Assembly: GCA_951813565.1 (NCBI GenBank) | Contig: OX638351.1 | Location: 992,001-1,056,000 of the forward strand | DNA: 64,000 nucleotides | Reading direction: 5' to 3' | DNA from: an uncultured Poribacteria bacterium | GTDB taxonomy: Bacteria; Poribacteria; WGA-4E; WGA-3G | Notes under the pieces: model-generated | What the model saw: only the letters and a program-made list of their open reading frames with translations | The model's database searches: none | Told to the model about the DNA's origin: nothing | Program-made: the position numbers and the translations under genes | Shown here: piece by piece, positions 1 through 64,000 of the stretch | Layout: each line of letters starts with the position of its first letter | Numbering within the stretch: the stretch's first letter is position 1

Positions 1-1281
1 TGTGCTACGCCTGGTGGTGGTTGTCAATTCTTAGGAACAGCGGCGACTTCGCAGGTTGTCGGTGAAGCGTTGGGAATGAGTTTAACGCATACAGCATTAG
101 CACCGTCTGGACAGAATATATGGTCGGATATGGGACTACGTTCCGCGCGTGCTGTCGTGAATTTAGCCGCGAAGGGTTTAGCAATGAAGGATATTGTTAC
201 ACCAGAGGCTATTCGGAATGCGATGGTCGTGCATGCTGCGTTTGGCGGTTCAACAAATCTGTTATTACACATTCCTGCGATTGCACATGCTGCGGGACTT
301 GAACGTCCCACAGTAGACGACTGGACTGAAGTCAACCAACAAGTTCCGCGTCTTGTTGATGTGTTGCCGAATGGACCGGTCGGACATCCTACAGTTCGTG
401 TTTTTCTTGCTGGCGGTGTGCCTGAAGTAATGCTGCACCTACGCAAATTAGGGGGTCTTCTCAACGAAGATGTTATTACTGTAACAGGTGAACCTCTCGG
501 GAACAATCTTGATTGGTGGGAAACTTCGGAACGGCGTAAGCGTGTACGTGAACTGCTTGAAGAAAAGGATAACGTTGCACCTGATGAAGTGATTTTGAGT
601 CCGGAAGCAGCAAAGGCAGCGAGTTTGACGAGTACTGTCACGTTTCCGCGCGGCAATCTTGCGCCAGAGGGTTCTGTTATTAAAAGCACTGCCATTGATC
701 CGAGTGTTGTTGATACAGATGGCGTGTATCGGATGACGGGACCGGCGCGTGTGTTTGTTCGGGAATCCGATGCGATACAGACACTTAAAGGTCAGGGTGA
801 GAGGGATATGAAGCCTGGAGATGTCATGGTGTTGTGTTGTCGTGGTCCGCAAGGTACAGGCATGGAGGAGGTATACCAAGTTACATCGGCACTCAAACAC
901 CTGTCATTTGGGAAACATATCGCCTTGATTACAGATGCGCGTTTTTCGGGTGTTTCGACAGGTGCCTGTATTGGACATGTTGGACCGGAAGCACTTGCAG
1001 ATGGACCTATCGGGAAAGTGCTTGATGGCGACATAATTCAGATAGAGATTGATACTCGACGATTGATAGGAAGCATTGATCTGGTAGGACATGGTACTGA
1101 GCAGTTCGGAGCGGAGGCAGGTGAACGTGTTTTAGCAGAACGACAACCGCGTCCAGACCTTTCGCCTGACGAAGCGTTACCTGACGATACGCGGCTGTGG
1201 GCAGCGTTGCAATCTGTTGGTGGCGGCACATGGGGTGGTTGTGTCTACGATGTTGATGCGATTCTGAATGCGTTAAAATAG
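1..1281 (+). CDS. IlvD/Edd-family dehydratase, YjhG/YagF-like (xylonate dehydratase-like), 5'-truncated by the window edge
   Basis: Frame open from base 1 ([18 protein letters not shown]). Motifs [16 protein letters not shown] and TDARFSG...IGHVGPEA. Confidence 0.85.
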
Positions 1282-1303
1282 AGACGACTTTGGCGAATTT
1301 GCC

Positions 1304-1684
1304 ATGAAAATTTTGAAATTTTGGGCACCACCATTACTTTATATGGCACTTATTTTTGTCATTTCGTCTTTGGAACAACCGCCACTCCCGATGCCAAAGT
1401 TTGAGTGGTTAACAATTGACAAACTCTACCATTTTGTTGAATACGGTATCCTCAGTGTGTTGCTGGCTATGGCGTTTGTGAATGCCCCGCCGAAATGGTT
1501 GCCAGCAAATTGGATATGGGTTGTAGCTGCGCTCATCTCAATTCTCTACGGTGCAAGTGATGAATTGCATCAGATGTTTGTACCCGGCAGATTCGCTACG
1601 ATCGCAGATTGGGTTTCTGATGTGATCGGATCTGTTGCAGGTGTTTTGGGAGTTTATCTCTATTACAAAAAAAGAAATAATTGA
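1304..1684 (+). CDS. VanZ-family membrane protein
   Basis: DKLYHFVEYGIL and DELHQMFVPGR..TIADW motifs; hydrophobic helices. Confidence 0.85.
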   Translation: MKILKFWAPPLLYMALIFVISSLEQPPLPMPKFEWLTIDKLYHFVEYGILSVLLAMAFVNAPPKWLPANWIWVVAALISILYGASDELHQMFVPGRFATIADWVSDVIGSVAGVLGVYLYYKKRNN

Positions 1685-1709
1685 TTTTTCATATCAAGAA
1701 GGAATTAAC

Positions 1710-2501
1710 ATGCATCCACTTGTTGACTTGAAAGTGTCAGAAGGTTCTATTGCTGTTCATTGGTTTGAGCAGAGTAGTTTTGCCCTGAAAGATTCGAATA
1801 ATACTATCGTTCAAATTGATCCTTATTTTCCGCGGAACCGTCCATCGGACCGCTTTATCCACACCGAATCTCCGTTGGATGAGTCTGAACTTCCAACAGA
1901 TTTTGTGTTATTGACACATGCACACGGTGACCATACATGTCCAGAATCCATAAACCGAATTTGGAGTACTTCTAATGCGACCGGATTTATTGGACCGGAA
2001 GAGAGCGTTCGCCAAATCTCATCAGAAACAGACGTTGCTGCTGATAAAGTTTCAGAAATTCGTGCTGGAGAATCTGCGGAACTCAACGGTCTGACCGGGC
2101 ATGCCGTTTATGCAAAACCACCTGCGGGGGACCCGTCTGCTGACATAGGTCCACCTGATGTTACGCACTTGGGATATGTCATCGTTAGTGATAGTGTGAC
2201 GCTTTACTTTAGTGGCGATCCGATTAATAACTTTGCGGAGCATGACAATCTAATTTCTGCGGTGGCAGCATATAATCCGGATATCGGTTTCTTGACAAAT
2301 CATCCGACTGAGGGTGAGTTTCCGTTTTACGATGGATGCGTTAAAATGGCAACGCGCATCGGTTTGAAACACGCGGTCCCGGTGCATCGTGCGTGTTTTG
2401 TTACTCGCGATTATGATCCAGCGGAGTGGGCATCAAACTTTCCAGCGGATGGTCCCGAACCGCTTATTATTGAGCGAAACACACATATTATTTATTCATA
2501 A
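1710..2501 (+). CDS. MBL-fold metallo-hydrolase (UlaG-like)
   Basis: THAHGDH metal motif, IDPY, YFSGD. ATG at 1710 follows AAGGA. Confidence 0.8.
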   Translation: MHPLVDLKVSEGSIAVHWFEQSSFALKDSNNTIVQIDPYFPRNRPSDRFIHTESPLDESELPTDFVLLTHAHGDHTCPESINRIWSTSNATGFIGPEESVRQISSETDVAADKVSEIRAGESAELNGLTGHAVYAKPPAGDPSADIGPPDVTHLGYVIVSDSVTLYFSGDPINNFAEHDNLISAVAAYNPDIGFLTNHPTEGEFPFYDGCVKMATRIGLKHAVPVHRACFVTRDYDPAEWASNFPADGPEPLIIERNTHIIYS

Positions 2502-2543
2502 GGAAAATAGTTGGAGTAAGATATAATTAATCAATAATCAACG

Positions 2544-2882
2544 ATGCGTACAACACATCCACAAGAAATACGAGTCTACCAGACCCCAAATGGTCGAGAA
2601 CCTTTTAATGAGTGGTTGAATTCAATTCGAGATACAAACACACAAGATCGGATTCAGGCAAGGCTTGCGCGTCTTGAAGATGGTAATTTTGGGGATTGCC
2701 GATCTGTTGGTGTGGGTGTCTTTGAGTTACGAATACACTTTGGAGCAGGTTATAGAATCTATTTTGGACAGGTTGGTAACACAATCGTTCTTTTACTCTG
2801 TGGTGGTGACAAATCATCACAAACACGAGATATTGAACTTGCAAAAACTTATTGGTTAGAATATAAGAGGGAACATCTATGA
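2544..2882 (+). CDS. Type II TA toxin, RelE/ParE (HigB-like addiction module killer)
   Basis: GNFGDCRSVGVGVFELRIHFGAGYRIYF...LLLCGGDKSSQ signature. Confidence 0.9.
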   Translation: MRTTHPQEIRVYQTPNGREPFNEWLNSIRDTNTQDRIQARLARLEDGNFGDCRSVGVGVFELRIHFGAGYRIYFGQVGNTIVLLLCGGDKSSQTRDIELAKTYWLEYKREHL

Positions 2883-3268
2883 GAAAAATGAGAACGTGGC
2901 GTGAATGTCTCATTGAACGAGTTGCCAACCGAGAAAGGGCAATTGGCTATCTACAAGCAATCCTTGAGGACTACCAAATCTATAAGAGTCCTACTGTAGT
3001 GTTAAAAGCCCTTCAGACGGTCGTTGAAGCGCAAGGTGGTGTTGTTGAACTTGCAAAGCAGGTGGATATGGATCCACAAGTTTTTTCGAAAATGCTATCC
3101 AACAAGGATATGCCTCTGATTGACACACTTGGGATTGTACTTAAGGCACTTGGATATCAACTCTCGATTCAACCGATAGAATCTGAAAACCCGAATCTTG
3201 AAACTTATATTGATGCTTTAAAGGATCAAAACACATCAACACATGTGGCAGAAAATTCAATCGATTAG
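2879..3268 (+). CDS. Addiction module antidote (HTH antitoxin)
   Basis: ATGA overlap with the toxin; AQGGVVELAKQV...VLKALG HTH pattern. Confidence 0.8.
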   Translation: MRKMRTWRECLIERVANRERAIGYLQAILEDYQIYKSPTVVLKALQTVVEAQGGVVELAKQVDMDPQVFSKMLSNKDMPLIDTLGIVLKALGYQLSIQPIESENPNLETYIDALKDQNTSTHVAENSID

Positions 3269-3343
3269 CAACAAAGGTTAAGTAAAATGCATCTGAGGAT
3301 TTTTAGATTGATTGTAAATTGAGTTTCACTTTTTAATCAACCC

Positions 3344-3377
3344 GCTGAATGCCATACGCGCATTCGGTGTTGATCTA
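3344..3377 (+). repeat. 34-bp hairpin mini-element (copy 1)
   Basis: GCTGAATGC-CATACGC-GCATTCGGT-GTTGATCTA; same layout as the copies at 14683 and 30016. Confidence 0.65.
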
Positions 3378-3401
3378 CTACATTTGAGGTACAGAACAGA
3401 T

Positions 3402-3929
3402 ATGTCTCTACAAGAACAAAAAACACCCCTTGTCGGTATTGTGATGGGGAGTGATTCCGATTTAGAGAAGATGGCGGAAGCCGCGAAGGTTTTAGAGGAT
3501 TTTGAAGTGCCGTTTGAGATAACGATTTCTTCGGCACACCGTTCACCAGAAAGAACGATGGCGTGGACAGAAAAGATTAAAGCAGAAGGTGGTAAGGTAA
3601 TTATCGCCGGTGCGGGACGTGCAGCACATCTGGCAGGTGTTATTGCTGCACATACAACGTTGCCAGTTATCGGTGTGCCAGTTGATGGCGGACCACTCAA
3701 CGGTGTTGATGCGCTGTATGCGACGGTGCAGATGCCACCCGGCATTCCTGTCGGAACGATGGCGATTGGATCGGGTGGTGCAAGAAATGCGGGGATATTC
3801 GCAGTGCAGATTCTGGTACTTGAATTTCCTGAATTAGAAGAAAAACTACTCGCCTACAAGAAGAAAATGAGTGATGGCGTTGCAGAGAAGGCAGCACGTC
3901 TCCAAGAAGTGGGTTATCAGAATTATTAG
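3402..3929 (+). CDS. purE: N5-CAIR mutase
   Basis: MGSDSD, SAHRSP, AGRAAHLAG and VQMPPGIPV motifs. Confidence 0.97.
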   Translation: MSLQEQKTPLVGIVMGSDSDLEKMAEAAKVLEDFEVPFEITISSAHRSPERTMAWTEKIKAEGGKVIIAGAGRAAHLAGVIAAHTTLPVIGVPVDGGPLNGVDALYATVQMPPGIPVGTMAIGSGGARNAGIFAVQILVLEFPELEEKLLAYKKKMSDGVAEKAARLQEVGYQNY

Positions 3930-3953
3930 GTGTTGTAAACTTTGGAAATCATT

Positions 3954-4637
3954 ATGGAAACCGAAGAAAATAGACAGTGGGAAAACGATACGGAACTATT
4001 TGATATGATGGAGGAGCAGTTATATGCTGCTGTAATTTCGGATGCATTGGACGCAGCTGGATTACGCAAGCAGACACTGCGACATACTATCCGTCCGTTG
4101 CTTCCTGAGACAGTTGTTGTTGGTCGGGCAATGCCTGTGCTGTGTCTGGATGTTTATGAGATTCCTGACGAACCGTATCAACAGGAAATTGCAGCAGTGG
4201 ATAGCCTAAAACAGGACGATGTGCTTATCTGCTCAACTAATGGGAGTACCCGTATCTGCTTTTGGGGAGAGCTTCTTTCAACGGCAGCACGGGCGCGCGG
4301 TGCGCGTGGTGCCGTTATTGATGGGTTCATCCGTGATGTACGTAAGATTATGGCGATGCGGTTTCCTCTATTTACGACCGGAATATCGCCAGTAGATTCT
4401 AACGGACGCGGAGAAGTGGTGGCATACAACGTGCCTATTGAATGTGGTGGTGTTACAGTGAATCCTGGTGATATTGTGTTCGGTGATGCGGATGGTGTAG
4501 TTATTATCCCACAAGCGGTGGAAACGCAGATAATTGCGGCTGCATTAGAGAAGGTGCGCGGTGAAAACCGTACCCGTGATGCGCTTAAAGAAGGTGCAAC
4601 GCTCCGTGAAGTTTATGATAAGTATGGGATTCTGTAA
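3954..4637 (+). CDS. RraA/HMG-aldolase family protein
   Basis: ISDALD, WGELLS, DGFIRD and PGDIVFGDADGVV motifs. Confidence 0.85.
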   Translation: METEENRQWENDTELFDMMEEQLYAAVISDALDAAGLRKQTLRHTIRPLLPETVVVGRAMPVLCLDVYEIPDEPYQQEIAAVDSLKQDDVLICSTNGSTRICFWGELLSTAARARGARGAVIDGFIRDVRKIMAMRFPLFTTGISPVDSNGRGEVVAYNVPIECGGVTVNPGDIVFGDADGVVIIPQAVETQIIAAALEKVRGENRTRDALKEGATLREVYDKYGIL

Positions 4638-4661
4638 TAGCACACCAAATCAGAATCGGAT

Positions 4662-4685
4662 GTCGGGGTTACAAACCCCTCCAAC
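4662..4685. repeat. REP-like palindrome (uninterrupted form)
   Basis: GTCGGGGTTACAAACCCCTCCAAC; related copies near 14633 and 30001 are split by the mini-element. Confidence 0.6.
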
Positions 4686-4707
4686 AAGAAACATAAGGAA
4701 GAAATAG

Positions 4708-5037
4708 ATGATTTATGAGTTGCGGACGTATCAAGTTGTACCGGGGAAGATGAAGAATCTGAATGACCGGTTTGCAAATATCACGTTGCCGTTGTTTGAG
4801 AAATACAATATGAAGGTTATCGGATTTTGGGAGACTGCCATCGGTGAGGCGACGACCACGGAGTTGGTTTATCTGCTTGCTTTTGAAGATTTGGGACATT
4901 ATCAACGGGCATGGGATGCTTTCATCGCTGATCCTGAATGGCAGGCGGCAAAACGTCTCACAGAAATAGGTGGCCCGTTAGTTAACGTGGTGAGTAATAA
5001 GATCCTTGAACCGACAGATTATTCACCGTTGCAATAA
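4708..5037 (+). CDS. NIPSNAP family protein
   Basis: IYELRTY start, AWDAFIADPEW, LEPTDYSPLQ end. Confidence 0.9.
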   Translation: MIYELRTYQVVPGKMKNLNDRFANITLPLFEKYNMKVIGFWETAIGEATTTELVYLLAFEDLGHYQRAWDAFIADPEWQAAKRLTEIGGPLVNVVSNKILEPTDYSPLQ

Positions 5038-5084
5038 AAAATCTACACAATTATAGTGAATTTTATGCCAATTCTAATAAATAA

Positions 5085-5233
5085 AATACCATTACGAAGA
5101 TTCTATGAGATTTTGAAACTTATCTTATGTTGAATGTCCGAGGCGCAATGAATTGCGCTTGGTGAATGTGCGTCCGACATTCACATTAAACGCGTTTTTT
5201 GTAAATGGGAAGTTATAATTTAGAAATGGTATT
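5085..5233. mobile_element. Putative MITE (AATACCATT/AATGGTATT ends)
   Basis: 9-bp terminal inverted repeat; internal palindrome GCGCAATGAATTGCGC. Confidence 0.45.
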
Positions 5234-5257
5234 ACAATAAACGATACAATTTTGATC

Positions 5258-5282
5258 GGCGCGCTTAGAAAGCGCGCCTACC
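5258..5282. repeat. GTAG-type REP palindrome
   Basis: GGCGCGCTTAGAAAGCGCGCC-TACC; relatives near 43370 and at 63864. Confidence 0.65.
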
Positions 5283-5304
5283 AGCAGATGTCTACATATT
5301 CTTA

Positions 5305-8300
5305 TTAGCGTAAGATAGCGAGCTTTCCAATCTTTTCTACTGTGCCATTCTCAATGTGGGCAATCACACGGTAGAGATATACGCCATTGGCGCAGCGAAT
5401 CCCTGTCTCATCTTTTCCATCCCAATAGGTTTCATTGTTCCCCCGATTTGCACTTGCTTCTGTGATCGTCCGAATCAATCTACCACTCACCGTATATATT
5501 TTTATGGTAACCTTATCCGGTGGTTGTGCCAACTGGTAGGTGAAGAAGGTTTTGCCATTTTCCACGGGATTTGGCACGTTAAAGACTTCAGTGAGGGTGA
5601 CTGATTCGTCAAGGGTGAAGACTGCTTCAAGATCAGTTGTGTTTTCGCTCGTATCTGTAGCGGTTACCTGTAGGCGATACGTGCCGTTTGGAAGATCAGG
5701 TGCAAAACTAAAATTCGCAGTTTCAGGACTTTCAACATCAAATTCCCATGTTGCCATATCAAATTCGCGATAACGTTGTGTTGCATCGCTCACATCAATC
5801 TGGTTGAATGTGATGTTGAGGAGAGAACCATCAAGTGCTGTTTCATCAGTAACTCGAATTTCACAGTGGGGTTGCTGTGTGATGCGGTTTTTACCTATAT
5901 TTTTCAGTTCCCCCAGAGAATTAGCGTCAGAAACTTCTCCAACAAGGATTTCATCGTTTACAAGAATTTCAACGACAGGTGAGGTGACATCAGGCATTTC
6001 GATTACAATGAATCGGGTTTGGATTTTCTCTGCTTCTCCACCAATTGCGTTCCCATTAAAATCGCGCGCTTCAATTTCAAAAGCGTACTCACCGGGAAAA
6101 AGAATTGGTTTGTAGTCAATTGGAACAGTATTAACGTCCTTTGGATTTCGAAGGGTGTAGTCAGAAATCGGTTTAAGCGGTTTGCCGTTATCCCCTCTAC
6201 GGATAATTAGCGTATCAAGGTTTACACCATCGGTATCTTCAAGTAAGATGGAGATATGTGGACGCGGGGCGATAACGCTACCGGTTTGTGGTTTCACGCC
6301 ATCTACCCATAGGTTGAAAGTAGGTGGTTTTGCGTCATCACTGCTTATAAGGGTGAAAGGCGTAAGTTCGGTTGTTTGTGCGGTAATGGTTCCAACTTGT
6401 GCGCTACTGAATTTGATCTTATCTCCGAATTGAAAGGGTTCAGAACCGGTTGTGACAAGTATCTCAAAACCGAGATGGCTGACAAATAGGGTTTTATTAA
6501 CTTTTTCACGCACAGGTTCTTCATTCGAGAAAAAGAGTGGTTCTCCGGTCTTATCACGGAGTTCATAAAAATCGGAGGATAGAAAAAAGATAAACCACTC
6601 CCCTTCGGTGAATTCTTGATCAGGATCGGTTCCTGCTTTGACAGTTGCTGTGCCGTTGCCGATATTTTGATTTCGTGTCCCTTTTAAAAATGCCTTACCT
6701 TCTGAATAATCGGTTTCAAATATGAGGATATCTGCAAATTCAAAGGGGACAATTGGGGTGTCGTCATCAAGTTCTGGTGGTACTACCCAGTTTTTGGGGA
6801 TAGTGAATTCGATACCGTAATTTTCTTCCCGAAAAGGGATATCAAGTTGTCCGGGATTATCAAATTTCTCAAAAGTGGGAAGATGTTTCCTTTTTAGGTA
6901 TACCGCATATTGGGTTGGATCTAAAAACAAGATAACCCAGATTCCAGCAGGTGTCAGCTCTGGACTGATTTTGATGTTTTCAATCGGAAACGGTTGTCTA
7001 TTCGCATTTTCGGTTTGAATAGGTGTGACGTAGTTTTCAAGTTGGAATATTGGTTTATCATCTTCAGGTTTCGGTTTTTCGGTTCCAGTGGTATAACTAA
7101 CTTGTGATGGGAGTCGTTTCCATTTTTCGTAAGAGGGGTGCCATGCGTAAATACCGAGTTTTTCGGCTTCTTCGATTAAAGCTGCCCTAAAATCTTTGCT
7201 GTTCTCTTGCCACGGCGTATTTTCTCTAACAATATCCTCCAAACCGCTAACATCAAAACGTAGTTTGAGGGTTGCGGGTTTTATCAGTGTGATATCGGAT
7301 GCACGAAAAGACACCTCGTACTGTTGGGAGCGTTCCTCACCAGTGCGAAGCAAACCTCTTCGTAGTGCAGCGACGCGCGGAATTGAGGCAAAACGTAAGG
7401 ATGGTTGTGTTAAACCGAACGGTGCGTTTGAAGAAATCGTAAGTGGAATCCGCACACCTTGTACTGTTGCTGCCGAAGCAGGAATTTCAAAGTCAAAAAC
7501 CCTATCAAGGCTGAATGCTTCCAAAGGTTCTGGCGGTTCATAGAAGAATTCGTTAACGATGAAAGTAATGTTAAGCATGTTATCAAATTCACTCGGTTCT
7601 GCAATATTACCTTTAATGTCATCGGTGGTAGTGTCTATCTCTGGGTCAACCAGTACATAAATTTTATGTACACCAGTGGCGAGATTTTCTTCTAACTTAA
7701 GTGTCACAACGGTTCGCTGTAAGACTGTGTCACCTTCTTGCCAATCGTCAGGGTTGAGTGTGATACTTCCTAAAATTTCGGCACCCTCGTCGATTTGGAG
7801 ATCGCCACCTACATCGGGATTGCCTTCCGAAAAAACGACTTCAATGTCTGTTTTGACTGTTCTTCCACCGTCGTTAATAAGTTCAGCGATGAGGATATAT
7901 TTTCCTGTATTTTTATCGAAAGTATAACGAATCGGTGCGGTGCTGGTTCCGTCTGTAGCAATAGCGATGTTTGGTCCCTCTGGCACATCAACTTCGTTCC
8001 GCTTATTTGCTGATGGGTATACGACCTCTATACCGCTGCTGTCGGTAACGTAGATGCGATATCGTATCTTTCCACCACCCAAAGGTAAAAGGATAGGTGT
8101 TTGGAGGTGGTACCATTGTCCATCTTCAGGGAGTTCCGATCCGGGGGGCGGCTCAGTTTTGACCATAGGCGTGGTATGATTTTTGTAATTTATCGTATCA
8201 TTCCAATCTACATAAATAGAACGAATACCTTTGTCAGCACCAAGGTCATCAATAACAAGTACTTGGACGTTGAGCGCATGGGTCTCTATCGCATCTAAAT

Positions 8301-11300
8301 CTTCACGTATATCTGCGATAATCGGCGTATCTACCCAGAATGTGGCCCCACCTAACGCTGAACGTTTAGCATCATAGGCAAACATTCGCACGAAACCTCT
8401 GCCTGGTAAGGCATTGGATGGGATTTTCAACTGTATTCTTCCATATTCACCTTGCCATACTCTGCCTTGTGTACTGCGTTCAGTAAAATCATTTTGCAAA
8501 TCATCATCAAAGTGATTTTGGAAAATGGCGGAAGCGATGAGTTTCTCTGGGCTAAAATTTTCTGCTTTCCACCATGTGCGGTTTGTGTCATAAGTTCCAA
8601 CTTCATTGTTCGTTATGGTAATCTGCTTGTTGGAATTAAGCGCGATGTCTTCCAATTCAACCTGTATATCAAGGGTAGGCAGTGCAAGTCGTGTTGCGGG
8701 GTCACCAAAAAGGATGTATTGTTCTGTTCCGGGAACCCATTGCGAGTTATTGCTTCTGGTGATGAATCTTATTTTAGCATCAGTGACGATCTTGCCGATA
8801 CTCGGTTGAGATGCTTTGATTTCAAATTGCCCTTGCTTTGCCTCAAAAGGTTCGCGCACAAACATAGTAGTGAAGAGGTCTTCATCAAATTGGGCGTTTG
8901 CTGTAGCGTATGTCAGTCTTGATGCGGAAAGCGATGCAATGGCGCCGTATTTTCCAAGTAAAAGTTGTTCGCTGAGACTGTGTGAGCCAAATTGTTGGGG
9001 TTTATCAAATTTTCCATTCAAACATGTTGTTGCCACAACAAAAGGGAGATAGCGGTTGCGTAAATCGGTGGCATCATCAACGTGGAAGATACCTTCATCT
9101 GCCCATGTATGTATTCCACCGTGCCCTGCATATTCAATAACTAACGCACCATCACTGAATGCTCTTAGGATACGTTTTTTAGTTTCGGCGACGTACTTTT
9201 TTTCGTATTCTTCTTGTATTCGTATTTTTCGGAGATAAATTTGTTTCGTGTTATAACCCACTGGGATGATTTGTTGGATCAGTTTGTCCCGGGAAGTTTC
9301 AAAAGTCTCATCAGAGGGGTTGTTTAATTCGTCATCTGCTACTTGGACAAGTGTTGCTTGCCATGGACCAATTTTAGGGTTCTCTTCGTAGTCAATAATC
9401 TTTTGGATAATCCCTGTAAGTTCTTGAGGTGTTTGTACTGATAACCTCCCGATGAGCATATCAGGAAGTGCATCATCTCCGACTATGTTAACGAACCTTT
9501 GGTCCATGGCGGTTTCACCACTTTCTGGTGCCCATCCGTGGTAAGTGGGAACAAAATTCGGGTAGAGGTCGTATGTTGCGTAGAGTTGTTTAGTAACCTG
9601 TTTATAGTCGTAATGGGCATCACCCACGAGCAAAACATAAGTAGGTGCCGGGGATTGCCACGTCTGATATGCAATGCGGAGAAATGTCCGGATTGCAAAC
9701 GGATTGAAGATTCCTCCGCTAAATTCATCGTAGATTTCATCTATATCCACAACTTTGACTGTTAACCCTTGCGAACGTCTAAAATCAGCTAAAGGTTGAA
9801 CGCTCTCTATAAACGTTTTATGCGTAACCACAATGTAATCGGCTTGTGTTGTAGAATTTCGCAAATCACTTGGCGGGACTTCAGTAAGCACGTTGACGAT
9901 TCGATAGTCATGGTTTGCAATAACAAAGTAATTGGTGTATTGCGTTACGTCATCTTCAAACAGAATTTGGTAAGAGTTGCCACCACCCGTTACCTTTCCA
10001 TCAATAAGTTTTGCTGCTAAACCGCTTGAATTCAGCTTATAAACATCTATTGTCTCGGTCTGAAAGTTGCTTACTTTAAAATGCGTTTTCCCGCTAACCT
10101 CTGGCTCAGTTTCTGAATTAAACTCAAGCCGATTATTTTTTGCGCGAAAATTGTGCCAATATTCAAACTCATACCAATCAAGGTAGAAATCATACGAACC
10201 TCCCGGGGAGTCGTTCTCATCACGGGCATCAATCCGCAATTCATTTGGCTCATCATCGTGGATCCGATTCTGGGGGATATTACGTGCAATTAGAACGGAC
10301 TCCTGCCGTAGCCATTCCTCTTCTCGACCAAGTTGTTTACTACCATCATTAGTATTAAAATAGAAAACTGCCTTATGTTTTGCTGCATTTTTACGAGAGG
10401 CACCCTGGAGTTTCACACGAAGTATAGCATCTCGTTCAAAATTAATATCGCGTGGCACAGCTCCTGGTAACTCTACTGAAAACTTTTTCGTACTTATACC
10501 AGAATTGCCTCCTCTGAAACCCGTCCAGAAATAGTGATCCGCCAATTCGGATTTTACATTACGTCCGTCAAGTGGATCGTGCAATCTGTTTTCCTCAAAC
10601 CGTAATTTTGTAAAAAAAGCATCTGGCGGCGTGATATCGCGGGTAACAGGTGCGCCCGACCGTGTGCCGATTCGGAATGTGTTACTTACTTCTGGTTCAC
10701 CTACCGCATTTTCTGTGCCTTTTGGAACAAAACTAAACCAATAGAAGTTAGTATCTGTGAATTTATTACTAATAGCGCGTGCGTAGAAGACAATCATATC
10801 TTCTTGATCAAACGTTTCATTTTGATTTTCATCAAAAATATAGAATCCCTGCTCTCTTCCACTTGTTTCTATTCGGATGCTGTTCAAATCAATAGTTTCA
10901 GGTGTAATACCAGATGAACTGAGTCTGTTGTAAGTGATGCGATACATAGTGGTTTCTGTAATGGGCGTTTTAAAACGTCTCCGATTTGAGGCTGGGACAG
11001 CGGGCGCGGCTTGAATTTGCATCCGAGATGTTCCATCACCTCTTCGGCGCCAAGAGGATGCTTGAGTGTTGTTAATTAGCATCGTCTGATACAGATTTTC
11101 GTAAGCAGTGCTATCAAGAAAGTGGGTGGATAAGGGAACAGCGGTATCTATTGGGGCGCCGTAAAAATCGATTCGGAATGTGATGTCATGGGTAATTTTT
11201 ATCTGTTGTGTTGTGCTGTTGTATTGTACCGGATGGATATGTAATGCGCCGACGCGTTGTGATCGGACAAAACCGACCGGGACGACCTTTATCGTTTCAG

Positions 11301-11808
11301 CGGGATATAAGTTAGATGTTTTAGACCCAGGAGGTTTAGCAGAGTCATTCCATTCTTGTGCATCTGGGAAAAAGGGATCAATTATTTGATTCGTGATTAA
11401 CGGTAGTTCTACGCTTTTGAATGAACTCTGTTTTTGGAGCACTGTTGCGGTAACGCTACTTGATGAGGGCATGCCGATTTGAACGGTATAGACAGGGAGT
11501 TTTGGTTTTCCTGTTTCGGTTGTCCATACGGCGCCATCAAATCCGATATGTGTTGCAGAGTTTCCGTTCAGTAATTGTTTTTCTATTTTAAGTTTGGGGA
11601 GTTGGAAACGCAGGATAAGGAAATGTGATGATTCTTTTATAACCTGTAGCGGATTTTCGTTGGATATTATGCGTGTGCTACCTATCAGTCCTGAATTTTG
11701 CGCTGTATCATAATTAGGATTACAAAACCCATCCACATTGAGTTCGGCATATATCACACCGATCATAAAACAGAGTAAAAATAGAGAAAATAAGAAACGT
11801 TTTGTCAT
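5305..11808 (-). CDS. Large secreted C25 (gingipain/PorU-like) cysteine peptidase with propeptide, Ig-like domains and a C-terminal FlgD/T9SS-type domain
   Basis: Signal peptide; GKPKLP propeptide; YVLLVGDA, GRL, catalytic YAGHG and ATTCLNG; C-terminal PNP...KIYTVSGRLIRT...WDGKD...NGVYLY. Confidence 0.85.
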   Translation of the reverse strand: MTKRFLFSLFLLCFMIGVIYAELNVDGFCNPNYDTAQNSGLIGSTRIISNENPLQVIKESSHFLILRFQLPKLKIEKQLLNGNSATHIGFDGAVWTTETGKPKLPVYTVQIGMPSSSSVTATVLQKQSSFKSVELPLITNQIIDPFFPDAQEWNDSAKPPGSKTSNLYPAETIKVVPVGFVRSQRVGALHIHPVQYNSTTQQIKITHDITFRIDFYGAPIDTAVPLSTHFLDSTAYENLYQTMLINNTQASSWRRRGDGTSRMQIQAAPAVPASNRRRFKTPITETTMYRITYNRLSSSGITPETIDLNSIRIETSGREQGFYIFDENQNETFDQEDMIVFYARAISNKFTDTNFYWFSFVPKGTENAVGEPEVSNTFRIGTRSGAPVTRDITPPDAFFTKLRFEENRLHDPLDGRNVKSELADHYFWTGFRGGNSGISTKKFSVELPGAVPRDINFERDAILRVKLQGASRKNAAKHKAVFYFNTNDGSKQLGREEEWLRQESVLIARNIPQNRIHDDEPNELRIDARDENDSPGGSYDFYLDWYEFEYWHNFRAKNNRLEFNSETEPEVSGKTHFKVSNFQTETIDVYKLNSSGLAAKLIDGKVTGGGNSYQILFEDDVTQYTNYFVIANHDYRIVNVLTEVPPSDLRNSTTQADYIVVTHKTFIESVQPLADFRRSQGLTVKVVDIDEIYDEFSGGIFNPFAIRTFLRIAYQTWQSPAPTYVLLVGDAHYDYKQVTKQLYATYDLYPNFVPTYHGWAPESGETAMDQRFVNIVGDDALPDMLIGRLSVQTPQELTGIIQKIIDYEENPKIGPWQATLVQVADDELNNPSDETFETSRDKLIQQIIPVGYNTKQIYLRKIRIQEEYEKKYVAETKKRILRAFSDGALVIEYAGHGGIHTWADEGIFHVDDATDLRNRYLPFVVATTCLNGKFDKPQQFGSHSLSEQLLLGKYGAIASLSASRLTYATANAQFDEDLFTTMFVREPFEAKQGQFEIKASQPSIGKIVTDAKIRFITRSNNSQWVPGTEQYILFGDPATRLALPTLDIQVELEDIALNSNKQITITNNEVGTYDTNRTWWKAENFSPEKLIASAIFQNHFDDDLQNDFTERSTQGRVWQGEYGRIQLKIPSNALPGRGFVRMFAYDAKRSALGGATFWVDTPIIADIREDLDAIETHALNVQVLVIDDLGADKGIRSIYVDWNDTINYKNHTTPMVKTEPPPGSELPEDGQWYHLQTPILLPLGGGKIRYRIYVTDSSGIEVVYPSANKRNEVDVPEGPNIAIATDGTSTAPIRYTFDKNTGKYILIAELINDGGRTVKTDIEVVFSEGNPDVGGDLQIDEGAEILGSITLNPDDWQEGDTVLQRTVVTLKLEENLATGVHKIYVLVDPEIDTTTDDIKGNIAEPSEFDNMLNITFIVNEFFYEPPEPLEAFSLDRVFDFEIPASAATVQGVRIPLTISSNAPFGLTQPSLRFASIPRVAALRRGLLRTGEERSQQYEVSFRASDITLIKPATLKLRFDVSGLEDIVRENTPWQENSKDFRAALIEEAEKLGIYAWHPSYEKWKRLPSQVSYTTGTEKPKPEDDKPIFQLENYVTPIQTENANRQPFPIENIKISPELTPAGIWVILFLDPTQYAVYLKRKHLPTFEKFDNPGQLDIPFREENYGIEFTIPKNWVVPPELDDDTPIVPFEFADILIFETDYSEGKAFLKGTRNQNIGNGTATVKAGTDPDQEFTEGEWFIFFLSSDFYELRDKTGEPLFFSNEEPVREKVNKTLFVSHLGFEILVTTGSEPFQFGDKIKFSSAQVGTITAQTTELTPFTLISSDDAKPPTFNLWVDGVKPQTGSVIAPRPHISILLEDTDGVNLDTLIIRRGDNGKPLKPISDYTLRNPKDVNTVPIDYKPILFPGEYAFEIEARDFNGNAIGGEAEKIQTRFIVIEMPDVTSPVVEILVNDEILVGEVSDANSLGELKNIGKNRITQQPHCEIRVTDETALDGSLLNITFNQIDVSDATQRYREFDMATWEFDVESPETANFSFAPDLPNGTYRLQVTATDTSENTTDLEAVFTLDESVTLTEVFNVPNPVENGKTFFTYQLAQPPDKVTIKIYTVSGRLIRTITEASANRGNNETYWDGKDETGIRCANGVYLYRVIAHIENGTVEKIGKLAILR

Positions 11809-12899
11809 TGTTGAGAACTCGCTAATTGTGTTGCTGCTGCTAATGCAGCGATAAGACTTGTTTCGCTTGCAATACCTTGTCCCGCGATGTCAAACGCTGT
11901 GCCATGGTCAACGCTTGTACGAACAATGGGTAAACCTAATGTGATATTCACAATCTGTCCAAATCCAATCAGTTTAATTGGGATATTTCCTTGGTCATGA
12001 TACATAGCGATGACAGCATCCCATTCACCACGGATTGCCTTTTTGAAAAGTGTATCTGCTGGAAGTGGACCATCAACTTGGAAACCTGCCGCGTGTACCT
12101 GCCGAATTGCTGGCTTGATATAGGTTTCTTCCTCTTTGCCGAACATACCCTCTTCCCCCGCATGTGGATTTAATCCTGCAACAACTAACCGTGGATATTC
12201 AATGCCGAACTGAATAAGAGCCTCATGTGTAATTTGGATGACGTCGCTTATTCTCTTCACTGAGAGTTGTTGTGAAACTTCAGCAATCGGAATATGGTTC
12301 GTGACAAAGGAGACTGTCAGATGTTCTATTGGGTTAGTTGAGGTAAAAGGATTTTTCTTCGTTTTTTCTAAATCGGCACTGAATCCTGACCCAAATTGAT
12401 GGGAGGTATCCCACGTTTTCAGCATCATAACAGGTTTTTCGGATTGTGTTAAGCTTGCGAGCATCTCAGTATGACCGGGAAAAGGTGAACCGGCACGTTG
12501 AATCGCTGCCTTACAAATTGGGGCGGTTGTTATACCGTCAAGCGTACCGTCCAGTGTGAGTTTCACTGCTGCTTCAATGGCTTTAACCGCGGCACTTCCG
12601 CACTGAGCATCTATTTTCCCATGCGAAAAGACATCAGGCGTCAGCGAACTTACATCAAGCACATCAATCCTTCCAGGCGTCGCGGTGGTTTGCTTCGTCG
12701 ATTGGATGGCGGAGATTTGGGGGGAATTTCCCGGACTCTTTGGAGATACCAACCTGAGTGCGTGCTGAATTATTGCCGCACTACCGATAACTACCGGTTG
12801 GCACATTTCATAGACGTTCTTATTTGTGAGAACTTTAACGATAATTTCGGGACCGATGCCAGCAGCATCACCCATTGTTATTCCGATACGTGGTAACAT
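11805..12899 (-). CDS. pdxA: 4-hydroxythreonine-4-phosphate dehydrogenase
   Basis: MGDAAGIGPE, GHTE, GLNPHAGE, MYHDQG and RTSVDHGTAFDIAG motifs. Confidence 0.95.
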   Translation of the reverse strand: MLPRIGITMGDAAGIGPEIIVKVLTNKNVYEMCQPVVIGSAAIIQHALRLVSPKSPGNSPQISAIQSTKQTTATPGRIDVLDVSSLTPDVFSHGKIDAQCGSAAVKAIEAAVKLTLDGTLDGITTAPICKAAIQRAGSPFPGHTEMLASLTQSEKPVMMLKTWDTSHQFGSGFSADLEKTKKNPFTSTNPIEHLTVSFVTNHIPIAEVSQQLSVKRISDVIQITHEALIQFGIEYPRLVVAGLNPHAGEEGMFGKEEETYIKPAIRQVHAAGFQVDGPLPADTLFKKAIRGEWDAVIAMYHDQGNIPIKLIGFGQIVNITLGLPIVRTSVDHGTAFDIAGQGIASETSLIAALAAATQLASSQQ

Positions 12900-13063
12900 T
12901 TTGATTTGGTATGGGACACGGAAAATGATAATGAATTATGAAAATAAATAGACGTTTCGGCGACAACCTCAGAGGAGCTCCCCCTCGGTAGACAGAGTTT
13001 CCCAGTCGTGCCAGGCACAATGTCTAAAGTAATTGTAAAATCTACTATATATGAATTGTGCTA

Positions 13064-13648
13064 CTACAAATGCCAAAACGACAAAAGACTTGTAAAGAGG
13101 TTAAAGAGAAAACAGTCTTTATTACGTTCAAAATTAGAGACATGTTTCAAATATGAATAGGTAATTACATCCAAGCTCCCAACGTTCTTTTTTAATGAGT
13201 TTCCATCGGTTGAAAATATCTGGCAAGACTTCAGGGTTAAACCCATGGTGTTCCTCAAGTGAAAGTCCGTTAATGATTCTGAAAACTTCAAAACATCTAA
13301 AATCTTATCTACAAACGGGTGAGACACGGTGATTATGACGCGTCCACCAGTTTTTAAGTAATGCCAGCAGGTATCAGCAACCTTAGAGAGTTCGGCTTCG
13401 GGGATGTGTTCCACAACAGCGAGTAGCGTGATGACATAAAAGCGATCACAAGTGCTGAAATCATGTGGGAAAGTTCCAGGGATCAACGTATAGGTTTCAC
13501 ATTCAATGGAAGTGGTGAGGATCGGATCAATGCCGATCCCTGATCGGATATGTGGACTGAGAAAACTTAAAAACGAACCCTCTCCCGCCCCAATATCTAA
13601 TACCAAATTAACGTAAGTCATATTGTGTTTTCCATTTTGCAAATCCAC
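13064..13648 (-). pseudogene. Class I SAM-dependent methyltransferase, frameshifted and 5'-disrupted
   Basis: VLDIGAGEG and LAVVEHI motifs. The plausible C-terminus (..SLEEHHGFNP..) switches frame near 13285. N-terminus appears lost next to IS630. Confidence 0.7.
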
Positions 13649-13700
13649 TGAAAACCGACATGTTCTTGCATTTATTTTTTGGACATGTTATTGTGATCAG

Positions 13701-14403
13701 ATGAAAAATAAAAAACATGGGTTTCCCCTCACTTTTCAGTAGAAGTTCTGAAACAAAGGTATCTTGAATGTGAATGTCCTATTGAACGGACGCACTGGCA
13801 TATTATTTGGCTTCTTGCTGATACCACACATCCGCGAACACCTCGCGAAGTTGCTGAGATTGTAGGATGCACGCCGGACTGGGTTCGGAAGTTGCTCAAA
13901 CGCTACAACGCTGAAGGCGAAGCAGCTATGCGAGACAAACGCAAAAACAATGGACGCCAGCGTATTTTGGATGAAACACAGCAAGCAGCCCTTGAAGCTG
14001 CACTTTCTTCGCCTCCTGCTGATGGCGGTCTGTGGACAGGTCCGAAGGTGGCTGCGTGGATATCCGAGACACTCAAGCGTCCTGTCAGTGATGTGTCAGG
14101 TTGGAAATATCTCAAGCGTCTCGGTTATACTTTACAAACACCTCGTCCTCAACATCAGTCAGCTGCAACACCAGATGAGCAGCAAGCATTAAAAAAAAAC
14201 TTAGGGAGCGGGTAGCTGAGCTTGAAGGTCAGCACCCGGAGAAATCGGTAGAAGTCTGGGCAGAAGACGAGGCACGCGTGGGATTATTGCCGGTTCATCG
14301 GCGTGTCTGGGCGAAGCAAGGTGAAAGACCGACAGCCTCGGTGCGTCCGTCATATAAATGGCTTTATGGTTTCGGTTTTGTCCGTCCACAGACGGGTGAT
14401 ACC
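13701..14403 (+). mobile_element. IS630-family transposase remnant
   Basis: HTH (VAEIVGCTPDWVRKLLKRYN), WTGPKVAAWI, A9C slippery site at 14191-14200, then WAEDEARVG. Frameshift at the start; truncated at 14403 by a MITE. Confidence 0.85.
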
Positions 14404-14461
14404 AAATTAACGGGATTTATCGCATTTTCCGGACGGTAGGTTCGGTTTCCTAACCGCTCCA

Positions 14462-14752
14462 TAACTGTCAATTTAAGAAAAAAAGCGTTTGTAGTCGTGC
14501 AATTCATTGCCAAATCAACGCCAAGCGCACTTGGGCGAATACGCGTGGTATTCGCCATGACTTGTCGCCTCGGACATTCTGTAGAAGCGAGCTCCAGCTC
14601 GCGACCGGGAGGTCGCTCCTACAGAAGAAAATCGGGGTTGAAAACCCGACAAATGCCAAAAAGCGCATTTGGCGTTGATTTGGCAGCATGCCAAACGCGC
14701 ATGCTGCGTTGATTCACTCCCACAAGAGGGTATATCCTTAAATTGACGCATA
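14462..14752. mobile_element. MITE family A (GTCAATTTAAG/CTTAAATTGAC)
   Basis: Perfect 11-bp IR at 14467-14477 and 14737-14747; contains REPs and mini-elements; relatives at 29934 and 56304. Confidence 0.7.
14648..14716 (+). repeat. Two tandem hairpin mini-elements (35 + 34 bp)
   Basis: GACAAATGC..GCATTTGGC-GTTGATTTG then GCAGCATGC..GCATGCTGC-GTTGATTCA, lying between AACCC and CTCCCACAA. Confidence 0.7.
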
Positions 14753-14918
14753 AGGTACGTTTTCCTAACTGCTCCATAAATATGAATCAAGTTAATGTGG
14801 TATTATACCGATTTTAGGGACTATCATCACACAAAATGATATGAAAGAGAAACAAACCATGAGTGGAACCCATTTGAGTCCTAAATTGCATTTTTGCATA
14901 TTGTATTCCTCCTAAATT

Positions 14919-15722
14919 TTAGCCATTAGTTATTGGTAAGTCTAGAAATGTAAAAGGATCAATCCCATCAGAAAAACTACGTATCTCAATACCGGGAGGT
15001 ATTTTGCCATTCCGGATTTGCTCCTTGTCTGCCTTCGAAACATTACTTCCAGCAAGTATCCTACTGGAATCTGAGCGAACGTCTATCAGAGGATCTTCTG
15101 TCGGCTTCCAATCTTCTGCTTCCTGGTGAACATACGCGACATTGGGATAAATGGGTAGAATAAGTCCATTGTTAAAAATTCCTGCAGTGAAGCTTGTATC
15201 CCCTTGGTTGTAAAGTTTTATGAGAACACGACCCATGAGTTCCATTCTTTTACAGAAATCATCACCAAACTTTTCCTGAAGCACCTCTAGTCTGGTCCAG
15301 GAGGGACGAAGTGGATACCCTTCCGGTATTTTCGGATACGGGCCAAAACCGTAAGGTGAAACAGTTGCTGCATCCGTATTTTCCGGTAATGGTGTTTCCA
15401 AAAGAACGTCTTCGGGTTCGCTGGAGTCGGTGTCCTTCGTCACCAACCCAGGATCCGTCTGTGTTATAGGTTTCTCTAAGGTTTGCGTTATATTTTCCGC
15501 AGGTGTGTTGGTTTTATCTTCCACCACATTCTTGGGATCCGCCTTCTGGTTTTTTTTCCATTGACGTACTATTTCTGCGGTATCAGCTACCTCTTGCTTG
15601 TAAGGTGCTATACTGTGGTTATACCATAGATAACACAGCCCTGCTACAAGGAGTAGGCACACAATGCCACCAAGTATCCATTGTAAAGTTGTAGGATAAT
15701 ACTTGATTTCTCGGTTTTTCAT
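14919..15722 (-). CDS. Hypothetical single-pass membrane protein
   Basis: N-terminal TM helix, low-complexity linker, VSPYGFGPYPKIPEGYP motif. Confidence 0.7.
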   Translation of the reverse strand: MKNREIKYYPTTLQWILGGIVCLLLVAGLCYLWYNHSIAPYKQEVADTAEIVRQWKKNQKADPKNVVEDKTNTPAENITQTLEKPITQTDPGLVTKDTDSSEPEDVLLETPLPENTDAATVSPYGFGPYPKIPEGYPLRPSWTRLEVLQEKFGDDFCKRMELMGRVLIKLYNQGDTSFTAGIFNNGLILPIYPNVAYVHQEAEDWKPTEDPLIDVRSDSSRILAGSNVSKADKEQIRNGKIPPGIEIRSFSDGIDPFTFLDLPITNG

Positions 15723-15800
15723 TGTTAGATCCCAAATTATGAAAAAACAGAATACGCGGTAACGTAGTTTTTCATTCAGATTTACGCCACTCACAACAAT

Positions 15801-15829
15801 GGTATAACACGAATTTCGATAAATGTCAA
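15801..15829 (-). promoter_or_regulatory. Putative sigma70 promoter
   Basis: TTGACA-17 bp-TATACC on the minus strand. Confidence 0.45.
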
Positions 15830-15863
15830 ATTTTTTTCAAATATTTGCAGAATTTTTCAGGAT

Positions 15864-16154
15864 TTATAGTAAATTTTTCATATTATTTGGACATTCGACA
15901 AGACGATACAGTGTTGCCGCACGGGTTTTAGGGACATTACCTGTCGGTATTTCAAGAACCTCGTAAGTTAATTCCTTTGCCTTCTCTGTGGGGAGCGGGT
16001 CTGAAATTATTGTAATGCGATCACCGACACTGAGTGCTTTACCAGCTTTTGCTGGGTTCATATTGACTAAAACATTGCCGCGGCTACACAGTGTATTCGC
16101 AGTTGTCCGGCGCTTGACGAGTCGTGAAATTTGTAAAAATTTGTCTACTCGCAT
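15864..16154 (-). CDS. S4-domain RNA-binding protein (Hsp15/YabO-like)
   Basis: MRVDKFLQISRLVKRRT...GNVLVN..AK...VGDRI. Confidence 0.9.
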   Translation of the reverse strand: MRVDKFLQISRLVKRRTTANTLCSRGNVLVNMNPAKAGKALSVGDRITIISDPLPTEKAKELTYEVLEIPTGNVPKTRAATLYRLVECPNNMKNLL

Positions 16155-16193
16155 CTTCCCGTGTTATCCAAATTAATCCTTTTGCACGCGTTT

Positions 16194-18686
16194 TCAGTTT
16201 CCAGTTTGTCCAATTGCGTCTGGATTCTGTAACACTGCATCGTCTGCAGCAGGTGCAATTCCATCATGTTCGCTTTCAGAATCGTCTTCAGTTTCTTTTA
16301 TTAGTGCTAATTCCAAAACCTGCGTGATGTCGTTAACCTGATGCCATCGGATGTTTTCTCGAATTTCGTTTGGGACATCTGCGAGGTCTTTCTCATTTTC
16401 CTCAGGCATGATGATGTCAACAATTCCGTTTCTATACGCTGCGAGTGATTTCTCTTTAAGCCCACCAATCGGAAGAACATGTCCACGGAGGGTAATTTCA
16501 CCAGTCATTGCGACATCTTTGCGTACCTTTTTCCCTGTTATGGCACTAAGAATTGCTGTTGCGACAGTGATTCCAGCTGAGGGCCCGTCTTTGGGCACTG
16601 CGCCTTCAGGAATATGGATATGGATATCATGTTTTTCAAAAGTCTCTTTAGAGATGTCAAAATGCTTGGCTCGCGATCGGAGATATGCTACGGCTGTTTG
16701 GACGGATTCCCGCATGACCTCTTGGAGTTGTCCTGTCATATCCAACTTTCCTTCACCCGGCATGAGGGTTGCTTCTACAGAGACAATATCGCCACCGACC
16801 TGTGTCCAAACCATTCCTGTTGAAACACCGACTTCATCATGCTCTTGTGCTTTGGTTCGAGTCCACTTTGGCGGTCCGAGATAGTCACTTAAATTGAGAG
16901 CGGTAACCTTAGCTTTCAGATCCGGCGTATCATCAGTAACGATCTGCTTGGCAATTTTCCGGCAAACGCTGGTAATATTGCGTTCCAGATTTCGCACGCC
17001 TGCTTCACGGGTGTATTTGTGGACTATGTCAAAAATGGCAGAATCCGCAAACGTGATATTTTCTTCCTTTAAGCCGTGGCTTTTCAACTGCTTTGGAATG
17101 AGTCCGTTTGGGTGAAAGGTCGCTATTTTATGTTTTTCAAAATCGGTGTATCCGGGTAATTCAATCACTTCCATTCGGTCCTCAAGCGCGGCTGGGATTG
17201 TGATACGCGTATTGGCTGTAGTAACAAACATGACATCCGAAAGGTCAAATTCAACATCTAAGTAATGGTCTCGGAAAGTTTCATTCTGTTCCGGGTCAAG
17301 AACTTCAAGGAGTGCCGATGCAGGATCACCGCGCCAATCCGAACTCAGTTTATCAATTTCATCAAGCAGGAAGAGCGGATTCTTCACTTTCACGTCACGT
17401 AATCCTTGAATAATACGTCCTGGGATAGCGCCGATATAGGTTCGGCGATGGCCGCGGATTTCAGCCTCATCGCGTACGCCGCCAAGGGACATTCGGACAA
17501 ATTTTCTACCGGTTGCGCGTGCTATAGATTTACCTAATGATGTCTTACCAACACCTGGGGGACCGACTAAACAGAGGATAGGTCCTTTTAGCTGTTCAAC
17601 CAATTTCAGGACAGCAAGGTATTCTAAGACATTTGATTTGGGTTTATCTAACCCGTAATGGTCTTCATTGAGGATATTTTCTGCTTGATCAATCTCAATG
17701 GAATTTTCGGTGCGCTCTTTCCAAGGGACAGCAAGGAGCCAATCGACATAGTTGCGAATAACCCCAGATTCCGCGGACATAGGCGGTATTTGTGCAAGAC
17801 GGTCAATTTCCTTGAGTGCCTTCTTTTCGGCTTCTTCAGTCATTCCAGCATTTTTGACTTGCTCGCGTAAATCATCAATTTCATCAATTTCATCCCCGCG
17901 ACCGAGTTCGCGCTGAATAGCTTTCATCTGCTCTTGAAGGTAGAATTCACGATGGGTTTTTTGAACAGATTCGCGAACTTCGTTGTGAATTTCTTCTTTC
18001 AGGTCAAGCAGGTCCATGTCAGCTTCAAGGAGTGCGATGACAAAATTGAGCCGTTTGATAGGATTAAGTTCTTCAAGTATTTCTTGGCGTTTCAGTGCAG
18101 GCAGGTCGGCAAAACGCGCTATGTTATCAGCAAGGATACCCGGTTCTACTAAGGCGCGTATGTGCCTTTCTGCATCGGGAAGGATGCGTTTTTGATGTGC
18201 CTTGGCATACCCTCGAAAAGCGCTTTTCGCCTCTTTTATGAGTGCTGCAGCAGCATCTGCTACCCCGGTAAGTTCAGAAACGATTTTTACTGCAGCTTGT
18301 AAGTAACCGTCAACTTGTGTGCAGCGTGCGACTATTGCGCGGTCAGATGTCTCTATAGCAATACGAAGTGTCCCATCTTCGGGATCGTAGGGTTCGACAA
18401 TTTTCGCTACAATCCCAACGGTATGAAGGTCTTTGGGTTCGGGTTCTGCGTCTTCCTCAAGTTCACTTTTTTGATGAAGGAGCAAGACCTTCCAATTTGT
18501 GTTGAGTGCCTCGCGTGCGGCATGGACACCCATTTTGCGTGCAATGGTCAGCGGTGTCCAATCCATTAGTCTTTGGTCAACAACAGCTTTGGTTTTTGGA
18601 AAAAAGGTCTCAAAATTAGGCGGCAAAGCGATAACTGGTAACAAGATAGCGGAATCGCTTACAGGTCTTTCAGTTTCTTGGCTCAT
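16194..18686 (-). CDS. lon: Lon protease
   Basis: GPPGVGKTS, RGHRRTYIGA, PKDGPSAG and IGGLKEK motifs. Confidence 0.98.
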   Translation of the reverse strand: MSQETERPVSDSAILLPVIALPPNFETFFPKTKAVVDQRLMDWTPLTIARKMGVHAAREALNTNWKVLLLHQKSELEEDAEPEPKDLHTVGIVAKIVEPYDPEDGTLRIAIETSDRAIVARCTQVDGYLQAAVKIVSELTGVADAAAALIKEAKSAFRGYAKAHQKRILPDAERHIRALVEPGILADNIARFADLPALKRQEILEELNPIKRLNFVIALLEADMDLLDLKEEIHNEVRESVQKTHREFYLQEQMKAIQRELGRGDEIDEIDDLREQVKNAGMTEEAEKKALKEIDRLAQIPPMSAESGVIRNYVDWLLAVPWKERTENSIEIDQAENILNEDHYGLDKPKSNVLEYLAVLKLVEQLKGPILCLVGPPGVGKTSLGKSIARATGRKFVRMSLGGVRDEAEIRGHRRTYIGAIPGRIIQGLRDVKVKNPLFLLDEIDKLSSDWRGDPASALLEVLDPEQNETFRDHYLDVEFDLSDVMFVTTANTRITIPAALEDRMEVIELPGYTDFEKHKIATFHPNGLIPKQLKSHGLKEENITFADSAIFDIVHKYTREAGVRNLERNITSVCRKIAKQIVTDDTPDLKAKVTALNLSDYLGPPKWTRTKAQEHDEVGVSTGMVWTQVGGDIVSVEATLMPGEGKLDMTGQLQEVMRESVQTAVAYLRSRAKHFDISKETFEKHDIHIHIPEGAVPKDGPSAGITVATAILSAITGKKVRKDVAMTGEITLRGHVLPIGGLKEKSLAAYRNGIVDIIMPEENEKDLADVPNEIRENIRWHQVNDITQVLELALIKETEDDSESEHDGIAPAADDAVLQNPDAIGQTGN

Positions 18687-18697
18687 GGTTTGCTCCT

Positions 18698-19984
18698 TTA
18701 CGCAGTTTTGAGGGCTTCAGACGCGGTGTTAATTAATTCAGGGGGACTCTTGCCTAAAACACTATCTTCGGTAATTTGACATGTATGAACTTTAGTAAGT
18801 GAGGGTATCTGATACATGGTTTCCAGCATAATCTTTTCCATAACAGCTCGTAAGCCACGGGCTCCTGTTTCGCGTTCAATAACCTGATGTGCGATAGCAG
18901 AGAGCGCGTCATCGGTTACATCAAATTGCACACCTTCGTATGCTAAAAGTTGCCGATATTGTTTGACAAGCGCGTTTTTCGGTTCAGTAAGAATTCTAAT
19001 CAGGGCGGATTCATCTAATTCATGGAGGTTTGCAACGACAGGTAACCGACCAATTAGTTCAGGGATAAATCCATACTTGATCAAATCTTTTGCGGTAGCA
19101 TGCTCCAGAATTTCGTGAATCTTCTGTTTCTGTTTGGATTGAATTTCTGAACCGAAGCCAATACTCTGTTTTCCCAATCTATTTTTGATAAGGTTTTCTA
19201 ACCCGATAAAAGTTCCGCCACAGATAAAGAGGACATTTTTAGTATCAACTTCTAACATTTCTTGGTGTGGATGTTTTCGTCCCCCACGGGGTGGAACGTT
19301 AGCGATGGTACCTTCTAATATTTTAAGAAGTGCTTGCTGCACCCCTTCACCAGAAACATCACGAGTAATAGATGGATTTTCGGATTTACGGGTAATTTTG
19401 TCTATTTCGTCTATGTAGATGATACCGGTTTGTGCACGTTTGATGTTCCCGTCTGCTGCCTGAACAAGTTTGAGGATAATGTTTTCTACGTCTTCACCGA
19501 CATAACCAGCTTCCGTGACGGTAGTTGCATCGGCGATGGCAAATGGAACATTTAATACTTTTGCGAGAGTTTGTGCGAGCAGCGTTTTTCCTGTTCCGGT
19601 GGGACCTATCAAAAGAATGTTACTTTTATCTAATTCAACATCGTTAGTGTTATCATGTTGCAGGCGTTTATAGTGTGTGTAAACAGCGACAGAAAGGGTT
19701 TTTTTTGCGTGTTCTTGTCCGATAACGTATTCATCAAGCTTCGCTTTAATCTCAGACGGTTCAAGGAGTAACACTGGCGGCTGAATATCTTCCTCGTTGG
19801 GCTCTTCAACATCGGGGGGCGGTTCCGGTAGATCGGCATGATTTATTTGGGCGAGTTTTCTATTACAATAATCAACGCACACGTCGCAGATATACGCCTC
19901 GGCTCCCTGAAGGAGTCGGTTCACTTGGCTGCTTTCTCTATTGCAGAATGAGCAATATACTCTACCGTCAATGGATTCTGACAT
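18698..19984 (-). CDS. clpX: ClpX ATPase
   Basis: CSFC/CDVC zinc finger, [25 protein letters not shown] loop. Confidence 0.98.
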
Positions 19985-20025
19985 TCTTCCCTCCGACTTA
20001 TAAAAGGCGTACCTTAAATTTTTTT

Positions 20026-20616
20026 CTACTGGCGATGGGCAACAACTGTATCAACGATGCCATATTCAAGCGCTTCTTGGGCAGTCATATAAAAATCTCG
20101 GTCAGCATCTGTTTCGATTTTTTTTAAACTTTGTCCCGTGTGCTGTGCTAAAATAGAGTAAAGGCGTTCCCGTTCTCGCAAAATTTCGTTGGCGTGGATG
20201 CTGATATCCGTTGCTTGTCCACTAATACCGCCCGCCATAGGTTGATGGATAAGTGCCTTGGCATGTGGCAGTGCATATCGTTTGCCAGGAGTGCCAGCTG
20301 CCAGTAGGACAGCTCCCATGCTATAGGCCCGTCCTAAACACCAAGTTTGAACATCTGCTTTTATATATTGCATTGTGTCGTAAATTGCCAAACCTGCTGA
20401 GACTGAACCTCCCGGTGTATTCAGGTAAAGGATAATATCCGCATCTGGGTCTTTACCTTCAAGGAAAAGCATCTGCGCGGTAACCAGATTCGCTACAGTA
20501 TCGTCTTCAATCGCAGACCCGATCATGATAATTCGGTCTTCAAGTAACCGAGAATAGATATCGTAGGACCTTTCGCCTCGGTTTGTTTGTTCAACAACAA
20601 AAGGGACAAGATTCAT
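20026..20616 (-). CDS. clpP: ClpP protease
   Basis: [28 protein letters not shown]. Confidence 0.98.
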
Positions 20617-20764
20617 TTTAGTGTCCGTAGGAACGATGTATGTTTATTTTGTGTTATATTCAAATCTTATGAATTAGTTCACAATCTTATTATTTCGTGA
20701 TATGAGGTGATGAAGAATGCTTGTTATAAAACGAATATTTGCTAACAACTCATTTAATTTGGAA

Positions 20765-22072
20765 CTATCCAGTAATAATCAAAGACTTTTTAGCTGATGC
20801 TTCCTGAATTAGAAACTGGTAGATTTTCTCATGCTGTAGTTGCACCCTGAAGTCCTCCAAGCGATTACTTGCCTTCAACAAGTCGGCATATTTTTGAGCG
20901 TCCCGATTCTGTTGTTCCGCAGCTCGGCGAATCTCCCATTCCAATTCATCGTCACTCACGTAAATACCTTCGTTTTCGGCTATCTCATCAAAAATCCAAT
21001 TCTGTTTTGTCTGCTGAATTACATCCCGCCTCAATTCCTCAGGTAAGGTTTCTAAATTAACCCCTGCTTCTTCAGGAGTTTGTTGTTGCGCGTTTAACTG
21101 CTTATGTACATTTTGTAAAGCTTGTTGTACATATTGATCAACCAGTGCATCGGGAATTGTTATGTTCGTCTTTTCAATAAGCTGCTCAAGTATTTCTGTT
21201 TTTTGCTTATCAATCTGTAAAATGCGTTCTTCTTCAACAAGATTGTTCCAGATAACACCGTGCAGCTGGTTATAGGTTTCATAACCGAGGTCTTTTGCAA
21301 ACTCATCATCAAGTTCTGGTAGGTGTTTTAGTGTGATGGCATGGAGCGTTACATTGTATGTTGCCTGTTTTCCGGCAAGTACGGGTACTCTGTGTGTTGT
21401 ATCAAAGTTAACTTCAATCGGCTTTGCTTCACCGATCAGCATTCCAATAAGTCCAGCTACAAGATCAGCATGAAGGTCTTCCGATGTTAAATCAATATCA
21501 ATATCCTGTGCAGATTCACTTTCAAGTTCCTCGCCGTCTAAGGCACATGTCCAATCTATCCGCACACAATCTGATGCTTGAACGGGGCGATCTTCTTCAA
21601 TTGGTTCAAAAGTAGCCGACTGCGATTGCAATCGTTTGATATGAGCGTCAACATCTTCACGCGGGACATTGATCGGTGTTTTGTCTGTCTCGATTTCTTC
21701 GTAAATCGGAATTTCAAAAGTCGGTTTTACATTAACGGTGGCAGTGAAAACGAAAGGTTGATTTTCGGTGACTTTTAGCTGCTCCAAAGGCGGGTCAAAA
21801 GTTGGTTGCGCGAGGGGTACAAGTTGTTTAGTATACAACGCATCTTCATAAGCAGGGAAAACAAGTTGTCTTACAACTTCGGTATTGATGTGTTCTGGGA
21901 ATCGAGACTTGAGTATCGCTAAAGGCACTCGTCCTTTTCTGAAACCTGGCAGCGATACATAGGCACGCAACGCTTTGTAAGCTTCTTCTAATGCTTCGTC
22001 TACTTCTTCAGCAGGGATCTCAATCTCTAATTTGACTTGCGTACTATCCTGCGTTTCAACTTCAACTCTCAA
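20765..22072 (-). CDS. tig: Trigger factor
   Basis: PGFRKGRVP and LPELDDEFAK motifs; TTG start after GGGAG; lies upstream of clpP. Confidence 0.95.
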   Translation of the reverse strand: MRVEVETQDSTQVKLEIEIPAEEVDEALEEAYKALRAYVSLPGFRKGRVPLAILKSRFPEHINTEVVRQLVFPAYEDALYTKQLVPLAQPTFDPPLEQLKVTENQPFVFTATVNVKPTFEIPIYEEIETDKTPINVPREDVDAHIKRLQSQSATFEPIEEDRPVQASDCVRIDWTCALDGEELESESAQDIDIDLTSEDLHADLVAGLIGMLIGEAKPIEVNFDTTHRVPVLAGKQATYNVTLHAITLKHLPELDDEFAKDLGYETYNQLHGVIWNNLVEEERILQIDKQKTEILEQLIEKTNITIPDALVDQYVQQALQNVHKQLNAQQQTPEEAGVNLETLPEELRRDVIQQTKQNWIFDEIAENEGIYVSDDELEWEIRRAAEQQNRDAQKYADLLKASNRLEDFRVQLQHEKIYQFLIQEASAKKSLIITG

Positions 22073-22203
22073 GTTAGAATCTCCCTTATCAACGAACAAA
22101 AGGTGCGTGTTGTACTTACTCTTACCTCAAGCCTTATTTTTTAATAGTGGTGAGGTAAGGACATCTCATGTTACGGATTTTCCGCTATACTGTTGAGATG
22201 TAG

Positions 22204-22288
22204 TGGGCGAGGAGGGACTTGAACCCTCACGAGGCGTAACCCCAATAGATCCTAAGTCTATCCTGTCTACCAATTCCAGCACCCGCCC
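22204..22288 (-). tRNA. tRNA-Leu(TAG)
   Basis: Cloverleaf with long variable arm; anticodon arm ATAGA-CTTAGGA-TCTAT. Confidence 0.95.
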
Positions 22289-22401
22289 TTTTTTGACAGA
22301 AATGTTATAAAGGGATTGCACTTCCCAATTTCTGACTCTTAACGTTGTATGCTCTGAATTGAGCACTTAATTCTGGCATCCGTTCCATTTTTTAGAACTG
22401 A

Positions 22402-22474
22402 TGCGCCGTGAAGGAATCGAACCTTCAACCCTCTGATTAAGAGTCAGATGCTCTGCCAATTGAGCTAACGGCGC
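22402..22474 (-). tRNA. tRNA-Lys(CTT)
   Basis: Anticodon arm TCTGA-CTCTTAA-TCAGA. Confidence 0.95.
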
Positions 22475-22475
22475 A

Positions 22476-22548
22476 CGCGCCCGGAGGGATTCGAACCCCC
22501 AACTTATAGCTCCGAAGGCTATTGCTCTATCCATTGAACTACGGACGC
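22476..22548 (-). tRNA. tRNA-Arg(TCG)
   Basis: Anticodon arm ATAGC-CTTCGGA-GCTAT. Confidence 0.93.
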
Positions 22549-22557
22549 ATGTTTAAA

Positions 22558-22630
22558 GGTGGATGATGGGGATTGAACCCACGGCCTCCTGATCCACAGT
22601 CAGGCGCTCTACCCCTGAGCTACATCCACC
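22558..22630 (-). tRNA. tRNA-His(GTG)
   Basis: Anticodon arm CCTGA-CTGTGGA-TCAGG; encoded G-1. Confidence 0.95.
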
Positions 22631-22640
22631 GTGTTCAATA

Positions 22641-22714
<74 letters not shown>

Positions 22715-22721
22715 ATGTAAA

Positions 22722-22797
<76 letters not shown>

Positions 22798-22830
22798 ATA
22801 CTCAAATATCTCTTAAAAATAAGTGTTTAT

Positions 22831-22859
22831 ATTATACTACAAAATCTTGACGATTGCAA
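22831..22859 (-). promoter_or_regulatory. sigma70 promoter of the tRNA cluster
   Basis: TTGCAA-17 bp-TATAAT just upstream of tRNA-Pro. Confidence 0.7.
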
Positions 22860-22875
22860 ATTAATCGTCAAATTC

Positions 22876-23023
22876 GGGTGTGTAAAGTTTTTGTAGAAAT
22901 CCGCACCACTCCTATTGTAGGGGTAGGTCTCCAGGGAATGCCTTTTGGCATTCCCTGGAGACCTACCCCTACAGTGGAAAACGCCGCGTAATCATTGCAA
23001 TGTAACCAAATATTTACACACCC
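22876..23023. mobile_element. MITE with ISKra4-like ends and a perfect 27-bp-stem hairpin
   Basis: GGGTGTGTAAA/TTTACACACCC IR; hairpin at 22916-22973; second copy at 34389. Confidence 0.8.
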
Positions 23024-23505
23024 TCCCCAATGCTGTTGAGATTGTGGATTACAAGCACGCGAAATCTCATCTGTCCGATGTTGCTAAAGTTGCCTTCGGA
23101 GAGACTGAAACAGAGGCGATACAAGACTGGGTAAAAAGGACAGAACCTATCCTTTATGATGGCAACATTACAGAAGTAGCCACACGCATTCGTGGCTTAG
23201 ACACACAGCACCCGGAAGTATCGGATATTTTCGAAAGAGAAGCACGGTATTTTGAAAAACACGCTGATCGTCCGCGGTATAAAAAGTTTCGGGAAAAAGG
23301 GTATCAAATCGGGAGCGGTGTGATTGAGAGTGCCTGTAAACATGTTGTCGGACAAAGGTGTCCACAAGCTGCTATGAGGTGGAAAGAGAAAGGTATCAAC
23401 CCGGTGCTTGCCTTACGGTGTTTAGTGAAAAATGGGGACTGGGACAAATATTGGAATGAACTCCCACAGGCAGCATGACACTTATAACCAAAACTTTACG
23501 CACCC
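23024..23505 (+). pseudogene. ISKra4-like transposase, C-terminal fragment plus right IR (inverted relative to the rest)
   Basis: PNAVEIVDYKHAKSHL and IGSGVIESACK...MRW motifs; IR AAAACTTTACGCACCC at 23490-23505. Confidence 0.8.
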
Positions 23506-23514
23506 GTCAAATTC

Positions 23515-24365
23515 ATTGGGGAAGTATTCATCTGCTAAGTTCCAAATCCACGCAGCACCATCACCAAGAAACACAATCTCTTGCGTATCAATAGCTTCTT
23601 GGTAGATGCCACTATTGGTTGCTAACGCATATAACTCCTTACCAAAATGTGCTGCATCATTACGCGTTGCAACATAACGGATACTTGTCTCTCTCGCACT
23701 TGACACCGCATCAGAACCACATTGTGGATAATCTCTGTAAACACAACCGACTTTTGTCTCTTTCCATCCATCAGTAGAGTTGGTGTAGCATCCATCACAA
23801 CTTACATACCAACGCTGATTACCGCAAGTATTTGCGGTTCAACTTGTGCTGACACGCTCAAGTCTGATGACCACTCAAGCACTTTTTCGCGCACTATCGT
23901 ATGGCTCACTTCTATCCCTTGAAAAGCCAACGCTTTCGCAGCAGCTCTATAGTCAAAATGCGCCGCAACATAACACATCCGCTCTACAACACGACGCGTC
24001 CATTTACCTCGCAACTTTTGACACGCATCCCAAGGTCTATGATAATGACCCGACGCACAACAATACACCCAACGCTGCACACGGATCTTGCCACAAAGTG
24101 TCGTGATATTTATACCGCGTTTCTGTATCGGACGACACGCTTGTTCACATTGTGGACATTCAACAGGTGCTGCTGATTGCTGAGATGCTGCTTCTGATAC
24201 ACACACTTCCAGCAACTTTTGACCACTTCTAAGCATCAGGTCTCGCATACAAGTCTCAGCTGCTTCTAATGATATGCAACGGGATGACGAAAGTTCTCTT
24301 GCCACCTGAGCAATCTCTTCTAAAATCTCTTTGACTTCTGGGTTCTCTAATGATATATTAAACAT
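23515..24365 (-). pseudogene. ISKra4-like transposase, N-terminal and middle fragments (frameshifted)
   Basis: CPQC...ITTLCGKIRVQRWVYCC and FLGDGAAWIWNLADEYFPN motifs. Confidence 0.8.
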
Positions 24366-24789
24366 TGGTATCCTTTTCTTTTTGAATTTATTAGGATAAC
24401 GTGAGTTTGATAAATAATTGAGGGTGTTTCATAAATCGCTATTTTTTATCGAAAGACAGTTTTGATATAGGTAACATTTCGCGTGGGTAACCCGCATCGG
24501 ACATTCATTAACATTGAAAGTTGCAGCAACAGTATACCCATGCCCAAAAAGGTGGAAACGGACGCCAGATTTCGCAGCGGTAAAGGTTTATGCGCCCCCG
24601 TGATTGACAAGAGTTTGCTCAACAAAAATATGTTAATTCACGACTGCAGCGCAAGTAAATTGAAGCAACCTAACTAAATCAATGCAAATGCGCGGTAGGC
24701 AATTGGTGGTCTCTATCATGCTATAATGTAAGAAAAACCTAAAACTAATAAGTGGTGATTATACATCTTCCAGCAGTAATTCTGGATGT

Positions 24790-26868
24790 CTATTTCTGTG
24801 GGAGGATCTGTTCTTTCAATTCTGTAATCTGATCGCGTAACGTCGCTGCGAGTTCAAATTCAAGGTCTATAGCAGCCTTGTGCATCTGACGGGTTAAGTC
24901 ATCAATAAGTGCATCAATATCTTCTTCAACGGTGTCCTTTTCAATCACAGGAACGAGTTTCTGAGATTTCTGAGATTTCTCAGATTTTTTCGTTCTGTAT
25001 TCCTCTGTCGATTCTGAGATAAGCTGTTCAATTGCTTTCTGAATCGTAGCAGGTGTGATGTCGTTTTCCTCATTATATTTTAATTGTATATCGCGTCTGC
25101 GTTGTGTCTCTGCCATTGCATCTGCCATTGCATCAGTGATAGTATCACCGTATAGCAGGACTTCACCATCAACGTTACGTGCAGCGCGTCCTGATGTTTG
25201 AACTAACGAGGTAACGGATCGGAGAAAGCCAGGACGATCCGCATCCAAAATCGCAACGAGTGAAACTTCTGGCAGGTCAAGCCCCTCACGCAGTAGGTTG
25301 ATACCGATGAGTACATCAAATTCACCTTCGCGGAGTTGGCGCAAAATTCGGGCACGGTCAAATACATCAATTTCAGAATGCATGTAGTTCGCTTGAATAC
25401 CAGCCTCGATAAAGTATTCACTTAAATCTTCTGCCATCCGTTTTGTAAGGGTTGTAACAAGTACTCGTTGTTTATGTTCTACGCGTTCCCGAATTTTGCC
25501 GATGAGATGGTCAATTTGTCCACGAACTGGATGAACACTAATTTGGGGATCAATTAATCCAGTCGGACGGATGATCTGTTCAACGATTTGTCCACCACCT
25601 TTTTCTTCTATCTCATATTTGCCGGGTGTAGCCGAAACAAAGATGACTTGCTTGAGGTATGCTTCTACCTCCTCAAATTGGAGCGGACGGTTGTCCAATG
25701 CTGAAGGTAAACGAAATCCATACTCAACCAGCGTAAGTTTTCTTGCACGGTCGCCACGGTACATCCCTTTTAATTGAGGAATTGTTACGTGCGATTCATC
25801 AATGAACAACATGAAATCCTCAGGGAAATAGTTTAGGAGGCAGTATGGTGGTTCTCCCGGTTGTAATCCTGATAGGTGGCGTGAGTAGTTTTCAATACCT
25901 GAACAGTAGCCTACTTCGCGAAGCATCTCCAAATCAAAGCGTGTACGTTGTTCAACGCGTTGCGCTTCCAGCAATTTATTTTCTTTTTCAAATGTGGCAA
26001 TCCGTTCGTGGAGTTCGAGTTCAATGTTTATGAGTGCTTCTTCAAATATATCGGCATCCGTCATAAAATGTTTAGCAGGATAGATTTCCAGAGAGTCCTG
26101 TTTTCCCAAGATTTCACCGGTAGTCGTGTCAATTTCGCAAATTCTATCGATTTCGTCGCCGAACAGTTCAATCCGATAAGCACTTTCGCTATAGGCAGGG
26201 AACACCTCTATCACATCGCCACGAACACGGAATGTCCCTTGCCAAAAATCAACATCGTTGCGGACATACTGAATATCTACCAAAGCGCGCAGGAATTCAT
26301 CGCGTCGGATAGTTTTCCCGACTTCTAAATCAACTTTTTGCCCTTCAAATTCCCGAGGTGATCCGAGACCGTATAGACATGAAACACTGGCAACAATAAT
26401 AACATCACGTCGTGACATTAAGGATGCTGTTGATGCAAGCCGCATCCGTGTAATCTCTTCGTTAATCCGCACATCTTTCTCAATAAACGTGTCTGTAGAG
26501 GGGATATACGCCTCAGGTTGATAGTATTCGTAATCACTAACAAAATAATGGACGGCATTGTGTGGAAAAAAAGATTTGAACTCATTGTAAAGTTGTGCGG
26601 AGAGCGTCTTATTTGGAGAGATAACAAGTGTAGGACGTTGGATGTTCTGGATCACATTCGCCATTGTGTAAGTCTTACCCGACCCAGTAACGCCCAATAG
26701 CGTTTGTGCTCTATCACCGCGAACAATTCCGTTGGTCAATTTGTCAATCGCTTGCGGTTGATCGCCCTGCGGATCGAATTCTGAAACTAACTCAAATGGC
26801 TTTGATGGTATTTCTGGATTTACATTAATAGGAGAAATTGTAGGTCGTGCGTCAAAATGCTCTCTCAT
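24790..26868 (-). CDS. uvrB: Excinuclease ABC subunit B
   Basis: GVTGSGKT, YYQPEAY, DESH, GINLLREGLDLPEV; C-terminal UVR domain. Confidence 0.98.
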   Translation of the reverse strand: MREHFDARPTISPINVNPEIPSKPFELVSEFDPQGDQPQAIDKLTNGIVRGDRAQTLLGVTGSGKTYTMANVIQNIQRPTLVISPNKTLSAQLYNEFKSFFPHNAVHYFVSDYEYYQPEAYIPSTDTFIEKDVRINEEITRMRLASTASLMSRRDVIIVASVSCLYGLGSPREFEGQKVDLEVGKTIRRDEFLRALVDIQYVRNDVDFWQGTFRVRGDVIEVFPAYSESAYRIELFGDEIDRICEIDTTTGEILGKQDSLEIYPAKHFMTDADIFEEALINIELELHERIATFEKENKLLEAQRVEQRTRFDLEMLREVGYCSGIENYSRHLSGLQPGEPPYCLLNYFPEDFMLFIDESHVTIPQLKGMYRGDRARKLTLVEYGFRLPSALDNRPLQFEEVEAYLKQVIFVSATPGKYEIEEKGGGQIVEQIIRPTGLIDPQISVHPVRGQIDHLIGKIRERVEHKQRVLVTTLTKRMAEDLSEYFIEAGIQANYMHSEIDVFDRARILRQLREGEFDVLIGINLLREGLDLPEVSLVAILDADRPGFLRSVTSLVQTSGRAARNVDGEVLLYGDTITDAMADAMAETQRRRDIQLKYNEENDITPATIQKAIEQLISESTEEYRTKKSEKSQKSQKLVPVIEKDTVEEDIDALIDDLTRQMHKAAIDLEFELAATLRDQITELKEQILPQK

Positions 26869-27024
26869 TTTTGTTCCTTAACACAATCTGGGTGAGTAAT
26901 CGTGGGTTCGTATTCTGCCTAACTTGCCTTGAAGTTACGTCTTTTAGTATAACATGTTTTACGTAAAATTTGTAGGAGAGAGTCTATAGTTTATGGAATG
27001 CAAAATTGTCAAATAATGTAAAAC

Positions 27025-27167
27025 ACCTAATGAATTTTGACGTTCAAGTTGGATATTCGTAGGGCGAGGTGCCCTCGCCCGATGGACGATTAGCAAGTCC
27101 AGATGGGATGGGAGATCCGCCTCCTACACCTGCCCTTACAGATTTTGTTTGTCAAATTTCATTAGGT
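27025..27167. mobile_element. MITE (17-bp IR) carrying REP palindromes
   Basis: ACCTAATGAATTTTGAC / GTCAAATTTCATTAGGT (1 mismatch); internal GTAGGGCGAGGTGCCCTCGCCC. Confidence 0.7.
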
Positions 27168-27234
27168 AGAAAACGTGAATCCAACAATATACTTACAAAG
27201 TTAGGTTTCGCTTGTGCTCTACCCAACCTACAAA

Positions 27235-29736
27235 TTAATGTTGATCGCAGATTCTTGTAGGTTCTTGTCCCTTAATAAAAGGTTCGTTGCTAATGTTTTC
27301 CGGGGGACACTTGTCTTTATTTCTCAGCAAACCTGTTGTTTTATCAATTTCCCAGAATTCAATTCCATCAGGTAACGGGAACTCTTTCTCGGGCCCGCGG
27401 GCAGCATCTTTTATGAAGCGTGCCCAAATGGGTAATGCTGCTTCCGCACCTTCTTCATTGTAGTTTTTTAGATTGCGTCCCTGTCTATCAAGTCCAACCC
27501 AAATACCTACAACGAGATCTGCTGTATAGCCTACGAACCAAGCATCTACGTTATCATTCGTAGTGCCTGTTTTTCCTGCAATTGGTCGAGTTATTTGATA
27601 ATCATGATATTTTGAAACTGCACGTATACCTGTCCCATTATTAATCACGCTTTGCAAAAACGAGGTAATCTGGTACGCGACCTTTTCATCTAATACGCGG
27701 GTTTGATCTGGCTGATAGTCTTTAGGTGGGTAAATTGCTACACCATTTTGATCAGTTACATGGTGAATGTAACTTGGTTCTACTTTAATACCGCGATTGG
27801 CAAAGATTCCATACGCGGATGTTAATTCAAGTACAGTCACACCGGATGCCCCTAAAGTAAACGCAGGTTTTTTAGGATTCAAAGGTGTTGAAATTCCCAT
27901 CTCTTTGGCGAATTTCACAATTCGGACAATCCCTTCTCTATAGCCATCCTCATTTTCAGGGGTCTCCCAAGCTGCTTTTGCTGTTGGAACGTTAATAGAT
28001 TTTGAGAGTGTATTCCTTGCCGTGACAGGTCCATAGTGCTTACCCTTAATATAGTTGTCCACTGTCCACCATTGTCCAGGAACGTGTTGGATAGTCCATG
28101 GTTCATCAACGATAATTGATGCGGGGGTTATTAGGAAAGGCTCCTGCATCAGTGCGGCGAAGACGATCGGTTTGAATGCTGACCCTGGTTGGCGTTTTGA
28201 ATTTCCTATTGCCCGGTTCAGGAAATTAATCTCTTTTCCGGCAATATGATAGTCGCGTCCCCCTACCATTGCTTTAACATCTCCGGTTCGCGGTTCAAAA
28301 GCAATAAGAGCAGCCTGCAAGTAATTTTTTATAGAATCAATACCCTGTGGATTATCCTTATTCGCATCGTAATTAGGCAGGTGTCTACCGTACAATCCAT
28401 CCAAATATCGCAAGTGGTTAGCAACAGCATCTACCGCCACAGATTGCATTGACATATCTATTGTGGTGTAGACTTTCAACCCATCGTTATATAAACTATT
28501 CTGAAGTTTAGGAATTTTTTCAAGTTCTGACTTAATGTGGTCTACAAAGTGTCCCGCAGTAATCCGGTTCTCTTTAACAGAAGAATTTGATACCTCTTGA
28601 ATTTGTATAGGTTTATTCCGGTTTTCATCATATTCTTTTCCTATGATCAACCCTTGATCATACATAGCTCTAAGCACTAAATTACGACGCTTTTTAGCAT
28701 TTTCAGGATTTTTAATTGGTGAATAAAGTGTTGTCCCTTTTGGAATTGCTGCGAGCAAAGCACATTCATGGTATTCCAGTTCAGACACTTCTTTGCCAAA
28801 GAAAGCCATAGCAGCTTTTTGGACACCGTATAGTTGTTGACCTCCAAATCTCCCGAAGTCAATATAGTTGAGATAGCCTTCCAGAATTTGAGATTTTGAT
28901 AACTGCTTTTCGATTCTGAAAGCGAGTAAGACTTCACGAGTTTTTCTGGCAGGAGTCCGTTCCTTTCCTAAGTAGATATTGCGAGTTAACTGTTGTGTTA
29001 ACGTGCTTGTTGCGCCAATTCGATCACCGCCTCTAAGAGAATCTTTGATCGCCCCAACGAGTCGGATAATATCAATCCCAGAATGTTGATAAAATCGTCG
29101 GTCCTCAATTGCAATAAATGCATCAACAAGTTTTCTTGGCATTTCGTCCAGTGGTATAATTTTGCGTGTTGTTCCCTCTTCATCTCCAGAAAATTCAGCA
29201 ATTAGTTCAGGTTCAAGGAAAAAATTACGGATTAAGTTGCCTTCCTCGTTGTGAATAGATTTAATTTTTCCCTTTTTTATAGAAAGATTAAGGCGTTTTG
29301 CTTCAGTATCTTCTTCCATATACGGGTAATCAAATTGGCGAAGAAATATCTGAATAGTGCCATTCTGTTCCCCCTTTTTCCCTTTCAGTTGCGGTAAATA
29401 TTCACCAGGATAGTTGATGCCTGTACTACCGGATGAAATTTCTTCGTACTCCAAGCGCTGTAGTTTATCTATTAAAAAGACGGCGGTATCTTGGAGCTGC
29501 ACTTCGCAAATTGATGAGTATACCTCAAGGTGTTGTCGCCACGTTTGTCTATCTTGTTTATATTCCAATTTTTCAAGATCAAGCGCTGCTACATCTTCCC
29601 AACACCCGAGCATAAATCCACCCGCAACACCTATTCCGAAACAGATAACAAAAAATGCAAGCAGAAAACAGACGAAGATGATGCCTAATATTACTTGCCA
29701 GCAATTAAACAAAAAGCGGAGCATATCTTTCTCCAA
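27235..29736 (-). CDS. Class A penicillin-binding protein (transglycosylase-transpeptidase, PBP1B-like)
   Basis: EDRRFYQH, ATSTLTQQL and RKTRE; SAFK, SIN and KTG motifs; N-terminal TM and UB2H-like insert. Confidence 0.93.
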   Translation of the reverse strand: MEKDMLRFLFNCWQVILGIIFVCFLLAFFVICFGIGVAGGFMLGCWEDVAALDLEKLEYKQDRQTWRQHLEVYSSICEVQLQDTAVFLIDKLQRLEYEEISSGSTGINYPGEYLPQLKGKKGEQNGTIQIFLRQFDYPYMEEDTEAKRLNLSIKKGKIKSIHNEEGNLIRNFFLEPELIAEFSGDEEGTTRKIIPLDEMPRKLVDAFIAIEDRRFYQHSGIDIIRLVGAIKDSLRGGDRIGATSTLTQQLTRNIYLGKERTPARKTREVLLAFRIEKQLSKSQILEGYLNYIDFGRFGGQQLYGVQKAAMAFFGKEVSELEYHECALLAAIPKGTTLYSPIKNPENAKKRRNLVLRAMYDQGLIIGKEYDENRNKPIQIQEVSNSSVKENRITAGHFVDHIKSELEKIPKLQNSLYNDGLKVYTTIDMSMQSVAVDAVANHLRYLDGLYGRHLPNYDANKDNPQGIDSIKNYLQAALIAFEPRTGDVKAMVGGRDYHIAGKEINFLNRAIGNSKRQPGSAFKPIVFAALMQEPFLITPASIIVDEPWTIQHVPGQWWTVDNYIKGKHYGPVTARNTLSKSINVPTAKAAWETPENEDGYREGIVRIVKFAKEMGISTPLNPKKPAFTLGASGVTVLELTSAYGIFANRGIKVEPSYIHHVTDQNGVAIYPPKDYQPDQTRVLDEKVAYQITSFLQSVINNGTGIRAVSKYHDYQITRPIAGKTGTTNDNVDAWFVGYTADLVVGIWVGLDRQGRNLKNYNEEGAEAALPIWARFIKDAARGPEKEFPLPDGIEFWEIDKTTGLLRNKDKCPPENISNEPFIKGQEPTRICDQH

Positions 29737-29764
29737 TATGTAGCGTTTTTATCCTAACGCGAGT

Positions 29765-29880
29765 TTATAGTAAAATTCACAATTACCTTTACATTGGCGA
29801 GGTTAGGAAACCTCGCCAGCGCATGCGTGTGGGAATTGCTGTTCATTGAAATGTGAACATATTATTGGATTTTACTATAA
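29765..29880. mobile_element. MITE (TTATAGTAAAAT ends) carrying a REP
   Basis: TTATAGTAAAAT / ATTTTACTATAA IR; internal GGCGAGGTTAGGAAACCTCGCC, also found at 54090. Confidence 0.65.
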
Positions 29881-29933
29881 TAATAATAATATCCAAAGGT
29901 AGATATAAATTGGGTAGAGCGTAACAAAACCCA

Positions 29934-30084
29934 TAGGCGTCAATTTAGCGATGATTTTCTTGTGGGAGCGCTTTGTAAGCGCGATTTTTGTATATTGTAT
30001 CAGGGTTAGAAACCCGCAGCATGCCAAACGCGCATGCTGCGTTGATTCACTCCCACAAGAGGATATATCTTAAATTGACAAGTA
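29934..30084. mobile_element. MITE family A with the 34-bp mini-element at 30016-30049
   Basis: GTCAATTTA/TAAATTGAC IR; 3' part nearly identical to 14683-14747. Confidence 0.7.
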
Positions 30085-30260
30085 TAGGTAGAGCGTAGCA
30101 AAACCTAACAACTCAACCATTGTAGTGTGAAAATAGTTAGATTTCACGTTGTTCTACCTAATCTACGACTCACATTTGAAAAAATTGTCCAAACTTTAGT
30201 AAGATTAACAATATACCTTTGATCGGAGTGCTTACAAATTACAACCCACAACGATTTACT

Positions 30261-30887
30261 CTAAGGTGTTCGATCTAAATCTGCTTTTCTAACCCGTTTA
30301 ATGGTGCACCCGATAGCACGCGTTTTTTTCTTTTTATCCGGTATAGGTTTTCCTTCTAATATCAGATTCAACATATTCTTGAGATAATGGGTTTCAGGTG
30401 TTTTCCGACTATCGTCAATTGCCCCTCTATATCGAAGTATATTCTTCGCATCTATTAAGAAAACCTCCGGTGTTCTACGTGCTTGAAAATAGTCTGCAAG
30501 TTCGTTATCTGGATCCTTGAGAATAGGAAAATCAAAGTTGTGTTTCTTACGATATTTTTTAATTTCTTCGATCGTTTCATGTTTATTGGAATGGATACCT
30601 ACAAATTGGACTTTTTTTTCTTTGTAATCCTTAACCAGTGTATTAATGCGCTCAATATAATCATCCAAGCCTGGACATTGGGTTGCAAGAAACACCAACA
30701 CAACTGCTTTTTTCTCTTCACGTAGCTTCTTCAAAGAGTGTGTCTCATTTTCTGTGTCCTTGAGACTCCACTCCTTGACTTTCTCATCAATTTTGACAGG
30801 ATTTTCTGTATCCTTTTCTGCTGCTAACGTGCAAGCGGTAAGGGCAAGTGTGAATATAAGTCCAAAACTTACAAGGAACTTGCGCAT
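30261..30887 (-). CDS. Secreted thioredoxin-fold redoxin (AhpC/TSA-like)
   Basis: Signal peptide; TQCP, ARRTPEVFLID, YRGAIDD and GCTIK motifs. Confidence 0.85.
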   Translation of the reverse strand: MRKFLVSFGLIFTLALTACTLAAEKDTENPVKIDEKVKEWSLKDTENETHSLKKLREEKKAVVLVFLATQCPGLDDYIERINTLVKDYKEKKVQFVGIHSNKHETIEEIKKYRKKHNFDFPILKDPDNELADYFQARRTPEVFLIDAKNILRYRGAIDDSRKTPETHYLKNMLNLILEGKPIPDKKKKTRAIGCTIKRVRKADLDRTP

Positions 30888-30967
30888 CTGAATGTCTCCT
30901 TATGTTAAAACGATGTAAAATCAATTTCGTTTATAACCCATGCATCCCAAATATCGAATTCATTTCC

Positions 30968-31717
30968 TTAGGATTTCACGGATGACAGGAAATCGCTCAA
31001 TTCATGCAGATGAGAGAGTTGGACATCTACGACGGATAGGTCAGGACATTCTTTTTGCTGATTTCCAACCATCCAGGCAGTCCACATCCCGACCTTCTTT
31101 GCACCTACCATATCTGCTTTATAACTATCACCTACATAGATAGCTTCTGATGGCACAACATTCAGTTCGGATAAAGCGGCTTCAAAAATGCGTTGATCTG
31201 GCTTTGCTATGCCGAATACTGTTGAATCGATGATGACATCAAGCAATGGTGTGAGTTGGTATTCATCACACCATCCGCGCGTATTACCGAAGTTATTACT
31301 TATGACACCAAGTTTATAACTCCCATGCAGTGTTTTGAGCCATTGAAGGTTTTCTGATAGCCTCAGGGAGACTCCTTTGCAGAACCATTCCACATATTCG
31401 TCTTTCAATTGATGACTCAAGTCAAGCCGTTTAAAAATACCCGCACCGATTGCATCGGCAGTTTCTCGCAATGTGCAATTTGCCGCTTCACTATTTGCAA
31501 CCGCGCCGACAGGCAACATTGAACCTTCTTGATAAGACCACTCAATAGAAGCGTCACCGAGTGCAAATTCTGTTATTGTAGCTTGATCTGCTACATCAAA
31601 TTCCTCACGTGTGATTTCAGGATGATGTTTTTGGATAAACTGATATGTTCGTTCTAACCAGTGGGTGCCGTTCCCATCTAAAGTGCCACCAAAATCAAAA
31701 ATTAATGCTCGGATCAT
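30968..31717 (-). CDS. HAD-superfamily hydrolase
   Basis: FDFGGTL, ISN, KPDQRIF and VGDSYKAD motifs. Confidence 0.9.
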   Translation of the reverse strand: MIRALIFDFGGTLDGNGTHWLERTYQFIQKHHPEITREEFDVADQATITEFALGDASIEWSYQEGSMLPVGAVANSEAANCTLRETADAIGAGIFKRLDLSHQLKDEYVEWFCKGVSLRLSENLQWLKTLHGSYKLGVISNNFGNTRGWCDEYQLTPLLDVIIDSTVFGIAKPDQRIFEAALSELNVVPSEAIYVGDSYKADMVGAKKVGMWTAWMVGNQQKECPDLSVVDVQLSHLHELSDFLSSVKS

Positions 31718-31773
31718 TTGTATTCGTTATACCTCTTCTAAAATTTATGTCTATTCGTTCGGATTTTTCTAAT

Positions 31774-32121
31774 TTAACCTAAGTTGCCACCTATGTAGCA
31801 CAAACTTTATGAAGATTAATTTTTTAATTCGGTAATTTCTTGTTAGGTATATTCTGAATATGTCAAACGCTCTTCAGTCCCGACAAATGCCACACGCGCA
31901 TTTGTCGGGACTAAAGAGCGTGTCCGCAACGTTTTCTATAAACATATCGTCCCTACGGGACTAAGGAAAATACCGAATTTATTTTTTAATCTTCATTTAG
32001 TTTGTGCATATTAGGACGCAAACTGAAAGTTTGCGCTACGATATTTCACGAATAATGAACTGTTCTCTATTAAAAATGGCGTCTGTGTGTCTAAAATCTT
32101 ATAGGTAGCAACTTGGGTTAA
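31774..32121. mobile_element. Nested MITE/REP stack
   Basis: Outer 21-bp IR (2 mismatches); inner ATGAAGATTAA/TTAATCTTCAT element at 31809-31996; hairpin at 31867-31921. Confidence 0.75.
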
Positions 32122-32305
32122 TTTAACTGAAGAGTGTGCATAAATATTTCAATGTCATACTATGTGCTTAAAGGTAGTAGGCACATGCCGTGGGTTTCCG
32201 TCCACAAGTTAAAAAGCATAAAATGAATTGTGCGACTATAAACGGCATTTCTATAAATCAAGAGTCTCTAAAGGCTGTTTCTGCCTATATTGCTGCGCAA
32301 AATAA

Positions 32306-33367
32306 TTATGCACACCCCTCATTTAACTTTGTTACTAATGCTTTTATAACCTCAGTTGTGTTTATTTTCTGCATGCACAAGTGCGGTGTATCCTGTCGAT
32401 GGCATGTGCGTTTATAACACGGTCTACACGATACAGGTTTCTCAATGACGGTATGTCCTGTGCCATAAGGTTGGTGACGGTTTGGATCTGTTGGCCCAAA
32501 AAGTGCTACAGTCGGAGTTCTAACAGCAGCAGCTATGTGCATCGGACCACTATCACAAGTTAAACAGACTTCACAACGTTCTAACAGTGCGCCAAGCTCC
32601 AATATATCTGTTTTTCCTACAAGATCAATTGTAGATTCTGAATGCGGTAACTTTTCCACGAGTGCTTGTTCTGAAGTTGAACCAGTTAAAACTATTTTGA
32701 CATTGGGAGCAACACTTGAAATTTGATTGATAACCTCAGCAAAATTACGCACGTCCCACTGTTTCGTCCGCCATGTTGTGCCTAAATTAACTACTATGAG
32801 CCGCTCATTAGAAGATACTCCTGCATTCTGAAGTCGTTTTTGAATAGATTCACGATCAGCATCTGTATGCCAGAATTCTAAATTGGTTGATAAGAGACTG
32901 CTGGTTGTGTCGCCTGAATTTGCATCAGGAACAGTATTTATATTTAGTAAATGTAGAACGCTTAAATAACGATTAACTTCGTGAAGATTGGTGTTATGTG
33001 GAGAAGATGCAGTGAGTAAAATACCCCGCCCCTTATAGTTTGATCCAACTCGGATTGGGACTCTTGCTATGAACGGCAGCAATGCGTTACGGAACGAGGT
33101 AGGGTGTAAAACAACAGCGATATCAAAATTATTTCCCTTTATCTGACGCACCAATTGTATAAGTGATCGGTATTGACCATCGGTTTTTGTGTCAACAACA
33201 TAGTTGTCAACATAAGGATTCGCTTTCATTAAGTCAACGACAAGTGGCCGCAACAGAACCGTCAGACAGGATTCAGGATACGCCTGCTTGAGCGCTCGCA
33301 AGGCAGGCGTAAGTAGCACCATATCACCAATCCAAGCACCTGTGTGACACGCAAGAATTTTTTGCAT
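32306..33367 (-). CDS. GT9 glycosyltransferase (LPS heptosyltransferase-like)
   Basis: WIGDMVLLTP and DSGPMHIAAA..PTVALFGPT motifs. Confidence 0.9.
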   Translation of the reverse strand: MQKILACHTGAWIGDMVLLTPALRALKQAYPESCLTVLLRPLVVDLMKANPYVDNYVVDTKTDGQYRSLIQLVRQIKGNNFDIAVVLHPTSFRNALLPFIARVPIRVGSNYKGRGILLTASSPHNTNLHEVNRYLSVLHLLNINTVPDANSGDTTSSLLSTNLEFWHTDADRESIQKRLQNAGVSSNERLIVVNLGTTWRTKQWDVRNFAEVINQISSVAPNVKIVLTGSTSEQALVEKLPHSESTIDLVGKTDILELGALLERCEVCLTCDSGPMHIAAAVRTPTVALFGPTDPNRHQPYGTGHTVIEKPVSCRPCYKRTCHRQDTPHLCMQKINTTEVIKALVTKLNEGCA

Positions 33368-34239
33368 CAAAAATAAAACGGATTTGACCAAGCCTTTTTA
33401 CCTGTCTCATCCATCACTTCAATTCTTACGTATTTCGTACTTTCAGAAACGGTATATGTTGCTTCTGTGAGGAGTTCACCATTTGATGGAAGGAACCGCC
33501 TACCACGGCTACGTTCGGCTTTAAAAACAATTGATTGTGCTTCTGAACACCTGACAGTCATCTTATTATCAGTAAGGTTAATATCCTCAATTTCTGGGCC
33601 GAGTGTTGAATAAAATGCACCTGTTCGGAGTGCCTCCATAATCTTATCAAGTGTCAATTCTTGTGCTTTTACCATTATCCATCCGTGAAAACAGTCGTGC
33701 TCTGTGCCGTGTGCATCGTCAGCTGCAATACCGTGTACCGGTCCACATTTGTCCAATAAGTCATCCCATGACTGCTCCGAAAAACCCTTGCCGATTCCCA
33801 TACAGGTGTCGTTATAGACTTCAACAGCAAAGTAACCCCGCAACGGTAGATAGTCAGAAATTGTGTGTCCACACCAGTAAGGGTGGCATAAAACCGCTTC
33901 TCCGCCTTGCTCTTTTATGTCATCAATCACCGCATTCGGATGCATCTTTGCACAATTCACTGGTTCATGGATATTTATCGCAACAAAGTGGTATGTACCG
34001 CCTCCATAAGGATTTGATGGATGAACTTCGCTACCTGATATTGCCAAAAAGTCAGATGTGCTATAAGCCTGCACATCGTTAACTTTTCGATGATCTGTTA
34101 ACACGAGGAAATCATAACCAGCGTCTTGGTATGCCGCGAAACGGTCTGGGATAGAAAGCTTACCATCAGATTCGGTGCTGTGACTATGTGTATTACCTCG
34201 GTACCATTGCCCCGTTTGCTGAAAAGGATTTATATTCAT
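33367..34239 (-). CDS. PHP-domain metallohydrolase (CehA/McbA-like)
   Basis: GNTHSHSTESDG, LTDH, HP, DDAH and AWSNP motifs. Confidence 0.85.
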   Translation of the reverse strand: MNINPFQQTGQWYRGNTHSHSTESDGKLSIPDRFAAYQDAGYDFLVLTDHRKVNDVQAYSTSDFLAISGSEVHPSNPYGGGTYHFVAINIHEPVNCAKMHPNAVIDDIKEQGGEAVLCHPYWCGHTISDYLPLRGYFAVEVYNDTCMGIGKGFSEQSWDDLLDKCGPVHGIAADDAHGTEHDCFHGWIMVKAQELTLDKIMEALRTGAFYSTLGPEIEDINLTDNKMTVRCSEAQSIVFKAERSRGRRFLPSNGELLTEATYTVSESTKYVRIEVMDETGKKAWSNPFYF

Positions 34240-34388
34240 TGTGTACTCCTTGCATGTTGACATGATTTTCTGAATTGATAAGGGATACTGCTAAGTTAGA
34301 TATATATTTTGAACGTTCAGAGTTCCAGCATCACACTACTCAATTTTAACATATTCAAAAACCTTTTGTCAATATGCGGTGTGTAAGG

Positions 34389-34483
34389 GGGTGTGTAAAG
34401 TTTTTGTAGAAATCCGCCCTACAGTGGAAAACGCCGCGTAATCATTGTAAATTGAACCTATGTAACCAAATATTTACAGGCTC
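34389..34483. mobile_element. MITE, second copy of the 22876 family, without the hairpin
   Basis: Shares GGGTGTGTAAAGTTTTTGTAGAAATCCGC and CCTACAGTGGAAAACGCCGCGTAATCATTG. Confidence 0.75.
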
Positions 34484-34642
34484 GTCAGAATATTCAGCGT
34501 CATTTAGTTGTCCGAATATTGTAGGATCGATCTCTGATGGCGACCTTCAACCTATTGGGACTACATTGTCGGGAATCGGAGTTCCCTCCTACTAAAATGG
34601 AAACCATGCTTGGATAGGATACGGAAATCTGATCAACGATGT

Positions 34643-35473
34643 TTAGCGCCAACAACCATCTGTATACGCCTCACGATCAAATAATTTCTGACGGAACGGT
34701 GTCGCTTGTTCTATCCATTCCTGGGGTATTTCTTGGGTGTAACGATGCGGAGGTCCCGCCTCTTTGAAAATATCTATAGCGAAGATACGATAAAGCTGCG
34801 AAGAGTCTACAGGTTTCGCTTCTACGCCGTGAAAAATGCGAGCGTCAATGTAGACCATACTGCCCGGTGGCAATTCAAGCCGTTTCTCTTCCAGTTTGCG
34901 TCCAGCTTCTTCGTCGAAGTCACCTGCAAGCATCCGTTCTGGTGTTGCCTCTTGCGTCGGTGCGACCTTGTGGCTGCCGGGTATAACTTTGAGATTCCGA
35001 TCACCGCGCGTGAAACCGTTTGGATAGTACAGAATCTGGATGTAGTAATTGTCGCGTTCCGCGAGGTTGATCGGGTTCTCGTGCTTCCAATGGTGATGGT
35101 CCTGATGGAATTGAATCGGCCCGATCCCGCGGGGTGCGATGTTGAGTGCGGAGTGACAGAAGTGATACGCGTCACCGATCGTTGCGCTTATTAGTGCTGT
35201 AATAAAGGGATCGTCAATAAGTCTGTCGCTGTACTCACGCCGTTCATTCCATGGACGAATAAAATAGGCGCGTTCCTGTTTTTCACCGTTTTTCAACGTC
35301 TCAATGTACTGGCGCGTAGGTTCAAAATGCTGCGTTATCTCTTCAATCAAGCCTTCTCTTCCATCGTCAGTGAAAACATCTGGGTAAGCAATGTATCCAT
35401 CGTTATGAAATGAATTAATGTCTTCCTGCGAGGGACCTGATAAGCGAAAAAGTGAATCAAGTTTATTTTTCAT
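34643..35473 (-). CDS. Phytanoyl-CoA dioxygenase (PhyH) family 2OG/Fe(II) oxygenase
   Basis: FHNDGY, HQD, VIPGSH and PGSMVYIDARIFH motifs. Confidence 0.88.
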   Translation of the reverse strand: MKNKLDSLFRLSGPSQEDINSFHNDGYIAYPDVFTDDGREGLIEEITQHFEPTRQYIETLKNGEKQERAYFIRPWNERREYSDRLIDDPFITALISATIGDAYHFCHSALNIAPRGIGPIQFHQDHHHWKHENPINLAERDNYYIQILYYPNGFTRGDRNLKVIPGSHKVAPTQEATPERMLAGDFDEEAGRKLEEKRLELPPGSMVYIDARIFHGVEAKPVDSSQLYRIFAIDIFKEAGPPHRYTQEIPQEWIEQATPFRQKLFDREAYTDGCWR

Positions 35474-35482
35474 AAGTTAACC

Positions 35483-36955
35483 TCACATTCTGCTGTGCCC
35501 TTTCTGCTTAAACCTTTCCAACAATGCCGTTAACCGTTCCACAATCTCCGGACGGCTTGACCATAGGTTATCTGTTTCATACGGGTCGTCGAAAATATGA
35601 TATAGCTGCCCTGGAGTGCCCGCCTCAGGAGCACTACCACGAGGTGGAGGCCACCCTCCTGAACCTTGTGTTTCCAGAATTAATTTCCATTCTCTGTGCC
35701 GTATAGAAAAAACACCATTACTGGAATGATGCACAATAGCCTCTCGTAGCGCTTTTTCCGTCTCTTCACCTAACAGTGCTGGTAAAATGTTACAACTATC
35801 CTGTCCAGCATCATCGGGAACATCCGTTCCAACAATTGTCGCACACGTCGCCATCAAATCAGTCAGACACACCAATTCATCGGTTGCAGTATTTGGTTCA
35901 ATGACACCGGGCCACCTTGCGATTAATGGCTCACGATGTCCGCCTTCCCAAATATGCGCCTTATAGCCGCGCCAGTCTCCGCAAGATTTGTGGTCGTAAA
36001 GATGATACGGCATTGGGCTATTATCGCCCTGAATTCGGTCGCCGGGTAATGCGCCGTTGTCGCTTGTGACGAAAATCAGTGTATCGTCTGTTTTCCCTGT
36101 TCGGTCTAAAGCCTCCATTACCTGACCTACGATCCAATCCACTAACCAGACTAAATCGCCACGAGGGCCGGCATCACTCTGTCCGCGCGCGAATTCTGGC
36201 ACGACTTCCTCAACACACGGTTCATGCGGTGCCGAGGGTGTCAAATAAAGAAAAAACGGCGCATCCGAATCGGCTTGTCCATCAATATATTCAACAGCTT
36301 TCTGCGCAATCATCGGGTCGGCATCTTTATGTTGCCAACTCGGAGCAGTCATACCCGGTCGACCTGTAAAATCTGGCACGCCACGGTATTCACTTGGAAT
36401 TTCAACAAAAGCCTCATTTTCAATAAAGCCGTAAGGAGGTTGACATGTTGGGCAACCTGCGGTCCCATAGAAATAATCAAAACCAATATCAATTGGCCCG
36501 CCTGTCAACGGCGCGCGAAAATCAATATGTTCTTCCAACTCACGTTTTGCATTACCCCATGGTAACGGAGCATCAAAATCGTGATCGTATCCTGGTTTCG
36601 TTGAAAATCCGATTCCTAAGTGCCATTTACCGACACATGCAGTATTGTAACCTACATCTTTCAGCAAGCTTGCTACTGTCAAACGTTCTGTCTCAATTAA
36701 AGGAGGTTCGTAGCCGTAAAGCACACCGCGCTTTAGGCGACTCCGCCAGCAATATCTGCCTGTTAAGACACCGTATCGGGTGGGTGTACAGACTGCAGAT
36801 GGGGAATGTGCATCGGTGAAGCGAATGCCTTCTTGCGCAAGTTGATCCATATTTGGGGTGGGAATTTTTGAATCAGGGTTGTAGCAGCCGACATCGCCGT
36901 AACCCATATCGTCTGCCATAATAAAAACGATATTTGGTAATTTTTGATTGTCCAT
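35483..36955 (-). CDS. Sulfatase (arylsulfatase A-like)
   Basis: ADDMGYGD, FGly motif CTPTR..LTG, GKWHLG, SDNG. Confidence 0.95.
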   Translation of the reverse strand: MDNQKLPNIVFIMADDMGYGDVGCYNPDSKIPTPNMDQLAQEGIRFTDAHSPSAVCTPTRYGVLTGRYCWRSRLKRGVLYGYEPPLIETERLTVASLLKDVGYNTACVGKWHLGIGFSTKPGYDHDFDAPLPWGNAKRELEEHIDFRAPLTGGPIDIGFDYFYGTAGCPTCQPPYGFIENEAFVEIPSEYRGVPDFTGRPGMTAPSWQHKDADPMIAQKAVEYIDGQADSDAPFFLYLTPSAPHEPCVEEVVPEFARGQSDAGPRGDLVWLVDWIVGQVMEALDRTGKTDDTLIFVTSDNGALPGDRIQGDNSPMPYHLYDHKSCGDWRGYKAHIWEGGHREPLIARWPGVIEPNTATDELVCLTDLMATCATIVGTDVPDDAGQDSCNILPALLGEETEKALREAIVHHSSNGVFSIRHREWKLILETQGSGGWPPPRGSAPEAGTPGQLYHIFDDPYETDNLWSSRPEIVERLTALLERFKQKGHSRM

Positions 36956-36990
36956 AATACACCGATAGAGAATAGTGGTTATAAACCCTC

Positions 36991-38094
36991 CTATTTTAAT
37001 TTCTCCTTTAATTCCGTGAGTTCTTTGTCAATTGATTCGTCTTCCGCGTAATTCGCAAATTCACGATGCAATTTGACGTCCTTAAATTCAATATCTACTT
37101 CGGAAGCTGCTTTTGCCAAAGCTGCAGCTTCACTTACGTTTTGTCCCATCTTCTTAAGCATCTCAAAAGCTTTATTGTCTTGCAGTTCAGACAATGTTTG
37201 TTGCAGATGTTCTTGGGCATCAACATTTCTGTGTTTTGCAATTACAACTTCTCTTTCTCGCTGTGTTTGCTGTGTTTTTTGCTGGAGTGTGTCAAGAAGT
37301 GTTGTGAGGTGTTCAACTGTCTTTTTTTGTTCTTCCCACTGTTCCTTGTATCGCCTTGCGATTTGTCTATATTCATTACGTTGTGCAAGGTCTTCACGTG
37401 CTAAATCATCTCGTTCCGCCTTAAGCGCGATGATGGCACGTTCTTCACACTTTTCTGCTTGTGCAATTGCTCCGTCATGGGCATTTTGAAACTGTTTTTC
37501 TATTCCGATGGAGGCGTCAACTTTCTGCTTTGCTTCTGAAAAACGATTTGTAATTTCCAGGATCACATCCTCTAATATCTTTTCCAAATCGGTTTCTTTA
37601 TCTATTTTTTCATCTTCGGAGACAATTTCGATTTGAGGAGAGTCGAGTTTGATAACGACCGTTTTCGCAAGTTTATCACCCATTCGCTGTCTGCCTTTTC
37701 CTAAGGCGAATAACCAGTCAATAGGTTGAAATATGGCAGCAAAACGACGAACGAACGCATCTTTATAGTTTGCTTGTTCTCCATCCTTCAAACGGACTAT
37801 TTTAAGAGATAATAATCTCTTTCCAAATCCTCCTCCATCTTCACGTCCGTCCATAAAAAAATAACCATACATCCACAATAAAATGCTTAGGACAAAGAAG
37901 GTAGTTGTGGCGGGATCATCGCCAAACATCATATATTCGTCAAAATCAGTGAAAATTACGGATTGTAAAAGTCCTATTAGCCATAATATAATTTGGCAGA
38001 ACCCCAAGAAACCGATGTCCAGCAAAAACGCACCTAACCTTGCCCAACGAGATGCCAATTTAAACTTTTCTCCAGCGATCTTAACAATAGACAT
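36991..38094 (-). CDS. RDD-domain / PspA(IM30) fusion protein, paralog 2
   Basis: RDD part: LASRWARLGAFLLD..FGKRLL..QRMGDKLAKTVVI. PspA part: DLEKILE..DDLAREDL..IDKELTELKEKL. Confidence 0.85.
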   Translation of the reverse strand: MSIVKIAGEKFKLASRWARLGAFLLDIGFLGFCQIILWLIGLLQSVIFTDFDEYMMFGDDPATTTFFVLSILLWMYGYFFMDGREDGGGFGKRLLSLKIVRLKDGEQANYKDAFVRRFAAIFQPIDWLFALGKGRQRMGDKLAKTVVIKLDSPQIEIVSEDEKIDKETDLEKILEDVILEITNRFSEAKQKVDASIGIEKQFQNAHDGAIAQAEKCEERAIIALKAERDDLAREDLAQRNEYRQIARRYKEQWEEQKKTVEHLTTLLDTLQQKTQQTQREREVVIAKHRNVDAQEHLQQTLSELQDNKAFEMLKKMGQNVSEAAALAKAASEVDIEFKDVKLHREFANYAEDESIDKELTELKEKLK

Positions 38095-38352
38095 GATCCG
38101 TATTTCTCCATCTTATTAGAGTTTATCATTACCAAAGAAGGTGGTTAAATCTTGTTCTATGGTGGGTACTCCATTTAAGGAAAAATTACACTTGAGGTAG
38201 GTGACAGTTCTGTCTGATTTGAATCAAGATGAGACTTCTTAATCTGAATATTGGTAGATATTGAAATTAATTGGACACTCTACACCAGCGAGGTTTGGAC
38301 ACCTCGCCTACCGCGAAACGAAAGTTATTATTAATTTTCAGGATTGTTATGT

Positions 38353-39423
38353 CTATTGTAATTTCGCCTTTAATTCTGCTAAGTCGTTGTCAAGGGATGC
38401 TTCTTCAGCATAACCAGCAAATTCTTTGTTTAACTTTGTATCCCTAAGATCAATATCCACTTCGGACGCTGCCTTTGCCAATGTCGCAGCTTCACTTACA
38501 TTTTGCTCCATTTGATTGAGCATTTCAAAAGCTGCACTATCTTGAACCTCTGTCAATGTTTCTTGCAGGTGTTGGTGTGCATCAACATTTCTGTGTTGTG
38601 CGATAACAATATCCCTTTTTCTTTCTGCTTCTTCAGTCTTCTGTTGCAATGTTTCAAGGAGCGTAGTGAGTTCTGCCACGACTTGCTTCTGTTCATCCCA
38701 TTGTGCTTTATATCGGTTTGCTAGTTGGCGGTATTCGTTCCGTTGTGCGAGGTCTTCCCGTGCCAAATCTTCCCGTCCTGCCTGAATCGCTATAGTTGCG
38801 CGCTCCTCACACCGTTCCGCTTGGACAACTGCCCCTTCATAAGCGTTCTGAAACTGCTTTTCAATCCCAATAGAGGCATCAACCTTCTGTCTCGCCTCAG
38901 CCAAACGGTTTGTCATTTCAAGGATAGCATTTTCTAAAACTTTTTCGGGGTCTTTTTCAGTTTCAGTTTCGGCTTTGGCTGCGATTTCTTCAAGATAAGG
39001 CTCATATTTAACGACAACTGTTTCAGCGAACTTATCCCCCATCCGCTGCTTTTTACCACCGAGGGCAAAGAGGAGATCAAACGGCTGGAAAAAACCTGTG
39101 AACCGACGAACGAATGAATCCTTGAAGGAACACGGTTTACCATCTCTTAACCGAATAACTTGTAATGACAGTACCCTTTTGCCGAATCCTTGTCCGTTTT
39201 TGAATCCATCCATGAAAAGTAGCCCGGCACTCCATACTAAGAAATATAGCAACGGAAATAAAGGTAGCATAAAAGGACGTTGAAACATGAATAGCAATCC
39301 CAACAGGCTGACTATAATGGAAGAGCAAAAAGAGGTGGCAATTAGATCAAATAAGAGCGCGAACGTCCGAGCAGCTCGTGACGCCAATTTGAATTTTTTC
39401 CCTGCTATCTCAAGTAGTTTCAT
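38353..39423 (-). CDS. RDD-domain / PspA(IM30) fusion protein, paralog 1
   Basis: RDD part: RAARTFALLFD..GQGFGKRVL..QRMGD. PspA part: DPEKVLENAILEM..AIQAGREDLARE..LDNDLAELKAKL. Confidence 0.85.
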   Translation of the reverse strand: MKLLEIAGKKFKLASRAARTFALLFDLIATSFCSSIIVSLLGLLFMFQRPFMLPLFPLLYFLVWSAGLLFMDGFKNGQGFGKRVLSLQVIRLRDGKPCSFKDSFVRRFTGFFQPFDLLFALGGKKQRMGDKFAETVVVKYEPYLEEIAAKAETETEKDPEKVLENAILEMTNRLAEARQKVDASIGIEKQFQNAYEGAVVQAERCEERATIAIQAGREDLAREDLAQRNEYRQLANRYKAQWDEQKQVVAELTTLLETLQQKTEEAERKRDIVIAQHRNVDAHQHLQETLTEVQDSAAFEMLNQMEQNVSEAATLAKAASEVDIDLRDTKLNKEFAGYAEEASLDNDLAELKAKLQ

Positions 39424-39573
39424 TGTGGGAAAGTTCCTTTATATTCAGAAAACCCGTTTGTTACTGAATTATGTTTGAGCAACATTTTTTCATAGAAGAC
39501 TATTTACGGGTTTTCTCCATTATCCATTTATAATAGAGTCTTACAAAGTTAAAAGGATAGCCAAATTATGCAA

Positions 39574-40638
39574 TTACAACGTGGGAACTGTTACTGCTAC
39601 TTCGCGTCCACCTGCTTCTGAAGAATCGATGACTCCCTGAATGATAACGTTTGTGAGCAAAATCTCATAGGGATCAATAGGGGAAGGTTTACCCTCTCTG
39701 ACTGCATCAATAAATGCACTATCTTCTTCATGAAATACACTTACCGATTTAAATTCCGTGTAGGTTTCATCATGGATCTCACCATCTTTGTCGCCATAAA
39801 CACGCACACCATCTTGAGGACCACGGACTTCACCAATACCGATTCGTAATCCGGCTTTTTTGCCGAGAAAAATAGTGCCACCAAGCGAATCCATATTCAT
39901 GCACCAACATGTTTTAAACACTAAGCGTGCGCCGTTGTCAAAAACAACCCATCCTACGCCGAAATCTTCAACTTCTGTCTCTTTGAGTGCGGCATTCCAT
40001 GTATTGTGTAGGCTCAAATAATTTGAGGTAATACCAGAAACAGCAATAGGTTTGGGATGCCCCATTAGATAGAGTGCGGTATCCAATGCATAAACACCTA
40101 TGTCTGCAGATGCGCCTAAACCGGCTGTCGCTTTACGAATAAAACTGCCACCGGGATTTCCGCGCCTCCGATCTGCTACGGTTTCAGCGTAGTATATCTC
40201 ACCAAGTGTGCCAGCGTCAACAATCTCTTTTGCTTTGATGACTTGTGGGGAATAACGGAGTTTGAGTCCAATCATCAGAATTTTGTCATTTTCTACTGAG
40301 GCGCGCCACATAGCTGCTGCACCATCTAACGTAGCCTCCATCGGCTTTTCGCAGAAAACGTGTTTACCTGCGTTTAACGCTGCAACAGTCGGTGCTGCAT
40401 GTACGCCTGTAGGGGTACAAACATACACTGCTTCAATTTCGTCCATTTTGAGCATTTCGTTGTAGTCAGTAAATGTATTTTTAATTCCCCACCGTTCTTT
40501 CGCGCGTTCCAAATTTGCCGGAACCAAGTCAGATGCTGCGATAATTTCAGCACCTTTAATCTCAGCAAGCGTTCCGCAATGTGCTTGCGCAATACCACCT
40601 GCCCCAATTAAACCTAATTTGACTTTTCTCATAGTCAT
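39574..40638 (-). CDS. Gfo/Idh/MocA oxidoreductase
   Basis: IGAGGIA and GKHVFCEKP motifs. Confidence 0.92.
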   Translation of the reverse strand: MTMRKVKLGLIGAGGIAQAHCGTLAEIKGAEIIAASDLVPANLERAKERWGIKNTFTDYNEMLKMDEIEAVYVCTPTGVHAAPTVAALNAGKHVFCEKPMEATLDGAAAMWRASVENDKILMIGLKLRYSPQVIKAKEIVDAGTLGEIYYAETVADRRRGNPGGSFIRKATAGLGASADIGVYALDTALYLMGHPKPIAVSGITSNYLSLHNTWNAALKETEVEDFGVGWVVFDNGARLVFKTCWCMNMDSLGGTIFLGKKAGLRIGIGEVRGPQDGVRVYGDKDGEIHDETYTEFKSVSVFHEEDSAFIDAVREGKPSPIDPYEILLTNVIIQGVIDSSEAGGREVAVTVPTL

Positions 40639-40948
40639 CTCCTCATCATAGATTTGTTCTATAGATTTTATCTTATTTTTCTGTTAGAAGTCAAGTGAAT
40701 TTCTGACACAGAAATGTGAAAATGCTGATATATTCTGTTTCAGAGAGGCGATACCACATCAAAACATACATCCTCTCGAAAATTTCTTGATATGCAAAGT
40801 GGATTCTGGTAAAATATCTGCAGATTAACAACACGCTACTATGGTACACGCTATTCGGACATTGATACCGCTGATTGTGTAGCGAATCCGTAAGAAACAT
40901 GTAACCGTAGTCACCTATGCGTGAAACACTATCTGGAGAAGAAGAGGT

Positions 40949-41545
40949 ATGACAGCAAACGCGATAACGCTCTTTCGTCTCTTTTTAACCTTTATTGTCA
41001 TTGCTATCTTCAGACAGCATACTTACATAGATATTGCGTGCATTGTAACCATCCTTATTATTTTTATACTTGATTCGGTAGATGGTATTGTTGCTCGTAA
41101 ACAGAACCAAACCTCTACATTCGGTGCTGTTTTTGATATTGCTGCTGACAGGATTGTTGAAAATGTATTCTGGATTTACTTTGCGTTTATTACTGACTTC
41201 ATCCCGTTTTGGATGCCTATTGCAGTGGTGACGCGCGGAATTCTAACTGACGGTATCCGTGGTATTGCGCTTACAGATGGAAAAACTCCTTTTGAAATGA
41301 TGACCATACCTTGGACGCGTGCATTGACAAGTTCTCGTTTTTCGCGATTTTTGTCCGGCTTATCTAAGGTACTCGTCTTCACATTTCTCCCTGCTCTCCC
41401 AGTCCTCAAAAACACTGCGCTCAACATTACAATTATAAATACCTTTGAAACAACGTGTCTCATAATCGCATATATTGCTGTTTCAATCTGTCTGATTCGC
41501 GGATTTCCAGTGCTTGTTGATGGGTGGAAGTACATTAGAAGGTAG
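40949..41545 (+). CDS. CDP-alcohol phosphatidyltransferase
   Basis: ANAITLFR and DSVDGIVARK...GAVFDIAAD motifs. Confidence 0.9.
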   Translation: MTANAITLFRLFLTFIVIAIFRQHTYIDIACIVTILIIFILDSVDGIVARKQNQTSTFGAVFDIAADRIVENVFWIYFAFITDFIPFWMPIAVVTRGILTDGIRGIALTDGKTPFEMMTIPWTRALTSSRFSRFLSGLSKVLVFTFLPALPVLKNTALNITIINTFETTCLIIAYIAVSICLIRGFPVLVDGWKYIRR

Positions 41546-41665
41546 TGCACAGTAGATTCAACCAAGTAAGAAAATTCGAATACAGAAATCTGGAAAAGAT
41601 AACCAATTGGCGTAATCCTACCTGTATTAGTTTTTAAGCAGATTTTAAGAAAGTGTGGAGTGAAT

Positions 41666-42697
41666 ATGAAAGCAGCCCAATTTTACGGTGGAAAAGATAT
41701 TAGGGTTGAAACAGTCCGAGACCCAACCCCTGATGCTGAACAGGTATTGGTGCAGGTGGAAGCAGCTGGTATATGTGGAAGTGATTTGCACGGTTATCAC
41801 CATCAACCGGACAAGCCTTTGTCACCTCGCATCGGTGGGCATGAATTAGCAGGACAAATTGTTGACATCGGCAAAGATGTTACCGAACGTAAAGCAGGAG
41901 AACGGGTCGCAATTGAACCCATTAGTCCATGCAACAATTGCCCAGAATGTTACAATGGCTACTACAACATCTGCGCAAATTTACGGCACGCTGGTGGCGG
42001 TTTTGCAGAGTTTATGGTTGCACGCACAGCAAATGCATACACCCTTCCTGATACCGTCTCTGTTGAAGGCGGTGCGTTGGCAGAGGTATATGCTGTTGCG
42101 GTGCATGCTGTTAATAGAGCAATGGTATCCCCTGGGGACCGCGTTGCTATTATTGGCAGCGGTCCGGTTGGTTTGACAATTGCGCAAGTAGCGGATATTG
42201 CGGGGGCGACCTCCATTGCAGTTTTAGGAAAACCAGATACACCTATACAGATTGCTAATGAGACGGTTGGCGCAGTACCTATTAATGTAGATAAGGTTAA
42301 TGCTGTGGAAGCCATCATGGATTGGAGCAACGGGCGCGGTGCTGATGTCATTTTTGAAGCGGTCGGTGGCAAGGCAAATACGTTGGAACAAGCTACGCAG
42401 ATTGCAGCAAAAAGGGGACGTGTCTGTATGGTCGGTGGACATGGCGCACCTCTCACTTTTTCGGAGCGGTTTGCTCGCAGCCGTGAACTGACGATAATAT
42501 GGTCATTTTGTTATGGCAGGCGCGGCGGTAAAACTGAGTTTCAAATTGCTATCGATCTGCTCGCTGCTGGTAAACTTGATCCTACCCCGTTGGTCACACA
42601 CCGGTTCAATTTGGACGAGATTACGCAAGCCTTTGCTGTCGCAGCGGGGCGTGACGAACACGGATCCGTAAAAGTTCTCGTAACGCCTAACAATTAA
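41666..42697 (+). CDS. Zn-dependent alcohol dehydrogenase (MDR family)
   Basis: GICGSD, GHE, CxxCxxC..C and GSGPVG motifs. Confidence 0.93.
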   Translation: MKAAQFYGGKDIRVETVRDPTPDAEQVLVQVEAAGICGSDLHGYHHQPDKPLSPRIGGHELAGQIVDIGKDVTERKAGERVAIEPISPCNNCPECYNGYYNICANLRHAGGGFAEFMVARTANAYTLPDTVSVEGGALAEVYAVAVHAVNRAMVSPGDRVAIIGSGPVGLTIAQVADIAGATSIAVLGKPDTPIQIANETVGAVPINVDKVNAVEAIMDWSNGRGADVIFEAVGGKANTLEQATQIAAKRGRVCMVGGHGAPLTFSERFARSRELTIIWSFCYGRRGGKTEFQIAIDLLAAGKLDPTPLVTHRFNLDEITQAFAVAAGRDEHGSVKVLVTPNN

Positions 42698-42708
42698 CGG
42701 AGAAAAAA

Positions 42709-43344
42709 ATGGATATTCTTAAATCACTTGTTTTTGTCGGAACAGAAGGTATTTATCACGACCATGCGGGGAATGGACAGTATTTAACAACGATGCTCAA
42801 TGACAGCGATGGTATTGAAGCCGATTTCTCACGAAACTACAATGTACTTGCTGATGGTCTTGGAACATATAGCACTGTGCTTTTCTATACCGATATTGGT
42901 GAACTTACAGAGGAACAAGAGAAGGGGTTGCTCAACTATATCCAATCAGGTGGTGGTTTTTTTGGACTGCATACCGCTGCTGCTTCCTTCCGAGAATCTG
43001 AAGGGTACCACGGTATGCTTAACGGATTTTTTAACGGGCATAGTCCGTATATGGATTTCACAGTTAATGTAAGCGACTCTGAGCACCCTATTTCCACAGG
43101 GCTAACTGATTTTGAGGTGACAGATGAACTCTACTATCTGAAACACAATCCTGATACTTCACACCATCTAATGCACGCGTATGATAATACAAAAGATGAA
43201 ACCCACGTTATGGCGTTCCATCATAAGTATGGCGATGGTAGAGTGTTTTATTTTGCGTTAGGACACGATCTGGCTGTACTTGAAAACCCGAGTTTTCAAG
43301 AGGTTATACGTAGGGGTGTTTTGTGGGTAGGAAATAGGCTTTAG
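42709..43344 (+). CDS. ThuA-domain protein
   Basis: GGGFFGLH, DELY and GRVFYFALGH motifs. Confidence 0.88.
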   Translation: MDILKSLVFVGTEGIYHDHAGNGQYLTTMLNDSDGIEADFSRNYNVLADGLGTYSTVLFYTDIGELTEEQEKGLLNYIQSGGGFFGLHTAAASFRESEGYHGMLNGFFNGHSPYMDFTVNVSDSEHPISTGLTDFEVTDELYYLKHNPDTSHHLMHAYDNTKDETHVMAFHHKYGDGRVFYFALGHDLAVLENPSFQEVIRRGVLWVGNRL

Positions 43345-43411
43345 AACCGCTAACAATACTTGCACTTACAAAGCGCGCCTACCTCATGTGTCTGTACATT
43401 TTTCGAATTCG

Positions 43412-44368
43412 CTATAAATGGACGTTAGGTTGCTGCGTAAGTATTTCATCAGCAACAGCAATATCTCTATGAATCTGTTGTACTAAAGCGCGCATATTCG
43501 AGAATTTGCGTTCACTACGAATCTTTTCAATAAAGAATATCTCAATAATTTCGCCATATATGACTTCATCAAAATTAAAAAAGTGACTCTCTATCTGGAA
43601 TTTTGTCCCATTAAAGGTGGGTCGGATTCCGATGTTCACCACACCATTTAACCAACGATCCCTCAATTTTGCCCGAATAGCGTAAACACCGTTGGGCGGA
43701 CAAAGTTGCTCACCGTGTTCAATATTCGCAGTTGGGAAACCGAGTTCTCTACCGCGCCCGTCACCGCGTATGATAGTGCCGCTCAACGAATAGATTCTTC
43801 CTAACAACTGTGATGCTAAACCGAGATCGCCCCTTGCAATTGCTTGTCGGATGCGCGTACTATGCACCGGTAAACCATTTAACTCAGTCGGTGGAACAAC
43901 AGTAACACCAAATTCAGATTTGTGTCCTATAGATTCCAGCAGCTCTGCATTCCCTTCCCGATCTTTTCCAAATTGGCAAGCATAACCAACAACTACATGT
44001 TTGGCACGACATATATCAAGCAAAACACTATTGACAAAGGTATCTGGGGACATTGATGCGATCTGTTCATTGAAGTTAACAAAAATTGCAATGTCTATTC
44101 CGAGTTGTTTGAGGACTTCAATGCGTTTTGGCAAACACATTAAAACGGGTGGGCATTTTTCTGGTGCAAGGAACACCAAAGGATGTGGATAGAACCCGAA
44201 GAGAACACTTACAAGATCATCGTCATCAGCACGTGTCCGAACTGTTTTGAGAACATCTTGGTGACCAATATGTAATCCGTCAAATACTCCGAATGTAACC
44301 ACCGCGTCTTGTGTTGATTCAGGTATGGATTCCAAGTTATAATAGGTTTGCAAAATTTTTTTCTCCAC
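43412..44368 (-). CDS. ribF: Riboflavin kinase / FAD synthetase
   Basis: FDGLHIGH, STRIR, GFPTAN and IRSERKF motifs. Confidence 0.96.
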   Translation of the reverse strand: MEKKILQTYYNLESIPESTQDAVVTFGVFDGLHIGHQDVLKTVRTRADDDDLVSVLFGFYPHPLVFLAPEKCPPVLMCLPKRIEVLKQLGIDIAIFVNFNEQIASMSPDTFVNSVLLDICRAKHVVVGYACQFGKDREGNAELLESIGHKSEFGVTVVPPTELNGLPVHSTRIRQAIARGDLGLASQLLGRIYSLSGTIIRGDGRGRELGFPTANIEHGEQLCPPNGVYAIRAKLRDRWLNGVVNIGIRPTFNGTKFQIESHFFNFDEVIYGEIIEIFFIEKIRSERKFSNMRALVQQIHRDIAVADEILTQQPNVHL

Positions 44369-44436
44369 TAATTGTTACTTCCTCAGTAATACACTTTGCG
44401 GAGTAGTTGTAGTGCTGTTAAAGATGAACACTGAAA

Positions 44437-45417
44437 TTAACAATTATTTTGAATATGCCGTTTTGCACTTGCCACGAGTTTTTTAATAGCAGCAGCACAT
44501 GGCAGATTGATACGGCATCCTGAAGCCCGTTCATGACCGCCGCCGTTGAATTCCGCCGCGAGTGCAGCAACATCAACACGACCTTCACTGCGTAGACTTA
44601 TCTTTGTAGTACCATCCGGCAGTTCGCAAACACAAATAGCAACATCAACACTTTCAATCGCTTGAATCTGATTGACAAAACCTTCCAAATCATCCAATGT
44701 TGTTTTAGTTTCATTTAACATTGATTGGGTAACCAAAACCCAGGCTATTTTTCCGTCAGCAGTAAGTTCTAAGGTCCGCAAGGTTTCGCCCAACAAGTGG
44801 ATCTTCTCTAATGACACATGTTCATAGACGTAGCGGTAAACTTCATCTGGTTCAAAATCCCCGATCTCTATCAAATCTGCTGCTATTCGATGTGTCTCTG
44901 GTGTTGCATTGCTATAGCGAAAACACCCAGTATCAAACATTAGCCCAGTATATAGACACAATGCAGATGCTTCATCAATCTGTATTTGTGTGGACTTAAT
45001 AAACTTATAAATAATCTCTGCCGTTGACGAAGCAGTGGGAATAATAATATTGTGGTCTCCGAAAGCCTCCGCAGTAATATGATGATCAATATTTACAACA
45101 GCATGTGTTGGAATCAAACGTTTGCTGAGGAAAGTTCCAATCCGTTCTCGTGAACTTGCATCTAAGACAACTAATATTTCTGGGCGAAAGTCTGTAGATG
45201 CTTTAGCATTCTCAATGTTATCCCTATATGGTAGAAACTGGTACTTTTTCGGAACCAAATCTGTATTAAAGATTCTTACGGTTTTCCCTAATTTCTTCAA
45301 AAATAGGAATAGTGCTAATTCGGAACCGATTGCGTCTCCATCCGGATTAACGTGTGTAGAAATTGCAAACGTCTGATATTGTTCAAATAGGGTAAGGAGT
45401 GCGCGAAAAGTATCCAT
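44437..45417 (-). CDS. nrnA: DHH-family nanoRNase / pAp phosphatase
   Basis: HVNPDGDAIGS, IDHH, DTG and GGGH motifs. Confidence 0.9.
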   Translation of the reverse strand: MDTFRALLTLFEQYQTFAISTHVNPDGDAIGSELALFLFLKKLGKTVRIFNTDLVPKKYQFLPYRDNIENAKASTDFRPEILVVLDASSRERIGTFLSKRLIPTHAVVNIDHHITAEAFGDHNIIIPTASSTAEIIYKFIKSTQIQIDEASALCLYTGLMFDTGCFRYSNATPETHRIAADLIEIGDFEPDEVYRYVYEHVSLEKIHLLGETLRTLELTADGKIAWVLVTQSMLNETKTTLDDLEGFVNQIQAIESVDVAICVCELPDGTTKISLRSEGRVDVAALAAEFNGGGHERASGCRINLPCAAAIKKLVASAKRHIQNNC

Positions 45418-45422
45418 CTCAG

Positions 45423-45806
45423 CTAATAAATATCTTGTGTTGATTTTTCTGGCACTTCTTCTTCAGTCTCAAGTTCTCTGAGAAGTCCATCTATTTTCAT
45501 AATATGGTCAACCGAATCGTCTAAACTAAACCGAAGTTCCGGTGAATATCTGAGTGCTAAGCGTCGGCTAATTTCACGTCTGATAAACCCTGCAGCGCTT
45601 TTAAGTCCTGCCAAGGATGCTTCCTTTTGTTCTGAATCGCCGATAACACTCACTTTCACATCAACATATTTGAGGTCAGAGGACACTTCTACATGTGTGA
45701 CGGTACAAAAGGCGACACGTGGGTCTTTCACAACCCGTTGAATAACCTCACCCAACTCCCTGTGAATAAGCGCACCGACTCTGTCCTGTCTTCTATTTTC
45801 TAACAT
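45423..45806 (-). CDS. rbfA: Ribosome-binding factor A
   Basis: KDPR, DLKY and AAGFIR..LRYSPELRF motifs. Confidence 0.95.
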   Translation of the reverse strand: MLENRRQDRVGALIHRELGEVIQRVVKDPRVAFCTVTHVEVSSDLKYVDVKVSVIGDSEQKEASLAGLKSAAGFIRREISRRLALRYSPELRFSLDDSVDHIMKIDGLLRELETEEEVPEKSTQDIY

Positions 45807-45842
45807 GTTTGCTGACCTCCCGTGCACCAAGTACATCTCTGT

Positions 45843-46127
45843 TTAAAAGAAAAATTCTGTCTCATAATCAACTAAAACTACGGATGAATTTTCCTCAATA
45901 AACTTAACGCTCTGTGCTAATACTTTATTTACAAATTTTACGTCATTCGCAACTGAAACTGCGGCTAAAACAGCAGATTGATGTATATCTTGTGCTTCTA
46001 TTTCAGCAATTGCGAGATTAAATCGGTTTTTGAGTCGCGCAATTATACTTTTGATTACTCTGCGTTTTTCCTTAAGGGATTGGCTCTCTGGTAGATATAA
46101 CTTTATTTTGCAAACACCGATGTGCAT
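45843..46127 (-). CDS. DUF503 family protein (YlxP-like)
   Basis: SLKEKRRVIKS..LKNRFNLAIAE; sits in its usual infB-operon position. Confidence 0.9.
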   Translation of the reverse strand: MHIGVCKIKLYLPESQSLKEKRRVIKSIIARLKNRFNLAIAEIEAQDIHQSAVLAAVSVANDVKFVNKVLAQSVKFIEENSSVVLVDYETEFFF

Positions 46128-46210
46128 TTCTATTGTCTATTTTCTGAAGTGGTATGTTGTTGTTAACTCGCGCGTTTAGTCGTAAAAATAAACCTTCTAC
46201 ATACCCTACA

Positions 46211-46915
46211 TTATCCTTCCAGATCACAACCGATGAAATTTCTGTTTTGAAGGTGCGCTGCTGTCATCACAGAAAACGATCCTGCGGCTGGATCAATTAC
46301 ATAATCACCCTCATTCGTGACAGCAGCAATAAGTTCTGCTTGCAAATTCAGCGGTTTTTGATGGGGATGGTCTTTTGTTTCTTTTTGTTCATGCCAAACG
46401 TCAGGGATGTTATGTATTTTCCAAACTCCTTTTGCTCTTTTCGGCTGCTTTTGAAGAACAACACAGTACTCGCTCACCCGTCTTGTTCTATACCCCATCC
46501 CGATCCTTCCTTTATCCCAGACAATTAAATCCACAACTTCTAACTGCGTTCCATCAAACCAATTTTTAAAACCTTGGCAAAGATGGAACTTGTCGATCCA
46601 TAAAAACAGATGTCCAGACGAGATAAGAACATTGTTAATCCCCTGAATCAATTGCCCAATAATTTCTTCGTTCATTTGCATCAATGAATTTCTGCGTTTT
46701 TCTCGGCTTTTTCCTTCATTGCCGTAATTCATTTTGTCAAGCACGCCCCTATACTGTGGATCAAGGAACGCTACGGGTACCGATTCATTTGGCAGGTGAT
46801 ATAAGAACTTCAAGCCATCCATCTTTAACCTTGAATTCGGTTCAAGGAAATCAGGTAAGATGATGGGAGGGACTTGTAATTCCCGCTCAGTCGAAAAAAC
46901 ATTGTTTTTAGACAT
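46211..46915 (-). CDS. Orphan N6/N4 DNA methyltransferase (beta-type motif order)
   Basis: Catalytic DPQY, HPHQKP, SAM-binding VIDPAAGS. Confidence 0.85.
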   Translation of the reverse strand: MSKNNVFSTERELQVPPIILPDFLEPNSRLKMDGLKFLYHLPNESVPVAFLDPQYRGVLDKMNYGNEGKSREKRRNSLMQMNEEIIGQLIQGINNVLISSGHLFLWIDKFHLCQGFKNWFDGTQLEVVDLIVWDKGRIGMGYRTRRVSEYCVVLQKQPKRAKGVWKIHNIPDVWHEQKETKDHPHQKPLNLQAELIAAVTNEGDYVIDPAAGSFSVMTAAHLQNRNFIGCDLEG

Positions 46916-47206
46916 GTCAAATGTTTCAGGAGTAAGTTTGATATTCTTATTGATCTATTTTGGAATTGTCAATCCTTAAAAACGCTTGAAATGTACTTTA
47001 GGATACGAATAAAAAAAGATTTTAATAGGACGCGAAACCATCACCTTAATTGTGGATTGCAGATATTTTGGATGAGAGCAACAATGGCAAACCGTTATAG
47101 CGTGCAATTTTCGTTTCAACAAAGGTTATGTGTAAAAATGTTGAAATCAAATTCATGCGAATGGTAGCGGCGTGCTCAAACCAATCTTTTCTGTATTACG
47201 TTAGTT

Positions 47207-49312
47207 TCAGAGAGTCCGAGCCACTTGTTCGTGGACGTAACATTCTAACACATCCCCAACTTTTATGTCATCAAATTCATCAATGCCGATTCCGCATTCA
47301 TAATTGGCTTGTACTTCGTTGACGTTGTCTTTAAAACGTCTGAGTGAGTCGACTTTACCTTCGTAAATCAATCGGTTTTCACGTAGCACGCGAAGAGGTT
47401 GGTTAAATGTAATCCTGCCCCAATTGACATAACTTCCAGCAACTAATCCGATGCGAGGCACCTTAAAGATTTCTCTCACTTCTGCCCGTCCAATAATTAC
47501 TTCCCTAACCTCTGGGTCTAACAAGCCTTCCATTGCTGCGCGGATATCAGAGATGATGTCATAAATAACCGTATAGGTGCGAACATCAATCCCTTCTGCT
47601 TCCGTCGCTTTGACTGCTTCTGTGGTTGGGTGAACGTTAAATCCAACAACAATCGCATCAGACGCAGAAGCGAGTAGGATATCGGTCTCAGTGATGCCGC
47701 CAGTGGCTTCGTGAATAATATTAATTTTCACCTCTCCCGTGCTCAATTTTAACAAAGATTCCGAAATGGCTTGGACTGAACCTTGCACATCACCCTTAAC
47801 AATGACATTCAATTCCTTGATATCGCCTTCTTGAATCTGTTGGAATAGGTCATCAAGGCTCACGTGGCTATGTGTGCCAAGTTTGGATATGCGGTGTTTG
47901 TCTTGTCGTTCTTCGCTAATGGCACGAGCATCCCGTTCCGATTCGACAGCATAAAATAAGTTTCCTGCTTCCGGCACTCCGGTAAACCCAAGTACTTCGA
48001 CAGGTGTAGATGGACCGGCATTCTTAATCCGTTTACCGTCATCACTCATCATTGCTCGCACTCTTCCGGAGTAGCGTCCAGAAACGAACGCATCGCCAAC
48101 TTTCAGAGTACCGCTCTGTACTAAAACGGTCGCAACTGCTCCACGACCTTTATCAACTTGAGCCTCAATAACGACTCCGCGGGCAGACTTATTCGGATTG
48201 GCTTTTAATTCCAAAAGAGCGGCTTCAAGGAGTAGCATTTCTAACAACAACTCTATACCTGTTCCTTCTATTGCCGACACTTCTACACATATCGTTTGAC
48301 CACCCCAATCTTCTGGGACCAATTCGTTTTCAACCAACTGCTGTTTAACAAAGTCAGCACGAGCACCAGGCACATCAATTTTGTTAATGGCAACAACAAT
48401 AGGGACTTGTGCTGCTTTGGCGTGATTAATTGCCTCAATTGTCTGTGGCATTACGCCATCATCGGCAGCAACTATAAGAACAACGATATCTGTTGCCTGC
48501 GCGCCACGTGCTCGCATTGCTGTGAATGCTGCGTGTCCGGGCGTATCAAGAAACACTATGTTCCCATTTTCTAATTCAACATGGTACGCGCCGATATGTT
48601 GTGTTATATTTCCCGCTTCGGATTCGCTCACGTTTGATTCACGGATAGAATCTAAAAGTGAAGTTTTGCCGTGGTCAACGTGTCCCATAATTGTGATAAC
48701 AGGTGCACGCGCGACTAACGATTCGAGAGGATCCTCCTCATCTAACAGAAGTTTTTCTTCTAATGTCTTCTCCTGCACAGCTTCAAAACCGAAGTGCTCC
48801 CCTAAAATTAACAAAGTTTGGTAATCTAAACTTTGGTTAATTGATGCTATCACCTTTAATTTCATCAACTGCATAATCAATTGCGTTGATTGTAAATTCA
48901 GTATTGAGGCTAACGTGCCGACTGTTACACCTTCCTGAACCTTCAAAGGAGCATCGGCGGGCTCTTCTGCTTTTTCTTCTGTTTCAGGTGTTATATCAAT
49001 TTCCTTTTTGGGCGCTATATCAACTTCTTTTTTAGGTGTTATGTCAACTTCTTCCTCAGGTGTTACATTAACTTCTTTTTCTTGATCTGGGCTTATTTCT
49101 TGCTGAGGATCTAACTCGGATTCAACTAACATAATTGTTTCCGGATCCAAAGTACTCATGTGATTTTTAACGGGAACGCCTACTTCTTCCAATATTTCAA
49201 TAAGTTCCTTACTACTTAATCCGCGGCGTTTCGCTAATTCATAAACCCGTACATTTTGACTCGGTGTTGTTTTTTGGTTAGTTTCAGCAGCTTGCTGTTT
49301 TCGTTTCCTCAT
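47207..49312 (-). CDS. infB: Translation initiation factor IF-2
   Basis: [21 protein letters not shown] and NKID motifs. Confidence 0.98.
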
Positions 49313-49592
49313 CGGCGATTATCTCCTTATCAAGGAGTGCCTGTTTGAATTCGGTAATAACCGATCCTGACAGTTGCACTCTTAGCAATGCGTTTATCCG
49401 CTTAGGCAATTTAAAAGCATTCTCAATGCAAGACTTAGAATAACAGACGTAAGCACCACGTCCGGGAAGTTTTTTTAACGCTTCCATCTCTAATACTCCG
49501 CCTTTGCGACACACAAAACGGATTAATGTTTTCTGTGGAAATTTTCTATGGCACCCAATACAGGTACGAATAGGTGCTTTAATTTTTTTCAT
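49284..49592 (-). CDS. ylxR: YlxR/DUF448 RNA-binding protein
   Basis: PIRTCIGC..GRGAYVC. Confidence 0.9.
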   Translation of the reverse strand: MKKIKAPIRTCIGCHRKFPQKTLIRFVCRKGGVLEMEALKKLPGRGAYVCYSKSCIENAFKLPKRINALLRVQLSGSVITEFKQALLDKEIIADEETKTASC

Positions 49593-49665
49593 TGATTGAC
49601 TGTGGAACAGATCACTTCAAACCATTTAGGTAGTAGCAACCCATAACATATAGGTTGCACGTTTG

Positions 49666-50961
49666 TCAATTCTCTTCAGATTCAGAAGATGCTTCTGAAT
49701 CAGGTTCAATAACGGTTTCTGACGCATCAGTAACGGTTTCTGACTCAACAGTATCCTCCGAACTAACCTCCTCTGAGGCTAGCTCAATAGCAGCGTCAGC
49801 GGTCATATCTTCTACTTCCGCATCTGCCAACGAAGTATCTACTTCCGCATCCTCACTCACATTTTCTTTAAATAATGTTTCCAATGTGACAGGTGATTCG
49901 GATTCACTTTTTATGTCAATGTTCCACCCTGTCAATTTTGCGGCAAGCCTTGCATTCTGTCCCCGTCTACCTATCGCGAGAGACAATTGGTCATCTGGAA
50001 CTACGACGTTCGCACTCATGTCTTCCTCGTTTAGCTCAATCTGGCGAACACCATCTGCAGGTTTTAAAGCGTTAGTGATAAGAACTCGTGCATCCTCGTT
50101 CCATTCAAGGATATCAATCTTTTCGTTTTTAAGTTCGCGAACAATAGTCTGTACTCGCGCGCCTCTGACACCTACACATGTCCCTACAGCGTCAATCCCC
50201 TCTTCGTTTGCAGTGACAGCAACTTTGGCACGGTAACCCGGGTCCCGGGCAACTGCCATCACGCGAACTTGTCCCTCATAAACTTCTGGCACCTCCTGTT
50301 CAAATAGCATCGCGATGAGGTCAGGGTGTGTTCGTGATACAACAACTTGCTCCCCAGTTAAGGTGTTTTTCACCTCTAAGATCAGACACCGCAAGGAGTC
50401 GCCTCGATTATACCGATGAGATGGTGGTATCTGGCTTGCTGGTAAAAGTGCCTCTGTCCGCAAGACATCTGTCCGCTCCAAATCAACAATGGCATTCTGT
50501 TTATCATATCGTTGTAAGTACCCAACGACAACTTCCCCTTCACGTCCCTCAAATTCCCTATAAACCAGTTCACGTTCGGCTTCTCTAAGTTTGCCAAGCA
50601 GAATTTGGCGTCCTAATTGTGCTTGAATCCGACCAAACTCATCAGGGTTAATTTCAACTTCCAGAGTATCGCCGATCTCTACATTTGGATCAAGTTTTTG
50701 TGCTTCCTCAATCGGAATCTCTGTTGAAAAATCCTTCATAATATCAACAACCTTCTTCGGGACGTGACATCTTATCTCTTCCGTGTCAAGCTGAATATCT
50801 ATTGACACCTTAGCTTCTGGGCCGTAGTGTCGCAATGCGATAACACGCAATGCTTCCTCAATTGCCTTGACAAAAACATCCTCTGGTAAATCAGTGTGTC
50901 CCATCATTTGCCGAATAGACTGTTGTAGACTTTCTCTTCTTTCTTGTGTTTTGTGTTTCAT
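49666..50961 (-). CDS. nusA: Transcription factor NusA
   Basis: FGRIQAQ, ARDPGYRAKVAV and AIGRRGQNARLAAKLTGW motifs. Confidence 0.97.
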   Translation of the reverse strand: MKHKTQERRESLQQSIRQMMGHTDLPEDVFVKAIEEALRVIALRHYGPEAKVSIDIQLDTEEIRCHVPKKVVDIMKDFSTEIPIEEAQKLDPNVEIGDTLEVEINPDEFGRIQAQLGRQILLGKLREAERELVYREFEGREGEVVVGYLQRYDKQNAIVDLERTDVLRTEALLPASQIPPSHRYNRGDSLRCLILEVKNTLTGEQVVVSRTHPDLIAMLFEQEVPEVYEGQVRVMAVARDPGYRAKVAVTANEEGIDAVGTCVGVRGARVQTIVRELKNEKIDILEWNEDARVLITNALKPADGVRQIELNEEDMSANVVVPDDQLSLAIGRRGQNARLAAKLTGWNIDIKSESESPVTLETLFKENVSEDAEVDTSLADAEVEDMTADAAIELASEEVSSEDTVESETVTDASETVIEPDSEASSESEEN

Positions 50962-51008
50962 ATTACTCCTGCATAGCGAGGTCTGTAAAGTCATATTGCC
51001 TCAACTAA

Positions 51009-51470
51009 TCACCAGATCAGTTGAATATATGCTTTGCAAACCTGCGAAATTTCAATGTGGACGGTTTTACCCGATGTTTGTTCTAAAACGACACATCCGT
51101 CAGCGACATTTACCACTTGTCCTTGCACTTCAAACGCTTGCCCACTTTGCGAAGCGGCTTCAATTTGAACGGTTCTGCCAAGATTTCGCTGGAAATCCGC
51201 CGCTGTTGTTAACGGACGGTCAATCCCAGGTGAAGCGATTTCAAACTGTTTGTACTCAGCTAATATCTGGTGAACTTCTAAAATCGGGCGAACAGCGTTG
51301 TCTACTACTTTGCAATCGGATACCGAAAGCCCTCCCTGTTTGTGAATCAACAACCGTAGTATCCGATTTTTACGGTTCCCGGCTGTTTCTACAGCGACCA
51401 ATTCAAACCCATCTGCATGAAGAAGTGGTGTTAGCATTTCTGCGACGGTAGTTTCAATTCCTTCTGCCAT
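51009..51470 (-). CDS. rimP: Ribosome maturation factor
   Basis: EIASPGIDRPL; first gene of the nusA operon. Confidence 0.93.
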   Translation of the reverse strand: MAEGIETTVAEMLTPLLHADGFELVAVETAGNRKNRILRLLIHKQGGLSVSDCKVVDNAVRPILEVHQILAEYKQFEIASPGIDRPLTTAADFQRNLGRTVQIEAASQSGQAFEVQGQVVNVADGCVVLEQTSGKTVHIEISQVCKAYIQLIW

Positions 51471-51488
51471 TTTTACCTTCTATAAAAT

Positions 51489-51527
51489 AAAAAACGCGAT
51501 TGTTCTCGGTTGTTGAGAGTCCTCGCG
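51489..51527 (-). terminator. Weak hairpin plus T-run in the rimP leader
   Basis: Minus strand: CGCGA-ggaCTCTC..GAGAacaa-TCGCG-TTTTTT immediately before the RBS. Confidence 0.45.
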
Positions 51528-51640
51528 GTTCTTCGTTAGCAATTTACCAATTCCCTTTCAAGTGGGAACAGACGACTGCTTTAACTACTGCATCAGCATC
51601 AGTAGTATCTAAATTTGACTTGCAAACCTTCTAAATTGGC

Positions 51641-51669
51641 ATTTTACCACTTTCCTTTTTGGGAATCAA
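51641..51669 (-). promoter_or_regulatory. Putative promoter of the rimP-nusA operon
   Basis: TTGATT-17 bp-TAAAAT with TG extended -10. Confidence 0.5.
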
Positions 51670-51826
51670 GTCAAATTCAAGATTCACACGAATGTGTTTA
51701 AAAAAACCTAAAAACTTCACCGCATAGGTCCTTCTTAATGAAAAAGGTTGCACTTTAAGACGTTTCTGATTTTAAAAGTTTAACCTATCTACAAACTTTT
51801 GTCAAGATTTATTTTTCTGAAAAAGA

Positions 51827-51855
51827 TTGACATTTTTTGCAAATTCTGGTAATAT
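51827..51855 (+). promoter_or_regulatory. sigma70 promoter
   Basis: TTGACA-17 bp-TAATAT with TG extended -10. Confidence 0.6.
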
Positions 51856-52325
51856 ACCTCACATACTACAGTGGGGACTTAAGAATGAAGATTCAACATG
51901 CGAACGCCACAGCACTAAAATCCATCACGCTAAGTGTTGTTGATCTTAGTGTATTTCACTCATTAGCGGATTCCTACATCCGCTGGCTTAGCTTGTATCC
52001 TCAATTCTCTTCATTTGCCACCCCCCCCTCCAACATTCGTTAATTTTCATACTACATAAGGTAAATATAACTTCTTTGAAAGCTATGTTACCTTTCATTA
52101 TACCTGCCCGCGCTCTTTGTCTAACCCAGAGAGTTTTATCGCGGGTTTTGTTGTTGCATTGGGAGTATCCTCAATGCTCTGTTTCTTATTCCTACATGCA
52201 CAGATTTCGTGCTACCGTAGGAAAATTTCGTTTTTGTTTACACAAAACGGGAGACGTGTTATACTTAATGCAGGTCTCCTGCTAATGTTTGACTACTTCT
52301 ATAAGTCAAAATAAGGAGAAATAAA

Positions 52326-52853
52326 ATGAGAAAATCATTCAAAGTGCTAACATTAACTTTAATCATAAGCGGTTTACTGGTATCAGGTGTATTTATCACC
52401 AACATGATCCACGCAGCTACAAACGGTGGGGGTGGAACAGGTACTTTATCAGGACTCTGGGCAAATGTATATGTTGGAGGATTAACATACGAACCCTTCT
52501 TTGGATGGACGCAAAGTGACCATTCCTTTGATATAACGAACATGACAGACGATGCTGTGAGTTATACCTATGAGTTCCAACACGGTGTTTGGGAAATCCT
52601 GCAGAAAAACGCACAAGGCGAAGTCACCCTGTCAAGGTTCGTCAACACCAGTACACAATTTCTCACACGTACGGTTGGACCACCGACTTGGTACGACGAA
52701 TTAAATGGTACGCAGGGTGTAGACTGTAGTGGCGAAGATGAAGGTTTGTATTGGATCCAAGCTTATACGTCTGTCCAAGCTTCTATACTCGGTGGTAGTC
52801 TTGACGTTCGGGCAGACGAGGATACAGAATTTGTGATTTTTGAGGATGACTAA
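52326..52853 (+). CDS. Hypothetical secreted protein
   Basis: AAGGAG RBS; signal-peptide-like N-terminus; no recognised domain. Confidence 0.7.
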   Translation: MRKSFKVLTLTLIISGLLVSGVFITNMIHAATNGGGGTGTLSGLWANVYVGGLTYEPFFGWTQSDHSFDITNMTDDAVSYTYEFQHGVWEILQKNAQGEVTLSRFVNTSTQFLTRTVGPPTWYDELNGTQGVDCSGEDEGLYWIQAYTSVQASILGGSLDVRADEDTEFVIFEDD

Positions 52854-52872
52854 GAACTTCCTTTCAACCAGC

Positions 52873-52909
52873 TTTACAGGGATGACATATCAAGTGTCAT
52901 CTCTGTAAA
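52873..52909. terminator. Intergenic hairpin
   Basis: TTTACAGGGATGACA / TGTCATCTCTGTAAA. Confidence 0.5.
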
Positions 52910-52929
52910 ACACTTTAGGAGTTAAAACG

Positions 52930-53979
52930 ATGCAGTCAAGAAACACACTCTGGAAAATCACAATTTTCTTCCTGATGGTGTCAATCCTAATATTAACTGA
53001 CACCTCACACGCCATTATTGTTTTTAGAGATAGCCACTCCGGGCAAAGTGAAATCTACATTATGGACGATAATGGTAAGAACGTTCGACAACTCACCCAT
53101 ACACAGCTTTCAGAATACATGCCGAGCTTCTCTCCAGATGGCAGACACATTGTTTTTGTGCGAAACCTGGGACCGGTAGCAGAACCGCGTCAGTTACAGC
53201 AGCTTGATATTTTCATGATGGATGCAGATGGCAGCAATGAAAAACGTCTTACCTTTCACCCCAAAATTGATGTTGCACCTACATGGTCTCCTGATGGACA
53301 ACACATTGCGTTTGCCAGCACCAGAATTGGACATGGAGAAATTTATATCTTGGAAATTGCGAGTGGAAACATTAGGCAACTCACAAAAAACGAAGAGGGA
53401 AATGCCTACTCGTCTGCACCGAGCTGGTCTCCTGATGGACGGCATATTGTCCACGAACAGGTTATTGCAGGCGGTGGACGGCACATCTACATCACAGACA
53501 TAGATGGTAAGGACACCCATCCTTTCCTTAAAGGAGACCAGCTACACTTCGTGGGGGACACGGTAATATCAAAATATGCTCCGCGGTGGTCTCCTGATGG
53601 CAGATACGTTCTGTATTATGAATCTCATAAGAGATATGAAAATGCTCGCGTTGTTAGGCTTGCGAATCATCTTATTGTGGTCGACAAACACGGCGAAAAT
53701 CCAAAGAAGTTGAGAATTCCAAAAAGTTGGTGGTTACACTCAGCATCCTGGGCGTGGGGCGGCACTCACATTCTGCTTGCTGGTGAGAAGGATGGTTTTC
53801 AAAATGAAGGAAAGCGCAATTATGAAATCTACCTTTATCGTCTTTCTAATGGAAAGATAACGCAAATTACAAATACCCTCCACAAAGAATATGATCCGCA
53901 TTGGGTGCTCGGGACGCTCTCCGTTTCGCCGAAAGGTAAATTAGGTGTGCAGTGGGGAAAGATTAAAGAGGAAAAGTAA
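52930..53979 (+). CDS. TolB-like PD40 beta-propeller secreted protein with a conserved-looking C-terminal tail
   Basis: Four P.(F/W)SPDG repeats; ends LSVSPKGKLGVQWGKIKEEK. Confidence 0.88.
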   Translation: MQSRNTLWKITIFFLMVSILILTDTSHAIIVFRDSHSGQSEIYIMDDNGKNVRQLTHTQLSEYMPSFSPDGRHIVFVRNLGPVAEPRQLQQLDIFMMDADGSNEKRLTFHPKIDVAPTWSPDGQHIAFASTRIGHGEIYILEIASGNIRQLTKNEEGNAYSSAPSWSPDGRHIVHEQVIAGGGRHIYITDIDGKDTHPFLKGDQLHFVGDTVISKYAPRWSPDGRYVLYYESHKRYENARVVRLANHLIVVDKHGENPKKLRIPKSWWLHSASWAWGGTHILLAGEKDGFQNEGKRNYEIYLYRLSNGKITQITNTLHKEYDPHWVLGTLSVSPKGKLGVQWGKIKEEK

Positions 53980-54050
53980 ACGCAGTTTCTTCATTTATGC
54001 CCACTTTGTGGATGTTGCCTTACTTTTCCTCACTACATACATTTAGAATC

Positions 54051-54188
54051 ACCCTTACATTTTCATGAAGTTTAATAAATCGGTAATTTGGCGAGGTTAG
54101 GAAACCTCGCCAGCAGCGGAGTGCGCCTACCTTGCGCGGACAGAAAATTATCGAATCAAAAAATTAATTTTCATCTAAATGTAAGGGT
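54051..54188. mobile_element. Nested MITEs with a REP
   Basis: Outer ACCCTTACATTT/AAATGTAAGGGT; inner 54065-54174 resembles 31809-31996; REP at 54090-54111. Confidence 0.65.
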
Positions 54189-54385
54189 TTATTTTTCCCA
54201 GTATGTCTCCGCGAAATACCAGAAATAAAGTGAGTTCTGTTTTGTGTCCAAAAATTTCATCTCAAGAACTCTCCGACAAAATCTTCTGAAAGAAGCAATT
54301 TGTAAGTAATTCTATAAGCATGTACAACATCGCGTTACAATAAAGGACTTTTTACTTTTCAACGGCACATGTTATACTATTTATT

Positions 54386-55000
54386 ATGAGTATGTTTCGC
54401 GAACATTGGATCGGTGGATTGACTGCTTATAGCACCTTCTTCGTGGTTTCGCTTGCAGCAACAATCTCCGTTTCAATCTTTTACGGATTACCATTCGACT
54501 GGAATCCAACTATTTCGATGGACTCTCTCGGAATCCTTGGGTGTTTTGCCGTCGCTTTGCTATTCGGATTGTGGCCTGACGTAGATATTAAGAGCAGGAG
54601 CCAACAAATTTTTTATACCGTCCTGTTTGTGCTGAACGCTTCGCTTATCCTCTTTCTGCAAAGGTATTTAGAAGCAGCGCTTTTAGGATTATTTGCAATG
54701 CTCCCAATTCTTAGTAGGCATCGAGGATGGACACACTCAAAAATCACTATGATTCTGCTGCCAAGCCTGTTTCTGGTGATTCCGATCTATATAGAGTACC
54801 CGAATTGGGGAACGGGGTGGAAAGACCCTTCCGAATTTTTTGATTCGTTGGTAACGTGGGAGAGTCTTCCCGATACCTTGCGAAGTGGTCTTGCATTCTA
54901 TTTGGCTGGTTTGATTGGATATGCGTCACATCTCTATCTTGATGGTATTTTATTCCGTTCACGCAAAGCACAACAACGGAAAGCACGGACGAACCTATGA
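54386..55000 (+). CDS. Membrane metal-dependent hydrolase (YdjM-like)
   Basis: PDVD, HRGWTHS and GYASHLYLD motifs. Confidence 0.85.
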   Translation: MSMFREHWIGGLTAYSTFFVVSLAATISVSIFYGLPFDWNPTISMDSLGILGCFAVALLFGLWPDVDIKSRSQQIFYTVLFVLNASLILFLQRYLEAALLGLFAMLPILSRHRGWTHSKITMILLPSLFLVIPIYIEYPNWGTGWKDPSEFFDSLVTWESLPDTLRSGLAFYLAGLIGYASHLYLDGILFRSRKAQQRKARTNL

Positions 55001-56319
55001 ATAAGGCAACATTCAACACCAAAGAATTACGTGACAATCCTTTGATACAAGCACTTCACGTTTTTGCTAAAGAGAAAGGGGTTCAACTCTACCTTGTAGG
55101 CGGTAGTGTGCGGGACTTGTTGCTAAATCGACCAACGACAGATTTTGATTTTACGTTGGAATCGGGTACCATTGAATTTGCTAAAATGTTCGCTGACAGT
55201 ATCCGTGCTTCCTTCATTCCACTTGAGGAAGAACCGCCTACCGCACGTGTAATAGTTAAAACGCCACAATCTACACCGACAGAATTGAGTATAGATTTCG
55301 CACAATTTAGAGCCGCAACTCTTACCGATGATCTGCGTTTACGCGACCTCACAATCAACGCAATGGCAATTTCGCTTGAATCGGTGATGGAATCAAATCA
55401 TCCTGAAGTAATTGATCCATGTAACGGAAGAAACGATTTAACAATACGCCAACTCCGTTTTTCGAGTGAACAGGTTATACGCGATGATCCGCTCCGTCTA
55501 ATGCGAATTTATCGTTTCGCAGCACAGTTGGATTTTGAAATATCTCAAAAATCCGTTGAATTCGTTCAAAAGCATAAGCATCTATTGCCACGAGTTTCGA
55601 AAGAACGGCTTCGCGACGAATTTATGAAAATACTTAATGTTGAAAAAGCAACGCCCTATTTGCAGCAAATTCTTGAGATTGGTTTATTAGTCCACATTTT
55701 TCCGAACGTAAAACAGACGCCTACCTTATGGTACACGTTGGAAAACTATGCGGACAATCCGATTCCTGAACCTCTTTTTCCGTATAAGAATGAGATTAAC
55801 AAATATCTCAGTGAAGAATTAGGTTTGTATGCTAACCGTCGATCATTGATTAAACTCTGTCTACTTTTTCAGGGAAATCTTGAAGAAATCGGAAAGTCGC
55901 TTCGACTCAGTCGAAAAGCAGTGCAGTTTATGCAATGTCTTGTTACAGGACATCAACAAATTGTAGACAGAAAATTGACAAAGAAACAGATAATTGATTT
56001 TTTAAGAACTTCTACCTCCGATTGGTGGGGTGTACTTCTGTACTCTGCGGCGAAGCATCGGATGCCGTTAGAAGCACAAAGAAAAATTGTGGAAATCTAT
56101 TACGAACATTTTTTACCTATTCTCAAACAGGGACGCCTCATCACGGGGAGAGATCTGATTCAGAAGTATCATTTGAAGAAAGGGAAAGAAATTGGGATGC
56201 TGTTAAAGCAAATTGAGGAACGGCAATTTTACGGTGAGATTAGGACGCGCGCGGAAGCATTTGCTGCTGTGGAAGCATTAATTCTTAAGCAGGGTAAATC
56301 TTATAGGTGTCAATTTTAA
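54997..56319 (+). CDS. Class II tRNA nucleotidyltransferase (probably CC-adding)
   Basis: GGSVRD, DFD, RDLTINAMA, DDPLR and ERLRDE motifs; flexible loop absent. Confidence 0.88.
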   Translation: MNKATFNTKELRDNPLIQALHVFAKEKGVQLYLVGGSVRDLLLNRPTTDFDFTLESGTIEFAKMFADSIRASFIPLEEEPPTARVIVKTPQSTPTELSIDFAQFRAATLTDDLRLRDLTINAMAISLESVMESNHPEVIDPCNGRNDLTIRQLRFSSEQVIRDDPLRLMRIYRFAAQLDFEISQKSVEFVQKHKHLLPRVSKERLRDEFMKILNVEKATPYLQQILEIGLLVHIFPNVKQTPTLWYTLENYADNPIPEPLFPYKNEINKYLSEELGLYANRRSLIKLCLLFQGNLEEIGKSLRLSRKAVQFMQCLVTGHQQIVDRKLTKKQIIDFLRTSTSDWWGVLLYSAAKHRMPLEAQRKIVEIYYEHFLPILKQGRLITGRDLIQKYHLKKGKEIGMLLKQIEERQFYGEIRTRAEAFAAVEALILKQGKSYRCQF

Positions 56320-56462
56320 GGATAGATGCTCTTGTAGGAGGGCTTTGTCCGCCCGATTTCTGATTTGTCGGCGTTGAAAACGCCTTGCACAAGAAAAACC
56401 GAATTCAGAAACCTATCTGTTTTTAGGTGTTGAACCTAATTTACACGCTAAATTGACACCTA
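56304..56462. mobile_element. MITE family A filling the gap between two convergent genes
   Basis: Perfect 13-bp IR TAGGTGTCAATTT/AAATTGACACCTA. Confidence 0.75.
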
Positions 56463-57221
56463 ATGCAAATCCCTATAATCTGGTTGACGTCTACGCAGAA
56501 ATTTCGGAATGAGAGAAACCAGAACGATAAGGACGCCTGCAATAGATAGATAAACTAAGGTTTTATCCAAATTGCCTTCCCCACTGACAAGCGCACCACC
56601 GATTTGAACGTACGCTATAGTCCCAGGTAACATAAAAATTGCTGAAACGAGCGCGTATGTGGAAAACTTAATTTTGGTCAAACCGTAAGCATAGTTTTGT
56701 AAATTAAAGGGGAAGATCGGGACTAACCGCGTGAACATAAGAATGCGCCAACCTTCTTGTTCCACTTTTTCATCAATTTTTTGGAATTGCGCGTTCCCCG
56801 AAACCCAACTTTCAACAAGTTCGCGTGCAACATAACGTGCAGTAAGAAAGGCAAGGGAAACACCAATAATTGCCCCAACCCAAACATAAACAACACCCCA
56901 CACTGGACCGAAGGCAATACCTGAAAGCACTGTAATTGGCAATCCTGGAAAAAAGAAAAGTGTCGCAACAATGTAAAAACCGATATAGATTAACGGCGCG
57001 ATGATGCCGAAACCCGAAACCCATTCTTTGATTTTGTAGACGTTCTTAAGGTCAATGTACTCTATTACGCCGTAATGCTTTAATAAAATATAGATCGCAG
57101 CCATAACACTGATAGCCGTGATCAGTTTAATTGCCTTGCTTGTGATACTCACTACGGCTAAAGCCGTGTGCTTCTTTGAAACACACAACTCTCCTATGTG
57201 ATTCCTGCTTCCGTCTCTCAT
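56460..57221 (-). CDS. TVP38/TMEM64 (DedA/VTT-domain) membrane protein
   Basis: PGLPITVLSGIAFG and RLVPIFPFNLQNYAYGLT motifs. Confidence 0.9.
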   Translation of the reverse strand: MRDGSRNHIGELCVSKKHTALAVVSITSKAIKLITAISVMAAIYILLKHYGVIEYIDLKNVYKIKEWVSGFGIIAPLIYIGFYIVATLFFFPGLPITVLSGIAFGPVWGVVYVWVGAIIGVSLAFLTARYVARELVESWVSGNAQFQKIDEKVEQEGWRILMFTRLVPIFPFNLQNYAYGLTKIKFSTYALVSAIFMLPGTIAYVQIGGALVSGEGNLDKTLVYLSIAGVLIVLVSLIPKFLRRRQPDYRDLH

Positions 57222-57248
57222 GCCCTATCCTGAACTGAATGAGGTCTT

Positions 57249-57339
57249 ATACCAAATTAACGAGAATTGCATTGTTTTCATTGCCGATGGTAAGGGCGGG
57301 CACAGAGACCCGCCCCTACGATTTAGGGTAATTTGGTAT
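57249..57339. mobile_element. MITE (ATACCAAATTA ends) carrying a REP
   Basis: Perfect 11-bp IR; REP GGGCGGGCACAGAGACCCGCCCCTAC at 57294-57319. Confidence 0.7.
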
Positions 57340-57372
57340 TATTTGGACTCCACAGGCGTTTATTCTCTCTGT

Positions 57373-57830
57373 CTATCCGACAGCGAGGTGTTTAAGGTTT
57401 ATTGCAGCGTTGACATCTCTATCTATTTGATATTGGCAGACACTGCAATGATACGTTCTTTCTGATAGTGTTAGTTCTTTTTTCTTGTGTCCACAACTTG
57501 AACAGGTTTTGCTACTTGCAAAGAAGTGCGATGCTTCTTTGACAGGTATCCCACGGGCATCTGCTTTTGTCTTGAGTTTATGGAGAAACCCACTGAATGC
57601 ACTATCCGATAACGCTTTGCTAACTTTCTATTTTTTAGCATGTTCGTCACCTTGAGTGTCTCAATGCCGATAGCAGATACGCGATCGACAATATCAGTCG
57701 TTGCTTTGTGGTGCGCATCGTTTCGGATACAAGCAATACGATAGTGGATACGTTGGACCTTGTGTTTTTGCTTGAACCAGTTATTAGACTTAAACACTTT
57801 TCTACTCAACTTGCGTTGTTCTCGTTTAAC
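57373..57830 (-). pseudogene. tnpB: IS200/IS605 TnpB remnant (C-terminal half, frameshifted)
   Basis: HKATT..IETLKVTNMLKN, then in another frame SSKTCSSCG..YHCSVC..DRDVNAAINL. Confidence 0.85.
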
Positions 57831-58108
57831 CTACATTCCGCACTTCGAATTTCCGATTTTCGATATTTATTTCTCAAACCTGCGTGGCACCTACATCGAG
57901 CAAGCAATTTCAGGTGAATTAGAGAAAAAGAAAAGTGACAAGTGGAATCTTAATTCACGGCACCAAATCTCTATTATCCGGTACGGATCCTTTCGTGACA
58001 CGGGTTTGTCCTATAAATATTAAATTCTGATTAAACAACTGCGGAATGTGGGATACATGTAAATGTCAAGCGTTTTTGGACCCAAGCATAAATGCTTGGG
58101 ATTGTCAG

Positions 58109-59581
58109 TTAATTCCCTTCAATGATTTGGGTAATTGCCTCCAAATACGCTTTAATCTGTGATCGATATCGTGCTGGAATTCTATCGTTCTCAATAGCTT
58201 GAGCATATTCACGTTGAGCATTAAGGACCACATCGCTAAACGACATATAGTCTGGTTCAGTTCCTGCATTTCTCGCTTTTCCAGTGAAAACCTTTGTAAT
58301 ACTTTTCGTATCTGATACAGTCTCTGAATTCAATTTTAACGCATTTCCTGCAATTTCCAAAGATGGTGTTTCATCGCCTGTAAGCGGTTTTTCGGTAGCG
58401 TTTTCATCAACAGAAGGTGTTGTATCATTGCCAGTGGGTGTAAAATCGGAAGGTCCGCCAGTTTCTTGTGTGCCTTGTGTTTCTTGGCTTCCGGATTCTC
58501 GACCTGGTGCACCGTCACTACTGGCAATTCCACCATTAGGTTGATCGGTTTCAATACCTGCCAAGGCAATATCTTTTCTGCTCTCTGTTATTTGTGCTTC
58601 AAGTTGACTGAGCTGATCAACTTGGCGGAGCGCATCAACAATTTCTTGCAATGTGTCCGGAGAAACTGTCTTTCCCTGAACTTGATCTAATGCGCGACTT
58701 AGTTCCCCTTGCGGAACGTTCTCTGCCAATTTAGTGAAGAGTTTTGCAAGTTCATCGCGAAGTTCAGGTGTAAGTTCCGCTTGTGCCGCAAGGCGTTCAA
58801 GTTCGTCTGTGAGAGCAGTAGTATTCATGCCCTTGAAGTCCTGCGTTGCTTGTGTTGCCTGCGCGATCGCCGACTCATCTGGAAATTCCAATTTTTGTTG
58901 TTGGAGCTTACTATTTAAAGTACGCAAACGTTCTTGGGCAGACGCAACATCTTTTACATTTTTCAGTTGTTTTATTGTTTTTCTGATTTCGTCTTGGACT
59001 ATCGGGTTTTGAATATTCTCAATACCATCCGAAAGGTCTCTAATTGCCGTTTCAATTGCTTCGTGTTCAGCGGTTGTAGGGGGCTGTGGTAGGTCATATT
59101 GGCGAGGCACAGCAAAAGAGAAGCCGATGATTAACAGGGGAATTGACACCCATTTCAGTAGTCGTGGTAGAGCATACGGCATTATCTTCGCCGAATCTGC
59201 GTCTTCAACACCTTTTGCAGAATCAAGAATCTGCAGTTGCGCTATCTCATCTTGTCGGTTTTCCTGTATCAATTCTAATGATGTGCTAACGCGTTCCTTA
59301 AGTTGTAGATTTTCATCAACATAACCCGCAATATCAGATAGCGTTGGACGATGCCTGAAACCAAAACCGATACCGAAACCACCTGCTCCGAAAATTACTA
59401 AAAGTGTGACAAGTGTTATAGAAAAAGGAAAAAGAACGAGGCGAATTCCGATGAACAACACAGCAAGAACGCACATCGCAAAAAAGATGGCTTGTGTAAC
59501 TGTCTTAAAAGTTTTTTGTAAGCGTGATCGGATTCGAAGGGTTTTTAGGCAATTTGTGATCACATTTCTTGGGCTTTCCAT
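58109..59581 (-). CDS. Hypothetical membrane protein with coiled coil and a low-complexity C-terminus
   Basis: Three TM segments, LKERVSTSLE motif, ends IPARYRSQIKAYL. Confidence 0.75.
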   Translation of the reverse strand: MESPRNVITNCLKTLRIRSRLQKTFKTVTQAIFFAMCVLAVLFIGIRLVLFPFSITLVTLLVIFGAGGFGIGFGFRHRPTLSDIAGYVDENLQLKERVSTSLELIQENRQDEIAQLQILDSAKGVEDADSAKIMPYALPRLLKWVSIPLLIIGFSFAVPRQYDLPQPPTTAEHEAIETAIRDLSDGIENIQNPIVQDEIRKTIKQLKNVKDVASAQERLRTLNSKLQQQKLEFPDESAIAQATQATQDFKGMNTTALTDELERLAAQAELTPELRDELAKLFTKLAENVPQGELSRALDQVQGKTVSPDTLQEIVDALRQVDQLSQLEAQITESRKDIALAGIETDQPNGGIASSDGAPGRESGSQETQGTQETGGPSDFTPTGNDTTPSVDENATEKPLTGDETPSLEIAGNALKLNSETVSDTKSITKVFTGKARNAGTEPDYMSFSDVVLNAQREYAQAIENDRIPARYRSQIKAYLEAITQIIEGN

Positions 59582-60591
59582 TTCATCTTCTCCGTAGCGG
59601 CAAATACCATCTGAGGTTTAATAGCATTCAGATTTTGGTGTGCAACATCGGCATGTTCGTCCCACTCTTTAGGCGATAAGGTTTGCATCAACTTGCAGCC
59701 TTCCCGTGCGATCACAGTATGTTTGTCCCAAGGTGGTCCCCATTGAGTCGGATTTGACCCACCAAACAGAGCAATCGTCGGGGTTTTCACTGCTGTGCTC
59801 AGATGCATCGGTCCTGTATCGTTACTGATGTAGAGACGACATCGTTGTAGAAGTGCAGCAAGTTGCATCGGAGTTATATTGTTGGCAATAACTGGTGAAT
59901 ACGTCATTTGGTTTGCCACCTGATGCGCAAGTTTGCCCTCTTGTGGTCCTGCTGTTATGATGATATGTGCACCATAGACTTCGTGGAGCATGTCTCCAAG
60001 AACAGCAAAGTTTACTGCAGACCACCGGCGGTAAGACGTCGCAGCACCAGGATTCAAACCGATGATAGGTTTACCGTCATTCAGGTTGCGGTTTTCAAGG
60101 AAATCTTTGCTCCATGCCTTGCCTGCGTCATCTACAAACACCTCTGGCTCATCATCTACAACTTCAATACCCATTGCACGAACGACATCAAGATAACGTT
60201 GCGTTTCGTGCTGTTTGGTGTGATTCGGCACAGCAACATGCAAAAGCCTTTTTCTACCGGTATTGGTTTCAAAACCAACACGGAACGGAATTTTGGCAAG
60301 AAATGTGTGAAGCACTAACCGAAAAGTCGGTTGTAAAACTACTGCCATCTGAAATTTTCGCTGAACAAGTTGATAGATTAGTTTCGGCACTGAAGACTGA
60401 TAAGTCAACACCTCATTTAGATGCGGGTTTGCGGATACTAAATCCTCTCGTGTCGGTGCTACCATGTAAGCGATGTGGGCATCTTGGAAGTGTTGCCGTA
60501 ATGCACGGATGACAGGTGTTGTTAAAACCGTTTCTCCCAGCGGCGCAAGTCTAATAATCAAGATGCGGTTGATTTGCTCAGGGGCAAACAT
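59560..60591 (-). CDS. GT9 glycosyltransferase (heptosyltransferase-like)
   Basis: LGETVLTTP and NDTGPMHL..PTIALFG motifs. Confidence 0.88.
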   Translation of the reverse strand: MFAPEQINRILIIRLAPLGETVLTTPVIRALRQHFQDAHIAYMVAPTREDLVSANPHLNEVLTYQSSVPKLIYQLVQRKFQMAVVLQPTFRLVLHTFLAKIPFRVGFETNTGRKRLLHVAVPNHTKQHETQRYLDVVRAMGIEVVDDEPEVFVDDAGKAWSKDFLENRNLNDGKPIIGLNPGAATSYRRWSAVNFAVLGDMLHEVYGAHIIITAGPQEGKLAHQVANQMTYSPVIANNITPMQLAALLQRCRLYISNDTGPMHLSTAVKTPTIALFGGSNPTQWGPPWDKHTVIAREGCKLMQTLSPKEWDEHADVAHQNLNAIKPQMVFAATEKMKWKAQEM

Positions 60592-60670
60592 TTGGAATTG
60601 CTTTCATTTCCATCAATTGCTAATTTCTTATTCTTACGGTATAATACCTCAAAACGAATAGGGTGTCAAG

Positions 60671-61396
60671 GTGAAATCAAATCTTCAAACGTTAAAAGAA
60701 AGATATTTACAAGGTTGGGAAAGGCAAACAACGGTAATTTTACTTGCTTCTGCCGTGCTGCTAACGTTGCATAGGAAATATAGCCGGACAGGGATTTTTC
60801 GCACACATTTAGCAGGGTATTTTGATAATCTGCCGTTGGTAGAAAGCCACCCTTACTATTACTGGTTTCTGTCAACAGCACTCACACTTTTTCTGATCCC
60901 TGTCATCGTTGCGATATTCGGGACGAAGCAGAGACTAACCGATTACGGAATTCGTTTAGGTAAGCAGAAAGTCGGCTGGATCGTTACTTTGGCGGCATGG
61001 ATTTTGATGATACCTCTGGTTATCATGGCAGTCAAAGTGTATCCGTCTTTCGTTGATAAGTATCCGTTTTGCAAGGCAGTCGCCAGTAGTTGGTTGGCGT
61101 TTTTACCCTATCAACTTGCCTACGGTGTTTACATGTTTTCGTGGGAATTCTTCTTCCGTGGGTTTATGCTCTTTGGGTTGGAGAAAAGATTTGGAAACTA
61201 TAGTATCTTAATACAGACTATTCCGTTCGCAGTGATGCATTTTTCCAAACCGTTGCCAGAAGCACTTGGTTCAATCATTGCTGGTTTATTGCTTGGTGTG
61301 CTTGCTTTGGAAACTCGCTCTTTTGTCTATGGTGCGGCGATTCATTGGCTTGTCGCTATTACAATGGATACAGTTTGTGTCATCATTTCACACTGA
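60671..61396 (+). CDS. CPBP/Abi intramembrane protease
   Basis: WEFFFRG, FAVMH, AIH motifs; multiple TMs. Confidence 0.85.
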   Translation: MKSNLQTLKERYLQGWERQTTVILLASAVLLTLHRKYSRTGIFRTHLAGYFDNLPLVESHPYYYWFLSTALTLFLIPVIVAIFGTKQRLTDYGIRLGKQKVGWIVTLAAWILMIPLVIMAVKVYPSFVDKYPFCKAVASSWLAFLPYQLAYGVYMFSWEFFFRGFMLFGLEKRFGNYSILIQTIPFAVMHFSKPLPEALGSIIAGLLLGVLALETRSFVYGAAIHWLVAITMDTVCVIISH

Positions 61397-61400
61397 TGAA

Positions 61401-62452
61401 CAGGGTTATTCAGTTTTATGAATTTTCATTTTATAAGGTTAACTGCGAGTTTAGGTTTTGAAGCGAGATATTTGATTGTATCAGAGATAGTGTATACCCT
61501 GCAAATCGTCCTACCGATAATGCTGTATTACGCATTGCTGCCATGACTTGTGGTATAGCACCGCATCGGACAGGAGAGGCATCTTCTCCAAGTACCGTCC
61601 CCCGCATCCAGTGCGACTTGTTCTCTTCTCTATTGACCAATGTCCACGCCGTCCAGTCAGTAAGCGTTCGGCAGATGCTGCTTCGGGTTTAGACTTGTTA
61701 TACCATAGTGAACTTTGTGTGTTTCTTCTTTTGTGTTCAGACTTTTGTCCGTCCAATGATATTGGATCACTTGTGCTATCCCTGGCCAGTCCAGATACGC
61801 ATTGAGACTTGTGCTTGCTTTGGGACACCTTGTCTCAAGTCTACCCTGTGATTTTTCAACTGTCTCGTAAATGTGGATCGGTTTTCCTAAAACAGGGTGT
61901 GTTGTCTCCTCAGAAAGTGTGTCAGGAACGTCTTGAAAAAGTTTCTCAATCGCATCTAAAAGGTCAGGTTGGTTGTCTTTGACAGGGAGCACATAGTCGC
62001 CTTCACGCTCTATGATGGCGTGGCAGAAAGTTCGCTGTGTCAAATTCTTAGAGTTTCTTCTAATGCCTCAACATCTAACTTTTTCAATAGATTATGGATA
62101 GTTGCAGCACAAGGTGTTATCTTCTTTGTGAAACCGAGTGCTTTTGCGAGTGCTGGTTGTGAGCGTGCCCAAGTAGCGATTGATGTCCACCCTTTATGTC
62201 CGCACATCAATCCGATGACGACAAGTGCGAGGGTTGATGTCAGCGGATGTCGTTTCCCTTTATTCTTGCGTGGGTCTTCAAGTTTTGCTAACATATCTAT
62301 CAAGTGGCAAGATTTTCTTCTTGTCATTATTCACCTCAAAATAGGTCGTTTTAAGGTGAACTATAGCAGATATGGTGTAAAAAAACACGCTATATCTGCT
62401 TTTCATAAAAAATAAACACTTATGAAAAAATTTCGAAAACTGAATAACCCTG
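61401..62452 (-). mobile_element. ISAs1-family element, internally deleted and frameshifted
   Basis: Perfect 17-bp TIR CAGGGTTATTCAGTTTT; fragments DPRK..KRHPL, DYVLPVKDNQP and RGHWSIE. Confidence 0.9.
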
Positions 62453-62469
62453 GGTTTGCTCAAAAACAT

Positions 62470-62498
62470 TTGAAATTATCTGATTTGTATAGTATAAT
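62470..62498 (+). promoter_or_regulatory. sigma70 promoter
   Basis: TTGAAA-17 bp-TATAAT upstream of 62534. Confidence 0.6.
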
Positions 62499-62533
62499 AT
62501 ATTTTTAAACACAGTACCAATAGGTCTGGATTC

Positions 62534-62881
62534 TTGAAAAACCGCAAATTTGTTCCTAATATCCTCATATTATTTGCGATAGTTTGTTATGTAACATTGC
62601 TTGGCTTTAGTCCGCTGTTGCACGACCACGAACATGCACACGATCATGAGTCTGAACAGGATCATGAGCATGAACACTCTGAGCCATCCCATTCGGAGGA
62701 AAACTGTGCAGCGTGTGCATTTATCAATACCAACGTAGAATTCAAAATCCAGCCAGCTGTTTTAGTCGGACCTTCCCCTTGCTGTGGTGAACCTTCACCC
62801 AGCGAAGTTGTTTTTGTCCCCCTAATACCAGCGACAAATATCCAGAGTCGCGCACCACCTATATTTCCCAATTCCATCTAA
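62534..62881 (+). CDS. DUF2946-like His-rich CxxC/RAPP protein (candidate arrest leader)
   Basis: Hydrophobic N-terminus, HDHEHAHDHE tract, CAAC, C-terminal SRAPP. Confidence 0.75.
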   Translation: MKNRKFVPNILILFAIVCYVTLLGFSPLLHDHEHAHDHESEQDHEHEHSEPSHSEENCAACAFINTNVEFKIQPAVLVGPSPCCGEPSPSEVVFVPLIPATNIQSRAPPIFPNSI

Positions 62882-63226
62882 TATTAATTTTGAAATCTAA
62901 AGATATAATCTATCTTTGGTTATAATTTCTTGCAGAAGGCACTAACTTTGTAGAAGCCATAAAGGTTGACAATGGATAGATGTAACTGTGCTTGCGTAGA
63001 TTTACGCGCCTTTGTATCCATTATTTCTGTTTTCCTCCTGCGGCTGGCTCATATTTAGTTTCAAGGATGTGTAGAAAGGGACGATATTTAGCACGTCTTC
63101 CTACAGCACTATCTTTGCACCTATGCATCTACCATGTGCATTTCTATTATTCATGCACATTTTGTACTATAGTTATAAGAATTTTTAGGCACGTATTTTG
63201 TGCCGCAAACAAAATTGGAGAATACA

Positions 63227-63811
63227 ATGTTTACATATTTTTTTGAACGCGACATTACTGTCACCATTTCACGATTAATCTTACTCGCTTTTGTTGCTGT
63301 CCTGCCTTTTATGGGTGGTTGCGGCGAAGATCAAAATCCTATCACGGATGACCATGAGGGTGAGGAAACGATTCACGCTGATTCAGACGGAGTTTTGCTT
63401 AAAGTTGATGGCGTGGAAATCTACCGCCAGCATGAAGGAACTCAAACTGGTGGTATCACTCTTGGCGAAAACGACGAAATTGAGGTGGCAGTTGTCTTTC
63501 TCAACGCGAACGAGGAAGAAATACATCTTGATGAAATTGCTGGAGAAGAAGGTGAGGAAGATGAGCACGGACATGATGAGGAGGAAACCTTCGGCTTAGC
63601 AATAACCGAGTATGATTCAGCCATCATTGACGTCCATTTATCGGAGGAAGATGCGGATCATGGGGATGACGAAGATGAGCATGATGAAGAATCTGAGTTG
63701 AGTTTTGAAGTCATTGGACTAAAAGCAGGCGAAACGACTATCAAACTTCAACTGCTGCACGGTGACCATCCCGATTTCACGGCACTTCCGATACCGGTAA
63801 CTGTCCAATAG
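63227..63811 (+). CDS. His/Asp/Glu-rich lipoprotein (putative metal binding)
   Basis: GGAG RBS, lipobox MGGC, two acidic/His tracts, LLHGDHPDF motif. Confidence 0.75.
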   Translation: MFTYFFERDITVTISRLILLAFVAVLPFMGGCGEDQNPITDDHEGEETIHADSDGVLLKVDGVEIYRQHEGTQTGGITLGENDEIEVAVVFLNANEEEIHLDEIAGEEGEEDEHGHDEEETFGLAITEYDSAIIDVHLSEEDADHGDDEDEHDEESELSFEVIGLKAGETTIKLQLLHGDHPDFTALPIPVTVQ

Positions 63812-63822
63812 GGAGAATTTCC

Positions 63823-64000
63823 ATGCGTATTATTGGAAATTCAGGTAGTTGTAACTGTGCTACGGTAGGTGCGCTCTTAAAGCGTACCTACCTACTTGCG
63901 CTGACATTAGGAATTTGCTGTATATGCTGCCATATCAGAAACGCCCAAAGTAACCAGGTTACATCTCACCAGCTGCGCGGAGAAGTCATTGACGAGTGGA
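63823..64000 (+). CDS. 5' end of a secreted protein, possibly a TonB-dependent receptor (runs off the window)
   Basis: GGGAG RBS; open frame MRIIGNSG...LLALTLGICCIC...LRGEVIDEW. Confidence 0.5.
   Translation, partial: MRIIGNSGSCNCATVGALLKRTYLLALTLGICCICCHIRNAQSNQVTSHQLRGEVIDEW

Follow-up and report, generated by a model that had tools for sequence, protein, structure and literature searches.

Tandem RDD–PspA/IM30 fusions in a Poribacteria family: candidate membrane-anchored ESCRT-III-like proteins

The fusion locus

The window, a stretch of 64,000 nucleotides, belongs to an uncultured Poribacteria bacterium that lives as a symbiont of sponges (genome G000). It contains two adjacent genes, P0001 and P0002, separated by 258 bp and sharing 59% identity, in which an N-terminal RDD domain is joined to a PspA/IM30 domain. 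An earlier note, made from the letters alone, had described such a tandem fusion, and both Pfam families indeed exceed their curated cut-offs in both open reading frames (ORFs). The features are:

38353..39423, minus strand: P0001, RDD–PspA/IM30 fusion gene, upstream copy, 'type A', 356 aa (ORF, Pfam, AlphaFold2 model with pLDDT 75.9)
39025..39384, minus strand: P0001 RDD membrane domain, residues 14–133, with R19, D26 and D130 (PF06271, conservation, domain model with pLDDT 84)
39214..39378, minus strand: P0001 variable transmembrane hairpin, TM1–loop–TM2, residues 16–70 (low pairwise identity, dN/dS 0.52)
38956..39003, minus strand: P0001 acidic, non-amphipathic linker at the place of helix 0, residues 141–156 (PspA alignment, charge, hydrophobic moment, low pLDDT)
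38362..38964, minus strand: P0001 PspA/IM30 domain, helices 1–5, with invariant F335 and Y338 (PF04012, PDB profile matches, fold search)
36991..38094, minus strand: P0002, RDD–PspA/IM30 fusion gene, downstream copy, 'type B' lineage, 367 aa (ORF, Pfam, type-B clade support)
37663..38055, minus strand: P0002 RDD membrane domain, residues 14–144 (PF06271)
37000..37611, minus strand: P0002 PspA/IM30 domain, helices 1–5 (PF04012)

According to Pfam, the neighbouring genes encode a GFO/IDH/MocA oxidoreductase and a sulfatase, and psp and lia genes, which the earlier note had described as not adjacent, are indeed not found there. PspC (PF04024) was not found in G000, which is 95% complete. A scan for regulatory sites returned 25 promoter-like sites (13.4 expected) and two terminator-like sites (6.1 expected), which says little about co-transcription.

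Misassembly was ruled out, since contigs from two public runs of two studies span both genes free of gaps, with zero and four differing letters; the first of these runs is possibly the source of the same DNA. A read-through of two separate genes was likewise ruled out, because there is no internal stop and more than 100 homologues carry both Pfam domains.

The PspA/IM30 half

The PF04012 profile matches P0001 with 92 bits (E 5e-26, residues 154–354) and P0002 with 79.5 bits (E 4e-22, residues 162–365), against a cut-off of 33.9. Profile matches of P0001 to Vipp1 and PspA in the PDB have an E-value of 1e-25, and the alignment to Vipp1 reaches residue ~217. The AlphaFold2 model of P0001 contains two helices of high pLDDT (159–214 and 218–295), equivalent to the helix 1/helix 2–3 hairpin, and the first 17 Foldseek ranks are all Vipp1 or PspA (best E 2.6e-7), in agreement with the ESCRT-III-type hairpin suggested earlier. 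Superposition of 4whe_A on this half gives a Z of 12.6 (rmsd 3.3, 124 aligned residues). Since generic coiled coils come within 1 Z of this value, it is the sequence match that carries the weight of the PspA assignment. Model confidence is low at helices 4–5 (block pLDDT 40–52; pTM 0.38), which counts against an anchored repair polymer; these helices are identified by sequence. The bit scores of P0001 and P0002 reach neither the cut-off of the PspA equivalog TIGR02977 (63.5 and 51.3 vs. 242.95) nor that of the LiaH equivalog NF045984 (55.6 and 42.2 vs. 380).

The residues of the polymer interface are conserved. F335, Y338 and L351 are invariant in all 74 homologues and L348 is present in 73; in the profile alignment, F335 and Y338 correspond to Vipp1 F197 and L200. 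The accessible part of one study describes helix 5 as essential for Vipp1 assembly and the F197K/L200K exchange as severely inhibitory (PMC8281802). Both proteins stop right after helix 5 and have no C-terminal extension (helix 6). The cysteine at the usual tryptophan position of PspA and the REDL motif, which the earlier note had singled out, are present in both copies. D224 is invariant in 74 of 74 homologues, but the cysteine is not diagnostic, as it occurs in 59 of the 74 homologues, with tryptophan in 13 and another residue in two.

The hairpin of the fusions is acidic, with a mean net charge of −7.7 (range −12 to −4, n = 74) compared with +1 to +2 in five canonical Poribacteria PspAs. 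Membrane binding of IM30 depends on a cationic hairpin, as stated in the portion available of a published analysis (PMC12636044). Some soluble PspAs have negative hairpins too (−6 to +6 in the 17 checked), an observation that counts against an anchored repair polymer.

The junction

Positions 1–18 of the PF04012 profile in P0001 and 1–15 in P0002, which represent helix 0, are unmatched. Alignment to canonical Poribacteria PspA places the fusion joint at the DPEK motif, just past the ~22-residue N-terminal helix; recounting gave the same starts as before for DPEKVLE (38952) and DLEKILE (37590). Thus, the PspA half begins at canonical residue ~22 and an acidic linker stands in for helix 0, which bears out the earlier statements that helix 0 is missing and that the RDD domain takes its place. 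The linker has a mean net charge of −3.8 and is acidic in all 74 aligned homologues. Its hydrophobic moment is 0.28–0.34 in three sampled windows of P0001, as compared to 0.54–0.85 in three canonical helices 0, and pLDDT falls under 50 at residues 143–156 of the AlphaFold2 model. PspA without helix 0 still forms rods, with no lipid inside, according to the part consulted of a recent preprint (10.1101/2025.06.13.659447). This indicates that polymerisation is possible for a module lacking helix 0, whereas its contact with the membrane has to come from elsewhere.

The RDD half

The PF06271 scores are 45.9 bits for P0001 (residues 14–133) and 52 bits for P0002 (residues 14–144), with a cut-off of 24.1. 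RDD domains are defined by an arginine at the start of TM1, an aspartate in mid-TM1 and a second aspartate near the domain end (PMC5996927); among 74 homologues, R19 and D130 are invariant and D26 is found in at least 90%. RDD domains are expected to have three transmembrane segments; hydropathy above 1.5 marks two transmembrane windows in P0001 and only the first of them in P0002, and none in the PspA halves. The domain model of P0001 (pLDDT 84) has further short helices at residues 100–120.

Both halves are under purifying selection. In the PspA half, the dN/dS is 0.07 for either paralogue (8 and 9 non-independent orthologue pairs); across the RDD core and the PspA half it is 0.05–0.09, the RDD core being equally constrained. 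The transmembrane hairpin, with a dN/dS of 0.52, evolves fast: mean pairwise identity is 0.36 in TM1, 0.21 in the loop and 0.39 in TM2 vs. 0.70–0.73 in the RDD core and the PspA helices, and the TM1–loop–TM2 span varies from 41 to 95 aa.

A sequence search of the PDB found no solved RDD structure. Among 48,161 chains, the best structural match of the RDD model is 7t92_A, the Pex2/10/12 membrane domain (Z 9.3, rmsd 3.6, 124 of 142 residues aligned; next Z 5.4), where a Z of ~13 is advised for helical folds; three chains reach a Z of at least 8. The Foldseek ranking is led by the three chains of 7t92, at non-significant E-values of 0.43–0.63. A structural alignment of RDD with PEX12 was reported earlier for a Wolbachia protein (preprint 10.1101/2024.04.10.588793). 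No RDD–Pex link appears in Pfam at E-values up to 10, no RING finger family appears in the Pfam scans, in which the C-terminal half is PspA_IM30, and an Atlas feature search with RDD returned only unnamed clusters with scores under 0.9.

These matches bear on the idea that RDD does the work, whether as an oligomeric pore, a cation antiporter or a sensor, and that the PspA half, instead of forming a repair polymer, serves as a scaffold for its clustering, gating or regulation. The resemblance to the Pex retrotranslocon would fit this idea, as would the constraint on the RDD core, the two- and four-fold RDD repeats of some fusions and the report of one RDD protein, from Halobacillus, as a Na+/H+ antiporter involving R124, R129, D154 and D158 (PMC5996927). 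However, the structural match lies below the advised Z and has neither a RING finger nor a sequence-level Pex match beside it, and conservation is lowest in the transmembrane helices, whereas a channel lining would be conserved. If D130 and D140 are equated by position with D154, the acidic residue that the antiporter needs four positions further on corresponds to E in P0001 but to K in P0002. SppI of B. subtilis, an RDD protein 39% identical, has no salt or pH phenotype in the part of the report available (PMC7568657); its purification as an apparent octamer and its place in an envelope-stress operon, described there too, speak instead for an anchored repair polymer. As the helix-5 polymer residues are also invariant, a working role of RDD with a subordinate PspA scaffold appears unlikely.

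Distribution and copy number

The fusion characterises a single Poribacteria family (f1), in which it appears to have taken the place of canonical PspA. P0001 has matches at E < 1e-70 in 93 of 100 genomes of this family and in none of 51 other Poribacteria genomes, whereas canonical PspA (PF04012 at E < 1e-40) is present in 0 of 100 and 44 of 51, respectively. Seven of the 100 family genomes lack a strong fusion match, including the single-contig genomes G027 and G025, which are also without canonical PspA. The fusion is therefore dispensable, which counts against an anchored repair polymer.

A phylum-wide spread was ruled out: the RDD half matches in 37 of the 51 genomes outside the family (best E 2e-22), and PspA was found in the same ORF at none of the 30 loci examined, the remaining 22 RDD matches being left out. 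The stand-alone RDD proteins of other Poribacteria families are about 40% identical to the fusion RDD. Pfam revealed no independent RDD–PspA fusion from another phylum among 38 of 150 listed representatives. None was identified outside Poribacteria among 70 GTDB loci (67 titled Poribacteria and three 'uncultured bacterium'), drawn from the best 80 of 126 confirmed stretches with search patterns biased towards near relatives. A stand-alone RDD query brought up no RDD fusions of greater length, which is weak evidence. The homology matches include one PspC–PspA protein (P0252), the PspA part of which lacks helix 0. The two outcomes that would have refuted the earlier note did not arise: the C-terminal half matches PspA_IM30 and its hairpin, and the fusion, uncharacterised in the literature searched, is frequent in a single Poribacteria family only.

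Within the family, the fusion genes form arrays of one to four copies at one locus. The earlier note had suggested that the two paralogues may co-polymerise; a fixed pair of this kind is not supported, as a single copy, always nearer to P0001 than to P0002, is found at 13 of 56 fully flanked loci, and the genomes G079 and G032 have one fusion match each in their entire sequence. The locus also carries variant architectures (RDDx2, RDDx4 and RDD–PspA–RDD–PspA). The RDDx4 and RDD–PspA–RDD–PspA forms would not be easily accommodated by a standard rod lattice, which counts against an anchored repair polymer.

The type-B lineage of P0002 sits last in its array wherever mapped and forms a clade common to two genera, g1 and g2, with SH-aLRT support of 100 in a quick tree and 100/98 for two rows in a careful tree. 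The PspA halves of P0001 and P0002 are long diverged (dS 2.4). Such a supported lineage and purifying selection on both copies would be expected if P0001 and P0002 were obligate, specialised subunits of a heteropolymer, comparable to A- and B-type ESCRT-III. But only one intact copy is present at 16 of 70 loci (the 13 mentioned above being fully flanked), several two-copy arrays lack type B, and in G030 two copies lie at separate loci. An obligate heteropolymer is therefore very unlikely.

Copy-number turnover, very divergent extra copies and frameshifted copies in G060, G137 and G092, possibly sequencing errors, might suggest that fusion and array are largely neutral duplication by-products in a symbiont that has lost the ESCRT-III work. 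The absence from seven family genomes and the low expression point the same way. This is hardly credible, and is already largely refuted by the purifying selection on RDD core and PspA half, in addition to the invariant interface residues and the retention at a fixed locus in 93 of 100 genomes. Natural split genes were ruled out for the same three genomes, which show frameshifts and no clean fission. Descent of the fusion from canonical Poribacteria PspA was suggested by the quick tree (support 94), but the careful tree neither shows nor rejects it (79/35), which counts against an anchored repair polymer.

Other PspA proteins and expression

Elsewhere, G000 encodes two divergent stand-alone PspA_IM30 proteins of 278 aa (35.5 bits, with a long insertion) and 219 aa (34.8 bits). 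Both have amphipathic N-termini, hence G000 is not without helix-0 PspA. The 278-aa paralogue clusters with a putative membrane protein and an AAA ATPase, resembling a context in PMC11237479. A tblastn search of G000 for the CesT/Tir and Band-7 proteins encoded next to canonical pspA found neither.

Expression values for the single-cell genome SAG 3G are contained in the supplement of PMC5087111, where the homologous pair is listed and undiscussed. Mean FPKM values of the pair are 42 and 37, ~0.05x housekeeping. An 843-nt stand-alone PspA gene, equated with the 278-aa protein by length alone, reaches 419, about tenfold above the fusions, and the gene length-matched to the 219-aa paralogue reaches 55. 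The samples had received no stress treatment, and counts for variable genes may be too low because the reads possibly come from a divergent strain. Such transcript levels are low for a structural polymer, which counts against an anchored repair polymer. No RNA run was listed among the sequencing runs that contain these genes, and two runs presumed to be RNA did not cover either gene, which says nothing about expression. The relevant terms do not occur in a metaproteomics paper (PMC6081418).

The fusions could instead act as low-abundance membrane nucleators or recruiters, seeding polymers of the commoner, soluble helix-0 PspA paralogues. Vps20, which seeds Snf7, would be one model for this role. 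LiaI, which recruits LiaH according to the accessible part of PMC7619361, would be another. The two amphipathic stand-alone proteins, the higher expression of the length-matched 843-nt gene and the failure to find PspC in G000 are consistent with this proposal. Yet the 278-aa paralogue is very divergent and sits in its own AAA ATPase cluster, the 219-aa paralogue is divergent too with a weakly expressed counterpart, and the fusion genes are distant from both. A nucleator role is thus considered improbable.

Proposed mechanism and significance

Each gene probably encodes a permanently anchored, integral-membrane ESCRT-III-like protein for membrane repair or remodelling, a reading we hold with moderate confidence. 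Judged by hydropathy and the positive-inside rule, the RDD domain would reside in the inner membrane with both termini in the cytoplasm, and the short acidic linker would join it to a complete PspA helix 1–5 module that keeps the hairpin and helix-5 contacts used by PspA and Vipp1 for polymerisation. Lacking helix 0 and carrying an acidic hairpin, this module would probably not bind lipid on its own. RDD would provide lasting membrane contact and perhaps sensing, so that a separate recruiter (PspB/C, LiaI or CesT/flotillin partners) would be unneeded. Present in small amounts, the proteins most likely diffuse through the membrane and, wherever it is stressed or damaged, build a PspA-type lattice that would stabilise or remodel it. 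The polymers may be homo-polymers or optionally mixed, and the fast-evolving transmembrane hairpin may tune where and when each paralogue assembles.

A bolder and unlikely extension would see the array as a repertoire of one-component sensor-effectors. Here, the Pex2/10/12-type RDD domain of each paralogue would oligomerise into a small pore or sensor, its variable, outward-facing hairpin tuned to another threat to the envelope (antimicrobial peptides of the host, phage or lipid stress), and would directly trigger its own tethered ESCRT-III lattice. If true, reversible PspA would have given way entirely, in one bacterial family, to an integral-membrane ESCRT-III, which might shape or bud membranes of the symbiont.

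The anchored-protein reading matters beyond this locus. The PspA, Vipp1 and LiaH proteins of the literature consulted are soluble and bind membranes reversibly via helix 0 and a cationic hairpin, often with a separate membrane recruiter. In one bacterial family, a covalently attached transmembrane anchor appears to have taken over from this design, with the polymer interfaces retained. The fusions constitute a natural experiment on whether helix-0 wedging and reversible binding are required for ESCRT-III-type membrane repair and for curvature, or whether tethering suffices, and they connect RDD, a family about which little is understood, with membrane remodelling. To our knowledge, these symbionts are uncultured; the fusion proteins are open to expression and imaging in laboratory hosts. 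Their significance is limited by restriction to one lineage, dispensability in some genomes, weak expression in one data set and a predicted function.

Comparison with known systems

The literature searched contains no description of an RDD–PspA fusion, consistent with the earlier note, which knew of no characterised example. A catalogue of ESCRT-III-like proteins (PMC11237479) includes tandem PspA, NlpC/P60–PspA, PspA–PspAA, a Snf7–RND transporter and TM-bearing PspA/Snf7 proteins in AAA-ATPase operons; RDD and Poribacteria are absent from its main text and one supplement. Rare PspA fusions (<2%) are thereby documented, as is the attachment of membrane segments to some bacterial ESCRT-III-like domains. 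In contrast to them, RDD–PspA is the mark of an entire family, occurs in arrays and goes along with the loss of canonical PspA.

The RDD half resembles the Pex2/Pex10/Pex12 membrane domain (7T92) in fold only, which does not imply function; it is 13% identical and has neither RING fingers nor a ubiquitin system. With the RDD family, represented by the Halobacillus antiporter (PMC5996927) and, in the part of its report available, Bacillus SppI/YteJ (PMC7568657), the fusions share the R-D-D signature and hydrophobic helices. They differ from it in being joined to an ESCRT-III-like module, in repeating RDD up to four times and in having no sppA neighbour.

The closest relationship is to PspA, Vipp1 (IM30) and LiaH (PF04012, ESCRT-III; PDB 4WHE, 7ABK, 6ZVR and 8QHV), with which the fusions share helices 1–5, the DPEK start, the hairpin-tip motif and the helix-5 interface residues; the identity to canonical Poribacteria PspA is 42%. 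Unlike these proteins, the fusions lack helix 0, the Vipp1 C-terminal extension and a psp/lia operon, and have an acidic hairpin and an N-terminal integral-membrane RDD domain.

Two adjacent RDD-PspA/IM30 fusion genes

The window contains two neighbouring genes, each joining an RDD domain to a PspA/IM30 domain in one ORF:

38353-39423, minus strand, ORF: P0001, upstream fusion protein, 356 aa
36991-38094, minus strand, ORF: P0002, downstream fusion protein, 367 aa

P0001 and P0002 are 59% identical and their genes are separated by 258 bp. Both domains score above the Pfam cut-offs in both ORFs: RDD (cut-off 24.1 bits) with 45.9 bits in P0001 and 52 bits in P0002, PspA_IM30 (cut-off 33.9) with 92 and 79.5 bits, respectively. 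The fusions described in the earlier note are thus real and were described correctly, including the motif coordinates (DPEKVLE at 38952, DLEKILE at 37590). In two public runs, each from a different study, contigs cover both genes gap-free, with 0 and 4 differing letters; the first run is possibly the source of the window DNA. The intergenic region contains a ~60-70-bp element with an inverted-repeat core (38241-38312), which has 24 further matches in the genome (76-89% identity) and resembles a dispersed REP-type repeat. Because of this element and the gap between the genes, co-transcription of the two need not be tight.

The PspA half lacks helix 0 but retains the interface residues

Pfam, Foldseek and a profile search of the PDB, which matches Vipp1 at E 1e-25, agree that the C-terminal half is PspA_IM30 with its hairpin fold, as had been proposed. 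The AlphaFold2 model of P0001, based on an alignment of 74 sequences (mean pLDDT 75.9, pTM 0.38), resolves the long hairpin (helices 159-214 and 218-295) with high confidence; confidence is low for helices 4-5. Its Foldseek ranks 1-17 are all Vipp1 or PspA (best E 2.6e-7), and the top match of a wide structure search is E. coli PspA (4whe_A, Z 12.6, rmsd 3.3, 124 aligned), with unrelated coiled coils at most 1 Z away.

The N-terminal amphipathic helix 0 of canonical PspA is absent from both proteins, in agreement with the initial observation: the Pfam match begins at profile position 19 in P0001 and 16 in P0002, and alignment to canonical Poribacteria PspA places the junction at the DPEK motif, so that ~22 residues of helix 0 are missing. 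They are replaced by an acidic, non-amphipathic linker of 13-27 residues. F335 and Y338, which align to F197 and L200 of Vipp1, and L351 are each invariant in 74/74 homologues. Vipp1 assembly requires helix 5 and is severely inhibited by F197K/L200K (PMC8281802), and loss of helix 0 leaves PspA able to form rods, but these engulf no lipid (10.1101/2025.06.13.659447). Two residue changes had been noted; the aspartate of REDL, in place of REAL, is invariant among the 74 homologues, but the W-to-C change holds only in part, with C in 59/74 and W retained in 13/74. Five canonical Poribacteria PspAs have hairpin net charges of +1 to +2, compared with a mean of -7.7 (range -12 to -4) in the fusions; this is suggestive only, because the 17 soluble PspAs checked span -6 to +6. 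The cationic hairpin of IM30 binds anionic lipid (PMC12636044).

The RDD half as membrane domain

In the homologue alignment, R19 and D130 of the RDD half are invariant and D26 is nearly so. By hydropathy, P0001 has two transmembrane windows and P0002 one above threshold, and the Lys/Arg counts (N-terminus 6, loop 1, post-TM2 segment 6, domain end 5) suggest that both RDD ends are cytoplasmic. TM1-loop-TM2 is the variable part, spanning 41-95 residues across homologues, with pairwise identities of 0.36/0.21/0.39 as against 0.70-0.73 for the RDD core and PspA helices. Pooled dN/dS, calculated against the window's copies with 8 and 9 non-independent orthologues from fetched loci, is 0.07 for the PspA halves of both paralogues. 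The RDD cores give 0.05 and 0.09, and the TM hairpins 0.52 and 0.23. It is very improbable that the fusion is a neutral relic.

Modelled alone (38998-39423; pLDDT 84, pTM 0.73), the RDD half best matches the membrane domain of the Pex2/10/12 retrotranslocon (7t92_A, Z 9.3, rmsd 3.6, 124 aligned, 13% identity; next match Z 5.4), and three chains have Z >= 8. The three 7t92 chains also top the Foldseek list, with non-significant E, so that Pex2/10/12 leads in both structure searches. It is the only match that stands out, a hint that the fold of the peroxisomal retrotranslocon has a relative in bacteria. The likeness is not new, because an RDD-PEX12 alignment has been reported for a Wolbachia protein (10.1101/2024.04.10.588793), and it is no demonstration of function. 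One RDD protein is a Na+/H+ antiporter (PMC5996927), whereas SppI, an apparent octamer encoded in an envelope-stress operon, has no salt phenotype (PMC7568657), and the experimental data on the two conflict. Alternatively, RDD could form a pore or antiporter with the PspA half as its scaffold, which we consider unlikely.

Distribution and replacement of canonical PspA

Among 151 genomes of the phylum, 100 from the window's family (f1) and 51 others, P0001 matches at E < 1e-70 occur in 93/100 f1 genomes, including G060 with its frameshifted copy, and in 0/51 others (best E outside f1 9.5e-42). The f1 genomes without a strong match are G009, G025, G027, G042, G051, G102 and G130. Canonical PspA (PF04012 E < 1e-40) is found in 0/100 f1 genomes (best 7.8e-29) and 44/51 others, with scoring limited to 18 candidates per genome and related genomes being non-independent. 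The fusion is therefore restricted to one Poribacteria family and dispensable in some genomes, and the pattern suggests that an integral-membrane PspA displaced the soluble one across f1, which would surprise specialists. In G027 and G025, smaller single-contig f1 genomes (94-95% complete), neither form was found.

Canonical pspA of other families encodes helix 0. A CesT/Tir-like gene adjoins it, and Band-7 genes do so too in one case; these neighbours have no tblastn match in the genome of the window. A second locus in f2, f3 and f8 (L044, L045, L047-L050) has two canonical-length PspA paralogues close together, with one or a few genes between them, among these a ~162-aa gene; in one case flotillin-like genes are nearby. 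Related RDD domains of other families (~40% identity) are stand-alone or fused to, for example, a MacB/FtsX permease, and none of 30 fetched loci outside f1 has PspA in the same ORF as RDD. The RDD subfamily of the fusions is thus also joined to other envelope proteins, as in genus g9, where a 571-aa MacB_PCD and FtsX permease (L112:187-1902 and similar loci) carries it C-terminally. Titles of 70 GTDB loci name Poribacteria in 67 cases and 'uncultured bacterium' in 3, named fusion homologues are Candidatus Poribacteria, and Poribacteria are the most frequent taxon in the 115-member ESM Atlas cluster with both families.

Origin and copy number

The fusions form one group in PspA-half trees (SH-aLRT 99 for 74 fusion rows in a quick tree, 100/100 for 8 rows in a careful tree). 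The PspA half is 42% identical to canonical Poribacteria PspA and 32-34% to the best full-length outside representatives; by identity, descent from the former is likely, and the careful tree (79/35) neither shows nor rejects it. As the earlier note stated, partner genes expected of psp/lia systems are absent beside the fusions; GFO oxidoreductase and sulfatase genes flank the locus in 56/70 cases (3-kb flanks). Intact copies number one in 16 loci, two in 37, three in 16 and four in 1; where a flank truncates the array, the count is a minimum. Tree support for the P0002 lineage as a clade spanning two genera shows that the duplication is of long standing and has been maintained. The second copy is nevertheless not required: 13/56 fully flanked loci have a single copy, which is nearer P0001, and G079 and G032 have one match genome-wide. 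Co-polymerisation of the two, suggested earlier as a possibility, is thus not supported as a fixed pairing, and an obligate P0001-P0002 heteropolymer is improbable.

Relatives with multiplied domains are:

L081:9528-12167: RDDx4-PspA, 879 aa
L085:4911-6548: RDDx2-PspA, 545 aa
L084:7073-9214: two PspA domains and two RDD-like parts, 713 aa

Three split copies considered as gene fission are all frameshifts.

Other PspA proteins and expression

The genome of the window (G000) also encodes one stand-alone RDD protein and two divergent stand-alone PspA_IM30 proteins, 219 and 278 aa long, whose N-termini are amphipathic. The 219-aa gene (L003:1489-2148; G000:C1:4940884-4941543; 34.8 bits) lies immediately 5' of genes labelled ABC-type ATPase and permease-like by sequence appearance. 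The 278-aa protein has a long hairpin insertion, and its gene precedes one for an AAA ATPase (~602-630 aa) in a cluster (L131; G000:C1:1153001-1161500) that also encodes a putative membrane protein of 290 aa, a truncated copy of 181 aa and an unknown protein of 624 aa, resembling the PspA plus AAA-ATPase context described in PMC11237479. PspA is fused to other partners too in two single proteins, both possible gene-calling artefacts: PspC precedes a helix-0-less PspA in P0252 (274 aa), and P0158 (261 aa) joins CesT_Tir to PspA.

For the Poribacteria single-cell genome SAG 3G, the supplement of PMC5087111 lists two adjacent pfam06271 plus pfam04012 genes (1080 and 1179 nt) on contig_121.122, the record behind locus L198, whose fusion ORFs have matching lengths. 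Their mean FPKM values are 37 and 42 (~0.05x housekeeping), and stand-alone PspA genes of 843 and 672 nt reach 419 and 55, values possibly undercounted through cross-strain mapping. In unstressed sponge tissue the fusion is therefore weakly transcribed; the main text of that paper names neither PspA nor RDD. That the fusion serves as nucleator for soluble PspA paralogues has a small chance of being correct.

Proposed function and relation to known systems

The fusion is probably a permanently membrane-anchored ESCRT-III-like protein that took over from canonical PspA in f1. RDD would provide the membrane contact made elsewhere by helix 0, the cationic hairpin or separate recruiters, the retained interfaces would allow polymerisation at the stressed membrane, alone or with paralogues, and the variable TM hairpin might tune or sense.

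Fewer than 2% of PspA proteins are reported as fusions (tandem, NlpC/P60, PspAA), and further forms include Snf7 joined to RND, and PspA/Snf7 proteins with TM segments encoded in AAA-ATPase operons (PMC11237479). Neither RDD nor Poribacteria occurs in the text and one supplement of that paper, nor RDD in the available portions of PMC7619361, PMC10936438 and PMC9279156. A full-text literature search, covering few subscription papers, found no description of an RDD-PspA fusion, although the domain pair is already present, undiscussed, in public annotation. By score, the fusions are members of PF04012 and PF06271. They differ from canonical PspA, LiaH and Vipp1 in helix 0 and partner genes, and fall far below the NCBIfam PspA and LiaH equivalog cut-offs. 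They are proposed to work like PspA/Vipp1, and an RDD domain in place of helix 0 makes the role of this helix directly testable.
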